The notes under the pieces: generated by a model | Database searches by the model: none | Seen by the model: only the letters and a program-made list of their open reading frames with translations | Told to the model about the DNA's origin: nothing | Origin: an uncultured Chloroflexia bacterium | Lineage (GTDB): Bacteria > Chloroflexota > Ktedonobacteria > Ktedonobacterales > JADMIN01 | DNA length: 32,000 nucleotides | Direction: 5' to 3' | Assembly: GCA_963718915.1 (NCBI GenBank) | Contig: CAVRAI010000004.1 | Location: forward strand, 630,001-662,000 | Made by a program: the position numbers and the translations under genes | In this document: piece after piece, positions 1 through 32,000 of the stretch | How the letters are laid out: each line of letters starts with the position of its first letter | Position numbering within the stretch: position 1 is the stretch's first letter

Positions 1-628
1 GCGTCAGCAACGGGCTGATCGTCAGCATCATGATGATGACGCCGATGACCGTTACGACAGATGTGATCAACTGCGTCAGGTTCTGTTGCAGCGTGGTGCT
101 GATGTTGTCCATGTCGTTGACCGCGCGGCTGAGAATCTCGCCGTGCGTCCGCGAGTCATAGTAGCGGAGCGGCAGGTGGGCAAGCTTCTCGTCTACCTGC
201 CTGCGCATCTGATAGACCGTCTTCTGCGCTACACCAGCCATGATGAACTGCTGGATGTAGCCAAAGATCGAGCTAATGAGATACAGCCCGGCCAGGATCA
301 GCAAAATGCGGTCGATATAGGCGAAATCGATGGTGGCGCCGGGAACATGCTGGAGCTTCAGCACGAATCCATCGAAGAGTTTCGTGATCGCGAGGCCAAG
401 GATCTTCGGGCCGACGATAGTGAAAATGGTGCTGAGTATCGCCGCCACCAGTACCGCGATCAGATAATACTTCTGCGGCCCAAAGTAGCGGAGCAGGCGG
501 AAGAGTGTTCCACGGAAGTCCTTGGCCTTCTGCACTGGCATGCCGAAGCCACCGCGCGGGCCAAACATCATTGGCCCCTGCTGCTGTCGTCTGGCTGTAG
601 AAGGTGACGTGCTTTGATTCTGGCTCAT
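1..628 (-). CDS. ABC transporter ATP-binding/permease protein, N-terminal part only (3' end runs off the left edge)
   Basis: Absent from the supplied ORF track because there is no stop in the window. The reverse-strand ATG at 628..626 translates to MSQNQSTSPS...FRGTLFRLLRYFGPQKYYLIAVLVAAILSTIF...YYDSRTHGEILSRAVNDMDNI, a typical N-terminal TMD of a type-I ABC exporter. The ATG overlaps the TGA (627..625) of the upstream ABC gene (ATGA coupling). The + ORF 86..607 is its antisense shadow. Confidence 0.85.
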   Translation of the reverse strand, partial: MSQNQSTSPSTARRQQQGPMMFGPRGGFGMPVQKAKDFRGTLFRLLRYFGPQKYYLIAVLVAAILSTIFTIVGPKILGLAITKLFDGFVLKLQHVPGATIDFAYIDRILLILAGLYLISSIFGYIQQFIMAGVAQKTVYQMRRQVDEKLAHLPLRYYDSRTHGEILSRAVNDMDNISTTLQQNLTQLITSVVTVIGVIIMMLTISPLLT

Positions 629-2352
629 GCGACTTCCTCCGCAGAGAGTTGCGACAGGACGATTTCGCGGTAGACTTCGCTTCGCTCCATCAAGTCGCGA
701 TGCGCGCCGATATCCACCATCCGGCCCTCGTCGAGGACGAGAATCTGGTCGGCATCCATGATCGTGCTGACACGCTGGGCGACTATCAGCACTGTGGCGT
801 TCGTCGTTTCATGTCGCAAGGCCGCGCGTAGTTTGGCGTCTGTGGCATAATCGAGCGCGGAAAAGCTGTCGTCGAAGATATAGACCTCAGGCTTGCGTAC
901 CAGCGCGCGCGCAATCGAGAGCCGCTGCTTCTGGCCACCTGAGAGATTCGTCCCACCCTGCGCGACGAGCGAATCAAAGCCGTCACTCAGGGTGCTCACG
1001 AATTCCGTGGCCTGCGCGACATCAGCCGCGTGGCGCACCTCCGCATCGGAGGCGTTCTCGTTACCGTAGCGAATGTTCTCGGCGACGGTGCCTGAGAAGA
1101 TCACCGCGGTCTGAGGTATCAGCCCCATTTTGGCGCGCAGCTCATCTTGCGAAAGCGCGCGCACGTCGACGTCGTCAACCAGCACCCTTCCGCTATCCAC
1201 ATCGTAGAACCGTGGAATCAGCGAGATGAGCGTGGACTTGCCAGCGCCTGTGCCGCCAATGATCGCCGTCACTTGGCCTGGCTGCGCCCGGAAAGAGATG
1301 TGCGATAGCGCTGGCTCTTCAGCGCCGGGATAGCTGAACGTAACGTCGTCGAACTCCACGTATCCAGATGCCAGGGATGTGTGTCGTGTATCTGGAGCAT
1401 CCGTGATCTCCGGGTTTATCGCCAGCACCTCATTGATGCGGGCTGCGGAGGCGGCGGCACGTGGCAGCATGATGAACATTGCCGAGAGCATCAGCATGGC
1501 GAAGAGTATCTGCATCGCATACTGCATGAAGGCGATTAGCGCGCCCACCTGCATCTCGCCATTGTTGATGCGGATGCTGCCAAACCAGACGATGGCGACG
1601 GTCGAGATGTTGAGCACGAGCATCATCAGCGGCCAGAGCACAGCAACGATGCGGTTGACGGTGATGGCGACGTTGGTCAGGTCGCGGTTGGCGACATCGA
1701 ACCGCTGCTCTTCATAGCCGTTGCGGTCGAAGGCACGGATGACGCGCGTGCCGGTCAGTCCCTCATCGAGAATCAGGTTGAGGCGGTCGAGCTTCTTCTG
1801 CATTGATGTGAAGAGCGGAATCGCCCGGTTAAAGATCAGGAAGATCGCGATCACCAGGAATGGAACGGCCACCACCAGAATCCAGGCTAGTGTCCTGTCC
1901 TCCGAGAGCGCCATGATGATGCCGCCAATTGCCATCATCGGCGCGGTCACCATCATCGTCATCATGATGACGAGTACCTGCTGTACCTGATTGGTATCGT
2001 TCGTCGTGCGCGTAATGAGCGAGGCCGTGCTGACGGTGTCGAACTCGTGCAGCGAGAAGTCTTCCACATGGGAAAACAGCTTGCCGCGGACGATGCGCCC
2101 GAAGCCCACGGCTACGCGCGCCGCGAAGAAGGCTCCGAAGATAGCGCAGATTGTGCCGCCGAGCGTGATCAGCAGCATCAAGCCGCCGGTACGCAAAATA
2201 TAGTCGTTGTCGCCTGTCACGATGCCCTGATCGACGATGTTCGCCATCAATGTGGGCAGATACAGGTTTGCCAGCGATTGCAGAAACGCCAGCACCAGCA
2301 CCAGCGCGACTAACGCGCGGTATGGCTTGAGAAACCGGAATAGCCGAATCAT
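625..2352 (-). CDS. ABC transporter ATP-binding/permease protein (fused TMD-NBD exporter half, likely heterodimer with the downstream gene)
   Basis: 575 aa. N-terminal six-helix TMD. Walker A GGTGAGKST, signature LSGGQKQR, Walker B VYIFDDSFSALD. ATG at 2352..2350 with GGAGTGGAG upstream. Confidence 0.95.
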   Translation of the reverse strand: MIRLFRFLKPYRALVALVLVLAFLQSLANLYLPTLMANIVDQGIVTGDNDYILRTGGLMLLITLGGTICAIFGAFFAARVAVGFGRIVRGKLFSHVEDFSLHEFDTVSTASLITRTTNDTNQVQQVLVIMMTMMVTAPMMAIGGIIMALSEDRTLAWILVVAVPFLVIAIFLIFNRAIPLFTSMQKKLDRLNLILDEGLTGTRVIRAFDRNGYEEQRFDVANRDLTNVAITVNRIVAVLWPLMMLVLNISTVAIVWFGSIRINNGEMQVGALIAFMQYAMQILFAMLMLSAMFIMLPRAAASAARINEVLAINPEITDAPDTRHTSLASGYVEFDDVTFSYPGAEEPALSHISFRAQPGQVTAIIGGTGAGKSTLISLIPRFYDVDSGRVLVDDVDVRALSQDELRAKMGLIPQTAVIFSGTVAENIRYGNENASDAEVRHAADVAQATEFVSTLSDGFDSLVAQGGTNLSGGQKQRLSIARALVRKPEVYIFDDSFSALDYATDAKLRAALRHETTNATVLIVAQRVSTIMDADQILVLDEGRMVDIGAHRDLMERSEVYREIVLSQLSAEEVA

Positions 2353-2461
2353 ACGAAATTCACTCCACTCCGCCTTTGAGGACGCAAACAGCCTGATACG
2401 AGACGGCAGGCCAGGGGTAATGGGTTGTGGCGAGTGGGCTACGCCACTCGTCTGAATGATA

Positions 2462-2498
2462 ACAAATAAGATATATCGTATTGTATCTTATTTGTCAA
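2462..2498 (-). promoter_or_regulatory. Candidate internal promoter overlapped by a perfect palindrome (probable TetR operator) upstream of the ABC exporter genes
   Basis: Perfect 12-bp inverted repeat ACAAATAAGATA (2462..2473) / TATCTTATTTGT (2484..2495) with a 10-nt spacer, in an AT-rich patch. On the minus strand: TTGACA (2498..2493), 17 nt, TATATC (2475..2470). Lies between the tetR stop (2495..2497) and the ABC start (2352). Confidence 0.5.
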
Positions 2499-3160
2499 GC
2501 GCTACCACACGCTTTACTTTGCCCAGGAGGCGCGCACATCTGGTCGGGAGAGACGCCTTTGAGAAAATAGCGGCTCAGATAGTTGACAACGACGGCAAGT
2601 GGCATCTGCTCTTCTTCCACCATGCGTTTGTAGGTGAACGGCGAGAGCAATCCGCCTAACAGGCTCACCATCAACACAGTTGGCATGTCGGGATCGAAAT
2701 CGCCACTCTGCTTGCCTTCCTCCAGAACTGCGGTAAGGCGCTGCAACGTCGGATTCCATAAGCCCTGCATGCTCTTCCGCGTCTCGGAGGCTTTGCTAAG
2801 GAATGTGGGGCTGTGCAGGATGGCGCTGAACACCTGAAACGATGGCTGCGACATCCCGCCGTAGGACTGCTCGATAATCATCCGCACTTTCTCACGAGGG
2901 GATGATGTTTCCGCGAGGATGATGTCGAGCTGCTCCGCGGATGACTGTACCCCACGTTGGAGCAGCGCGAGCACCAGGTCCTCTTTGCTGGGAAAATGCA
3001 AATAAATCGCTGTCCGTGAGATACCTACCCGGCTGGCGACCTCTTCCATCGACATGGCATCGTAGCTCTTCTCGGTAAGCACCTCGCTGGTCGCCCGCAA
3101 TATGAGCCGCTCGCGCTCCTGGCGCTGGCGTTCCTTCAAGGACGATGTCTGCGTTGTCAT
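2495..3160 (-). CDS. TetR/AcrR family transcriptional regulator
   Basis: N-terminal HTH LRATSEVLTEKSYDAMSMEEVASRVGISRTAIYLHFPSKEDL. The track start at 3166 is a GTG only 2 nt after GGGAGA. The ATG at 3160..3158 has 8-nt spacing from that SD and is preferred. Confidence 0.9.
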   Translation of the reverse strand: MTTQTSSLKERQRQERERLILRATSEVLTEKSYDAMSMEEVASRVGISRTAIYLHFPSKEDLVLALLQRGVQSSAEQLDIILAETSSPREKVRMIIEQSYGGMSQPSFQVFSAILHSPTFLSKASETRKSMQGLWNPTLQRLTAVLEEGKQSGDFDPDMPTVLMVSLLGGLLSPFTYKRMVEEEQMPLAVVVNYLSRYFLKGVSPDQMCAPPGQSKACGSA

Positions 3161-3186
3161 CGTCACGATCTCCCATCCGTTCGGTG

Positions 3187-3243
3187 ATTATAGACGTAAA
3201 TGTCAAACCGTGACAATGGTGTCACAAAATGGCGACCATGTCA
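3187..3243 (-). promoter_or_regulatory. Candidate tetR promoter with an array of TGTCA/TGACA half-sites
   Basis: Minus strand: TTGTCA (3216..3211), 18 nt, TATAAT (3192..3187), 26 nt upstream of ATG 3160. Plus strand shows TGTCA 3201..3205, TGACA 3211..3215, TGTCA 3220..3224 and TGTCA 3239..3243, forming two overlapping short palindromes. Confidence 0.4.
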
Positions 3244-3321
3244 AGTCAGATTTCTGCGTGTGGTTTCGGGCATGGCAAATTCGTCGAATGGGGACGCTAT
3301 AACCGCAAGGAAGAAGATGGC

Positions 3322-4164
3322 CTATTGCTTCGCGTTCTCAGAAGTTTCATCAGTCAATACGTCCGCCAGAATGTCGGGCCGGTCGGTCATAAGGCCATCT
3401 ACGCCTAGCGCCAGCAGCGCCTCCATGTGGCTGCGCTCATCCACCGTCCATACGTGGAGATCTATGCCCAGGCGGTGCGCGGCCTCGACCGTTGTGCGCG
3501 AGACGATCCGCACAGATCCGTAGATATCTGGCGTCTGGAGCGCGTCATAGGCGGGACGTAGCCAATTGGTCGTATGCGAGAGGGCGGCGAGCAGGAAATT
3601 GCGCACCTCGCGTGGGCTGGCTGATGTGGCGACGCGACCACCAGTCAGACGGCGAAAGCGAGCGAGCGCGGCATGCGTGAAACAGCCCGCGCAGATGCGG
3701 TCCTCCGCCGCGAACTCCTGCATCAGCGTCCAGAGGCGCGTTTCGCGGTCAGGCGTGCTTTCCTTCAGGTCGATGTTGATGCGGATGTCAGGAAATCGCT
3801 CGAAAACCTGACGCAAGGTCGGGATCGTGATGCCCTGTCCGCGATAGGGGAAAGTCGCGCCACCATCGGCTGTGAAGCGATAGCCTGCGTCGAAGGCGCG
3901 CAACTCATCCAGTGAATAGCTGGCGACAGGCCCGCTGCCGCTGGTGGTGCGATCCAGCGTAGGATCGTGGATAACCACTAGCTCGCCGTCACGACCCTGC
4001 TGGATATCCAGTTCGAGCGCATCGGCGCCAAGCGATATGCCGTGCTCGAATGCGGGCATGGTATTTTCCGGGCGCAGCAGCGAGCCGCCACGGTGCGCGA
4101 AAAAGAGTGGCGCATTGTGTTGCATGAATGGGCGGCGAACCGACTTCTGGCGGGCGCTCGACAT
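3322..4164 (-). CDS. Glycerophosphodiester phosphodiesterase (GDPD) family protein
   Basis: FFAHRGGSLLRPENTMPAF, LELDIQ and VVIHDPTLDRTT motifs. ATG 4164..4162 is preceded by CCAGGAGCC (SD). The longest ORF start at 4260 adds 32 non-conserved residues. Confidence 0.85.
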   Translation of the reverse strand: MSSARQKSVRRPFMQHNAPLFFAHRGGSLLRPENTMPAFEHGISLGADALELDIQQGRDGELVVIHDPTLDRTTSGSGPVASYSLDELRAFDAGYRFTADGGATFPYRGQGITIPTLRQVFERFPDIRINIDLKESTPDRETRLWTLMQEFAAEDRICAGCFTHAALARFRRLTGGRVATSASPREVRNFLLAALSHTTNWLRPAYDALQTPDIYGSVRIVSRTTVEAAHRLGIDLHVWTVDERSHMEALLALGVDGLMTDRPDILADVLTDETSENAKQ

Positions 4165-4278
4165 GGCAGGTGGCTCCTGGGACTCGTTAACTCTTCCGTC
4201 GGAGCAAGCTTCATCGCTATTGTACCGCCGAACCACCCGTGAGAACAGCGGATGACGCAAGTGGTAGATGCATGGACG

Positions 4279-5505
4279 TTATGGCGCGACGACGGGAGAG
4301 GCGTAGATCAAGCCGCCATCGTCATATTTCCATGCGAGCGCGCCGTCACTGGCGCGAAAGGCGTAGACGCTGCCTTTCTCGGTTGTCGAGTAGACGGCGC
4401 CGTCGGCAATCGCGGGCGCTGAGTCTACCGAGCCGTCTACAGTATGCCGCCAGTGTAGTGTGCCAGTAGTCGCATCAAGCGCCTCGACCACACCGCTCTC
4501 GCCACCGACGTAGACGATACCACCAGCCACCGCTGGCGCCGCGCCAGTTGGGAGCGCAGGCAGATTATCCGATTTGGCGATTGTGATGTGCCAACCGACT
4601 CTGCCGGACCCTGGATTAACCTGATACAGCGAGGAGTCGAGCACGCCAATGAAAAGGCTCGTACCGTCGAAGGCGGGGCGGGTAATCACGGAGTCATTCG
4701 CCTGAAATTGCCAGCGGATGGCGCCTGTATCAGCATCCAGCGCATAGAACGACGCTTGAGTATAGCCATTGGCGCCAACATACACAGTGTTGCCCGCCAG
4801 TAGCGGGTAGCTGTCGAAGCCCTGTGGCTCAGATATTTGCCAGACGATCTTGCCAGTAGCTTCATCGAGCGCATAAAAGGCATTGGTTCCGTTACCAGAG
4901 CTCACATAGACCTTGCCTCGGCCAACGGCTGGCGCCGCGTAGATATGTCCTTTGCTGCCGGGCAGGGTGAAAAGCCAGCGCTCTTTGCCCGTTTGCGCAT
5001 CAAGCGCGTAGACTGTGCCGCCATCGCTGGCGACATACAGAGTGTTGCCGTCGAGCGCGGGATAACCATCGATGCCGACCTGCGCGCTGACATTCACAGT
5101 GCGTTGAAAGCGCCAGCGTATATGTCCGGTGGCGGCGTCAACGGCATAGACGTAGCCATCCTGCGGCGCGAAGTAGATGACACCGTTGGCGACGATGGGC
5201 CTGCCAATCATCCCTGCCGTCGGCAGTCTCCAGCGCGCCGCGCCAGTCTGCGCGTTCAACGCGATGAGCGCCCATCCTGAAGGGGCGATGGCAACCGGTG
5301 AGGCGTTGATGACATAGAGCGTTTCGCTGGCGAGCTGTGCGTCCAGCGGGACTGTTGGCGTCACGCGCGGATGGGTTGTGGCAGTTGATGCGCCAGTTTC
5401 GCAGGCGGCCAGAGCGAACAGCATAAGGGCGAGGAGCGGGAAGATGCGCCGCGCGCGAAAGTAGCCGAGCGGAAGGCGTGACAATCGTCGCGAAGGGTTT
5501 TCCAT
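4279..5505 (-). CDS. PQQ-like beta-propeller repeat lipoprotein (BamB-like fold)
   Basis: Six or more repeats of the type VYALDAQTGKERW / FYALDADTGAIRW / VEALDATTGTLHW. Signal peptide with lipobox LFALAAC. SD AAAGGAGGA lies 5 nt upstream of ATG 5505. Confidence 0.85.
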   Translation of the reverse strand: MENPSRRLSRLPLGYFRARRIFPLLALMLFALAACETGASTATTHPRVTPTVPLDAQLASETLYVINASPVAIAPSGWALIALNAQTGAARWRLPTAGMIGRPIVANGVIYFAPQDGYVYAVDAATGHIRWRFQRTVNVSAQVGIDGYPALDGNTLYVASDGGTVYALDAQTGKERWLFTLPGSKGHIYAAPAVGRGKVYVSSGNGTNAFYALDEATGKIVWQISEPQGFDSYPLLAGNTVYVGANGYTQASFYALDADTGAIRWQFQANDSVITRPAFDGTSLFIGVLDSSLYQVNPGSGRVGWHITIAKSDNLPALPTGAAPAVAGGIVYVGGESGVVEALDATTGTLHWRHTVDGSVDSAPAIADGAVYSTTEKGSVYAFRASDGALAWKYDDGGLIYASPVVAP

Positions 5506-5730
5506 GGGCGTCCTCCTTTATACGGAGGAGACGCCTGCGTTCCAAGTTTTTTACGTCGCTTGCTGCGAACGCATGGCGGCTGGTACCCAATGCTCAAGGA
5601 AGGGAGGCGGGAGATACGAAGGCGAGGGTAGTGTTAGCGCTACGTTCTATCTGGCCACGAAATCTGAGTCATAGGTTCCCGTTGTGCTACGATTGCTGAC
5701 GTCTTCTCGTCTGCATAAATAAGTCTTTTG

Positions 5731-5756
5731 GAGAAGATTGGTAGAGAAGATTGGTA
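5731..5756. repeat. Perfect tandem duplication of a 13-mer, GAGAAGATTGGTA x2
   Basis: Read directly: 5731..5743 and 5744..5756 are identical. AT-rich divergent intergenic region between the PQQ lipoprotein and kinase genes, followed by TATACT. Confidence 0.6.
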
Positions 5757-5863
5757 TACTGGTCTGTGTGGCGACGCGAGATCTGTCGCATCGTGTAGAG
5801 TGATGAGTAATGACGTAGGTTGCGCGGATGAACAGGGCATAATGGGAGGACGGCAACACGCGC

Positions 5864-7429
5864 ATGCAGCTCGATCACCAGCAACGCTATCCTCAACGGC
5901 CGCTGCCTGAACAGTCCGCGCCGACCATTCCACAGCCGCCAGCGCTGGCCCCCGGTATATCACTGGCGCAGGGCCGATACCTGATTCAGGGGTACATTGG
6001 CGGCGGTGGATTCGGCCATATCTATCGCGCCCAGGACACAATGCTGCATCACTATCGCGCGCTGAAAGAGGCGTTTAGCAGCGATCTGCACGCGCGCCGC
6101 CAGTTTCGCCTCGAAGCGGAGTTCCTGCTCAATGTACGACATCCGAACCTCGTCTCAGCCTACGCGGTCTTTGAGGAAAACAATCGCCTGTATCTCGTCA
6201 TGGATTACATCGATGGACAAACACTGGAAGATATCGCTATCAACCATATCCGCAAAACAGGCCGCCCACTTGGCGAGACGCAGGTGCTTGACTGGATCAT
6301 CCCTATCTGCGACGCGGCCGTCGCATTGCATCAGCAGCCGGTGCCAATTATCCATCGTGATATCAAGCCTGCTAACATCAAGTTGAGCATCAGCACGGGT
6401 GAGCCAGTATTAATGGATCTGGGGCTGGCAAAGCTGTATGCTCGCGGGACGCAGACCATTGGCGCGGCGCTCGCCTTCACCCCTGGCTACGCGCCCCCTG
6501 AGCAGTATCAGGCGGTTGGCGCCACAGACCAGCGAACGGATGTCTATGGGCTTGGCGCAACGCTCTATTATCTGCTGACCGGTTACCAGCCGACCGAAGC
6601 TCCAGCGCGGTTGAGCGCCCATGCGTTACGCGCTCCATTTGTCCTCAATCCACTGCTGAGCAAGCGGACGAATGATGTGGTGCTGCGCGCCATGGAGCTT
6701 GATCCCGCGGCTCGCCAGCAGACGGCGCGGGAGTTGGCGGATGAGCTTACCGAGGCGCGGCGGGCGCTGACGCCGCGTGGCGCATTGTCTGGGACACCCA
6801 TTCGCCGACAGACAAAGATGCCAACGCAGACTCCAAGCAGTGGATGGCTCTGCGTGCTGTGTGGCGCGCGTAACCGCAATGATGCGCGGTTCTGCCAGAA
6901 GTGCGGCCAACCAGTGGAGGAGCAGAACGTGGTCGCACGCGATTCCGACGTGCCCGATTTTGCCCCTGAGGATAACACCCCGACAACGCCTGCGCCGCAT
7001 CGCGTCGTCCTGGTACAGCCACGACCGCAGGCGCAGCCTCAGTTATCGCCCCGGCAGCAACGTCCGCTCGAAGTTGAGCGGCCGCGTGATATGTCATTTT
7101 CGCTATCCGCGTCGAGCGGACTGCCGCCAGTTTCGCCGACGCCGGTGCGGATGCCGTGGAGCAGGAATTTGAGCGTTCCGGCGAGTCAGCATGAGGCATG
7201 GGTCAGCATCTTCGCGTTTCTGGCAATTGTCTGTGCGGCAATGAGCCTGATGGCCCTCTTTGCGCGTCCGACGCTGCTCTTTGCGATTCCGGCCATTATC
7301 CTCGGCTACTGGAGCATGCGCCAGCGGCATATACAATCAGAGTTTCGTTGGTTGGGGATTGGCGCTTTCATCGTTGGAGTCCTCTGGCTGGCGCTCTGGA
7401 TTGTGCTGTTGCTGACAGGTCACCTCTAA
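5864..7429 (+). CDS. Serine/threonine protein kinase with zinc ribbon and C-terminal membrane anchor
   Basis: Gly-loop GGGGFGHIY, catalytic loop HRDIKPANIKL, DLG (DFG variant), TPGYAPPEQ. Zinc ribbon CVLCGARNRNDARFCQKCG. Pro-rich linker followed by two or three C-terminal TM helices. Confidence 0.9.
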   Translation: MQLDHQQRYPQRPLPEQSAPTIPQPPALAPGISLAQGRYLIQGYIGGGGFGHIYRAQDTMLHHYRALKEAFSSDLHARRQFRLEAEFLLNVRHPNLVSAYAVFEENNRLYLVMDYIDGQTLEDIAINHIRKTGRPLGETQVLDWIIPICDAAVALHQQPVPIIHRDIKPANIKLSISTGEPVLMDLGLAKLYARGTQTIGAALAFTPGYAPPEQYQAVGATDQRTDVYGLGATLYYLLTGYQPTEAPARLSAHALRAPFVLNPLLSKRTNDVVLRAMELDPAARQQTARELADELTEARRALTPRGALSGTPIRRQTKMPTQTPSSGWLCVLCGARNRNDARFCQKCGQPVEEQNVVARDSDVPDFAPEDNTPTTPAPHRVVLVQPRPQAQPQLSPRQQRPLEVERPRDMSFSLSASSGLPPVSPTPVRMPWSRNLSVPASQHEAWVSIFAFLAIVCAAMSLMALFARPTLLFAIPAIILGYWSMRQRHIQSEFRWLGIGAFIVGVLWLALWIVLLLTGHL

Positions 7430-7669
7430 CGGCTAACGGCCCAACGCCCATCGAGTCGCGTCACCTCGCCTCATCGTATGTGTCAACCATATGATTCGGA
7501 TGAATCCCGACGTAGCTGGCCGCCGGGGTGGTACAGTCATATGGTGATTTGTGGTTGTCTCTGGCTGGGCGCAACCCATAGCATGACACCTGAACATCCC
7601 GCACGCGAGAACGTATCGCTCGGCGGGGATTCGAGATAACGATTGTTTTGAGTGAGGGTTTGAAGAACG

Positions 7670-9385
7670 ATGAGTCATCAACGTAACCGACAACATGGGC
7701 GTGAGCAACAACGGACGCGCCATCCCCTGCGCATCGTGCCGCTTGGTGGGCTGGGTGAGATTGGCAAAAATATGATGGCCGTAGAGTACGGCGAGGACAT
7801 CATTATCATCGATGCGGGGCTGATGTTTCCTGATGAGGAGATGCTCGGCGTCGATCTGGTCATTCCCGACACCACCTATCTGAATGATAAACTGGAGCGT
7901 ATTCGTGGCATCTTCATCACCCATGGCCACGAGGATCACATTGGCGGACTGCCCTATGTGCTGCCCCGACTTAATTTCCCACCTGTCTACTCGCTGAAGC
8001 TGACCATCGGCCTGATTGGCGTCAAGCTGCGCGAGCACCGCCAGCTCGACCTCGCGACTCTGAATGAGGTAGATCCGACGACATCGGTGCGCGCGGGACA
8101 GTTCACTGTGAGCTTTGTCCGGGTCAATCACAGCATTCCTGACGCCGTCGCGGTCGTGGTGCGCACTCCAGTGGGCATCCTTGTGCATACCGGCGATTAC
8201 AAATTTGACTACACGCCAGTGGAGCAGCCACCCGCCGATATCGCGGGCCTGGCGCGGCTCGGCGAAGAAGGTGTGCTGGTGCTCTGTGGCGATTCCACCC
8301 GTGTCGAGTCGTCTGGCTTCACGCCGTCTGAGCGTGTCTTGAACACAACATTCGACGAGGTGTTCGCTCATGCGCAAGGGCGCATCCTGATTGCCACCTT
8401 CGCCTCGCTGATCTCGCGGGTGCAGCAGGTTATCAATGCGGCGGAGCAGCATGGGCGTAAAGTCGCGCTGGTGGGTCGCTCGATGGTCAACAATGCGCAG
8501 ATGGCGATTGAGCTAGGCTATCTACGGGTTCCCGCTGGTATGCTGATCCGCGCGGAGGATATTGGCCATGTGCCCGCCAACGAGCTGGCGATCATCTGCA
8601 CTGGAAGCCAGGGCGAGCCAACCTCGGCGCTGACCCGCATCGCCAATGGCGATCATCGGCTGGTGCAGATTCAGCTGGGTGATACGGTCGTGCTCAGTTC
8701 TACGCCCATCGTCGGCAATGAGCGCGCCGTCTCACGCAATATCGATAACCTCATCAAGTTGGGCGCTGATGTGCTTTATCAGGGCAAGCTTCAGGTGCAT
8801 GTCTCGGGGCATGGCAGCCGTGAGGAAGTCAAGCTGATGCTGGCGTTGCTGCGGCCGCGCTATGTGATGCCGGTTCATGGTGAGTATCGAATGCTGGCGG
8901 AGCATGCCAGAGTCGCGGTAGAGATGGGGGTCGCGCCGGAGAATGTTGTGGTGGCGCAGGATGGCGATGTGATTGAGGTCTCGCCAGACAGCGGCATCGA
9001 GATTGTCGATCACGTGCCGTGCGGCAATGTGTACGTCGATGGCCTGGGGGTTGGCGATATCGGCCAGGTGGTGTTGCGCGACCGACGACTCCTCTCCAGT
9101 GATGGCGTTCTCGTCGTGGTGGTCACGGTAGATAGCGATACCGGCGAGCTTGCTGCTGGGCCTGATATCATCTCGCGAGGCTTCGTCTACGAACGCGAGT
9201 CAGAGGGAATACTCGAAGGCGCGCGCGCGGTGGTGGAGCGAGCCATTACGCGGCACACGCAGCAGCGCGGACACGTGGTGGACTGGAATTTCATCAAGAA
9301 CAAGATCCGTGACTCGGTCAGCGAATACGTCTATCAGCAGATCAAGCGCCGCCCGATGATTCTTCCAGTCGTGGTCGAAGTCTAG
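7670..9385 (+). CDS. rnj: Ribonuclease J
   Basis: 571 aa. N-terminal LRIVPLGGLGEIGKNMMAVEY, metallo-beta-lactamase motif HGHEDHIG, beta-CASP region, C-terminal domain. Length and order are typical of RNase J. Confidence 0.95.
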   Translation: MSHQRNRQHGREQQRTRHPLRIVPLGGLGEIGKNMMAVEYGEDIIIIDAGLMFPDEEMLGVDLVIPDTTYLNDKLERIRGIFITHGHEDHIGGLPYVLPRLNFPPVYSLKLTIGLIGVKLREHRQLDLATLNEVDPTTSVRAGQFTVSFVRVNHSIPDAVAVVVRTPVGILVHTGDYKFDYTPVEQPPADIAGLARLGEEGVLVLCGDSTRVESSGFTPSERVLNTTFDEVFAHAQGRILIATFASLISRVQQVINAAEQHGRKVALVGRSMVNNAQMAIELGYLRVPAGMLIRAEDIGHVPANELAIICTGSQGEPTSALTRIANGDHRLVQIQLGDTVVLSSTPIVGNERAVSRNIDNLIKLGADVLYQGKLQVHVSGHGSREEVKLMLALLRPRYVMPVHGEYRMLAEHARVAVEMGVAPENVVVAQDGDVIEVSPDSGIEIVDHVPCGNVYVDGLGVGDIGQVVLRDRRLLSSDGVLVVVVTVDSDTGELAAGPDIISRGFVYERESEGILEGARAVVERAITRHTQQRGHVVDWNFIKNKIRDSVSEYVYQQIKRRPMILPVVVEV

Positions 9386-9469
9386 CGGGCTGGGTAGGCA
9401 GGAGGCCTGTCCCGCGTGTGCGGGCGACGGGTAGCGCGGAGAGGCGTTGAGGCAGCTTGCGCCTGATTG

Positions 9470-9988
9470 CTACGACAGTAACGCCTTTATCTGGGCAGCT
9501 GGCACATACTGTTGCCCGTCGCCCGCGTTCGGGTTGAATACACTCCCGCAGTGCTTGCAGTAGTAGAGCTGATCCCACTTGTCCTTTGCCTTCTGCCACC
9601 GGCGAAACTGGTTTGCGGTCACTCGATGCCAGATGAGGATCCACACGAAAATAGCGCCGGTTCCGATGCCGATGACGAGAAACGCGGGGGGCGTTGGGGT
9701 ATCACCTGGTGGCAGAACCACGATGCCAGCGGTGAGTAGGGCAAACTCCGCGAGACTGGCGAGTGATAAATACCCGAGCAGCACCATCCACCCGATGAGC
9801 TTCCATCCCCATTTGTCGGTGTACTCCGGCTGTGGCGGAGCCGCCAACTGCTTACTCAGCGAGCTCATAACGCTGTATTTCCCTGGTTCGAGGCCTTCGA
9901 TAGTCCCACTACTGACGACAATGCTCACCTTCTGGACATCTTCAGGCTGCGGACAGATAGGGTTCGGACATCGGATTCGCTGATTCAT
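9470..9988 (-). CDS. Hypothetical membrane protein with N-terminal CPNPIC and C-terminal CKHC motifs
   Basis: ATG 9988..9986 preceded by GCAGGAGAC (SD). 172 aa with two predicted TM helices (WKLIGWMVLLGYLSLASLAEFALL, FLVIGIGTGAIFVWILIW). The longer track ORF (to 10294) would run through the tRNA promoter region up to 2 nt short of the tRNA gene. Confidence 0.6.
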   Translation of the reverse strand: MNQRIRCPNPICPQPEDVQKVSIVVSSGTIEGLEPGKYSVMSSLSKQLAAPPQPEYTDKWGWKLIGWMVLLGYLSLASLAEFALLTAGIVVLPPGDTPTPPAFLVIGIGTGAIFVWILIWHRVTANQFRRWQKAKDKWDQLYYCKHCGSVFNPNAGDGQQYVPAAQIKALLS

Positions 9989-10178
9989 CCCGGTCTCCTG
10001 CGCTCTGCTCGCTATTATGTACCAAAACCCCGGCCGTGTGGGCAGATATTGGGCGACGCCAGTCTGTGTGACTGGCTTACTCCCGGCATCCTCCAACACA
10101 TCGCCGTCAGTCTGACGACATTCTACACCAGCAATCAAGCCAGAACTCTTCCCATGCTCATGAGCAGGTGAATGCGTC

Positions 10179-10207
10179 TTGCCATTCCTGGGTGGAGATA
10201 ATATACT
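10179..10207 (+). promoter_or_regulatory. Candidate sigma70-type promoter for tRNA-Glu
   Basis: TTGCCA (10179..10184), 17 nt, TATACT (10202..10207), about 90 nt upstream of the tRNA 5' end. A leader hairpin CTCCCG/CGGGAG lies at about 10267..10285. Confidence 0.3.
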
Positions 10208-10296
10208 ACCTGTGAGCTTTGGCTCTCGCCCTGGGGCATCTGGGCGTGGGGTGCGACCCCTGAACGCTCCCGATTCACGCGGGAGAAATGTCACTA

Positions 10297-10373
10297 GCCC
10301 CTGTCGTCTAGCGGCCTAGGACATCACCCTTTCAAGGTGGAGATCACGGGTTCGAATCCCGTCAGGGGTACCA
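10297..10373 (+). tRNA. tRNA-Glu (anticodon UUC), CCA encoded
   Basis: Cloverleaf folded by hand: acceptor GCCCCTG/CAGGGGT (G1-U72 wobble), D-arm GTCT..GGAC, anticodon stem TCACC/GGTGG, loop CTTTCAA (anticodon TTC), T-arm ACGGG-TTCGAAT-CCCGT, discriminator A, CCA. Confidence 0.9.
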
Positions 10374-10378
10374 TATTT

Positions 10379-10795
10379 ATGCCGATTCCGTCGCTGCTAC
10401 CCAGTGGACACCTTCCTCCAGGTGAATATCCTGCTACTGTTGAAGAGATACTCGCGGCATTTCCTTCGACCACTGTGGAGAGAACCGAACTCAATCAAGC
10501 CTTGCAGGATGTGATACCAGCGTTTGTTAAACTTAAAACAATTGCGCCAGATATGGTACTGTACATAGATGGCAGTTACTTGACGAATAAGACTTCTCCC
10601 GTTGATATTGATGTCCTGATCCTGACTGACGTGCTGGATGAAGTCGAGGTACAGGATTTTCTGAACCAGGAGTGCCCTGTACCAGCCACCTATTTCGATG
10701 TGCATGCCGATCCGTTGAACCGGCGCTACCTTGTCAACGTGTTTACCAGAACCCGCAGCAATCAGCCAAAAGGCATTATTCTGTTGTTGGTGTAA
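10379..10795 (+). CDS. Minimal Pol-beta superfamily nucleotidyltransferase-like protein (LPPG...DGS...DxD family)
   Basis: 138 aa from ATG 10379, 5 nt after the tRNA CCA. The track start at 10337 lies inside the tRNA. Signature YIDGSYLTNKTSPVDIDVLIL equals G-S-x9-D-x-D. N-terminal GHLPPGEY and C-terminal PKGIILL resemble an uncharacterised small NTase family, recalled from memory and not searched. Confidence 0.7.
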   Translation: MPIPSLLPSGHLPPGEYPATVEEILAAFPSTTVERTELNQALQDVIPAFVKLKTIAPDMVLYIDGSYLTNKTSPVDIDVLILTDVLDEVEVQDFLNQECPVPATYFDVHADPLNRRYLVNVFTRTRSNQPKGIILLLV

Positions 10796-10864
10796 ACACG
10801 CATGTCGAGTACTCGGCAAGAAAGCCAGTAATCCAGTGCACGTTGCACGAGAAGAGACAAACCA

Positions 10865-11110
10865 ATGAAAGAGACGCAGCCGCCGATCACTACTGCTGAT
10901 GAGTATGTGGCCTACCAAAAGGCGCTCGAGGATATCAACGCCGAATGTGCGGGACGGGAGCAGGCTGTCTTTCAGGCACAGGGCATACCAGACAAGTTAG
11001 AGCGTGCGCGCACTGCCCTCTTCCGCATGTATCGGATCCGGCAGGGTATCCTTGATGCTTTGGCTGAGTATGAACGCCAACAGTATGCCTCACAACGGAA
11101 AAGCGGATAG
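10865..11110 (+). CDS. Hypothetical small helical protein (candidate partner of the NTase)
   Basis: 81 aa, predicted all-helical with a heptad-like pattern (YQKALEDINAECAGREQAVFQAQ...LFRMYRIRQGILDALAEYERQQ). Purine-rich GAGAAGAGA upstream. Contains no His, so no HEPN Rx4-6H motif. Confidence 0.5.
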   Translation: MKETQPPITTADEYVAYQKALEDINAECAGREQAVFQAQGIPDKLERARTALFRMYRIRQGILDALAEYERQQYASQRKSG

Positions 11111-11133
11111 CATTCGGCCAGTAGTTTTTCGTT

Positions 11134-11201
11134 GTCTAGCGGCCTAGGACATCACCCTTTCAAGGTGGAGATCACGGGTTCGAATCCCGTCAGGGGTACC
11201 A
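11134..11201 (+). pseudogene. 5'-truncated copy of tRNA-Glu (att-like repeat), not a functional tRNA
   Basis: Identical to tRNA positions 10-76. The 5' acceptor strand is replaced by TTTTTCGTT, which cannot pair with CAGGGGT. Confidence 0.85.
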
Positions 11202-11216
11202 GCTAATCAGACGACG

Positions 11217-11246
11217 ATGCCCCTCATCAGTTGAGGGGCATTTTTC
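11217..11246 (+). terminator. Rho-independent terminator downstream of the truncated tRNA copy
   Basis: Stem ATGCCCCTCA (11217..11226) / TGAGGGGCAT (11232..11241), 5-nt loop, then the T-run TTTTT (11241..11245, its first T closing the stem). Confidence 0.75.
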
Positions 11247-11283
11247 GAGGATATCGCGTGCTGGGTGACTCTTGAGAAGAGAC

Positions 11284-11796
11284 TCAGCCTTGCAGGTGAT
11301 GCGCCTCGATCAGACGTGGGACACTGCCGAAGTCCAAATCCAGCCCATACTTCGCGAAGAGCGCCGCGGCCTTTTCAGGATCAGGTAAACCTGCTTCCGC
11401 CGCTGAAAAGAGCGCGGCCATCTCGCGGAAGTAGCCCTCGAATCCGGCGGGCGTAATCACCTCCAGCACGCGCGCGGGTGTATCGCCAGCGTTCCAGAAG
11501 GCATGGGGAATGCCGCGCGGCTTGAAGACCGTCGCGCCCGGCTCGGCGATCAGGACACGCTCGCCGATCTGGATGCCGACCCGGCCCTCGACGACATAGG
11601 ATATCTCGTCCTCATGGGTATGCGTGTGTGTCGGCGCTGCCAAAGCTTTGGGACGAATCGGATGCTCCACCAGCGATAACCGCCCTCCAGTCTGTTCCCC
11701 GCTCACCAGATAACGTACTCCCAGACCCCGAAGCCATACCATCTCACCGCCGTCTGGTTGTATCAGAATGTCTTCGTCATGTCCCTTCGGATCCAT
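11284..11796 (-). CDS. Cupin domain-containing protein
   Basis: Cupin motif PTHTHTHEDEISYVVEG...G...FKPRGIPHAFWN. ATG 11796..11794 is preceded by GGAGG 6 nt upstream. The track start at 11829 adds 11 aa. Confidence 0.85.
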   Translation of the reverse strand: MDPKGHDEDILIQPDGGEMVWLRGLGVRYLVSGEQTGGRLSLVEHPIRPKALAAPTHTHTHEDEISYVVEGRVGIQIGERVLIAEPGATVFKPRGIPHAFWNAGDTPARVLEVITPAGFEGYFREMAALFSAAEAGLPDPEKAAALFAKYGLDLDFGSVPRLIEAHHLQG

Positions 11797-11833
11797 AGCG
11801 CCTCCATCTTCTTTGATTTCACTGAACAATGAT

Positions 11834-11856
11834 GTATACTGATGTACAGAGTATAC
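11834..11856. promoter_or_regulatory. Inverted repeat in the cupin/TetR divergent intergenic region (candidate TetR operator)
   Basis: GTATACT (11834..11840) / AGTATAC (11850..11856), 9-nt spacer containing TGTACA. AT-rich region between starts 11796 (-) and 11907 (+). Confidence 0.4.
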
Positions 11857-11906
11857 TCAGAACATTGGAGTGTTGTCAATATCATGAAACATGGCTGTTC
11901 AATAAA

Positions 11907-12545
11907 ATGACCGAGAAACGCAAATACCAGCAAAAACTGCGCGCCGAACGGCAGGAAGAGACGCGGCGGCGCATCACTGTGGCGACGGTTGCGCTGCACT
12001 GGGAAATCGGGCCGGCACAGACGACGATTAGCGCGATTGCCGAACGGGCTGGCGTGGAACGCCTCACCGTCTATCGCCACTTTCCTGAGGAGCGTGACCT
12101 GCTCTCTGCCTGCCAGCAGCATTTTCGGACGGAGCATCCGCTGCCAGACCCCTCAGCTTGGGCCGCTCTCGCCGACCCGGTGGAACGGCTAAGGACGGCG
12201 CTGACGGCGGTCTACACCTACTACCGAGAGACCGAAGCCATGACAGCGAATATCCTCCATGATTCGTCACTGATGCCAGATCTGGCTGCCATCCTTACTG
12301 GACGCGAAGCCTACGTGGCCGCACTGCATGGGCAATTGCTGGAAGGTTGGGGCATCTCTGACGCGGCGCTTGAAATGGTGAGAGCCGCCATTGGCCATGC
12401 ACTCGACTTCGAGACGTGGCGCTCGCTGGTACGGCGGCAACAGCTCGCCGACGAGGAGGCGGTGGCGCTGATGGCGCGGTTGGTGGCGACGCTCACTGCG
12501 GACGACACAATCCACGCAGGCAATGCCACCATTCCAAAAAGCTGA
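11907..12545 (+). CDS. TetR/AcrR family transcriptional regulator
   Basis: HTH VATVALHWEIGPAQTTISAIAERAGVERLTVYRHFPEERDLL. Start MTEKRKYQQ at 11907 is preferred over 11829, because the first 26 codons are AT-rich promoter-like sequence. Confidence 0.85.
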   Translation: MTEKRKYQQKLRAERQEETRRRITVATVALHWEIGPAQTTISAIAERAGVERLTVYRHFPEERDLLSACQQHFRTEHPLPDPSAWAALADPVERLRTALTAVYTYYRETEAMTANILHDSSLMPDLAAILTGREAYVAALHGQLLEGWGISDAALEMVRAAIGHALDFETWRSLVRRQQLADEEAVALMARLVATLTADDTIHAGNATIPKS

Positions 12546-12546
12546 T

Positions 12547-13062
12547 TTACCAGCGCTCGCGGTGAACCATCTCATCGAGCGGGTTGCGTCCGCCCTGTTT
12601 TGGCGGCGCGCTCAGCACGGTTTTGTCAGCGGGGTAGCCGAACGAGAGCGCCACGTCGCAGCGAAAGCCATCGGGGACGCCGAGAATCGCCTGCGCCTGA
12701 TCGGGATGATAGATGGTGGCGATGACCGAACCAATGCCAAGCTCCCAGGCCGCAAGCTGCATGTAGGACGCCGTCTGGCCGACGTCGAACATGAGCCATT
12801 CGCGCCGCTCCGCGTCGTCGGGCACGACGATGACGACCCCCAGCGCCGCGCCAGCCAGATGGCTCGCGAAGTCGCCCGTCTGTGAGAGTTGTGTGAGTAT
12901 ATCCCTGTCGGTCACGGCGACGAACTGCCAGGGCTGGGTATTCTTGGAGCTTTGTGCGCGCCGACCCGCGTTGAGAATCGTGCGAACCGCATCGTCCGGT
13001 AGTGGGTCAGGTGCGAACCGGCGCACGGATCGCTTAAGGCGGATTGCATCGAGCACATTCAT
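12547..13062 (-). CDS. Nitroreductase family protein
   Basis: LKRSVRRFAPDPLPDDAVRTILNAGRRAQSSKNTQPWQFVAV is the hallmark N-terminal nitroreductase motif. AGGAGG lies 8 nt upstream of ATG 13062. Confidence 0.9.
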   Translation of the reverse strand: MNVLDAIRLKRSVRRFAPDPLPDDAVRTILNAGRRAQSSKNTQPWQFVAVTDRDILTQLSQTGDFASHLAGAALGVVIVVPDDAERREWLMFDVGQTASYMQLAAWELGIGSVIATIYHPDQAQAILGVPDGFRCDVALSFGYPADKTVLSAPPKQGGRNPLDEMVHRERW

Positions 13063-13267
13063 GGTACTACCTCCTGCTCGTCATGTGTAGCCACTCTGAG
13101 ATGTGGTGATTGGGTGGCGGAGACGTTTCTATCGCTGAGCCTGTAGGGAGTGTAGCGCGCGAATGTCATATCTGGCACTGCCGCCCTTCCCATCTGCTCT
13201 ATCGCAATACGCTATAGTGGAATAGCGGCCACTACCTCTCTTCATACATCGCAGGAGCAAGAATCAG

Positions 13268-14428
13268 ATGGGCATCCTTACTGGCATTCGCGTCGCCGAT
13301 TTCACCCGCGTCGTCTCTGGCCCGTTCGCCACGATGTTGCTCGGCGATCTTGGCGCCGATGTCTTCAAGATCGAGCGGCCGGGAACCGGCGACGATACGC
13401 GCGGCTGGGGGCCACCTTTTGTCGGCAGCGAAAGCACCTACTTCTTCTCGGTCAACCGCAATAAGAAGAGCGTCGTCATCGATTTGCAGACGCGCGAGGG
13501 CCGCGAACTGGCGCGCAAGCTCTGCCTGAGCTGTGATGTGGTTGTGGAAAACTTTCGGGTTGGCTTTATGGACCGCGTCGGGCTGGGCTATGAAGCGTTG
13601 CGCACTGCGCGGCCAGATATCATCTATTGCAGTATCTCCGGATTTGGGCAGGTGGGTCCATACCGCGACCGGGCGGGCTACGACGTACCGATACAGGCGA
13701 TGGGCGGGCTGATGAGCATCACGGGCGAGCCTGACCGGCCTCCGGTGAAGACTGGCGTCGCGCTGGTGGATGTGATCGCGGCGCAGTATGCCTTCTCCGG
13801 CGTCCTGGCGGCGCTCTATCATCGCGAGCGAACCGGCGAAGGGCAGCGCATCGATGTCTCGCTGCTCAGCGCGGAGCTGGCGGCGCTCATTAATGTGGCG
13901 AGCGCGTATCTGGTGGCGGGCGAGATGCCGGTGCGGCGCGGCAATGCCCACGCCTCGATTGTGCCCTATCAGGTTTTCGGCGCCAGCGACGGCTACGTGA
14001 TGATCGGCGCCGCCAACGACAAGCTCTTCGCCGCGTTCTGCGTGGCGGCTGGACGGCCAGAGTGGGCCAGCGATCCGCGCTTCAGGACGAATGTTGACCG
14101 CGTGCGGAACCGTGCGATTCTGGTTCCGCTGATCGATGAGCTGGTGCGCGCCGATACGGTGGCAAGCTGGGTCGAGCGGCTCCAGAAGGCGGGCGTCGCG
14201 GTTGCCCCGGTCAACGACCTGGCCCAGGCGTTCGCCGATCCGCAGGTGGTGGCGTCGGGCCAGGTGGTGTCGGTAGCGCATCCGGTAATGGAGCAGCTGC
14301 CGCTGGTTGGTCCAGCTGCCCTCTTTAGCCAGACGCCAGCCGAGGTGCGCCTGCCACCGCCGTTGCTGGGACAGCATACCGCCGAGGTTCTGGAGAGCCT
14401 CGCCGCTCGTGACGGTTACGATGGCTAG
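13268..14428 (+). CDS. Family III CoA-transferase (CaiB/BaiF family)
   Basis: GIRVADFTRVVSGPFATMLLGDLGADVFKIERP and later IVPYQVF / GAANDKLF blocks. AGGAG upstream. Confidence 0.92.
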   Translation: MGILTGIRVADFTRVVSGPFATMLLGDLGADVFKIERPGTGDDTRGWGPPFVGSESTYFFSVNRNKKSVVIDLQTREGRELARKLCLSCDVVVENFRVGFMDRVGLGYEALRTARPDIIYCSISGFGQVGPYRDRAGYDVPIQAMGGLMSITGEPDRPPVKTGVALVDVIAAQYAFSGVLAALYHRERTGEGQRIDVSLLSAELAALINVASAYLVAGEMPVRRGNAHASIVPYQVFGASDGYVMIGAANDKLFAAFCVAAGRPEWASDPRFRTNVDRVRNRAILVPLIDELVRADTVASWVERLQKAGVAVAPVNDLAQAFADPQVVASGQVVSVAHPVMEQLPLVGPAALFSQTPAEVRLPPPLLGQHTAEVLESLAARDGYDG

Positions 14429-14585
14429 GCTGGGCTGGAACTCGCGGCTGGGCTGCGGCGTATAGTGCAGTGCGAGGGACTATGCATGCCCGATACTCCT
14501 GCCTGATTCCACGACGAACAGAACTGTAGATATCTCCATTCGGTCGCGCACTGCTGGCCGAGATAGCCCAGGGAGGGAGAGGTCC

Positions 14586-16211
14586 ATGAAAGTTGATCTG
14601 GAAAGCGCCATTACCGAGGTCACAGTCTATCCGCAGGGCGGGCAGGTGACGCGCCAGGGCACGGCGACGGTGGACGCGGCGGGCGAGCATGCGCTCAGCT
14701 TCGTCGGGCTGGCGATGGCGATTGATGTCGGCTCGTTTCGCGCGACCGGAATCGGGCCAGCGGGCACGCGCATCCTGAGCGTCGAGAGTACGCAGGAATA
14801 CCACGAGACCGCGCCCGAGGAGTCGCTGACGCGCCTGCGCGACGAGATCGAGCGGTTGGAGCGGGCGATTCACCTGCTGGACGGGCGCGACAAGCTGATG
14901 GCGCAGCAGGAGCAATGGCTGGCGAGCCTGGGCGAGCAATCGGCGCGCAGCCTGGCGTGGGGGCTGGCGCGCGGGACGGCCAAGCCAAGCGATGCCAGTG
15001 GGCTGCTGGCCTTTACCGATGAGGAAACCCAGCGGCTGGCGGCGGCGCGGCAGGAGATTCAGCGTCAGCGCACGGAGTCGCAGCGCACGCTGGATGCCCG
15101 GCGGCGCGAGCTTGCCCGGCTGAGTGGCGCGTACCAGCCTGACCGACTGACGGCGATTGTGCGCATTGAGACGGCTGAGGCGGGCGAGGTGACGGTGAAT
15201 CTCTCATACCTCGTCTATGGAGCCGCATGGCGTCCGCGCTACGATGCCCGGGTGGATGCCGAGGCGGCGAAAGTGTTGCTGACACAGCAGGGGCTGGTGA
15301 CGCAGAACACCGGCGAGGACTGGCGGCAGGTGGCGCTCTCGCTCTCGACGGCGCGCCCCTCGGCCACCGTGCGCCTGCCCGATGAGCCTGACCCGTGGTA
15401 CCTCGATGTCTACCAGCCCCCGCAGCCCGTTATGCCGAAAGCGCGATCCATGCTGCGGCAGGTAACATTTAGCAGCGCGGCGGCGGATGGCGCTATGCCG
15501 ATGGCCGCCCCACTGATGGTGGCTGAGCAGGCGTCATCGTTCGATATGGCGCTGGCTGCGGCGGATGTCGTGCAGTCGGGCGCGGCGCAGGTTTTCCACA
15601 TCGGTGGCCGTTCGGATGTCCCTTCGGATGGCTCGCCGCATACGCTGGGCATCGGCGCGTATGATCTGCCGTGTCGTATGGAATACGTCGCCGAGCCGGT
15701 GGTTTCCGAGGGGGCGCATCTGCGGGCGCTGCCGAAGAATACGACCGGGACGGTGCTGCTGCCGGGGGAGATGTATGTCTTCCACGCGGGGGCGGCTGGC
15801 GACGAGTATGTCGGCGCGACGGCGTTGGAGCTGACCGCGCAGGACGCCGAGCTGTCGCTCTACCTAGGCATCGACGACAATATCACCGTCAAGCGCGAGA
15901 TGATTGAGCGCGACACCGACAAGGGCAATATCCTGCAGACCGGCATCCGCCGCGTGACGCTGGGCTACCGTGTGACGCTGGCCAATCGTACCGCCGCGCC
16001 GCAGCAGGTGATCCTGAAAGATCGCATGCCAGTGCCACGCCACGAGCGCATCAAGATCAAGCCGCTGGACTTCCGTCCCCAGCCAACCTCGAAGACGAAG
16101 CTGGAGCAGATGACCTGGGAGATGCAGCTGACGCCCGGCGAGGAGCGCAAGATCGAGTGGCGTTTCACTATCGAGGCGCCCGCCGACCTCAACGTGACCA
16201 ATATGCCGTAG
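14586..16211 (+). CDS. DUF4140/DUF4139 (mucoidy inhibitor MuiA-like) family protein, function unknown
   Basis: 541 aa. N-terminal ITEVTVYPQGGQVTRQGTATV...FVGLAMAIDVGSFRATG. Central coiled-coil (LRDEIERLERAIHLLDGRDKLMAQQEQ). C-terminal beta-rich region ending KIEWRFTIEAP. Family assignment is from memory of that architecture. Confidence 0.75.
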   Translation: MKVDLESAITEVTVYPQGGQVTRQGTATVDAAGEHALSFVGLAMAIDVGSFRATGIGPAGTRILSVESTQEYHETAPEESLTRLRDEIERLERAIHLLDGRDKLMAQQEQWLASLGEQSARSLAWGLARGTAKPSDASGLLAFTDEETQRLAAARQEIQRQRTESQRTLDARRRELARLSGAYQPDRLTAIVRIETAEAGEVTVNLSYLVYGAAWRPRYDARVDAEAAKVLLTQQGLVTQNTGEDWRQVALSLSTARPSATVRLPDEPDPWYLDVYQPPQPVMPKARSMLRQVTFSSAAADGAMPMAAPLMVAEQASSFDMALAAADVVQSGAAQVFHIGGRSDVPSDGSPHTLGIGAYDLPCRMEYVAEPVVSEGAHLRALPKNTTGTVLLPGEMYVFHAGAAGDEYVGATALELTAQDAELSLYLGIDDNITVKREMIERDTDKGNILQTGIRRVTLGYRVTLANRTAAPQQVILKDRMPVPRHERIKIKPLDFRPQPTSKTKLEQMTWEMQLTPGEERKIEWRFTIEAPADLNVTNMP

Positions 16212-16601
16212 GGCGGATCTTTCCCCTACCCCTCCCCTGGACGAACTTTGAGGATGAACTCCGAACCGGGTGCTGGGGTGGGCTTGCCGGAAGCCCAAAT
16301 GCCCCGACGAATGAACTGGGGAGATGCTGGGGGGAAATTCGCCGTAGCGTTCACGCTACGGCCTGCTCGCCCCGCCTCTACGCTGGATGTTCGGGCTACA
16401 TCGTAAAAGTTCATCAAGGCGAGGGGCCGAGGATGAGGTCCGCGCGCTACGAAGCGGGGATGATCCCACAACATCTGGCCAGACTGCGCGATGCCTGCTA
16501 CTATCCTTTCTGAAGTGGTATCCTGGCAGCGGCGGCTTCTTAGGTCGCATGGTGTTCTGTAGGTAGTATGCATTCAGGCATAATCAGGAGGATGAGCGCG
16601 C

Positions 16602-17573
16602 ATGGCTATACAGTTTGGCGTCTTTGTGCCTCAGGGCTGGCGCAGGGATTTGGTCGAGATTGCCGATCCGGTGGAGAAGTATGAGGCGATGACAAGTGTG
16701 GCGAAGGCCGCCGATGCAATTCCCGCCATCGACTCGATCTGGGTCTACGATCATTTCCATACCGTGCCCACGCCCACGATGGAGACGACCTTCGAGTGCT
16801 GGAGCATCACCGCGGCGCTCTCGCGCGATACCAGCCGGGTGAATATTGGCCAGATGGTGACGTGCAACGGCTACCGCCATCCGGCGCTGCTGGCGAAGAT
16901 CGCCTCGACGGTGGACGTGATGAGCCACGGACGACTCTACTGCGGGTTGGGCGCAGGCTGGTACGAGCATGAGTGGCGCGCCTATGGCTTCGGCTTCCCC
17001 GAGACGCGCGACCGCATGCGCATGTTCCGCGAGGCGTGCGAGATCGTGATGAAGATGTGGACTGAGGACTATCCGACGTTCAGCGGTGAGCACTATTCCA
17101 TCGATAAGCCGATCAACGAGCCGAAGGGCGTGCGCAAGCCGCATCCCTCATTCTGGATTGGCGGGAGCGGCGAGCAGGTGACGCTCAAGCTGGTGGCGCG
17201 CTTCGCCGATGCCTGTAACTTCGCGGGTGATCCCGAGACGCTGCGCCGCAAGTATGACATCCTGCGTGGTCACTGCGAGACGGTGGGCCGGGACTTCGAG
17301 AGCATTTCCCGGTCGTCCAACCGCATACTCTTCCCGCTCAAACCCGGCGAGGACCCGCGACAGGCGACCGAGAAGGCGCGGGAGGCCGTCGGCGCGACGT
17401 ATGAGGAGTATCTGAACACGGTTGAGGTCGGCACGCCGGAGCAGCTCATCGAGCGGATTCAGCCAATCGTGGATGCTGGCGTGAACTACCTGATAGCCTA
17501 CCTCCCCGAAGTCGCCTACGACCACGACCGTCTGCACCTCTACGCTGAGGAGATCATCCCGCATATCCGGTAA
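16602..17573 (+). CDS. LLM-class F420-dependent oxidoreductase (luciferase-like)
   Basis: FGVFVPQGW start, WVYDHF, NIGQMVTCNGYRHPALLAKIASTVDVMSHGRLYCGLGAGWYEHEW, FWIGGSGE. AGGAGG upstream. Confidence 0.9.
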   Translation: MAIQFGVFVPQGWRRDLVEIADPVEKYEAMTSVAKAADAIPAIDSIWVYDHFHTVPTPTMETTFECWSITAALSRDTSRVNIGQMVTCNGYRHPALLAKIASTVDVMSHGRLYCGLGAGWYEHEWRAYGFGFPETRDRMRMFREACEIVMKMWTEDYPTFSGEHYSIDKPINEPKGVRKPHPSFWIGGSGEQVTLKLVARFADACNFAGDPETLRRKYDILRGHCETVGRDFESISRSSNRILFPLKPGEDPRQATEKAREAVGATYEEYLNTVEVGTPEQLIERIQPIVDAGVNYLIAYLPEVAYDHDRLHLYAEEIIPHIR

Positions 17574-18304
17574 AACAGCGCCATCTCGCGACGTTGGCCG
17601 CCTGCGTTCTTACCCGTCACCCTGCTAAAATCGAACAGAAGTTCCATCATTATCGCCATAGTTGACTAGCTGGTTAGCCCGAATACGATGCCAGGCTATC
17701 CCGTTGCATGGTCGCGCGGGATGGCGTGGCGCCGTTTTTCGTGGGTGGCGACCCTCACCCCCAGCCCCAGCCTCCGGCCCGCTGCCGCTCCGCGCTCTCG
17801 TCGCGCGCTTCTCGCCTGACGGCTCGCGCGGCTGCCCCCTAAAAGGGAGGGGAACCATACCCCAACGTATACGGCGCTGTGGCGGGTCTCCGCAACCCGC
17901 GACAGCGGGTTTCGTGGCGGAGCGCAGCGACGCCGTTCAAGCGCGGTTTTAACCGCCCGCTACTCCGCGCCGCGCTCATTCTTGCGTCTCCTGCTCTTCG
18001 TCGTCGCCCTCGTCGTCTTCCACGTTCACCGAGTTCGCGTCGCCTGCCTGAGCCACGAAAAAACGGGCCGCCACCCGCGCAAAAACGGGATAGCGTGGCA
18101 TCGTATTCGGGCTGAACCGCTGGTCATTCGTAGCAACGAATAGGGGACATTTATTCCAGCTATGCAAGGACGCTTCATGAGACAGCCCGGAGAAATCGGT
18201 ACAAACCTTCACACAGAAAACTGACAGGCGCCAGCCCGCGCGATGGGGTACGCTCAATCCGGCTGACCTTCGCCAGACAGACGAGAGAACAGGAGCGCAC
18301 CCCT

Positions 18305-19300
18305 ATGGCCGACCCCAACATCACGCTCGCGCCGGGCTATAGCTATCGCCCGCCGACCGAGGACGATATCCCTGGCATCATCGGCGTTATGAACGCCTTC
18401 GAGACCTTCTTCATCGGCCATTCAGATGACTACGACCCCGACGACATCCGCGAGGACTGGAGCCATCTGAAGCCGGAGTCCGACGCCTGGGTCTTCTTTG
18501 CCCCAGACGGCAACATGGCGGGCTATGGCACTGAGACCAACATGGGCTACGGCCAGCTCCAGATCGACGGCTACACCCACCCAGACCATCGCGGCAAGGG
18601 CATCGGCGCGGCCATCATCGCGCTGGGTGAGGCGCGCGCGGCCACGCAGATCGAGCAACAGCCCGATGGCGCGCGCGTGGTGCTCTACAATAGCGTCCTG
18701 ATCGAGGACGCCGCCGCGCATGGCCTGCTCGAATCGCGCGGGTTCAGTCTCGCACGGACCCACTGGCGCATGGGCATCGAGATGGCGGCGCCACCGCCCG
18801 CGCCAGAGTGGCCCACAGGCATTACCATGCGCGCCTTCGTCCCCGGCCAGGATGAGCGCGCCGTCTTCGATACCATCGAGGAGGCGTTCCAGGACCACTG
18901 GGGCCACACGCCCCGCAACTATGACGAGTGGCTCGCCCGGCTGAAGCGTCCCACCTTCGACCCGTCGCTCTGGTTCCTTGCGCTAGATGAGGGCCAGTTC
19001 GCCGGAGTCTGCACGTGCTGGCTGCGTCCCGCCGGTGGCTGGGTCGGCACGCTGGCGGTGCGGCGGCCATGGCGACGACACGGGCTGGGGCTGGTGCTAC
19101 TCTACCAGTCGTTCGGCGAGTTCTACCGACGTGGCGTGACCAGTGTCGGCCTCGGCGTGGACGCCCAGAGCCTGACCGGCGCGACCTGGCTCTACGAGCG
19201 CGCGGGGATGCATCCCACCATGCGCATCGCCACCTTCGCCCGCGAGCTACGTCCCGGCGTCGATCTCAGCGTGCGGGAACTGGCGCAGACCGAGGCGTAA
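18305..19300 (+). CDS. Tandem GNAT-domain N-acetyltransferase (mycothiol-synthase-like architecture)
   Basis: Two acetyl-CoA motifs, HRGKGIGAAIIA and WRRHGLGLVLLY. 331 aa. AGGAG upstream. Confidence 0.85.
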   Translation: MADPNITLAPGYSYRPPTEDDIPGIIGVMNAFETFFIGHSDDYDPDDIREDWSHLKPESDAWVFFAPDGNMAGYGTETNMGYGQLQIDGYTHPDHRGKGIGAAIIALGEARAATQIEQQPDGARVVLYNSVLIEDAAAHGLLESRGFSLARTHWRMGIEMAAPPPAPEWPTGITMRAFVPGQDERAVFDTIEEAFQDHWGHTPRNYDEWLARLKRPTFDPSLWFLALDEGQFAGVCTCWLRPAGGWVGTLAVRRPWRRHGLGLVLLYQSFGEFYRRGVTSVGLGVDAQSLTGATWLYERAGMHPTMRIATFARELRPGVDLSVRELAQTEA

Positions 19301-19318
19301 TGTGCAACGGGCAGGGCG

Positions 19319-20227
19319 CTAGACCTGCGGACATACATAGTACGTGTTCGCCGGGCTCGTCGCGGGAATCTGGGACAGCATCGGCGGGGCGGAGCAGTAG
19401 TTGCCCGCCCAGCGTCGCGCTATCGGCGCGTTGATGGCTGGTTGCGTGGTCAGACCAGCGGGAAATGTGAGTGACTGCCCATCAACGCCAAACCCCAGTT
19501 GAAAGGTCATGGTGGCAATGCTCGTTGGCGGATGAATACTGAAGCCTATGCCAACATCCTGACCAGGGTGTATCGGCGCGCCGGACGCCAAGGTCTGCGT
19601 CACCGTCGCGGGCACGGTAGCGCTGGCCGTGAATTGAAACGACTCCTCGATATCTGGCGAATAGCCAGAGGCGCACTCGCCGCCGATACTACCCGAGCGA
19701 GCATAGAGTTCCGCGCAGCCATTCAGCACATTCAACTGCCCCATATACGGCGTCAGCGACGTCAACCTGACGCCGAAAGCGTCCAAATGGTGTGTGCTGG
19801 TCGTGGACGTGTTACATATCTCGACGAGAAACTCGACCGGCTGCACCACTGCCCGACTCTCTAACCCGCTCCCAAGGACGAATGCGACGTTATTCTGTGT
19901 GGTAATGGTCAGCGGTTGGGCGGTAGAAAGGCCATCGGGCAGCATATAGTCGGCGTTAAACCCATACAACACTGCGGGTGTGCTGACAGACAGGTCGCCC
20001 ACAGAGAGCGCTCCAGCCGTCGGGCTGCATCGTTGTACACGTGCTATGGCGGTCGGCGACGGATTATCAGCGATTGCCGTTGCGGTCGGCTGCGGCGTTG
20101 CGGTCACGGTGAACGAGGTTGGCGTCGGAGTTGTTGCCGCATTCCCAATACTACCTGTCGCGCAACCAGCGGCCATCACACTAAGTCCAGCCAGTAGCGC
20201 GGCTGTGATCCATCGGCGTCGCAGCAT
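19319..20227 (-). CDS. Hypothetical Cys-containing lipoprotein
   Basis: MLRRRWITAALLAGLSVMAAGC lipobox. Thr/Pro-rich linker followed by an unrecognised domain with several Cys. GAGGGAGA lies 8 nt upstream of ATG 20227; the track start is 20251. Confidence 0.6.
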   Translation of the reverse strand: MLRRRWITAALLAGLSVMAAGCATGSIGNAATTPTPTSFTVTATPQPTATAIADNPSPTAIARVQRCSPTAGALSVGDLSVSTPAVLYGFNADYMLPDGLSTAQPLTITTQNNVAFVLGSGLESRAVVQPVEFLVEICNTSTTSTHHLDAFGVRLTSLTPYMGQLNVLNGCAELYARSGSIGGECASGYSPDIEESFQFTASATVPATVTQTLASGAPIHPGQDVGIGFSIHPPTSIATMTFQLGFGVDGQSLTFPAGLTTQPAINAPIARRWAGNYCSAPPMLSQIPATSPANTYYVCPQV

Positions 20228-20450
20228 CGCATCGTCTCCCTCACATCGCATCCGCGTCTCTCGTCAAAAACCGCATGCCCGTTGCGAGGCCAGTATAGAG
20301 CATCAAGAGGAACTGGGCAATAGAGGCTAATGGGGATCACGCGCACTGTCTATATGGAGGAAGAAAGAGCCGCTCCTGCCCCGCGATCAACACGGACGTG
20401 GCACACACACTAACCCCGCCTGCTGACAAGACAAGACAGGAGCGACTCAC

Positions 20451-20474
20451 AGACTTACAGACTTACAGACTTAC
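20451..20474. repeat. Tandem octamer AGACTTAC x3
   Basis: Read directly. The last unit overlaps the TAA stop (20471..20473) of the binding-protein gene. The upstream GACAAGACAAGACA is also repetitive. Confidence 0.6.
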
Positions 20475-21718
20475 GGCCAGTTCGGCCGTGGATATTCTGG
20501 CGGCTTGAAATTTGGATCGGTCGTCGTTGGATAAATGGGAACCAGGAGTCCGCCCTGCCATTGGAACAGGAACGCCTCGATCACAACATTCTGCCCGGTG
20601 TTGTCGAACTTGACGGGACCCTGGACGCTGGTGAACGTATCCTTGTGAAGTTCCGCGATGAGCCTGGCCTGGTTGAGTGAACCGATCTTGGTGATTGCCT
20701 GCTGAACAACCTGACCCACCGAGTAGGCTTCGGGAACATCAGAGCTGATCGCGCTCATATCGCCCCCATACAGCTTGAGGTAGGCCTTGACCATCGCCTG
20801 ATTCCCTGGTGTTGTCTGCTGCGGGTACCACCCGTTCGGAACCATGATGCCTTCCGCCGAAGTTGCCCCGCCGATGGCATGCAGGAAGTCGTTGCCCTGA
20901 TCGGGGCCTGCTGTGGCCACAATCGCCTTCGGATTATAGTTCTGCTGCTTAAACGCGAGTGCGAACGCCTTGAAATCTTCCAGCAACGTCCCCAACACGA
21001 CGATATCAGCCCTGGCGTTCACGAGCTTCTGCGCAACGGGCGTGAAGTTCGTTGTGTCTGACGAATACACCGTATACGAAGCCGTCTGGATGCCAGCCTG
21101 TTCAAGCAGTTGCCTGGCGAGGTCAATCTGAGGCTGTGTGAACGGATCGTCCTCGGTGGCATACGCCGCTGTCTGTGGCCGATCACTGGGGGGAAGCGAG
21201 AGAATCAGTTGTGTAAAGCTAATCAGGTTGTTCGCAACGGGCAAGGAGACATCAAAGACATTATTGAGTCCCTGGGTAAATACAGAAGGGCCGCCGCCCG
21301 CGCCTTCGACGAACGCGTAGCCGTAGTGATTCACAGCAATCGCGGCGGGCTTGGTCAGTTTGGATGAGAATGGTCCAAAGAGCAGATCGCAATGGTCAAC
21401 GTTGATAAGCCGCTGATAGTTCGTCACGACCTGCGTATCGCTGCTGCCATCATCCAGAATGTCGAGTGTTACTTTGCGCCCCAGCAATCCACCACTGGCA
21501 TTGACGCTGTTGGCCCAGAGCTGGTAGCCCTGCTTAAAAGCCGTGCCATCAGCCGCAAAGTCGCCAGTGAGCGAGAGTGAGACGCCGATTTTCACTGGAG
21601 GACTGTCAACCGTATGAGCCGGGGCGATACCACATGCCGTTACCGTCATCACGGCGACACAGGCCAGGATGACACAACTACAGGCTCGATGAAACGCTGC
21701 GCGCGAACGTCCACCCAC
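20471..21718 (-). CDS. ABC transporter substrate-binding lipoprotein, branched-chain amino acid (LivJ/Peripla_BP_6) type
   Basis: VKIGVSLSLTGDFAADGTAFKQGYQLWANSVNASGGLLGRKVTLDILDDGSDT. Lipobox MTVTAC. In-frame GTG 21718..21716 lies 6 nt after GAAGGGAGA. Alternatives are ATG 21763 or the longest ORF at 21883, which overlaps the E2 gene. Confidence 0.85.
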   Translation of the reverse strand: MGGRSRAAFHRACSCVILACVAVMTVTACGIAPAHTVDSPPVKIGVSLSLTGDFAADGTAFKQGYQLWANSVNASGGLLGRKVTLDILDDGSSDTQVVTNYQRLINVDHCDLLFGPFSSKLTKPAAIAVNHYGYAFVEGAGGGPSVFTQGLNNVFDVSLPVANNLISFTQLILSLPPSDRPQTAAYATEDDPFTQPQIDLARQLLEQAGIQTASYTVYSSDTTNFTPVAQKLVNARADIVVLGTLLEDFKAFALAFKQQNYNPKAIVATAGPDQGNDFLHAIGGATSAEGIMVPNGWYPQQTTPGNQAMVKAYLKLYGGDMSAISSDVPEAYSVGQVVQQAITKIGSLNQARLIAELHKDTFTSVQGPVKFDNTGQNVVIEAFLFQWQGGLLVPIYPTTTDPNFKPPEYPRPNWP

Positions 21719-21795
21719 GTCCGTTCTCCCTTCACGCCCATGACACGCCTGATTGAGCGGCATCACACACGCCGCACCTGAAACATTCGACAAGG

Positions 21796-23022
21796 CTACA
21801 GACCCGACGGGTCGGTCATCAGTTCCGCCACCGTCGCGAGAAATTGCGCGCCCCGCGCGCCATCTACAACACGATGATCGCATGAGAGACTGAGCGTGAT
21901 GGTCGGGCGTACCGCTGGCTGGCCATCCACTGGAATCACCCGGTCAACGAGCGCCCCAACCGCCAGAATCGCCGCCTGTGGGCTGTTGATGATCGCCGTG
22001 AATGCATCCACGCCGTACATCCCCAGATTGCTGATCGTAAATGTGCCGTCCTGAAGGTCGGAGGGCCTCAGTTTTCCCGCCTGCGCGCGCGCGACCATCT
22101 CCGCCCGATGGCGTGCGATGCCACTGAGGCTCAGGTCGTCGGCGTGCGGGATGACCGGCGCCACCAGGCCATCTGGCGTCGCGACGGCAAGCGCGATATT
22201 CACCTCGTCGTGCGTGATGATGGCGCCGTTCCGCCAGGATGCGTTGAGGCGAGGATGCAGCCGCAGCGCAGTCGCCACCACTTTGACCAGTAAATCAGTG
22301 TATGTCAGCTTCTCGGTTGCGCGCTTCTCCGCAAGTGCGAACCAGTGCTTAAACGCGGTGGCATCCAGCTCGCGCATGAGAAAGAAGTGGGGCGTGGTCA
22401 CCCAGCTCTGGGTCGTGCGTTCCGCCATCAGTCGCCAGATGGCGCTCAAGGACTGCTCGTTCGCAGTCGCGGAGTCGGCTGGCTCTATCGTCTGTGTCAG
22501 CGCGGCGCTTCCAGCCGCCAGCACATCCGCGGCCAGCACAGCGCCGCCCGGCCCGGTTCCGCGTATCACTGACAGATCCACTCCGCGCACCGCCGCGATA
22601 CGCCGCGCTTTGGGAGAGGCCTGGCGACGTCCATTGGCGCTCTGTGTCCCGGATGGGGCGGACGCGACTATGCTGGGGATTGATCGTGCCGGTTGTGCTG
22701 GTTGTGGGCGCGCATTCCCCAACGCTGCTATAGCGGCATGGGCCAACGTGGGGGCGGACTGATCCGCCGCGGCTTCCGCCTCCTCCGGCGAGAGGATAAC
22801 AGCGATCACCCGCGCCACTGGCACCTCGTCGCCGACGTTCGCCGCCACTCGTGACAGGATGCCCGTCGCGGGCGCCTCCAGGTCCACCGCCGCCTTATCT
22901 GTCTCGATCACCACCAGCGGCTCGCCAGCGGTCACAGATTGGCCCTCGGATTTGAGCCACTCGACGATCTTACCGGTGTCCTGGGCCATCCCCAGCGCGG
23001 GCAAGATAACATCTGTCGCCAT
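21796..23022 (-). CDS. Dihydrolipoamide acyltransferase (E2) of a 2-oxoacid dehydrogenase complex
   Basis: Lipoyl domain with VIETDKA, subunit-binding domain SPKARRIAAVRGVDLSVIRGTGPGG, catalytic SCDHRVVDGA. Confidence 0.92.
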   Translation of the reverse strand: MATDVILPALGMAQDTGKIVEWLKSEGQSVTAGEPLVVIETDKAAVDLEAPATGILSRVAANVGDEVPVARVIAVILSPEEAEAAADQSAPTLAHAAIAALGNARPQPAQPARSIPSIVASAPSGTQSANGRRQASPKARRIAAVRGVDLSVIRGTGPGGAVLAADVLAAGSAALTQTIEPADSATANEQSLSAIWRLMAERTTQSWVTTPHFFLMRELDATAFKHWFALAEKRATEKLTYTDLLVKVVATALRLHPRLNASWRNGAIITHDEVNIALAVATPDGLVAPVIPHADDLSLSGIARHRAEMVARAQAGKLRPSDLQDGTFTISNLGMYGVDAFTAIINSPQAAILAVGALVDRVIPVDGQPAVRPTITLSLSCDHRVVDGARGAQFLATVAELMTDPSGL

Positions 23023-23048
23023 GCGCCTGATCTCCCGTAACCCTAATC

Positions 23049-24395
23049 TTATGGACGCTCCGCCGCGCTGTGCGCTATCGCGCCGCGCCGGTGGCCGTCA
23101 GCCTTGACATTCAGATGGGACTGAACCTCGCGCTTTGTAGCAAGCTGCCCATTGACCGTGTAGTAATGGGTGCCAGCCACGAGCAGCTCTTCGGCGGGGA
23201 AGCGCGTGATGACCTCGCAGCCATCGCTGGTGACCACAAGCTGCTCTTCGATGCGGGCAGCGGTCCAGCCATCCGCGGCAGGCCAGAAGGTCTCCAGCGC
23301 GAAGACCATCCCTTCTTCGATCACCTCGGGATGATCCAGCGAGACCAATCGGCTGAAGATAGGCTTTTCCCAGATTGAGAGGCCGACACCGTGACCATAT
23401 TGGAGCGCGAAGGCGGCCTCCTCGTCGGGGAAACCAAATTCCTGCGCCTTCGGCCACAGCTTCACCACATCCGCCGTCGTCACCCCCGGCTTGATGATGT
23501 TGATGGCGGCGTCCAGAATCTCACGGCACTTTTTATACGCATCCACCATCGCCTGCGAGGCGCTGCCGATCGCGAAGGTGCGGTAGTAGCAGGTGCGATA
23601 CCCGTTGTAGCTATGCAGGATGTCGAAGTAGGCCGGGTCGCCTGGGCGGAGCGCGCGATCGCTGAAGACGTGCGGATGCGGGCTGCAGCGCTCACCAGAG
23701 ATGGCGTTCACCCCTTCGACATGTTCCGAGCCCATATCATAGAGCGACTTGCTGACCACGCCCACACACTCGTTCTCACGAACACCCGGCTTCATGAACC
23801 GATACAGGTCGTCATAGGCGGCGTCCACCATCATACAGGCCGTATTGAGGAGCGTGATCTCATCGACCGTCTTGATGAGGCGCGCCTGCTGCATCAGTTG
23901 CTGGCCGTCCACTACCTTGATGCCCTCAGCCTGGAGCGCGAAGAGGACAGGAAGCTCGATGGCGTCCACCCCGAGTGGCTCACCGAGCAGGCCGCGCTCC
24001 TCCAGCTCCACGCGAATCTTGCGGGCCACCTCTTCGGCGCGCCCGGCGGCGGGGAGCATCGCGCCGCGCTGGGTCGAGATGCCAGCACGCGAGCGCTCCT
24101 CGCCCAGCCAGGGACAGTAGAGCTTGTGGTGTCGCGCCGCCGAACCAAAGTCCCAAAGGATCGGATCGTCGTCCTGCGCCAGCAGCGTAAAGCGCGCGAG
24201 CTTGTCCATTGCCCACGTGCCGATGTGGGTAGCGGTGATATAGCGAATGTTGGTCATATCGAAGCAGAGGAGTGCGCCCAGTTCTGATTCTTTCAGAAGC
24301 CGCTTGATGCGGGCGAGGCGCTGCGTGCGCAGCCGCTCAAAGTCTACGCGCTCCTCCCAGTCCACGCCCATTGTGCCGTATGTCTTGAGTGCCAT
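23049..24395 (-). CDS. M24 family (creatinase/Xaa-Pro peptidase/DddP-like) hydrolase
   Basis: Pita-bread C-terminal domain: FDILHSYNGYRTCYYRTF, YGHGVGLSIWEKP, FALETFW, RIEEQLVVT. N-terminal LLCFDMTNIRYIT block. AAGGAG lies 10 nt upstream of ATG 24395; the track start is 24443. Confidence 0.85.
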   Translation of the reverse strand: MALKTYGTMGVDWEERVDFERLRTQRLARIKRLLKESELGALLCFDMTNIRYITATHIGTWAMDKLARFTLLAQDDDPILWDFGSAARHHKLYCPWLGEERSRAGISTQRGAMLPAAGRAEEVARKIRVELEERGLLGEPLGVDAIELPVLFALQAEGIKVVDGQQLMQQARLIKTVDEITLLNTACMMVDAAYDDLYRFMKPGVRENECVGVVSKSLYDMGSEHVEGVNAISGERCSPHPHVFSDRALRPGDPAYFDILHSYNGYRTCYYRTFAIGSASQAMVDAYKKCREILDAAINIIKPGVTTADVVKLWPKAQEFGFPDEEAAFALQYGHGVGLSIWEKPIFSRLVSLDHPEVIEEGMVFALETFWPAADGWTAARIEEQLVVTSDGCEVITRFPAEELLVAGTHYYTVNGQLATKREVQSHLNVKADGHRRGAIAHSAAERP

Positions 24396-24443
24396 ATCAT
24401 CCTGCTCCTTTGGTCTGGCTCCAGACGTTTTTGCCAGCGGCAA

Positions 24444-25469
24444 TTACACACGCCCACAGAGGGTCTTCGCCAGCTCGACGACCGTGGAGGGAGTTGGAAC
24501 CGTTTGGTCTTCCAACACGGGAGAGAAAGGTATGGGAACGTCCATGGCCCCCAGCCGTTTGACCGGGGCATCGAGATCATAGAAGGCGCCTTCAGCGATC
24601 ACCGCGGCCATCTCGGCTGTCACCCCATAACTCTCGTAGCCCTCGTCGATGACGATTGCGCGGCTGGTCTTCCTGGCAGACGCGATCAGCGTATCTCTGT
24701 CCAGGGGAACCATCGTGCGGGGGTCAATCACCTCGGCGCTGACGCCAAGCTGTTCCAGCGTATCGGCGGCGGCGAGGGCAACCTGCACCATGCTGCTCGT
24801 CGCGACGAGTGTGATATCCGTCCCAACGCGCTTGATGTCGGCGACACCGAAAGGAATGGTGTACTCCTCCTCAGGCACAGGGCCTTTGAGCGCGTACATC
24901 ATCTTATCCTCAAAGATGACCACCGGGCTATCGTCACGGATGGCGGTCTTGAGCAGACCCTTGGCGTCGTACGGAGTCGATGGAAGGGCAACTTTGAGAC
25001 CGGGAATGTGACTGACCCAGGCGTGCAGGCTCTGGCTGTGCTGCGCTGCGCTCCGGCGGGTGGCTCCGAGTGTTGTGCGAACGACGAGCGGCGCCTTGAG
25101 CTTGCCGCCGGACATGTAGTGAATCTTGGCCGCCTGGTTGGCGAGCTGATCCATAATCAATCCAATGAAATCGCCGAACATGATGTCTACGACGGGACGC
25201 ATTCCCGTCATAGCCGCGCCGACGCCGATACCGGTGATACCAACCTCCGAGATTGGCGAGTCAATGATGCGCCGCGGGCCGAATTCCTCCACCAGCCCGG
25301 AGAGTACCTTGAACGGCGTGCCAGCTTCCGCGACATCCTCGCCCATAATGTATACAGTCGCGTCGCGGCGAAGCTCCTCGGCGAGCGCCTCGCGGATAGC
25401 CTGTGCGAGTGTCAGCTCGCGAACCCCGGCGGACTCTGTCTGGTTGATGATCGTGCTAGGCGTAGACAT
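24444..25469 (-). CDS. 2-oxoacid dehydrogenase E1 component beta subunit
   Basis: LTLAQAIREALAEELRRDATVYIMGEDV, IDSPISE, transketolase C-terminal-like domain. ATG 25469 overlaps the end of the E1 alpha gene by 14 nt. Confidence 0.92.
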   Translation of the reverse strand: MSTPSTIINQTESAGVRELTLAQAIREALAEELRRDATVYIMGEDVAEAGTPFKVLSGLVEEFGPRRIIDSPISEVGITGIGVGAAMTGMRPVVDIMFGDFIGLIMDQLANQAAKIHYMSGGKLKAPLVVRTTLGATRRSAAQHSQSLHAWVSHIPGLKVALPSTPYDAKGLLKTAIRDDSPVVIFEDKMMYALKGPVPEEEYTIPFGVADIKRVGTDITLVATSSMVQVALAAADTLEQLGVSAEVIDPRTMVPLDRDTLIASARKTSRAIVIDEGYESYGVTAEMAAVIAEGAFYDLDAPVKRLGAMDVPIPFSPVLEDQTVPTPSTVVELAKTLCGRV

Positions 25470-26469
25470 CTTGATCAACCTCACTGGGATCTGGGAAAGG
25501 CGCGTTGAGCGCGAAATCTACTGCCGCCTCGATCTCGGCGCGCGCCTCCCGTGTCATCCGGTCAAGCGCATCAGCCTCGGCAATACCCTGCTCCGTCAGC
25601 CACTGGCCGTGCAGAGTGATCGGGTCGCGCTGGGTCTTCCAGTGTTCCTCCTCTTCTTTGGAGCGGTAGTACGTGCGCTGGATATCGCCAACGTGGTGGC
25701 CATAGTAGCGATAGGTGTTACAGAGGAGGAATGACGGCCCCTCGCCACGACGCGCTCGCTCGACCATACCACATGTGGCGGCATAGACGGCGCGAACATC
25801 CTGGCCATCGACCACGTCGGAAGGAATGCCGAACGCCTGTGGTCGCGCGGTCAACTCGCCCGCGGTGGTCTCGCTGTAATGCGTGTACTCGTTATACAGG
25901 TTGTTTTCGCACACGTAGATGACGGGCAGTTTCCACAGCGAGGCCATGTTCATGACCTCATACACGATGCCCTGCCCAAGCGCGCCATCGCCAAAGAAAC
26001 AGACGGCAACCTGGTCCGCGCCACGCATCTTGCTTGAGAATGCCGCGCCCGTCGCGATGCCCGCGCTGCCGCCGACGATAGCGTTGGCTCCCAGATTGCC
26101 CGTATCCTGGTCGGCAATGTGCATGGAGCCGCCCTTGCCCTTGCAATAGCCAGCCTCTTTGCCGAGCAGTTCGGCGAACATGCGATCAACGGAAGCGCCT
26201 TTCGCCAGACAGTGACCGTGACCGCGGTGCGTGCTGGTGATGTAGTCATCGCGTCGCAACGCCGCGCAGACGCCCACCGCAACCGCCTCCTCGCCAGAGT
26301 ACAGGTGCGCAAGACCAGGCATGCGCGCGGTCTTGTAGAGGTCGTTGACCTGTTCCTCGAAGAGACGAATCCTGATCATTTGCCGGTACATATCAAGCCA
26401 GAGCTCGCCCTCAGTGGCGTCTGACTGGCTGGCATTCTGCGCCTGTCGCGCGGTTTTCGCCTGTGCCAT
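25456..26469 (-). CDS. Thiamine-diphosphate-dependent 2-oxoacid dehydrogenase E1 component alpha subunit (acetoin/pyruvate dehydrogenase-like)
   Basis: TPP motif GDGALGQGIVYEVMNMASLWKLPVIYVCENN, plus YRYYGHH. GAGGAGAGG upstream of ATG 26469. Confidence 0.92.
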   Translation of the reverse strand: MAQAKTARQAQNASQSDATEGELWLDMYRQMIRIRLFEEQVNDLYKTARMPGLAHLYSGEEAVAVGVCAALRRDDYITSTHRGHGHCLAKGASVDRMFAELLGKEAGYCKGKGGSMHIADQDTGNLGANAIVGGSAGIATGAAFSSKMRGADQVAVCFFGDGALGQGIVYEVMNMASLWKLPVIYVCENNLYNEYTHYSETTAGELTARPQAFGIPSDVVDGQDVRAVYAATCGMVERARRGEGPSFLLCNTYRYYGHHVGDIQRTYYRSKEEEEHWKTQRDPITLHGQWLTEQGIAEADALDRMTREARAEIEAAVDFALNAPFPDPSEVDQDVYA

Positions 26470-26505
26470 GTGGGCCTCTCCTCTACTTTCCAGAGCATGC
26501 GCCCG

Positions 26506-27246
26506 CTATGGGAGATTCACATCCGTTGATGTGTTGCCAAGTGACGTGTTGCCGAGTATTGCTTGCCGGGTATCTGCGCGCACCTGCTTTAAATGCGCGC
26601 GCATACTGTCCCGGGCAGCCTCAGAATCTTTCTTCACGATCGCATTCAGTACGCGCTTGTGATGCATTTGCCCACGCTGAGGTCCACCAGGCACGGCAAA
26701 GATCAGTTTGCGCTGATCGCTGAGAAGATCGACAATCGAATCCATGAGCGCCAATATCAAGGGATTGCCAGAACCGCGCGCCACCGCGCGATGAAATTCG
26801 TTGTCGGCGGCAATGAAGGCGTCAGCATCATCGAGCGCATGCTCCATCGCCTCGTACGCCGCCCGCATTGCCGCGATATGCTCGCCCTCCGCACGCCCCG
26901 CCGCCAAAGCCGCCATCTCTGGTTCGAGGATTTCGCGCACCTCGGTGAGATGCTCCGTGACGTGTCGGCTGCCAATGCGCATCATCAAGTGGAGCGAGTG
27001 GCGCACAGCCTGCGATGTACCATCAATCACCATCGTTCCCCGGCCGGGCCGCATATCAACCAGGCCCCGCTGTGCGAGCGTCTTCAAGGCCTCGCGCACG
27101 GCGGTGCGGCTTGCGCCGAATTGCTCCCCCAGCTCGCGTTCCGAGCCAAGGTAGTCGCCATGACGCAACTCACCCGAGAGAATGCGCCGCTCGATCTGAG
27201 CCGCGATCTGCTCGAATACCCTGCTGCGCTCGATCCGGTCGTACAT
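26506..27246 (-). CDS. GntR family (FadR/FCD subfamily) transcriptional regulator
   Basis: wHTH LGSERELGEQFGASRTAVREALKTLAQRGLV plus a helical FCD-type C-terminal domain. GAGGA lies 5-6 nt upstream of ATG 27246; the track start is 27282. Confidence 0.9.
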   Translation of the reverse strand: MYDRIERSRVFEQIAAQIERRILSGELRHGDYLGSERELGEQFGASRTAVREALKTLAQRGLVDMRPGRGTMVIDGTSQAVRHSLHLMMRIGSRHVTEHLTEVREILEPEMAALAAGRAEGEHIAAMRAAYEAMEHALDDADAFIAADNEFHRAVARGSGNPLILALMDSIVDLLSDQRKLIFAVPGGPQRGQMHHKRVLNAIVKKDSEAARDSMRAHLKQVRADTRQAILGNTSLGNTSTDVNLP

Positions 27247-27285
27247 GCATTCCTCACTGCCAGCTTTGCCACGTCGTCCCAAACT

Positions 27286-27322
27286 GGTATGACAATCATA
27301 CCGCAGGACAAAAAGTTGTCAA
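27286..27322 (-). promoter_or_regulatory. Candidate operon promoter with a GntR-type palindromic operator over the -10
   Basis: Minus strand: TTGACA (27322..27317), 16 nt, TATGAT (27300..27295). Perfect inverted repeat GGTATGA-caa-TCATACC (27286..27302) fits the GntR GT-n-AC style and overlaps the -10. Lies 40 nt upstream of the gntR ATG. Confidence 0.55.
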
Positions 27323-27357
27323 GCGTCAGACTCATCAGCTGTGATGCGCAATGTTTG

Positions 27358-28354
27358 TTACACATGAGTTGGCAGGTTGGCGCGTGCGGCCTGATACCAC
27401 CGCGAATCGCAGTATTCTTCGGGCTGTCCCAATCGTATGCCAGTGGGGCCGTACGTCCGGCGCAGCGCAATAACCTGACGCAGACCCTGCTCGTCGAGCG
27501 CGGCATCTCTTCCGTAGCCTGTCGTAGGTAAAACAAACGACGCATACACTCGTGCAACTAGATCGGGCGCTATGCCAAGTGATGACTCTGAGCGCATGAG
27601 CGCCTGGGCCGACTCGGAATTCGCGGGATCATCAAGCCAGCGTAGCGCTTGCAGGATGGCAGTGATATACCGCGTCACCATCTCTGGATGCGCGTTCATC
27701 CATTGGCGCACACCGGCAGTCGAACCAGACGCATAGGCGGGATATGCTACGGACGAAGACGCGAGTTGAGCGCATCCACGCTCGGCGGCGCGCTGATCAA
27801 ACGGCGCATAGAGAACCGTGGCCGCGATAGATCCCCGCCAACAGCGCATCGCAACGTGCATGTGTCGCGCCAGCCACGGCGAACGAATAGTCGCGCTCCA
27901 GCGTCAACCCCTGACGCTGGAGCAAGTCGCGTAATACCAGAGCAAAGCCGGAGGTGGGATTGTCTACGCCAAGGGTCGTGCCAAGCAGATCGTTGATGCC
28001 AGCCGCGCCGGTCCGAGCGTAGACACTCAGCGGGCCGACACTGCCGCCCAGCACCATCGCAATTTCTGGCGCGGTGGTAGACTCCACCCCAAAAGCGGCG
28101 GGCTGCGTCGCGAAATTGATCACATTGTCTGGAGCCGTCTGGATGAGGTCAAACTCACCCCGCGCCAGACCGGCAAGTTGAGCAGCTGACCCAGCCGTAA
28201 ATGTCAGGTCGATGACGAGTCCACGTGCGGCGAAGTAGCCCTCACGTATGGCGACATACAGCGGAAGATTCTGCAACCCTTTGAACGAGTTGATACGCAG
28301 TCTGCTGTTCGATGCTCTCTGATCCACGATGCTGCTCACGATCCGACGGGCCAC
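27358..28354 (-). pseudogene. NMT1/THI5-like (NitT/TauT-type) substrate-binding protein, split by a +1 frameshift
   Basis: ORFs 27797..28354 and 27358..27861 are the N- and C-halves of one protein. Removing one C from the CCCC run 27833..27836 gives a continuous ...THARCDALLAGSIAATVLYAPFDQ.... The GTG start at 28354 overlaps the upstream TAG. Confidence 0.7.
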
Positions 28355-29241
28355 TACGGCTCGATGCCAGCCATCTTTGCAAGCACTTTATAGACGATGA
28401 AGAAATCATGCTCGGCCAGCCCCATCGCGCGCGCAGCCGTCAGAAACTCGTTGCTTAAGGCGACTGTTGGGAGCGGGACATCAAACTGCCGCCCCATATC
28501 CAGAGCCAGCAGCATGTCCTTCTGCATCATGTTGACATTGAACCAGGCTTCAGCTGGTTCATTAAGAATGAAAGGAGTGCGGTACTTGAGAGAAGGCGAG
28601 GCAATCACGCTATCGAGAAGAACTTTCAATGCCGTCGCGCGAGGAATACCGCCCTTTTCCGCGAGGAGTAACGCCTCGGAGAAAGCCATGATTTGCACCT
28701 GCAAATTGAGGTTTACGGCGATCTTCATCAGCACAGCCTGACCATTGGCGCCCACGTAGTTGACGGTGGGTGCAATCGCCTCTAGCACAGGCCTGACGCG
28801 CTCGAGGGTCTCTCGGTCGCCGCCGACCATCATCGATAATTGGCCCTGCTCCAGGGTAATTGGGCTGCCCGAGACAGGCGTATCGAGCATGCGTGCGCCA
28901 CGCGCCGCCACCTGATCCGCCAACTCGCGCGACTTCGCCGGGCTGACCGTGCTCATATCGATGTAGACCTTGCCTGGCCGTAGCCCAGCCAGCACGCCAT
29001 TCGGCCCCTGCACGACCGCCTCAAGCGCGTCGGTATTGGTGACCATAGTGAAGATGATCTCAGCCGATTCCGCCACCTCGCGCGGCGTATTGGCCCAGCG
29101 CATCCCGGCAGCCAGCAGCCATTGCACTTTGGATGGCGTGCGGTTGAAACCAACGACCTCGTATCCGGCATCCAGGAGCCGCTTCGTGACGCGGCCACCC
29201 ATCGCGCCAAGACCGATGAAGCCAAGAGCGACACGAGCCAT
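28354..29241 (-). CDS. NAD(P)-dependent oxidoreductase, 3-hydroxyisobutyrate dehydrogenase (HIBADH) family
   Basis: Rossmann motif LGFIGLGAMGGRV, plus DMSTVSP and DTPVSGS motifs. GGAGG lies 8 nt upstream of ATG 29241. Confidence 0.9.
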   Translation of the reverse strand: MARVALGFIGLGAMGGRVTKRLLDAGYEVVGFNRTPSKVQWLLAAGMRWANTPREVAESAEIIFTMVTNTDALEAVVQGPNGVLAGLRPGKVYIDMSTVSPAKSRELADQVAARGARMLDTPVSGSPITLEQGQLSMMVGGDRETLERVRPVLEAIAPTVNYVGANGQAVLMKIAVNLNLQVQIMAFSEALLLAEKGGIPRATALKVLLDSVIASPSLKYRTPFILNEPAEAWFNVNMMQKDMLLALDMGRQFDVPLPTVALSNEFLTAARAMGLAEHDFFIVYKVLAKMAGIEP

Positions 29242-29339
29242 ATCCAGACCTCCAGGTGATTACGTGAACGACAGCGTGGCCCGCCATCGTCACTGTTTCC
29301 GTTTCCTCGCTCATGAGGCCCACAACGTGGCAAGGGTCG

Positions 29340-30392
29340 TCATGGCGTGGCATCGCCACCGTTGCGCGCTGCTTGCGCCGCCTTCGCAAACGGAGCAGGA
29401 CCCGTGCTCTGGCGAACGATCAACTCAACGGACATCACCAGTGGCTCCGGCGCCGTCGTTCCACTGGTAATCTGCGCAAGCAGGCGCTCTGCCGCTGCCC
29501 GTCCCATTTCGTGTAGCGGTAGATGGACAGTCGTCAGCAAACGAGTTGTGCCGAGAACCGTTGAGATATCGTTGAAACCGACAATTGAGATATCGCCCGG
29601 CGTCTGAAGGCCCGCCTCTTCTATCGCACGCAGAGCGCCAACCGCGGCCAGATCGTTGACCGCGAAGATCGCTGTTGGCGGCTGGGCCAAAGCGAGGAGT
29701 TGCCGTGTCGCCTCATAGCCACCCGGTGCGCGAAAGCTACCATGCACGATGAGATCGGGATCAACAGCCAGGTTGTGCCGCTCGAGTGTATCTCGATATC
29801 CGCGGGCGCGTGTGTAGCCCGTCGACATTTCATCTGAACCCGCAATGTGGGCGATACGGCGATGACCCAGTTCAATGAGATGCTCCACAGCAGCGATCGC
29901 TCCAGCGTAGTCATCGGGCACGACAGTATTTCCGGCAATGGGATCGGTGTGGCGGTTGACCATCACGAAGGGGAACTCACCCGCCGTCAGCGCATTGATT
30001 ATGGGATCCTCTCGTCGCGCCGTCGCGATGAGTAATCCATCCACCTGCCGTCCGCGCAACATGGCGATGCTACTTTGCTCGCGCTCCAATTCGTCGTCCG
30101 TATTGGCCATAATCACGCTGTATCCCCTGGCGGCCATCGCATCCTCTATGCCCCGGAACAGAATGGCAAAGAACGGGTTGGCAATGTCAGGGATTACTGT
30201 GCCAACGACAAAACTACGCCTTGTCCGGAGGGAGCGTGCCAGATGATTCGGCTGATAACCCTGCTCGCGAGCCAGCGCCAGAATGCGCGCGCGTACTTCC
30301 TCGCTCACCCGTTGCTGCGGATCGTCATTGAGCACCCGCGCAACTGTCGAGGGATGTACTCCAGCCAACCTGGCAAGGTCTTTCAAGGTCAT
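29340..30392 (-). CDS. LacI family transcriptional regulator
   Basis: HTH MTLKDLARLAGVHPSTVARVLN, YQPNHLARSLR hinge, periplasmic-binding-protein-like core. ATG 30392 is preferred to 30410. Confidence 0.9.
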   Translation of the reverse strand: MTLKDLARLAGVHPSTVARVLNDDPQQRVSEEVRARILALAREQGYQPNHLARSLRTRRSFVVGTVIPDIANPFFAILFRGIEDAMAARGYSVIMANTDDELEREQSSIAMLRGRQVDGLLIATARREDPIINALTAGEFPFVMVNRHTDPIAGNTVVPDDYAGAIAAVEHLIELGHRRIAHIAGSDEMSTGYTRARGYRDTLERHNLAVDPDLIVHGSFRAPGGYEATRQLLALAQPPTAIFAVNDLAAVGALRAIEEAGLQTPGDISIVGFNDISTVLGTTRLLTTVHLPLHEMGRAAAERLLAQITSGTTAPEPLVMSVELIVRQSTGPAPFAKAAQAARNGGDATP

Positions 30393-30458
30393 TTTTAGGC
30401 GGCCTTGCAATTGCTATTGGCCTGTCGCTCGCTCACCAGTACAGTCCTCCCTCGTTTT

Positions 30459-30474
30459 GAACAAACGGTTGTTC
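30459..30474. promoter_or_regulatory. LacI-type operator, site A
   Basis: GAACAAACGGTTGTTC is a 16-bp palindrome (14/16 symmetric) centred on CG. It matches the general LacI/GalR pattern AAnCGnTT. Lies 67 nt upstream of the lacI-family ATG. Confidence 0.5.
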
Positions 30475-30674
30475 TGACAACAGTAGCATCAAATATAGGG
30501 CCTGTCAATTATCGTCGGGCAGCCACTTCAGGCATAGTCATGATGTGATCGTGGCGACATCTCCCTCTGGTTCCCACATCAAGAATACCACCAGACGGCG
30601 ATTCCGGCACAGACTGCGGGTATGCCGTTGCGCAACGACCCGTGTTTCGTGCCACGTGTCAACTGGGCGGCGCA

Positions 30675-30703
30675 TTGACATGCTCAGCGGGTAGTGCTAC
30701 AGT
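30675..30703 (+). promoter_or_regulatory. Candidate sigma70-type promoter for the alpha/beta hydrolase gene
   Basis: TTGACA (30675..30680), 17 nt, TACAGT (30698..30703). Confidence 0.5.
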
Positions 30704-30706
30704 TTC

Positions 30707-30743
30707 GTGCAATCGTTTGTTCATCACAAACAAACGATTGTTC
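30707..30743. promoter_or_regulatory. LacI-type operators, sites B and C
   Basis: Site B is GTGCAATCGTTTGTTC (30707..30722) and site C is AAACAAACGATTGTTC (30728..30743). Both share the site A consensus. Centres are 21 bp apart, and site B starts 4 nt after the -10. Together they also form a 12-bp-arm inverted repeat CAATCGTTTGTT/AACAAACGATTG. Confidence 0.55.
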
Positions 30744-30852
30744 AGCGTGATGAGCGCCGACCTGGATACGCAACAACCGATGGACGAGTTGCTGAAGCAT
30801 GCTCGAATGAATTGAGCGGCAAGACCACGCTCCTGGCGTGCAGGGAGGAAAT

Positions 30853-31953
30853 ATGACCACGACTGACTCTAACGCACATGAGAGCACAAGCTATTCCCAG
30901 CAAGACGAGCGCGTTCGCATTGCCGTCAGTCACTGGGCGCCGCGATTTGTCGCGAACGGTGTGGATCTGAGCGACTTCAACGCCACCCTGGCGCGTATCC
31001 AGACCTGGAGCCAGTGGTTGACGGAGTGGGCAACGACGGCGCGTGGCTATGAAGACCTCGCCCAGACCGCGGAATCCCGTGGGTTCGCCGTGACAGCTGC
31101 CGAGGCCTGGCGTCGCGCCGCACTCTGCTGGCACTTTGGCAAGTTCGTCTTCATGGAGGATCCCGATCTCGCACGAACGGCCCAGCAACGGCTGGTAGAA
31201 GAGTATCAGAAAGGGATGTGGGCGCTGGAACCGCCTGCGACGCGCGTCGAGATTCCCTACGGCGCCGTTCGTATGGCCGCGTTACTCCGTCTGCCAGCAG
31301 GGATAGACCTGCCGCCCGTGGTCATCATGCTCCCAGGGCTAGACTCAACCAAAGAGGAAATCCAGACGACCGCCGATTTCTTTTTACAGCGCGGGCTGGC
31401 GACGCTAGCGGTAGACGGACCTGGGCAGGGTGAGACCGAGGAACTGCTGCGCATCGAGCCAGCGTATGAGCACGCCGCTCAGACTGTGATGGACTGGATC
31501 AAGACACGCGACGATCTCGACCATAATCGTGTCGGTGTCTTTGGCGTCAGCCTCGGCGGCTACTACGCAATACGAACAGCGGCGTATGTCCCTGGCATCA
31601 AGGCAGCGGTTGATCTGGCGGGACTCTACTCGATGGCTGAACACTGGGATGAACGCCCACCCATGACACGCGCCACCTTTAGCAAGCGTTCCGGCGCGGC
31701 GGACGAGGCGGAGGCGCGGCAACACGCGCACGCGATGTCTCTCGTCGGCGTCACCCAGCATGTGCGCTGTCCACTGCTCATCGTGCATGGTACTCGCGAT
31801 ACCATTGTTCTCTTCAGCGACGCGGAGCGTATCCACGCCGAAGTACCAGGTTCTGAACTGGCCGCGTTCGAGGGGAGCAATCACGGTTGTACTGACCGTG
31901 TCTTCGCGTCGCGCGCTCTGATGGCCGACTGGTTAGCCCAGCATCTCGGCTAG
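30853..31953 (+). CDS. Alpha/beta hydrolase (FrsA / dihydropseudooxynicotine-hydrolase-like esterase family)
   Basis: Nucleophile elbow GVSLGG, PGLDSTKEE and VDGPGQGE blocks, C-terminal HG. GGGAGGAAAT lies immediately upstream of ATG 30853; the track start is 30838. Confidence 0.85.
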   Translation: MTTTDSNAHESTSYSQQDERVRIAVSHWAPRFVANGVDLSDFNATLARIQTWSQWLTEWATTARGYEDLAQTAESRGFAVTAAEAWRRAALCWHFGKFVFMEDPDLARTAQQRLVEEYQKGMWALEPPATRVEIPYGAVRMAALLRLPAGIDLPPVVIMLPGLDSTKEEIQTTADFFLQRGLATLAVDGPGQGETEELLRIEPAYEHAAQTVMDWIKTRDDLDHNRVGVFGVSLGGYYAIRTAAYVPGIKAAVDLAGLYSMAEHWDERPPMTRATFSKRSGAADEAEARQHAHAMSLVGVTQHVRCPLLIVHGTRDTIVLFSDAERIHAEVPGSELAAFEGSNHGCTDRVFASRALMADWLAQHLG

Positions 31954-32000
31954 GGCGCGATCTATCCAGTATCGGTCTCTCGCTTCTCATTCGACACTCG

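Follow-up and report, generated by a model that had tools for sequence, protein, structure and literature searches.

In the window analysed here (the whole 32-kb stretch of DNA), a two-gene islet of 760 bp has an intact tRNA-Glu gene on one side and, on the other, a displaced duplicate of the 3' portion of that gene. The features of the locus are as follows.

9470..9988, minus strand: conserved 172-aa membrane/zinc-ribbon gene of the left flank, used as the anchor for orthologous loci
10179..10207, plus strand: putative sigma-70-like promoter (TTGCCA-17-TATACT) upstream of tRNA-Glu, found by motif scan and conserved in L013
10297..10373, plus strand: intact tRNA-Glu(UUC) with encoded CCA (ARAGORN; Rfam tRNA, 63.2 bits), read as the regenerated target on the attL side
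10306..10373, plus strand: left copy of the direct repeat (tRNA positions 10 to CCA), exact over 68 nucleotides
10379..10795, plus strand: ORF1, 138 aa, DUF6932, minimal Pol-beta-type nucleotidyltransferase fold (Pfam PF22014, E = 1.6e-18)
10865..11110, plus strand: ORF2, 81 aa, two-helix hairpin with an invariant ALFRMYRIR (27 close homologues aligned; AlphaFold2 pLDDT 92)
11111..11133, plus strand: element-side "P arm" beside the displaced fragment, homologous to the same position in the L013 and L018 islets
11134..11201, plus strand: displaced tRNA-Glu fragment on the attR side, identical to tRNA positions 10 to CCA and lacking a functional 5' acceptor strand
11216..11246, plus strand: intrinsic terminator hairpin and U-run (11-bp stem followed by UUUUU; ∆G of −22.9 kcal/mol, z = −4.7)
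11284..12545, no strand assigned: variable segment directly downstream of the fragment (Pfam; comparison among relatives)
11284-11829, minus strand: cupin gene (Pfam)
11829-12545, plus strand: TetR gene (Pfam)
12547..13062, minus strand: conserved nitroreductase gene, the first syntenic right-flank gene in all relatives

The tRNA-Glu(UUC) gene is the single tRNA called by ARAGORN across the window. Its repeat (10306-10373 and 11134-11201) is exact over 68 nucleotides and reaches 71 nucleotides with one mismatch (10303/11131). The two copies are 828 nucleotides apart from start to start, and the chance expectation for a 25-mer taken from the repeat is 0.00. At the 5' acceptor strand the second copy reads TTTTTCG, compared with GCCCCTG in the intact tRNA. 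The second copy receives no ARAGORN call, and its Rfam match is limited to model positions 7-64 (41.3 bits). An intact tRNA at one end and a displaced fragment in direct orientation at the other are both present, as a sequence-only reading of the locus had described them: an intact gene, followed 760 bp on by an exact 68-bp copy lacking the 5' acceptor strand.

The G+C content of the islet is 0.45-0.51 across positions 10400-10900, compared with 0.56-0.62 in the flanks and 0.605 in the whole window, in agreement with the earlier description of the DNA between the copies as AT-richer than its surroundings. ORF2 by itself has a near-normal G+C content of 0.55. The sole genes enclosed by the repeats are ORF1 and ORF2. 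When these two, the adjacent genes, and all ORFs with 180 aa or more were scanned against Pfam, no integrase, excisionase, or transposase was identified in the window, which upholds the earlier account of two small genes and no mobility gene. A tblastn search with the integrase fragment of L086 as query found no integrase remnants within the islets, and Rfam found no RNA families other than tRNA in the islet of the window. An integron cassette was considered and rejected, as the genes have non-coding flanks of 5 and 23 nucleotides, nothing resembling attC is present, and the homology does not extend beyond the ORFs.

ORF1 aligns with the Pfam DUF6932 model over positions 5-139 of 142 with a score of 68 bits (gathering cutoff 27). 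It also matches phrog_9194. Among its homologues, the residues D64 G65 S66 ... D76 x D78 (DGS...DxD) are invariant. The AlphaFold2 model of ORF1 has a pLDDT of 84, and Foldseek returned weak matches to the CCA-adding enzyme, Pol beta, and MNT antitoxins (7bxo, 7aer, 8xeo, and 1no5, with E values of 0.07-0.2). A profile search against PDB sequences gave nothing significant. No paper mentioning DUF6932 was found in the literature.

ORF2 is the constant partner of the DUF6932 subfamily of ORF1 and lies outside any described family. It has zero matches in Pfam, NCBIfam, PADLOC, and PHROG, and just 26 representatives among 1.84 billion proteins. A fold search returned generic helical hairpins alone, with no informative match. 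Both islet genes are under purifying selection with dN/dS of about 0.1 (range 0.07-0.15; against L013, 0.11 for ORF1 and 0.07 for ORF2).

Minimal nucleotidyltransferases occur in several toxin-antitoxin families, which include the type VII HEPN-MNT systems, whose HEPN partner carries an Rx4-6H motif, and the nucleotidyltransferase toxins of the AbiEii/MenT type. The islet module resembles these in consisting of two genes, one of them for a small nucleotidyltransferase of Pol-beta fold bearing GS...DxD, in its mobile or variable contexts, and in forming the last gene pair of a decayed element. It differs from HEPN-MNT in that ORF2 is not a HEPN protein, has no Rx4-6H motif, and in the window copy contains no histidine at all. 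Neither ORF1 nor ORF2 matches the HEPN-MNT or AbiEii/MenT-type families at curated thresholds. In PADLOC, ORF1 matches PDC-M63A (E = 3.5e-12); ORF2 matches no PADLOC model, and the B component of PDC-M63AB is missing. The PDC-M63AB candidate showed no defence phenotype when assayed in E. coli NILS69 (bioRxiv 10.1101/2024.12.20.629700). The ORF1-ORF2 pair would probably be of a toxin-antitoxin-like or defence-like kind.

The promoter-like site at 10179..10207 is the sole one that might drive the tRNA and, via read-through, the islet genes. The ATG of ORF1 lies at 10379, 5 nucleotides past the CCA of the intact tRNA, and there is no terminator in this gap. In L013 and L018, the tRNA and ORF1 are separated by approximately 125-130 bp that contain a terminator-like hairpin. 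This arm is deleted in the window, where the core repeats are intact. A simple scan of the L013 arm did not support a promoter of its own, and the tRNA promoter alone was found. At the other end of the islet, the P arm of the window (11111..11133) retains the islet-specific T at tRNA position 9.

The terminator at 11216..11246 aligns with a hairpin located 3' of the APH gene in L081. Given this homology, its original position was not beside the tRNA, and it belongs to the downstream APH/cupin region. The sequence-only reading had taken the terminator following the truncated copy as a sign that the right-hand copy is the original tRNA 3' end. That conclusion stands, and the reasoning was partly wrong: the relatives have a hairpin of their own after the intact tRNA, which the window has lost through the deletion of approximately 125 bp, and the window terminator derives from the APH/cupin region.

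Orthologous loci in related Ktedonobacterales were located using the 172-aa membrane/zinc-ribbon gene. An empty site is present in L081-L083, which have a single tRNA-Glu. The flank following its CCA is homologous to the flank following the fragment in the occupied L013 (B' arms compared, L081-L083 and L013: gctttcattccgcctccgcg and ggtatcattccgtctccgcg). The earlier reading had proposed looking for a lone tRNA-Glu followed directly by the terminator. The lone gene was found, and the hairpin homologous to the terminator follows the APH gene in L081 instead. The variable segment downstream of the fragment consists in relatives of APH alone, of APH with cupin and TetR, or of an unknown 464-aa ORF.

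The islet is also present in L012-L014 and L018, which represent two other species with flanking DNA about 85-88% identical, and their tRNA fragments are progressively decayed. The window islet shares 78% nucleotide identity with those of the two other species. L084 contains a frameshifted ORF2 remnant and has neither ORF1 nor the fragment. Occupied, empty, and decayed states are thus found side by side in a star-like species group, and the relatives do not all carry the same arrangement; had they all done so, with a normal-GC spacer, the earlier reading would have taken this to imply an ancient tandem duplication with decay. The islet is old and common to at least two other species, so the perfect 68-nucleotide repeat is no proof of recency. 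Its identity is probably due to gene conversion or to an integration event of its own.

Divergence of the islet and of the core genes was compared for two pairs. Between L013 and L018 the islet is 88-97% identical (about 95%), with ORF dS of 0.07-0.11, compared with a core dS of 0.38-0.41. The block of high identity starts at the tRNA (the 39 nucleotides upstream are just 72% identical) and stops precisely at the fragment CCA, with unrelated flanks on the far side. Because the islet is 95% identical despite a core dS of about 0.4, it appears to have moved as a unit. This comparison involves one 5.6-kb metagenomic contig with 39 nucleotides of upstream flank, which could in principle be a chimeric assembly. 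Between the window and L013 the relation is reversed, with an islet dS of 0.75-1.2 and a core dS of 0.39-0.69. Given this discord between islet and core, a purely fixed, vertically inherited remnant is insufficient, and continuing exchange is indicated.

The module was also identified in other contexts. In L011 the module, at about 70% amino acid identity, has an intact tRNA-Gln(CUG) on one side and, on the other, a perfect 43-nucleotide copy of the 3' part of that tRNA. This copy begins at the anticodon loop, a canonical crossover class for tDNA integration (PMC4383910). The same tRNA-Gln adjoins the module in L090. The orientation of the module relative to the tRNA is opposite at the tRNA-Glu and tRNA-Gln sites.

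In L086 and L087 the module is directly 3' of a truncated tyrosine integrase, of which Pfam positions 98-170 of 172 are left. An integrase is adjacent to a DUF6932 family member in L015, and further integrases were located 3-6 kb from DUF6932 genes by iterative HMM search. Loci of distant homologues in Hyphomonadaceae show the canonical succession of tRNA, integrase, and DUF6932, in the order tRNA-Asp, integrase, DUF6932, HTH-M78. Several loci contain the module with no tRNA or fragment nearby (L001/L019, upstream of glmS; L086; L088; L089; and L091). The genomic contexts are homologous to one another in the two ORFs alone, as expected for cargo, and no element ends are shared among the tRNA-Glu, tRNA-Gln, glmS-upstream, and integrase-adjacent contexts.

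A survey of 63 DUF6932 loci in GTDB representatives was carried out for nearby tRNAs and tRNA-derived repeats. Beyond the Ktedonobacterales subfamily, the only tRNA-near loci were those of Hyphomonadaceae (tRNA-Asp) and one Myxococcales locus, neither with repeats of at least 16 nucleotides within 10 kb. Linkage to tRNA genes is therefore no general property of DUF6932. In IMG/VR, neither ORF2 nor the exact 3' sequence of tRNA-Glu was present, and DUF6932 was represented by one distant member. The PLSDB plasmids matched neither ORF1 nor ORF2. No full-length parent element combining an integrase, the exact module, and the tRNA-Glu att site was found in these searches.

The islet can be compared with three known kinds of element. 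Like a CIME (cis-mobilizable element), it is enclosed by direct repeats that resemble attL and attR and correspond to the 3' end of the target gene, lacks integrase, excisionase, and transfer genes, and occupies a site where further segments vary among relatives. It differs in being far smaller (0.76 kb, two genes), in being only a putative descendant of an ICE or IME, in having no known cognate integrase, and in the deletion of the arm next to the intact tRNA in the window genome. Described CIMEs are mostly from Firmicutes, and the islet is from Chloroflexota. The Islander principle is that an intact tRNA and a direct 3' fragment mark the ends of an island, and the Islander filter requires an integrase (PMC4383910). 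The islet shares with such islands a regenerated tDNA, a direct displaced fragment, an empty site in a relative, and a lower G+C content; it has no integrase and is far shorter than typical islands. Its 68-nucleotide block starts in the D-arm and exceeds the anticodon-centred or T-stem classes in length, whereas the 43 nucleotides at tRNA-Gln fit the anticodon class. Within the same phylum, the ssrA-specific islands of Dehalococcoides are a documented tDNA-type system, in which islands lie downstream of a small-RNA gene and are marked off by repeats of its 3' end, island and core genealogies disagree, and the downstream region is highly variable (PMC3146451). The Dehalococcoides islands measure some 10 kb or more and have a serine-recombinase module and a 20-bp repeat (PMC3146451). 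The islet has no recombinase, a 68-nucleotide repeat, and a tRNA target.

We favour, with moderate confidence, the reading that the islet is a stripped-down, CIME-like remnant of a tRNA-Glu-integrated element in which a selected two-gene module has been retained. An element carrying a copy of the 3' portion of the tRNA would have integrated site-specifically into tRNA-Glu by the classical tDNA mechanism. Integration would have regenerated an intact tRNA (10297-10373) and left the original 3' part at the opposite end (11134-11201). Deletion would then have removed the recombinase gene, with selection preserving ORF1 and ORF2 alone. In the window genome, a further deletion of about 125 bp would have removed the terminator-like region of the element, leaving ORF1 immediately past the CCA. 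The tRNA-Glu, ORF1, ORF2, and the fragment would now most likely form one unit from the tRNA promoter to the hairpin at 11216-11246. The identity of the 68 nucleotides would best be explained by conversion of the fragment by the intact tRNA, 828 bp distant, or by a separate integration, and the element would be non-autonomous in the manner of a CIME.

The evidence for the remnant consists of the tDNA signature, the empty site, the orthologous and decayed islets, the second tRNA target, the integrase adjacency elsewhere, the restriction of homology to the module, purifying selection, a window of 32 kb devoid of recombinase genes, and the loss of the terminator-like region that L013 and L018 have retained. 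From it we infer an integrase-mediated origin. Integration into a tRNA 3' end, which the sequence-only reading had proposed, agrees with the empty site in L081-L083 and with the analogous 3' duplication of the tRNA-Gln cassette, and the unusually small, integrase-free cargo it described is confirmed by the gene content of the islet and of the surrounding 32 kb. Against the remnant stand the missing parent element, the absence of the module from IMG/VR and PLSDB, a 68-nucleotide block that exceeds the usual anticodon-loop or T-loop classes, and islet genealogies that disagree with the core genes (L013-L018 and window-L013). The survival of the module as sole cargo at two tRNAs, in opposite orientations, would be a coincidence under simple decay, unless the module is addictive or selected.

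An islet that is still a mobile, miniature, non-autonomous element is a possible but clearly less probable explanation. Movement would use an integrase acting in trans, or no integrase at all: RecA recombination of the 57-68-nucleotide tRNA repeats would release a circle, which would re-insert in Campbell fashion into the identical tRNA-Glu of a related cell. The low islet dS between L013 and L018, the bounding of their shared block by the tRNA and the fragment CCA, and the coexistence of occupied, empty, and decayed states all argue for mobility. So do the long, perfect repeats of 57 and 68 nucleotides in two lineages, which are unusual, and a tRNA-Glu sequence that is 77/77 identical in the window, L013, L018, and L081, four species, and would serve as a ready homology arm. 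On the other hand, no integrase is linked to the islet in the 32 kb of genome visible, the arm lost beside the intact tRNA would disable lambda-type arm-dependent excision, the discord between L013 and L018 comes from the single contig noted above as a possible chimera, and the window islet is more diverged than the core genes, with no sign of recent entry. These comparisons narrow the choice between a remnant and an element mobilised in trans, with the remnant the more probable of the two. A bolder form, in which the DUF6932-ORF2 pair is a minimal selfish cassette, with tRNA genes serving as its landing pad and its promoter, and continues to spread among related Ktedonobacterales with no recombinase of its own, by a trans-acting integrase or by RecA loop-out and Campbell-type re-insertion, is rather doubtful.

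An ancient tandem duplication of tRNA-Glu, with 5' truncation of the downstream copy and with genes inserted later or already in between, has been refuted in large part by the empty site and by the tRNA-Gln locus, and we consider it very improbable. In its favour, the sequence upstream of the fragment in relatives (in L013, GTTTCGGTT) resembles tRNA positions 1-9 (GCCCCTGTC) if C-to-T changes are allowed, and ARAGORN calls the second copy of L018 a full tRNA (Rfam model positions 1-71, 31.7 bits). The match between the empty-site flank and the post-fragment flank opposes it, as do the 43-nucleotide fragment of another tRNA bounding the module, the integrases adjoining the module elsewhere, the conflict between islet and core genealogies, and the low G+C content of the islet. 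Self-mobilisation, in which the DUF6932 nucleotidyltransferase and ORF2 would themselves steer the module into tRNA 3' ends, would account for inter-context homology of exactly two ORFs, for the targeting of two different tRNAs, and for the Pol-beta or CCA-enzyme type fold of ORF1, whose scores are weak. It is scarcely credible in view of the contexts with no tRNA or fragment, the differing orientation at the two tRNA sites, the absence of conserved element ends, the tyrosine integrases or remnants beside family members, and the distant DUF6932 loci, which are mostly not tRNA-linked. That the 68-nucleotide identity is an assembly artefact, a concern raised in the earlier reading, has a negligible probability: independent assemblies of the relatives (L012-L014 and L018), from other samples and projects, have this architecture at the orthologous locus in diverged sequence.

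The decay of tDNA islands into CIMEs is a well-known phenomenon, and the islet is a small, tidy example of it. One small species group documents the life cycle of a tRNA element as an empty site, a full islet, a streamlined islet, and a frameshifted remnant. The streamlined state, found in the window, is an islet fused to the tRNA transcription unit, with which it would be co-transcribed. Islets of this kind are missed by island finders that require an integrase. They also carry a risk of mis-annotation, through pseudo-tRNA fragments and through an N-terminally shortened call of ORF1, whose start is at 10379. An uncharacterised pair, composed of a DUF6932 nucleotidyltransferase and a very rare 81-aa partner, repeatedly survives as the last cargo, and this survival makes it a reasonable candidate for a new addiction or defence module in Chloroflexota.

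The only tRNA that ARAGORN calls in the 32-kb window is tRNA-Glu(UUC), and the 3' part of this gene is repeated exactly downstream. The islet lies between the two copies.

10297-10373, + strand: intact tRNA-Glu(UUC) (ARAGORN; Rfam 63.2 bits)
10306-10373 and 11134-11201: exact 68-nt direct repeat (sequence comparison)
10379-10795: ORF1, 138 aa, DUF6932 (Pfam E = 1.6e-18)
10865-11110: ORF2, 81 aa, no family
about 11216-11246: hairpin with a U-run, 3' of the displaced tRNA copy (∆G −22.9 kcal/mol, z = −4.7)

The repeat match is 71 nt long if one mismatch is allowed, and its copies are 828 nt apart from start to start, with 760 bp between them. The chance expectation for a 25-mer taken from the repeat is 0.00. 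The displaced copy (the fragment) has TTTTTCG in place of the 5' acceptor strand GCCCCTG; it receives no ARAGORN call, and its Rfam alignment is limited to model positions 7-64. G+C is 0.45-0.51 within the islet versus 0.605 for the whole window. The 32 kb encode no integrase, excisionase, or transposase; the neighbors are ordinary chromosomal genes (Ser/Thr kinase, RNase J, nitroreductase, CoA-transferase, a 2-oxoacid dehydrogenase operon, and others). ARAGORN, Rfam, G+C, and folding thus confirm the sequence-only reading in its exact tRNA repeat, AT-richer insert, and hairpin after the fragment, and its two small genes without mobility genes also hold.

ORF1 also matches the PADLOC candidate PDC-M63A and phrog_9194. 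The DGS...DxD nucleotidyltransferase signature is invariant in its alignment, and the Foldseek matches of its AlphaFold2 model (pLDDT 84) are weak but agree on the Pol-beta superfamily (CCA-adding enzyme, Pol beta, MNT antitoxins). The public call of ORF1 in the source contig is apparently just the C-terminal 80 aa (P0007, 100% identity, 58% coverage). This start is probably too far downstream, because the 138-aa frame is intact and homologues are conserved from residue 1 on. ORF2 matches nothing in any family library searched, and a set of 1.84 billion proteins contains just 26 representatives of it. The protein is a predicted two-helix hairpin (high-confidence structure model) with an invariant ALFRMYRIR motif. 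Both ORFs are under purifying selection (dN/dS 0.07-0.15 for each). Fold and context suggest that this module is a candidate toxin-antitoxin-like or defense-like pair; ORF2 is not HEPN, and a related PADLOC candidate had no defense activity when tested.

The nearest DUF6932 homologues are in Ktedonobacterales (Chloroflexota) assemblies. The locus was compared from tRNA-Glu to a conserved nitroreductase gene across five lineages, which are about equidistant (85-89% nucleotide identity in flanking genes). Handles beginning with L denote loci from other genomes.

Arrangement between tRNA-Glu and the nitroreductase gene
Window: ORF1, ORF2, fragment (68/68), terminator, cupin, TetR
L012-L014: terminator-like hairpin, ORF1, ORF2, decayed fragment, APH
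L018: islet as in L013, fragment (57 nt exact), 464-aa ORF
L081-L083: islet absent; single tRNA-Glu, then APH, hairpin, cupin, TetR
L084: terminator, frameshifted ORF2 (without ORF1 or fragment), APH

The sequence-only reading had proposed looking in relatives for an empty site, and L081-L083, with their single tRNA-Glu, provide it. The empty site continues after its CCA with gctttcattccgcctccgcg, and these 20 nucleotides are homologous to the 20 that follow the fragment in L013, ggtatcattccgtctccgcg. Because these flanks are homologous, the comparison shows that the right-hand tRNA copy adjoins the original downstream flank. The empty site supports the proposed integration into the tRNA 3' end, with the right copy at the original flank. 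That reading had reached this placement from the terminator that follows the fragment. The placement stands; the assumption that the terminator was originally next to the tRNA does not. The window terminator is homologous to the hairpin 3' of APH in L081, and therefore APH was lost in the window.

The region directly 3' of the fragment is a replacement hotspot (window 11206-12546; L013 3734-4919; L018 1078-2664; L081, reverse complement, 2361-3580). It holds cupin and TetR in the window, APH in L013 and L084, all three in L081, and the 464-aa ORF in L018, and ends at the same nitroreductase gene in every case. No further tRNA fragments mark these downstream segments. L012-L014 also carry an extra ~340 bp relative to the window, upstream of the tRNA-Glu promoter (L013 2171-2507). 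The decayed second copy in L018 (1000-1076) is called a full tRNA-Glu by ARAGORN and, at 31.7 bits, passes the Rfam gathering threshold. G-U pairs would make up most of its acceptor stem, and the D-stem is disrupted. Gene annotations are likely to include pseudo-tRNAs of this kind.

Islet G+C is about 10 points under that of hosts ranging from 48% to 67%, suggestive of a long residence during which an AT bias persisted. Estimates of dS are noisy for such small genes, at 0.75 (ORF1) and 1.2 (ORF2) between the window and L013, against 0.39-0.69 for core genes. Between L013 and L018, one short metagenomic contig, the equally noisy values are 0.11 and 0.07, against 0.38-0.41. The islet genealogies thus disagree with those of the core genes. 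L013 and L018 are 72% identical over a short sample, the 39 nt that precede the tRNA; the tRNA itself matches at 100% and the islet at 88-97%, and the similarity stops exactly at the CCA of the fragment. Because this profile is bounded by the tRNA and the fragment CCA, the islet has been exchanged at least once as a unit bounded by tRNA repeats, with the caveat that L018 is a single short contig. The start of repeat identity varies by lineage, from tRNA position 10 in the window to 22 in L018, with three further mismatches in L013. These three islets have a homologous arm upstream of the fragment, and each has the islet-specific T at position 9. The islets are ~22% diverged, yet the window fragment is without changes over 68 nt. 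Since such divergence should give a neutral fragment several changes, the perfect identity is a sign of conversion by the intact tRNA gene or of a second, independent integration, not of recency.

Between tRNA-Glu and ORF1, L013 and L018 have ~125-130 bp with a terminator-like hairpin. This stretch is absent in the window, where 5 nt separate the tRNA from the ORF1 ATG. A single sigma-70-like promoter, which is conserved, was found in this region, upstream of tRNA-Glu, so the simplest expectation is that both ORFs would be co-transcribed with tRNA-Glu in the window.

Homologues of the pair (67-84% amino acid identity) are present in five or more other contexts. In L011, the module is flanked by an intact tRNA-Gln(CUG) on one side and by an exact 43-nt repeat of the 3' part of that gene on the other. 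The repeat begins at the anticodon loop, and the module and the tRNA point in opposite directions. In L090 (8091-10419), an IS256-family transposase gene (Pfam Transposase_mut) separates DUF6932 from ORF2, and the distance between the module and a tRNA-Gln(CUG) is 100 nt; this tRNA, with its upstream region, is 92.7% identical to that of L011, and the wider flanks are unrelated. In L086 and L087, the module is directly 3' of a truncated tyrosine integrase, of which just the C-terminal catalytic part is left. A third, unrelated insertion context is the glmS site of L001 and L019, where the module lies upstream of and adjoins a glmS ribozyme (L001 9590-9756, L019 9560-9726; 65.6 bits) belonging to a divergently transcribed glmS gene, with no tRNA or repeat nearby. 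Other tRNA-free settings are L088, L089, and L091-L094. Only the two ORFs are homologous from one context to another; the contexts share no element ends, and searches of IMG/VR and PLSDB did not turn up the module. L091 contains an imperfect ~125-nt direct repeat (9061-9184 and 10167-10291, 86% identity; also in L092 and L093) composed of the ORF2 3' end and 48 nt downstream. The two repeats enclose a unit of a 79-aa gene (− strand), DUF6932, and ORF2 with a period of 1106-1107 nt. The arrangement may reflect partial tandem duplication, or insertion into a pre-existing copy of ORF2.

Distant DUF6932 genes mostly lack tRNA linkage. Hyphomonadaceae show the canonical layout of tRNA-Asp, tyrosine integrase, DUF6932, and an HTH-M78 protein, and removing the integrase would give the window arrangement. 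The L060 locus (8280-11736; Hyphomonas, Henriciella; also L062 and L025), with a 463-aa integrase carrying DUF6538 and an HTH_3 + Peptidase_M78 protein, appears to be the intact front end of an island, with another DUF6932 partner; the 10 kb of sequence covered there contains no displaced tRNA-Asp fragment. An integrase adjoins DUF6932 in L015 and lies 3-6 kb away at several other loci.

The evidence best supports reading the islet as a decayed tDNA-integrated element. An element would have integrated site-specifically into tRNA-Glu and lost its recombinase, and one module, selected or addictive, would have been kept. The Islander paper (PMC4383910) lays out the principle of integration into tRNA genes. 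The islet would correspond to a CIME, a term used in Firmicutes for elements that keep att sites and have lost integration and transfer genes (PMC5704250, PMC6323972). Independent assemblies, the empty site, and the islet at tRNA-Gln speak strongly against both a tandem tRNA duplication and an assembly artefact.

The sequence-only reading had offered a decayed remnant or mobilization in trans, and the remnant is now favored, with mobility as its main rival. A still mobile islet would use an integrase in trans, or RecA-dependent loop-out and Campbell-type re-insertion through the 57-68 nt of tRNA identity; the discordance of islet and core genes in L013 and L018 speaks for it. Mobilization by the module itself is unlikely, given its tRNA-free contexts and the integrases adjacent to family members.

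Read as a decayed tDNA-integrated element, the islet illustrates a known phenomenon neatly and at an unusually small size. Its residual interest lies in the repeated survival of the same uncharacterized two-gene module at two different tRNA genes, in the hint of integrase-less exchange between species, and in the apparent fusion of the module to the tRNA transcription unit in the genome of the window.

Follow-up and report, generated by a model that had tools for sequence, protein, structure and literature searches.

A DUF6932-family nucleotidyltransferase and an undescribed hairpin protein form a conserved, possibly toxin-antitoxin-like gene pair on a small insert in the 3' end of a tRNA-Glu gene

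What are two short genes of foreign composition doing between a tRNA gene and a partial copy of that same tRNA? The question is raised by a locus in a stretch of 32,000 nt from an uncultured Ktedonobacteria bacterium (contig CAVRAI010000004.1), referred to below as the window. A first-pass annotation, made from the letters of the window, described ORF A, a minimal nucleotidyltransferase (NTase), and ORF B, a small helical partner, as a module apparently co-transcribed with the tRNA, and proposed a toxin-antitoxin (TA), addiction or defence cassette of an undescribed type. The tRNA in question is an intact tRNA-Glu(UUC) gene with encoded CCA on the plus strand at 10297..10373 (ARAGORN; Rfam RF00005, 63 bits over the full model), and the gene has a promoter-like site, TTGCCA-17-TATACT, at 10179..10207 on the same strand (10/12 matches; also kept in one of the related loci, L006). 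The 3' 71 nt of the tRNA (10303..10373, plus strand) recur on the plus strand at 11131..11201 with 99% identity and a perfect 68-nt core (BLAST E 1e-34); this second copy is a displaced, attR-like 3' part of tRNA-Glu without a proper 5' acceptor strand. The intact gene would have been the target of an insertion and would represent the attL-like side. Between the two copies lies an insert of 757 bp (10374..11130), with a GC content of 0.47-0.52 versus ~0.60 around it, in agreement with the foreign composition noted earlier. It is filled by ORF A (10379..10795, plus strand, 138 aa) and ORF B (10865..11110, plus strand, 81 aa) and has no integrase. The layout is that of a tRNA-integrated island, with DNA of foreign composition enclosed by an intact tRNA and a repeated 3' portion of it, but an integrase gene inside the repeats is absent. 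Copy 2 is followed by an intrinsic-terminator-like hairpin with a U-run (11212..11250, plus strand; dG -22.1 kcal/mol, z -4.9, 0/200 shuffles equally good). A consensus terminator scan missed the hairpins, including this one, and folding was used in its place. Most probably, the hairpin originally terminated the tRNA gene and came to lie 3' of the insert; the arrangement in L005 is analogous, with a hairpin adjoining a displaced tRNA-Gln fragment. The neighbours in the window are housekeeping genes and do not constitute a defence island.

ORF A was found to be a full-length member of a catalogued family. Its residues 8-134 align to positions 5-139 of the 142-position Pfam profile DUF6932 (PF22014) with a score of 68 bits (gathering cutoff 27; E 1.6e-18), all of its homologues carry PF22014, and it also matches the PADLOC model PDC-M63A (E 3.5e-12) and phrog_9194. 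The signature GSYLTNKTSPVDID (GS-x9-DxD, residues 65-78) includes G65, S66, D76 and D78, which are invariant in 33 sequences, and D107, kept in the close family, is probably a further key residue, the third carboxylate. The sequence thereby follows the pattern of the Pol-beta minimal nucleotidyltransferases (hG[GS]-x9-13-[DE]h[DE]h plus a third carboxylate, on an alpha/beta fold). The AF2 model (pLDDT 95.5) has a Pol-beta-type NTase fold, and its top Foldseek matches are all NTases, namely MNT antitoxins, HI0073, Pol beta/lambda and Cid1. The E-values are weak, none being better than 8.5e-3. The Shewanella HEPN-MNT antitoxin 7aer_A ranks first, with a probability of 0.97. The NTase signature and fold proposed at first pass are therefore borne out by the family profile, the model and the structural matches. 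A profile match to a CD-NTase (6e0m, E 0.002) is weak and restricted to the core motif. The remaining key motifs are an N-terminal G-x-LPPG and a C-terminal KGI, present in ORF A as LPPGEY and PKGIILL, of which G10, L12-P14, G15 and K131-G132 are invariant or nearly so throughout the family. A phage or virus origin was not indicated, as neither a tblastn search of 50,697 phage records with A nor scans of IMG/VR with the A and B profiles gave a match. In the literature, no paper mentioned DUF6932, and toxicity, binding or enzymatic data were found for none of its members.

ORF B encodes, according to its AF2 model (pLDDT 92), a protein of two long helices (11-37 and 42-80) that is hydrophilic and has no histidine and no catalytic motif. 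Its invariant residues are Q5, I8, Y17, L52 and Y69, with a core motif RQGI-DA-x3-YE; the two tyrosines are invariant across the whole family. The earlier remark that B is no HEPN protein holds for the family as well: neither a conserved His nor an Rx4-6H motif occurs in its 27 close homologues or in the 21 from a wider search. No match to ORF B was found in Pfam (E <= 10), NCBIfam, PADLOC, PHROGs or among the PDB sequences, and for B and its relatives alike no PADLOC model matched even at E <= 10. The PDB profile and Foldseek searches recovered generic helical hairpins only (E >= 0.75), which are uninformative on function, and a DNA-binding domain was recognisable neither by Pfam nor in the AF2 model. 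An exhaustive profile search yielded 26 clusters among 1.84 billion representatives. These are small, stand-alone proteins; the few longer ones seem to result from frameshifts or read-through, apart from one that is fused to a TPR, and HTH-fused relatives were not among them. The ORF B family is previously undescribed and, within the pair, only B is new. The 'undescribed type' of the first-pass annotation therefore applies to the partner, but not to A, which already figures in DUF6932 and PDC-M63A and has relatives in Xre and Xre-peptidase operons, including a PD-lambda-2-like one.

ORF A and ORF B are real genes under purifying selection, with dN/dS values of 0.11-0.12 for A and ~0.07 for B at a dS of 0.75-1.2, and they belong together. 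The two are adjacent in every relative whose contig extends past A. This holds for some ten different genomic contexts, all of them in Ktedonobacteria or Chloroflexota. B is always directly downstream of A, at an intergenic distance of 17-80 nt in the B-type pairs, and the two co-diverge (A is 42-57% identical where B is 51-56% identical). Between contexts, homology ends at the start codon of A and the stop codon of B (pairwise BLAST), and the GC content of the pair was below that of its flanks in all 14 loci measured. The checks proposed at first pass thus came out in its favour: co-occurrence is conserved, structure prediction gave A an NTase fold and neither dN/dS is near 1. Small size, co-orientation, adjacency and a pairing conserved across contexts are what a generic type II-like TA system looks like. 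Pseudogenisation of the pair is frequent. A nonsense codon in A (L016) and a truncated A (L012) each occur beside an intact B, and none of the degraded copies has lost B while keeping an unimpaired A. The pattern fits a toxic A and a protective B. However, the sample of three or four degraded copies is tiny, and L026 speaks against the pattern, in that B is interrupted there and A is altered at no more than two conserved positions, by substitution.

The TA, addiction or defence reading indeed proved the best fit, and we put the chances at about even that the locus is a two-gene TA-like (possibly abortive-infection or defence) module, carried by a very small insert, devoid of an integrase, at the 3' end of tRNA-Glu, with A as the NTase effector and B as the restraining partner. 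A would then be an enzymatic effector that moves a nucleotide to a target, which by analogy with NTase toxins may be RNA or tRNA 3' ends, or a protein. The B hairpin would be its cognate binding partner or neutraliser, and would bind A and restrain or regulate it. The same pair can be read with the roles reversed, in a type VII-like fashion, with A as an antitoxin that neutralises a toxin B by covalent nucleotidylylation, e.g. of an invariant tyrosine. The NTase-first, partner-second order is that of MNT-HEPN pairs, A resembles the Shewanella MNT antitoxin most closely in structure, Y17 and Y69 provide modification sites (as candidates only), and the rescuer in PD-lambda-2 (see below) is the first gene. 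Nevertheless, we consider such a reversal quite improbable: B is a plain hydrophilic hairpin that has neither a catalytic motif, nor a His, nor a HEPN fold, the Foldseek E-values behind the structural match are weak, and the loss of A next to an intact B in L016 and L012 would be lethal were B an unneutralised toxin.

The particulars of the link with the tRNA, as given in the first-pass annotation, were all confirmed: the ATG of ORF A lies 5 nt past the CCA, which leaves no room for a promoter in between, and the tRNA-like fragment and the terminator are present. The start of A lacks a Shine-Dalgarno sequence, and in the window A-B has no plausible promoter other than the site at 10179..10207, ahead of the tRNA. 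From these data it was proposed that the A-B mRNA is made within the tRNA-Glu precursor and freed by RNase P/Z-type processing, with the fragment setting its 3' end. The tRNA 3' processing would yield a nearly leaderless A-B mRNA, and copy 2 does retain the D, anticodon and T arms, is followed by the terminator and is far better conserved between lineages than neutral sites (2 differences in ~55 nt at a dS of ~1). The relatives make this proposal very unlikely. In L006, L013 and L023 the same insertion is found, but with 125-132 nt between the tRNA and A, and this spacer holds a hairpin with a T-run and a Shine-Dalgarno sequence, GGAAGGTGAG. The spacer has been deleted in the window at 10374-10378, and the 5-nt distance between CCA and ATG is, by sequence comparison, a deletion specific to the window. 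In L005 and L012 the pair adjoins a tRNA-Gln on the opposite strand, in antisense, and in six other contexts it lies beside protein genes with no tRNA at all. In addition, the annotation of the source genome gives for A only an 80-aa ORF that starts at M59 (P0007). The tRNA link therefore comes from the insertion site and not from the design of the module. The 125-nt deletion in the window removed the hairpin/U-run and the ribosome-binding site together with the spacer, so that any expression of A would now have to come from read-through of the tRNA-Glu transcript; a dependence of A-B on the tRNA promoter is plausible for the window only.

The fragment that was thought to close the module has to be reinterpreted in the same way, as it is an att-like duplication left by the insertion and not a part of the module. 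Its conservation is accounted for by gene conversion with copy 1: the 5' half of copy 2 has diverged in L006 and L013, and its match to copy 1 in the window, visible in the D-arm, points to such conversion. A functional tRNA was ruled out for copy 2, as Rfam aligns it (41 bits) to model positions 7-64 only, which leaves no acceptor stem. Copy 2 of L013 was called a tRNA by ARAGORN, but its acceptor stem has three G-U pairs and a mismatch. Other contexts have no tRNA-like element on the sense strand. What looked like an elegant coupling of expression to a tRNA is thus a lineage-specific deletion, which calls for caution in the interpretation of such arrangements.

The insertion itself recurs. 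The cassette occupies four independent target sites with the same geometry (tRNA-Glu, tRNA-Gln, a gene for a 262-aa protein and a TPR gene), and at each of these it is bracketed by a duplication of 43-535 nt of the 3' end of the target gene, without an integrase. The 71-nt tRNA duplication would accordingly be read as an attL/attR-like scar of site-specific integration, and the pair as either a remnant of a cis-mobilisable islet or its complete cargo, possibly kept because it is addictive. One could go further and regard the cassette as an active non-autonomous or novel mobile element that inserts into gene 3' ends and duplicates 43-535 nt of its target. The four targets share one geometry, the repeats enclose A-B plus IS debris and nothing else, and the repeats of L005, which are 100% identical over 43 nt, suggest a recent event. 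Even so, this is the most improbable of the explanations considered. Pairwise BLAST across contexts revealed neither conserved cassette ends nor inverted repeats, homology stopping at the A start and the B stop. The identity between copies at different sites is only 65-72%, because of which the insertion events must be regarded as old, six contexts are without flanking repeats, and IMG/VR yielded no copy of the pair. The cassette has no associated integrase or transposase: integrase remnants were absent from the ten nearest large ORFs of the window, the flanks of the L005 insert, the neighbours of L011 and the leftover ORFs within the L005 and L011 inserts, and neither an empty site nor a circular form was found. 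Moreover, we know of no recombinase with an NTase fold.

A related idea, which we hold to be very doubtful, is that A-B constitutes the entire cargo of a new type of miniature integrative element. Such an element, integrase-less and 0.7-1.4 kb in size, would enter the 3' ends of at least four genes in either orientation and leave the target intact in spite of the duplication. It might be moved in trans by several unrelated integrases and be kept by addiction, or move by an undescribed route in which the NTase and its partner possibly have a role. Whatever the course of the integration, the fact that duplicated 3' ends flank the cassette at four targets bears on the way in which small addiction or defence cassettes move and persist.

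The wider DUF6932 family was used to examine the company that A keeps outside the B-type pairs. Members were found in Chloroflexota, Cyanobacteria, Alphaproteobacteria, Acinetobacter and Actinobacteria-type MAGs, and a metagenome scan with a narrower DUF6932 alignment returned only 8 loci. In the distant loci the next gene overlaps the stop of A by 4 nt. The overlapping partner has a helical N-terminal region and an Xre-HTH in two of these (L031, L032), and is an Xre protein with an M78 peptidase in five (L034-L037, L039). The partner in L036 corresponds to PD-Lambda-2_B of PADLOC (E 9e-74) and has a Beta protein gene next to it. Relatives were encountered on plasmids, as cargo of a Tn7-like element (L037) and in BREX-like clusters; in L033 the gene is flanked by a PglX-like gene on one side and PglZ on the other. 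The PDC candidates, too, were delineated by their location within defence systems, and neighbourhoods of this kind favour the TA-like or defence reading. Fusions of Xre to COG2856, encoded downstream of a toxin, are familiar from TA systems (PMC2701414), and PD-lambda-2 is an experimentally validated, TA-derived Abi system with a HigB-like first gene (PMC9519451). By analogy, the DUF6932 protein would sit in a toxin-like slot, with B as a new partner, and the helical N-terminal region of the Xre-HTH and Xre-peptidase proteins would take the position of B. The slot does not fix the identity of the toxin, because in PD-lambda-2 it is the Xre-peptidase that is toxic and the first gene that rescues (PMC9519451). 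When B was compared by hhalign with the helical N-terminal parts of the Xre partners and with small ORFs from L029 and L030, the probability was 1.1-1.4%, and homology was rejected; the alignments do begin in the same register (I-T-x-x-E-Y). Given this lack of detectable homology, and of a DNA-binding domain in B, both of which speak against the TA-like reading, the argument for a common role of B and the Xre partners is positional only.

The only test of PDC-M63AB so far gave no defence activity, and this result, like the housekeeping neighbours of the window, also speaks against a TA-like module. Both are compatible with a role outside conflict, in which A-B is a small enzyme, together with a subunit that regulates it or acts as an adaptor, and serves a cellular function (nucleotide modification of RNA or protein, or adenylylation of a small molecule) and resides on mobile DNA by chance. 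The strong purifying selection over a long divergence does not require a selfish function either. We nevertheless judge a cellular role rather unlikely, considering the patchy spread over some ten unrelated genomic contexts, the consistently lower GC of the pair, its frequent pseudogenisation, the presence of relatives on plasmids, within Tn7-like cargo and inside BREX-like clusters, and their pairing with Xre or Xre-peptidase genes that are typical of TA and defence modules. DUF6932 is a widespread NTase family, for which, under the TA-like reading, we hypothesize a nucleotidyl-transferring effector that is held in check by a coupled partner. The Ktedonobacteria clade would then have the minimal version, an enzyme of 138 aa and a hairpin of 81 aa that lacks DNA-binding and protease domains, and offer the simplest system for studying the restraint of the enzyme.

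Compared to the known systems, the pair is closest in its first gene to DUF6932/PDC-M63, of which A is a full-length member and with which it shares the two-gene layout, NTase first. The second component differs, as B matches no PADLOC model, so that only one of the two PDC-M63 components is present. Also, PDC-M63 is a candidate system only, and the window lies outside a defence island. In the PD-lambda-2 and Xre-COG2856 systems (Vassallo 2022, PMC9519451; Makarova 2009, PMC2701414), the first slot is the one taken by the distant DUF6932 genes, which replace HigB, and the logic of a small enzyme with a translationally coupled partner is the same. The window itself, in contrast, lacks an Xre domain, a peptidase and a third gene alike; B is a stand-alone hairpin without detectable homology to the PD-lambda-2-type partners. 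The type VII HEPN-MNT pairs (Shewanella SO_3165/3166, HI0073/HI0074) share the GS-x9-DxD minimal NTase upstream of a small helical partner, and it is their NTases that A matches best in structure (7aer_A, 1no5, 7ae9; weak E-values). However, B has two helices instead of a four-to-five-helix bundle, lacks Rx4-6H and a Pfam HEPN match and is therefore not a HEPN partner, while A carries an N-terminal G-x-LPPG-x-H/Y strand and a C-terminal KGI strand that are absent from MNTs.

Two further NTase systems differ more clearly. AbiEii/MenT (DUF1814) proteins are NTase toxins with a Pol-beta fold and set a precedent for the nucleotidylylation of tRNA 3' ends. ORF A shows no PF08843/DUF1814 match at E <= 1 (Pfam, NCBIfam, PADLOC), is about half the size and lacks the C-terminal domain, and the gene order is the reverse of that in AbiEi-AbiEii. 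The CD-NTases of CBASS, proteins of ~300 aa that end in a helical domain and are encoded next to an effector, are unlike A-B as well, in that there is no PADLOC CBASS match and no adjoining effector gene. With respect to its setting, the locus can be compared to tRNA islands and CIMEs, the latter being cis-mobilisable, att-flanked elements without an integrase of their own. As in these, low-GC foreign DNA lies between an intact tRNA and a directly repeated copy of the tRNA's 3' part, and the native terminator has been displaced to the far side of the insert. The A-B insert stands apart from them in its size of only 757 bp, with two genes and no integrase partner identified, and in the occurrence of the same cargo at four att-like sites, in either orientation.

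The first-pass annotation had described a nucleotidyltransferase and a histidine-free partner forming a cassette of toxin-antitoxin (TA) or defence type, and all its sequence statements (tRNA, ORFs, motif, lack of histidine in B, 3' fragment and terminator) proved correct. Homologous loci (L numbers) were gathered by exact-protein look-ups and pattern scans. The homologues of A were 57-84% identical, with remoter ones down to ~26%, and all contained Pfam domain PF22014; those of B (n=27) were 67-100% identical and nearly all 79-87 amino acids long. In a tblastn search across the retrieved loci, B came next after A wherever the contig extended beyond A, in around 10 distinct genomic contexts. 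All named records of the pair were Ktedonobacterales or Chloroflexota MAGs, and it was not found in phage records or IMG/VR. In three loci (L018, L020 and L022) an A of 42-57% identity was followed by a 77-78-aa ORF 51-56% identical to B; judged by these identities, B co-diverges with A. Pairwise Nei-Gojobori comparison with the closest relatives (dS 0.75-1.2) yielded dN/dS values well under 1 (0.11-0.12 for A and ~0.07 for B). On this sequence record, A and B qualify as real, paired genes. At L022, a 72-aa HTH_17 ORF (3820-4038; excisionase-type, weak match) overlaps the start of A and is adjoined by bpMoxR AAA and DUF6744 genes on the other strand.

The sequence GSYLTNKTSPVDID in A (residues 65-78) represents the GS-x9-DxD signature, and the protein is a full-length member of Pfam family DUF6932 (68 bits, cutoff 27) that also matches the PADLOC model PDC-M63A (E 3.5e-12) and phrog_9194. 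The AlphaFold2 model, made from a 33-sequence alignment, was very confident (pLDDT 95.5) and upheld the proposed nucleotidyltransferase fold: its best PDB matches were exclusively Pol-beta-superfamily nucleotidyltransferases, at weak E-values of 8.5e-3 or worse, and included the MNT antitoxins of HEPN-MNT systems (7aer_A, 7ae9, 7bxo), HI0073, 1ylq, Pol beta/lambda and Cid1. The sequence profile touched a CD-NTase (E 0.002). Across the family G10, G15, R35, G65, S66, P74, D76, D78 and G132 are invariant, and given this conservation the N-terminal G-x-LPPG and C-terminal KGI motifs are family signatures. No mention of DUF6932 or PF22014 was found in the literature searched.

B contains no histidine and is predicted to be an antiparallel two-helix hairpin (helices 11-37 and 42-80; pLDDT 92, confident). 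It had no match in Pfam, NCBIfam, PADLOC, PHROGs or PDB sequences, and a structure search returned no meaningful neighbour. When 1.84 billion cluster representatives were searched exhaustively with a profile, only 26 clusters of relatives were recovered, all small and stand-alone. Their invariant residues are Q5, I8, Y17, L52 and Y69; nearly invariant are P7, L21, E32, R49, G61, D64 and A65.

In the window, the single tRNA detected by ARAGORN is a tRNA-Glu(UUC) (10297-10373; Rfam 63 bits). A (10379-10795, 138 aa) begins 5 nt past its CCA and is followed by B (10865-11110, 81 aa) and by a second copy of the tRNA 3' part (copy 2; 11131-11201, 71 nt), which is 99% identical to the last 71 nt of the tRNA (10303-10373). 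Copy 2 lacks the acceptor stem, its Rfam match being limited to model positions 7-64. A strong hairpin with a U-run (11212-11250; dG -22.1 kcal/mol, z = -4.9) lies 3' of it. The GC content is 47-52% in the 757 bp between the copies versus ~60% outside, and the pair was below its flanks in 14 of the 14 loci measured. The neighbours are of a housekeeping kind: upstream lie genes for an ABC transporter, TetR, GDPD, a Ser/Thr kinase and RNase J, downstream genes for a cupin, TetR, a nitroreductase and a CoA-transferase, and no integrase was found among them. Compared with L006 (3848-4870), the synteny of the window (11284-12545) is interrupted exactly past copy 2, with the cupin and TetR genes at the position of an APH-type kinase gene, and is restored from the nitroreductase and CoA-transferase genes onward. 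On the upstream side, the tRNA promoter is adjoined by a 274-aa ORF (9470-10294, minus strand) with a hydrophobic stretch and a CxxC zinc-ribbon-like C-terminal end (weak rubredoxin match, E 0.045), in the counterpart position of which L006 carries a 172-aa gene.

Co-transcription with the tRNA had been proposed as a feature of the module, and this did not hold. The same tRNA-Glu insertion downstream of RNase J occurs in L006, L007, L008, L013 and L023, where the distance from CCA to A is 125-132 nt (e.g. L006:2772-2901 and L013:117-248) versus 5 nt in the window. The relatives' spacer comprises a hairpin with a T-run (CCCACAC...GTGTGGGTTTTT), a TTGCAA hexamer and the Shine-Dalgarno sequence GGAAGGTGAG, all missing from the window (10374-10378). 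Since all other relatives at this site have kept the spacer, the gap represents a lineage-specific deletion, which stops 2 nt short of the ATG of A. The genome's own annotation of A is only an 80-aa ORF starting at M59 (P0007). In the window lineage, A is plausibly transcribable only from the tRNA promoter (TTGCCA-17-TATACT, 10179-10207), and tRNA 3' processing would leave a nearly leaderless A-B mRNA. Elsewhere, A-B adjoins a tRNA-Gln of the opposite strand (L005 and L012), and the majority of contexts lack any tRNA. Judged from these arrangements, tRNA co-transcription is a local accident and no property of the A-B module.

Copy 2 is an att-like scar. In L006 (3650-3668) and L013 (1000-1018), divergence has changed its 5' half to TTTCGGTTCTCGAAGGGCC; ARAGORN still recognizes the L013 copy as a tRNA-Glu, the acceptor stem of which contains three G-U pairs and a single mismatch. 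The D-arm of copy 2 in the window (11131-11150) is identical to that of copy 1, an identity that points to gene conversion between the two; conversion of copy 2 to match copy 1 would account for the lasting similarity of the repeat.

Such bracketing recurs at four independent sites, where the cassette lies between direct repeats of the neighbouring gene's 3' end, with the intact target on one side and the displaced fragment on the other. The targets are tRNA-Glu (window, L006 and L013; 62-71 nt, 95-99% identity), tRNA-Gln (L005:5708-5750 and 7087-7129; 43 nt, 100%; the displaced fragment has a hairpin next to it), a 262-aa gene (L011:4265-4359 and 5399-5499, L026:2680-2763 and 4180-4263, and L025; ~100 nt, 74-92%) and a 684-aa TPR gene (L016:9254-9787 and 11648-12181; ~535 nt, 90%). 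A-B has either orientation relative to the target, two sites each, and besides A-B only IS debris lies between the repeats; no integrase remnants were found in the L005 and L011 inserts. In six other A-B contexts the flanking repeat is absent. Between contexts, DNA homology (65-72% identity) spans the start codon of A to the stop codon of B, and the DNA comparison revealed no conserved cassette ends. The repeat geometry is that of attL/attR after site-specific integration, and four att sites with the same integrase-less two-gene cargo are not predicted by simple island decay. Our best guess, which we hold at about even odds, is that they are CIME-like leftovers (att-flanked, without an integrase of their own) that survive because deletion of an addiction module is counter-selected. 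That A-B is trans-mobilised or a genuinely new mini-element we consider improbable. Short arrays of 9-nt tandem repeats, GCGAAGAGT x7 and CGACAAGGG-like x7, occur near cassette loci (L005:5348-5428; L011:325-418).

Remoter DUF6932 genes are coupled just as tightly to other types of partner. At 26% identity, a helical 69-72-aa ORF overlaps the stop of A (L029 and L030); in L030 this ORF forms a tandem pair (1333-1542 and 1636-1854), the first member of which makes the overlap. In L031 and L032 the overlapping gene combines a helical N-terminal region of ~70 aa with a C-terminal Xre-type HTH. Homology of B to these N-terminal regions was not detected (hhalign probability ~1%), the link being positional only. 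DUF6932 was also found on 34 PLSDB plasmids, where the next gene encodes a 414-488-aa Xre-HTH protein with an M78 (ImmA/IrrE) peptidase, overlapping by 4 nt (L034, L035 and L036) or lying 2 nt downstream (L037 and L039), and is followed by DUF4186 or a Beta protein. Fusions of the Xre-COG2856 kind, located 3' of a toxin gene, have long been recognised as a pattern of TA systems (PMC2701414). On the Agrobacterium fabrum plasmid pAt2788b (L036:2456-5266), DUF6932, Xre-M78 peptidase and Beta protein follow one another, the peptidase matching PADLOC PD-Lambda-2_B (E 9e-74); reverse transcriptase and helicase genes lie just upstream. In a BREX-like cluster (L033:1-6471), DUF6932 is located together with an unannotated 336-aa protein between a PglX-like (Eco57I/MmeI) methyltransferase and PglZ, and DUF6932 with an ImmA/IrrE metallopeptidase gene lies directly past Tn7-like TnsD/TnsE on Acinetobacter pittii pNDM-AP_882 (L037:1-4363), an NDM plasmid on which the two resemble transposon cargo. 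Embedding of this kind within defence systems is what defined the PDC candidates of PADLOC; E. coli NILS69 was not protected by the single PDC-M63AB system tested.

By analogy with the partner types and neighbourhoods of these relatives, we conclude that DUF6932 probably occupies the enzymatic, toxin-like slot of a TA-like/defence module, with B as a new minimal partner, and the proposed TA/defence reading holds in this sense. The degraded copies give a small hint. In L016, codon 90 of A is a nonsense codon (10268-10270) and B is intact, with an ISAs1-like transposase fragment 3' of B (10991-11449); in L012, a truncated A is separated from an intact B by an IS256-type transposase gene (3633-4790); in L017 both genes have decayed to fragments (10001-10300); and in L026, B is broken off after codon 59 (3606 onward) and A carries G10D and P29L at two conserved positions. 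The decay pattern in these three or four copies, none of which combines a clearly unimpaired A with a lost B, would be compatible with A being harmful and B protective. The roles in PD-lambda-2, an experimentally validated, TA-derived abortive-infection system with the order HigB-like, Xre-peptidase and P4-antitoxin-like protein, were unexpected, the Xre-peptidase being toxic and the first gene rescuing (PMC9519451). We therefore retain a reversed, type VII-like model, for which rescue by a first gene speaks; in it, B would be nucleotidylylated by A, with the invariant Y17 or Y69 as a conceivable site.

The suggestion of an undescribed type thus stands for B and for the A-B pairing and not for the family of A, already covered by DUF6932 and PDC-M63A. 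What is new here is an uncatalogued hairpin partner that replaces Xre or Xre-peptidase in a nucleotidyltransferase module of this type, of which A-B is the most minimal form. A structurally resembles the MNT antitoxins of HEPN-MNT systems, at weak E-values, but B is not a HEPN protein and A-B is therefore not a HEPN-MNT system, in line with the first-pass annotation. The pAt2788b triad is like PD-lambda-2 in gene order and differs in its first gene, where DUF6932 stands in for the HigB-like protein.

Follow-up and report, generated by a model that had tools for sequence, protein, structure and literature searches.

The window analysed here (the whole 32,000-nucleotide stretch of a soil Ktedonobacterales genome) contains six tightly packed genes on the minus strand. 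By Pfam and NCBIfam assignment these encode, in order, a GntR-family regulator, E1α, E1β, a Peptidase_M24-family protein, E2 and a LivJ-type binding protein (Table 1). The first-pass annotation of this DNA had described a six-gene operon, and all six genes were found where it had placed them, on the minus strand and with agreement between the two sets of models. The intergenic gaps are approximately −14 to 48 nt when the likely starts are used. A promoter had also been proposed at 27286..27322; a strong promoter-like site is indeed present at 27322-27295 ahead of gntR and the five co-directional genes that come after gntR, and it is the sole strong site on the operon strand within 20200-30900. 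Terminator-like sites within the operon show no excess over shuffled sequences. The −10 box is covered by a perfect palindrome, the exact form of which occurs once in the 5.45-Mb genome. Allowing at most one mismatch, its core also lies immediately upstream of gntR in nine loci of related Chloroflexota; in a single Acidoferrales locus the distance is about 130 bp. The top NCBIfam matches of the regulator (NanR, LldR, GlcC and PdhR) are all far under their cut-offs.

Table 1. Features of the operon and its surroundings (positions in the window).
Feature	Position	Strand	Evidence and remarks
HAAT/LivJ-type solute-binding protein, probable lipoprotein	20471..21883	-	Likely start 21763; Peripla_BP_6 175 bits
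E2 dihydrolipoyl acyltransferase	21796..23022	-	Biotin_lipoyl, E3_binding and 2-oxoacid_dh domains
Cys-variant Peptidase_M24	ORF 23049..24443	-	Pfam 127 bits; real start ATG 24395 behind AAGGAG
E1β	24444..25484	-	Transket_pyr and Transketolase_C
E1α, TPP-dependent	25456..26469	-	E1_dh 270 bits; GDG...NN TPP motif at residue 160
GntR-family regulator with FCD domain	26506..27282	-	Likely ATG 27246; GntR 74 bits, FCD 111 bits (Pfam)
Perfect 17-bp palindrome GGTATGA-N3-TCATACC over the −10 box	27286..27302		Candidate GntR operator
Promoter-like site TTGACA-16-TATGAT	27295..27322	-	11/12 consensus positions matched
NMT1/SsuA-like binding-protein gene, split in two frames	27358..28354	-	Two overlapping ORFs, weak NMT1 matches
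HIBADH-family β-hydroxyacid dehydrogenase	28354..29241	-	NAD_binding_2 and NAD_binding_11
LacI-family regulator	29340..30410	-	LacI and Peripla_BP_1/3 domains; accompanies the module in 10/92 loci
α/β C-C hydrolase	30838..31953	+	Opens the divergent uptake operon, which extends past the window end

The gene for a HIBADH-like dehydrogenase lies 1.1 kb upstream of the operon, outside the region first annotated. It is directly before E1α in most of the loci that carry it and is a member of the conserved module, so that the earlier gene set, correct for its six genes, was incomplete in omitting it. The closest PDB relatives of the protein are 3PEF, 3PDU, 1VPD and 3CKY, which are succinic-semialdehyde/γ-hydroxybutyrate, tartronate-semialdehyde and 2-(hydroxymethyl)glutarate enzymes.

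The LivJ-type protein has a signal-like N-terminal stretch containing a Cys, and its top PDB relatives are amino-acid binders (E 1e-15). The earlier statement that no permease or ATPase accompanies it holds inside the window but not in the genome, where LivH (split), LivM, LivG, LivF and a second binding protein are encoded 4-8 kb past the window end. Its 'orphan' appearance arises only from where the window ends. The permease/ATPase operon is divergent and LacI-controlled. Its C-C hydrolase has a full-length PDB match to 2,6-dihydroxy-pseudo-oxynicotine hydrolase (2JBW, E 1e-50). Downstream of it come genes for a CrtI-like FAD oxidoreductase, the second binding protein, the LivH/M/G/F components and another M24 protein. 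The NMT1/SsuA-like gene, split here, is single-frame in two relatives (L042 and L043), and the intact copy scores 41 bits against SsuA_fam (cut-off 163.5).

The order E1α-E1β-M24-E2 is found in every sufficiently long locus among the 28 M24-bearing genomes of related Ktedonobacterales, and in 51 of the best 80 loci from other lineages. The proposed check of synteny thus came out in favour of a conserved E1β-M24-E2 order, both in close relatives and in other phyla. Recent insertion of the M24 gene is rejected by its retention in place, and these observations support its being an integral, conserved member of the operon. Given this conservation across genomes, the arrangement is far beyond chance. 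The enzyme set recurs in soil bacteria, marine bacteria and salt-loving archaea, and the module is present in 37 of 301 sampled Chloroflexota genomes. Across 92 loci, M24 was found in 88, E1α and HIBADH in 73 each, E1β in 67, E2 in 61, GntR in 40, an α/β hydrolase in 32, a LivJ-type protein with permeases in 26 and an SSADH-like ALDH in 23. Median identity to other phyla is 76% for E1β, about 74% for M24 and 48% for E2.

The surroundings of this set vary. Most Acidobacteria loci hold only GntR, HIBADH, E1, M24, E2, ALDH and an outer-membrane receptor. Roseobacters, Streptomyces YIM 121038 and Haloferax also have an ALDH in their clusters; the operon described here has none, and the nearest SSADH-like gene in the genome is unlinked and only 51% identical. 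In three lineages a RidA gene adjoins that of M24 or HIBADH. The amino-acid-type importers of the loci are of three sorts: HAAT ABC systems, DctA and an SNF symporter. Roseobacter relatives have a sugar-type ABC importer and acetoin-reductase-like SDRs in place of the amino-acid importer, which implies either that the substrate class depends on the lineage or that the substrate is not amino-acid-like. In three loci (L098, L054 and L089) M24 and HIBADH are present and E1/E2 are absent within 10 kb, indicating that M24 does not need the complex in order to function.

Read from its ATG, the M24 protein has 448 residues, as do its database homologues. Asp274, Cys285, His351, Glu384 and Glu399 are invariant in 90 of 90 orthologues. 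Cys285 occupies the position of the second metal-binding Asp in other M24 enzymes, where it may bind metal or act as a nucleophile, and this Cys is kept without exception in relatives down to 34% identity. The AlphaFold model (pLDDT 83) has DddP as its top fold match. The description 'DddP-like' is apt for the fold but not for the residues, as the protein lacks DddP's favoured catalytic base and one of its metal ligands; identity with DddP was rejected on these differences and on a model score of 135.8 against a cut-off of 600. DoeA was likewise rejected (scores of 61-72 against cut-offs of 575-613), and the protein fails the prolidase tests. The M24 protein is probably a metal-dependent hydrolase or lyase and not a peptidase.

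The E1αβ and E2 proteins carry the motifs expected of a working TPP/lipoate complex, which in E2 include a lipoyl TDKA motif with Lys43 and DHRVVDG at residue 382. The operon E1α scores below the cut-off of the PDH E1α model TIGR03182 (349.7 versus 393.85), and E2 is also under its NCBIfam equivalog cut-off, whereas a paralogous E1α elsewhere in the genome (C3:43.5k) passes the same E1α model with 428.8. In the E1α tree the two fall in different clades, that of the operon lying within a clade of M24-linked E1α sequences (SH-aLRT 100). M24 is also paired with at least three other E1 lineages (Streptomyces-type loci, fused E1α-β genes and Haloferax). These comparisons support the view that the operon encodes an accessory complex in a genome that has a separate true PDH. 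As first reported, no E3 is encoded within the window. A lipoamide dehydrogenase (E3) above the TIGR01350 cut-off is encoded on another contig (C16:6028-7407), unlinked to the operon, and lpdA lies inside homologous clusters on roseobacter and Paenarthrobacter plasmids. The absence of E3 from the operon is ordinary, because E3 can be supplied in trans.

We consider it somewhat better than an even bet that the operon is a substrate-specific catabolic module and not part of central metabolism. The dedicated catabolic route proposed earlier is partly supported, in that M24 is integral and the complex accessory; the idea that M24 acts first, or that it hydrolyses an amidino or peptidyl compound, is at the stage of a proposal. 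The route was not recognised as a described pathway at first reading, and our literature search likewise returned neither such a pathway nor a paper naming the compound degraded by the module. The best reading of its chemistry is C-N (or C-S) cleavage, hydroxy-acid oxidation and TPP/lipoate cleavage to an acyl-CoA, with the order of steps suggested by the gene families alone. The amino-acid-type ABC system would import a small carboxylate compound, probably containing nitrogen, and the Cys-variant M24 would cleave a C-N (less likely C-S) bond in this compound or a close derivative. The HIBADH-like dehydrogenase could then interconvert the resulting hydroxy-acid and its oxo or semialdehyde form, after which E1αβ and E2, with E3 in trans, would oxidatively cleave a 2-oxo-acid or acyloin to give acyl-CoA. 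In relatives with the succinic-semialdehyde-dehydrogenase-like ALDH, an acid-aldehyde co-product may also arise and be oxidized. The GntR/FCD regulator would repress its own operon until a carboxylate intermediate occupies the FCD domain.

More specific catabolic roles can be considered, of which completion of aromatic, N-heterocyclic or reduced polyphenol ring breakdown is rather improbable. Lineage-specific upper enzymes would open the ring, and M24, HIBADH, E1/E2 and ALDH would process a shared aliphatic intermediate to acyl-CoA and a succinate-type acid. The divergent operon, with its nicotine-catabolism C-C hydrolase homologue and FAD oxidoreductase, is consistent with this, as are molybdenum hydroxylases in six loci and the bicupins, VOC proteins, amidohydrolases, flavin reductases and LLM oxidoreductases that adjoin the module in Actinobacteria. 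On Paenarthrobacter R1 plasmid unnamed1, M24-HIBADH lies 2-6 kb from the flavin reductase gene sulR and an acyl-CoA-dehydrogenase-family gene; a sulfonamide-degradation (sad) cluster has been reported on a plasmid of this strain. However, no such upper enzyme is conserved across phyla, most Acidobacteria loci are without them, and dihydrophloroglucinol is known to be opened by an isatin-hydrolase-like cyclase, not by an M24 protein. It is less probable again that the M24 protein is a creatinase-like amidinohydrolase that splits a guanidino or ureido acid to free urea or carbamate, with E1/E2 decarboxylating the matching 2-oxo acid (for example of keto-arginine type) and semialdehyde enzymes finishing the carbon chain. 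The predicted fold is common to creatinase and the ectoine hydrolase DoeA, and homologous clusters hold amino-acid-type importers, an aminotransferase and SSADH-like ALDHs. An amine-oxidase-family flavoprotein in the adjacent operon, the imine-hydrolysing RidA-family proteins that recur beside M24, and Streptomyces clusters with a DoeB2-like M20 amidohydrolase and a deaminase-type amidohydrolase also point this way. Creatinase is not known to contain a metal, however, whereas four metal ligands are invariant in this M24 family; the DoeA scores are far under their cut-offs, the 92 loci show no recurrent urease, urea carboxylase or urea transporter, and the roseobacter context resembles sugar or diol catabolism.

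A role in C-S cleavage is quite improbable. Here M24, like DddP, would act on a propionate or lactate substituted at position 3 and eliminate its sulfur leaving group, a sulfonium or a sulfonate, to give a 2-oxo acid for E1/E2, and the HIBADH-like and SSADH-like enzymes would act as sulfolactaldehyde reductase and dehydrogenase. DddP is the nearest solved relative of M24 and its top match in sequence and fold, the HIBADH-like protein matches the sulfolactaldehyde reductase model and structure 6SM7, the ALDH matches SafD, and in this genus the weak SsuA-like gene is linked to that of the HIBADH-like protein. Yet that gene scores far under the SsuA cut-off, the LLM proteins of the window and of another locus (L078) are of F420 type and not SsuD type, neither a sulfite exporter nor a sulfite oxidase is among the recurrent neighbours, and the DddP residues Asp377 and Tyr366 are not matched. 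A shade less likely still is that M24 is a pseudoenzyme that scaffolds or regulates E1/E2. Its level of conservation, like that of E1β and far above that of E2, would suit a subunit, as would its gene position between the two and its joining to several independent E1 lineages, but the five active-site residues, Cys among them, do not vary in the 90 orthologues, the site appears intact, and some genomes have M24 with HIBADH and an ABC importer and E1/E2 not nearby. Lowest in our estimation is a housekeeping pyruvate dehydrogenase with an inserted unrelated peptidase gene. PDH models are the top NCBIfam matches for E1α, E1β and E2, and PdhR is among those of the regulator, but this explanation is already contradicted by the equivalog cut-offs, the separate E1α clade, the retention of M24 across phyla and the presence of the module in only a minority of the sampled Chloroflexota genomes.

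The substrate-specific module that we favour resembles several known systems in part. DddP, the M24-fold DMSP lyase (4S00, 4RZY and 4B28), aligns with the operon M24 over residues 34-421 (E ~1e-27) and with its predicted structure (Foldseek, 23% identity, TM 0.73-0.77). The two share a two-domain creatinase/prolidase-type architecture, with the first Asp, the His and the two Glu residues of the metal site in register. They differ in Cys285 replacing the second metal-binding Asp, in Asp377 of DddP (the favoured catalytic base) falling in a gap and Tyr366 aligning with Phe345, and in the E1/E2 and HIBADH partners, which are not DMSP-catabolism genes. Ectoine degradation uses the M24 hydrolase DoeA, the deacetylase DoeB/DoeB2, the aminotransferase DoeD and the semialdehyde dehydrogenase DoeC. 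The modelled M24 matches the DoeA fold (TM ~0.7), and an M24, an SSADH-like ALDH, a Haloferax aminotransferase and a Streptomyces DoeB2-like M20 protein recur around the module, although the Doe route is not known to include E1/E2 or HIBADH and the Cys at the ligand position is specific to the operon M24 family.

The orphan E1αβ pairs of haloarchaea (Haloferax oadhAB2 and oadhAB3) are a further point of comparison. On H. mediterranei pHM500 an M24 homologue (35% identical) lies beside an E1αβ pair, with an SSADH-like ALDH 5 kb beyond. For the orphan E1 pairs of H. volcanii no substrate has been identified, pyruvate and α-ketoglutarate having been excluded (review, PMC8305020). The relationship is distant, and the Haloferax E1α belongs to another E1 lineage. 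Like the operon complex, acetoin dehydrogenase (AcoA/AcoB/AcoC/AcoL) and the heterotetrameric-E1 PDH/BCKDH have a TPP-motif E1αβ and an E2 that combines lipoyl, E3-binding and catalytic domains, and all depend on an E3. Clusters in relatives add acetoin-reductase-like SDRs, an ALDH and lpdA, which would be expected if an acyloin were cleaved to acyl-CoA and an aldehyde. The operon E1α differs from that of PDH in its sub-cut-off score and its own clade, and the gene set differs from all three in having M24 and the HIBADH-like dehydrogenase as integral members.

The gene for the Cys-variant M24 protein is an integral part of the dehydrogenase operon rather than a recent insertion, because it is present and its position is kept both in relatives and in other phyla. 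Judged by the names attached to its homologues, the genome belongs to Ktedonobacterales. An orthologue with 80-97% identity was found in 28 of 40 related genomes, and every related-genome locus long enough to reveal the arrangement has the order E1alpha-E1beta-M24-E2. A scan of a genome collection (one genome per species, with a five-sequence alignment as the query) returned at least 555 related loci. The best 80 of these are 68-87% identical and belong to Chloroflexota, Acidobacteriota, Actinomycetota, Dormibacterota, Rokubacteria and Deinococcota, together with MAGs labelled Deltaproteobacteria and Spirochaetales; 51 of the best 80 have the canonical gene order. Median identities to the window proteins are 76% for E1beta, 74% for M24, 71% for E1alpha, 60% for the HIBADH-like dehydrogenase, 54% for GntR and 48% for E2. 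The first-pass annotation had named absence of the M24 gene from close relatives as the sign of an unrelated insertion; the E1beta-M24-E2 order is instead conserved. Among sampled Chloroflexota the gene is patchy (37 of 301 genomes at E<=1e-120, a tally that counts one unpublished genome, G174, on which no other result depends), which fits an accessory function.

Positions of the operon genes and of associated features. Coordinates are those of the window unless a contig or locus is named; L126 is the stretch of contig C4 past the window end, and C3, C7 and C16 are other contigs of the same genome.
Feature	Position	Strand	Evidence or description
Operon, six ORFs in the same direction	20471-27282	-	
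GntR regulator with FCD domain	likely ATG at 27246	-	Pfam GntR 74 bits, FCD 111 bits
E1alpha		-	E1_dh 270 bits; GDG-x27-NN TPP motif at residue 160
E1beta		-	Transket_pyr and Transketolase_C
Peptidase_M24 protein, 448 aa	ATG 24395 behind AAGGAG	-	length equals that of database homologues
E2		-	lipoyl motif TDKA with K43; E3_binding 42 bits; catalytic DHRVVDG at residue 382
Peripla_BP_6 binding protein	start most likely 21763, 32 nt past E2 stop	-	175 bits
Promoter-like site	27322-27295	-	TTGACA-16-TATGAT
Perfect palindrome	27286-27302		GGTATGA-N3-TCATACC
Tandem array	20441-20470		GTCTGTAA GTCTGTAA GTCTGTGA
310-aa ORF	19319-20251		
NMT1/SsuA-like binding-protein gene	27358-28354		split over two frames
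HIBADH-family gene	28354-29241		NAD_binding_2 177 bits, NAD_binding_11 75 bits
LLM-class oxidoreductase, F420-dependent	16602-17573		TIGR03560, 279 bits vs cut-off 231
Alpha/beta hydrolase	30838-31953		full-length match to 2JBW, E 1e-50
Divergent operon	30838-31953 and L126:2043-10189		
LivHMGF permease/ATPase genes	C4:665-669k		
LivH gene	L126:5482-6423 (C4:665482-666423)		in-frame stop, ORFs of 119 and 192 aa
E3	C16:6028-7407		TIGR01350, 520 bits vs cut-off 408.8
Paralogous E1alpha	C3:43.5k		TIGR03182, 428.8 vs cut-off 393.85
E2 catalytic domain, housekeeping PDH cluster	C3:46286-46973		two adjacent frames in family searches
E3-like gene	C7:494660-496038		two adjacent frames in family searches

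The regulator combines an N-terminal helix-turn-helix with a C-terminal FCD domain (Pfam), as in the GntR/FadR-FCD subfamily, and is not PdhR (95.9 vs a cut-off of 330, NCBIfam). The operon strand has a single strong promoter-like site, and shuffled sequences contain terminator-like sites at least as often as the operon interior. The palindrome encloses the -10 box and occurs as one exact copy in the 5.45-Mb genome; nine related Chloroflexota loci have its core, with at most one mismatch, immediately before gntR, and in one Acidoferrales locus the core lies some 130 bp upstream. Its placement over the -10 box, its uniqueness in the genome and the recurrence of the core support autoregulation of the operon through this candidate GntR operator. 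The tandem array lies directly past the stop codon of the binding-protein gene. Downstream of the operon, the 310-aa ORF has a 70% identical counterpart at the equivalent position in a congener locus (L043) and no match in Pfam or NCBIfam. The only Rfam matches in the window are two tRNAs located elsewhere in it.

The M24 protein was compared with creatinase, DoeA, DddP and prolidase by curated-model scores and fold ranks. All 90 orthologues have D274, C285, H351, E384 and E399, and the Cys at position 285 is kept without exception in relatives down to 34% identity. Among solved structures the closest are those of the DMSP lyase DddP (E ~1e-27 over residues 34-421), and DddP is also the top fold match of the AlphaFold model (pLDDT 83; 23% identity, TM 0.73-0.77), with prolidases, creatinases and DoeA close behind; the TM values against the creatinases 7YTO and 1KP0 are ~0.65-0.75. 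An identity with DddP was nevertheless rejected: the protein scores 135.8 on the NF043017 model vs a cut-off of 600, Cys285 aligns with the second metal-binding Asp, Tyr366 stands opposite Phe345 and Asp377 falls in an alignment gap. Asp377 is the residue favoured as the catalytic base of DddP (PMC4108388) and is the residue mutated in PDB entry 4S01. Assignment as a prolidase or Xaa-Pro peptidase (M24B) was likewise discarded, the ligand set Asp, Asp, His, Glu, Glu being replaced by D274, C285, H351, E384 and E399; the PepQ score is 74 vs a cut-off of 630, and the aminopeptidase models are also far under their cut-offs. The ectoine hydrolase models (DoeA/EutD) gave 61.5 and 72.4 bits vs cut-offs of 613 (TIGR02993) and 575 (NF038259), and the Pfam Creatinase_N domain was not detected in the sequence. 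As judged from sequence, the protein represents a distinct M24 subfamily with an active site that is intact but altered. No publication that addresses what the Cys-M24 family or the operon does turned up in our literature searches. Fused forms (M24 with a HIBADH C-domain, with an SDR or with XRE) are single sequences only and may be gene-calling errors.

The module extends beyond the six genes to a HIBADH-family gene that lies outside the operon first described. This gene is present in 73 of 92 loci, in most of them directly before E1alpha, and its two NAD-binding domains are those of the family. It reaches no equivalog cut-off (tartronate semialdehyde reductase 229.8 vs 340.75; HIBADH 169.7 vs 291.6). 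Its closest solved relatives are 3PEF, 3PDU, 1VPD and 3CKY, which are succinic semialdehyde/gamma-hydroxybutyrate, tartronate semialdehyde and 2-(hydroxymethyl)glutarate enzymes. The NMT1/SsuA-like gene is translationally coupled to the HIBADH gene; its halves share one frame in the relatives L042 and L043, so the split is attributed to a frameshift or a homopolymer assembly error.

The E1 and E2 proteins have the features of a general 2-oxoacid/acyloin dehydrogenase complex, namely an alpha+beta E1 with a TPP motif and an E2 with a lipoyl-lysine, a subunit-binding domain and DHRxxDG. The absence of an E3 gene, noted in the first-pass annotation, is confirmed within the window and is ordinary, since contig C16 encodes a lipoamide dehydrogenase scoring above its cut-off. 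The genome holds at least four E1alpha-beta/E2 clusters and one 2-oxoglutarate-type E1. On the PDH E1alpha model TIGR03182 the window protein scores 349.7, below the cut-off that its paralogue on contig C3 exceeds. In a tree of 44 E1alpha sequences, all canonical M24-linked proteins, including that of a Phaeobacter plasmid, form one clade (SH-aLRT 100) apart from the PDH clade. A second clade holds the M24-linked proteins of Streptomyces and Solirubrobacterales, a third the fused E1alpha-beta proteins, and the Haloferax E1alpha is placed elsewhere. M24 has thus joined several E1 lineages, which argues for functional coupling over mere common descent. In the family searches, two further coding regions of this genome show up as two adjacent frames each, possibly through frameshifts or assembly errors: in the housekeeping PDH cluster, the catalytic domain of E2, and on contig C7 an E3-like gene.

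The binding protein at the end of the operon is of the HAAT (LivJ-type) family, having the Peripla_BP_6 fold and cognate LivHMGF genes, and scores 74 on the LivJ model vs a cut-off of 477. That it has no permease or ATPase holds inside the window and fails for the genome: these genes lie further along contig C4, beside a second binding protein, and their apparent lack is a window-edge effect. In relatives they come straight after the binding-protein gene. They belong to a divergent, LacI-controlled operon that starts with the alpha/beta hydrolase, whose match 2JBW is the C-C hydrolase 2,6-dihydroxy-pseudo-oxynicotine hydrolase (DHPONH), and continues with a CrtI-like FAD oxidoreductase, the second Peripla_BP_6 protein, LivH (split), LivM, LivG, LivF and a second, prolidase-like M24 protein with a Creatinase_N domain. 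This operon might supply the upper half of the module's pathway. With the split NMT1/SsuA-like gene and the interrupted LivH gene, the locus contains two broken transport genes.

Other lineages surround the module with a recurrent set of partners; for relatives of 35-58% identity, the contexts read were those of plasmid-borne loci only. In Acidobacteria the additions are an SSADH-like ALDH (665 bits vs the 730 cut-off) and a TonB-type receptor, with DctA in some cases. The gene order in Streptomyces-type clusters is XRE/cupin regulator, M24, E1alpha, E1beta, deaminase-type amidohydrolase, bicupin, SDR and M20 amidohydrolase; the cluster of Streptomyces YIM 121038 contains LacI, a binding protein, HIBADH, M24, SSADH, a fused E1alpha-beta, E2, a flavin reductase and an LLM oxidoreductase. 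At several loci a homologue of the window LLM gene adjoins the module; in a Dormibacterota locus (L078) it comes immediately behind E2. Roseobacter plasmids (Phaeobacter, Tritonibacter, Marinovum) carry M24 (55%), E1alpha, E1beta and E2 split around an SSADH-like ALDH, with lpdA additionally in Phaeobacter; facing these clusters are a sugar-type ABC importer, two acetoin-reductase-like SDRs, a HIBADH-like gene and a ThuA-domain gene. The Phaeobacter inhibens strain with public mutant-fitness data is not among the carriers of these plasmids. Two sulfonamide-degrading strains have M24-HIBADH genes 68% identical to those of the window. Plasmid unnamed1 of Paenarthrobacter sp. R1 (L134) reads RidA-M24-HIBADH-SDR-lpdA; a distance of 2-6 kb separates M24-HIBADH from sulR, a flavin reductase gene, and from a gene of the acyl-CoA-dehydrogenase family. 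Plasmid unnamed5 of P. ureafaciens SD-1 (L127/L133) has a fuller set with fused E1 and E2. A Rokubacteria locus likewise has RidA, placed before HIBADH-M24. A 35% identical M24 homologue of Haloferax mediterranei has an E1alpha-beta pair as its neighbour, and genes for an SSADH-like ALDH, an aminotransferase and a sodium symporter lie within 8 kb; orphan E1 pairs of Haloferax volcanii are entered in a review as 'no substrate identified' (PMC8305020).

The recurrent partners (hydroxy-acid/semialdehyde dehydrogenase, semialdehyde-type ALDH, TPP/lipoate complex, RidA and amino-acid-type importers) fit one scheme, for which we infer both substrate and step order. The M24 enzyme would cut a C-N (or C-S) bond in a small carboxylate-bearing compound, the HIBADH-like enzyme would take up the hydroxy or oxo product, and E1/E2/E3 would cleave the resulting 2-oxo acid or acyloin to acyl-CoA; at ALDH-bearing loci an acid-aldehyde would also be produced and then oxidized. 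The alternative of a housekeeping PDH with an inserted peptidase is contradicted by the sub-cut-off E1alpha, its separate clade and the conserved M24 position, and the complex is predicted to be accessory. The M24 protein could also be a non-catalytic subunit, a reading to be set beside the invariance of its five active-site residues. Three further alternatives keep a catabolic role, namely a ring-fission lower pathway, an amidino/ureido route and a C-S lyase route. Ring opening of dihydrophloroglucinol by M24 was dropped because the published enzyme is an isatin-hydrolase-like cyclase. A sulfonate substrate was set aside, as the LLM oxidoreductases of the window and of L078 are F420-type (TIGR03560) and not SsuD-type, and the SsuA-like match is weak. 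Pantothenate, homoserine/canavanine and Rut-type pyrimidine routes had chemical grounds only and nothing specific in support. Returning to the bond-cleavage scheme, we hold with slightly better than even confidence that Cys-M24 founds a new enzyme class. On this reading it would cleave a bond otherwise than as a peptidase, with a dedicated TPP/lipoate complex and with a beta-hydroxyacid dehydrogenase as mechanistically coupled partners. The three would make up a catabolic pathway, so far undescribed, whose substrate is a common natural compound and which is carried by at least eight bacterial lineages, by roseobacter plasmids and, distantly, by haloarchaea.

Lipoate-dependent dehydrogenase complexes are textbook enzymes with few known substrates. 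Here an extra complex keeps the same unusual partner in soil Chloroflexota, Acidobacteriota, Actinomycetota and Dormibacterota, on marine roseobacter plasmids and, more distantly, in haloarchaea, and this wide spread points to an abundant natural substrate with a breakdown route that is missing from pathway maps. Once the substrate is identified, thousands of genes that now bear the labels 'Xaa-Pro peptidase' and 'pyruvate dehydrogenase' would gain an annotation, and the orphan E1 pairs of haloarchaea might be accounted for as well. In an M24 metal site that is otherwise intact, the invariant replacement of Asp by Cys poses an enzymological question, that of metal ligand versus nucleophile. 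A link to the acetoin system (AcoABCL) is hinted at only indirectly, by the ALDH, lpdA and acetoin-reductase-like SDRs of the roseobacter relatives' clusters. Creatinase is a metal-free enzyme; the M24 protein shares its fold and retains four metal ligands.
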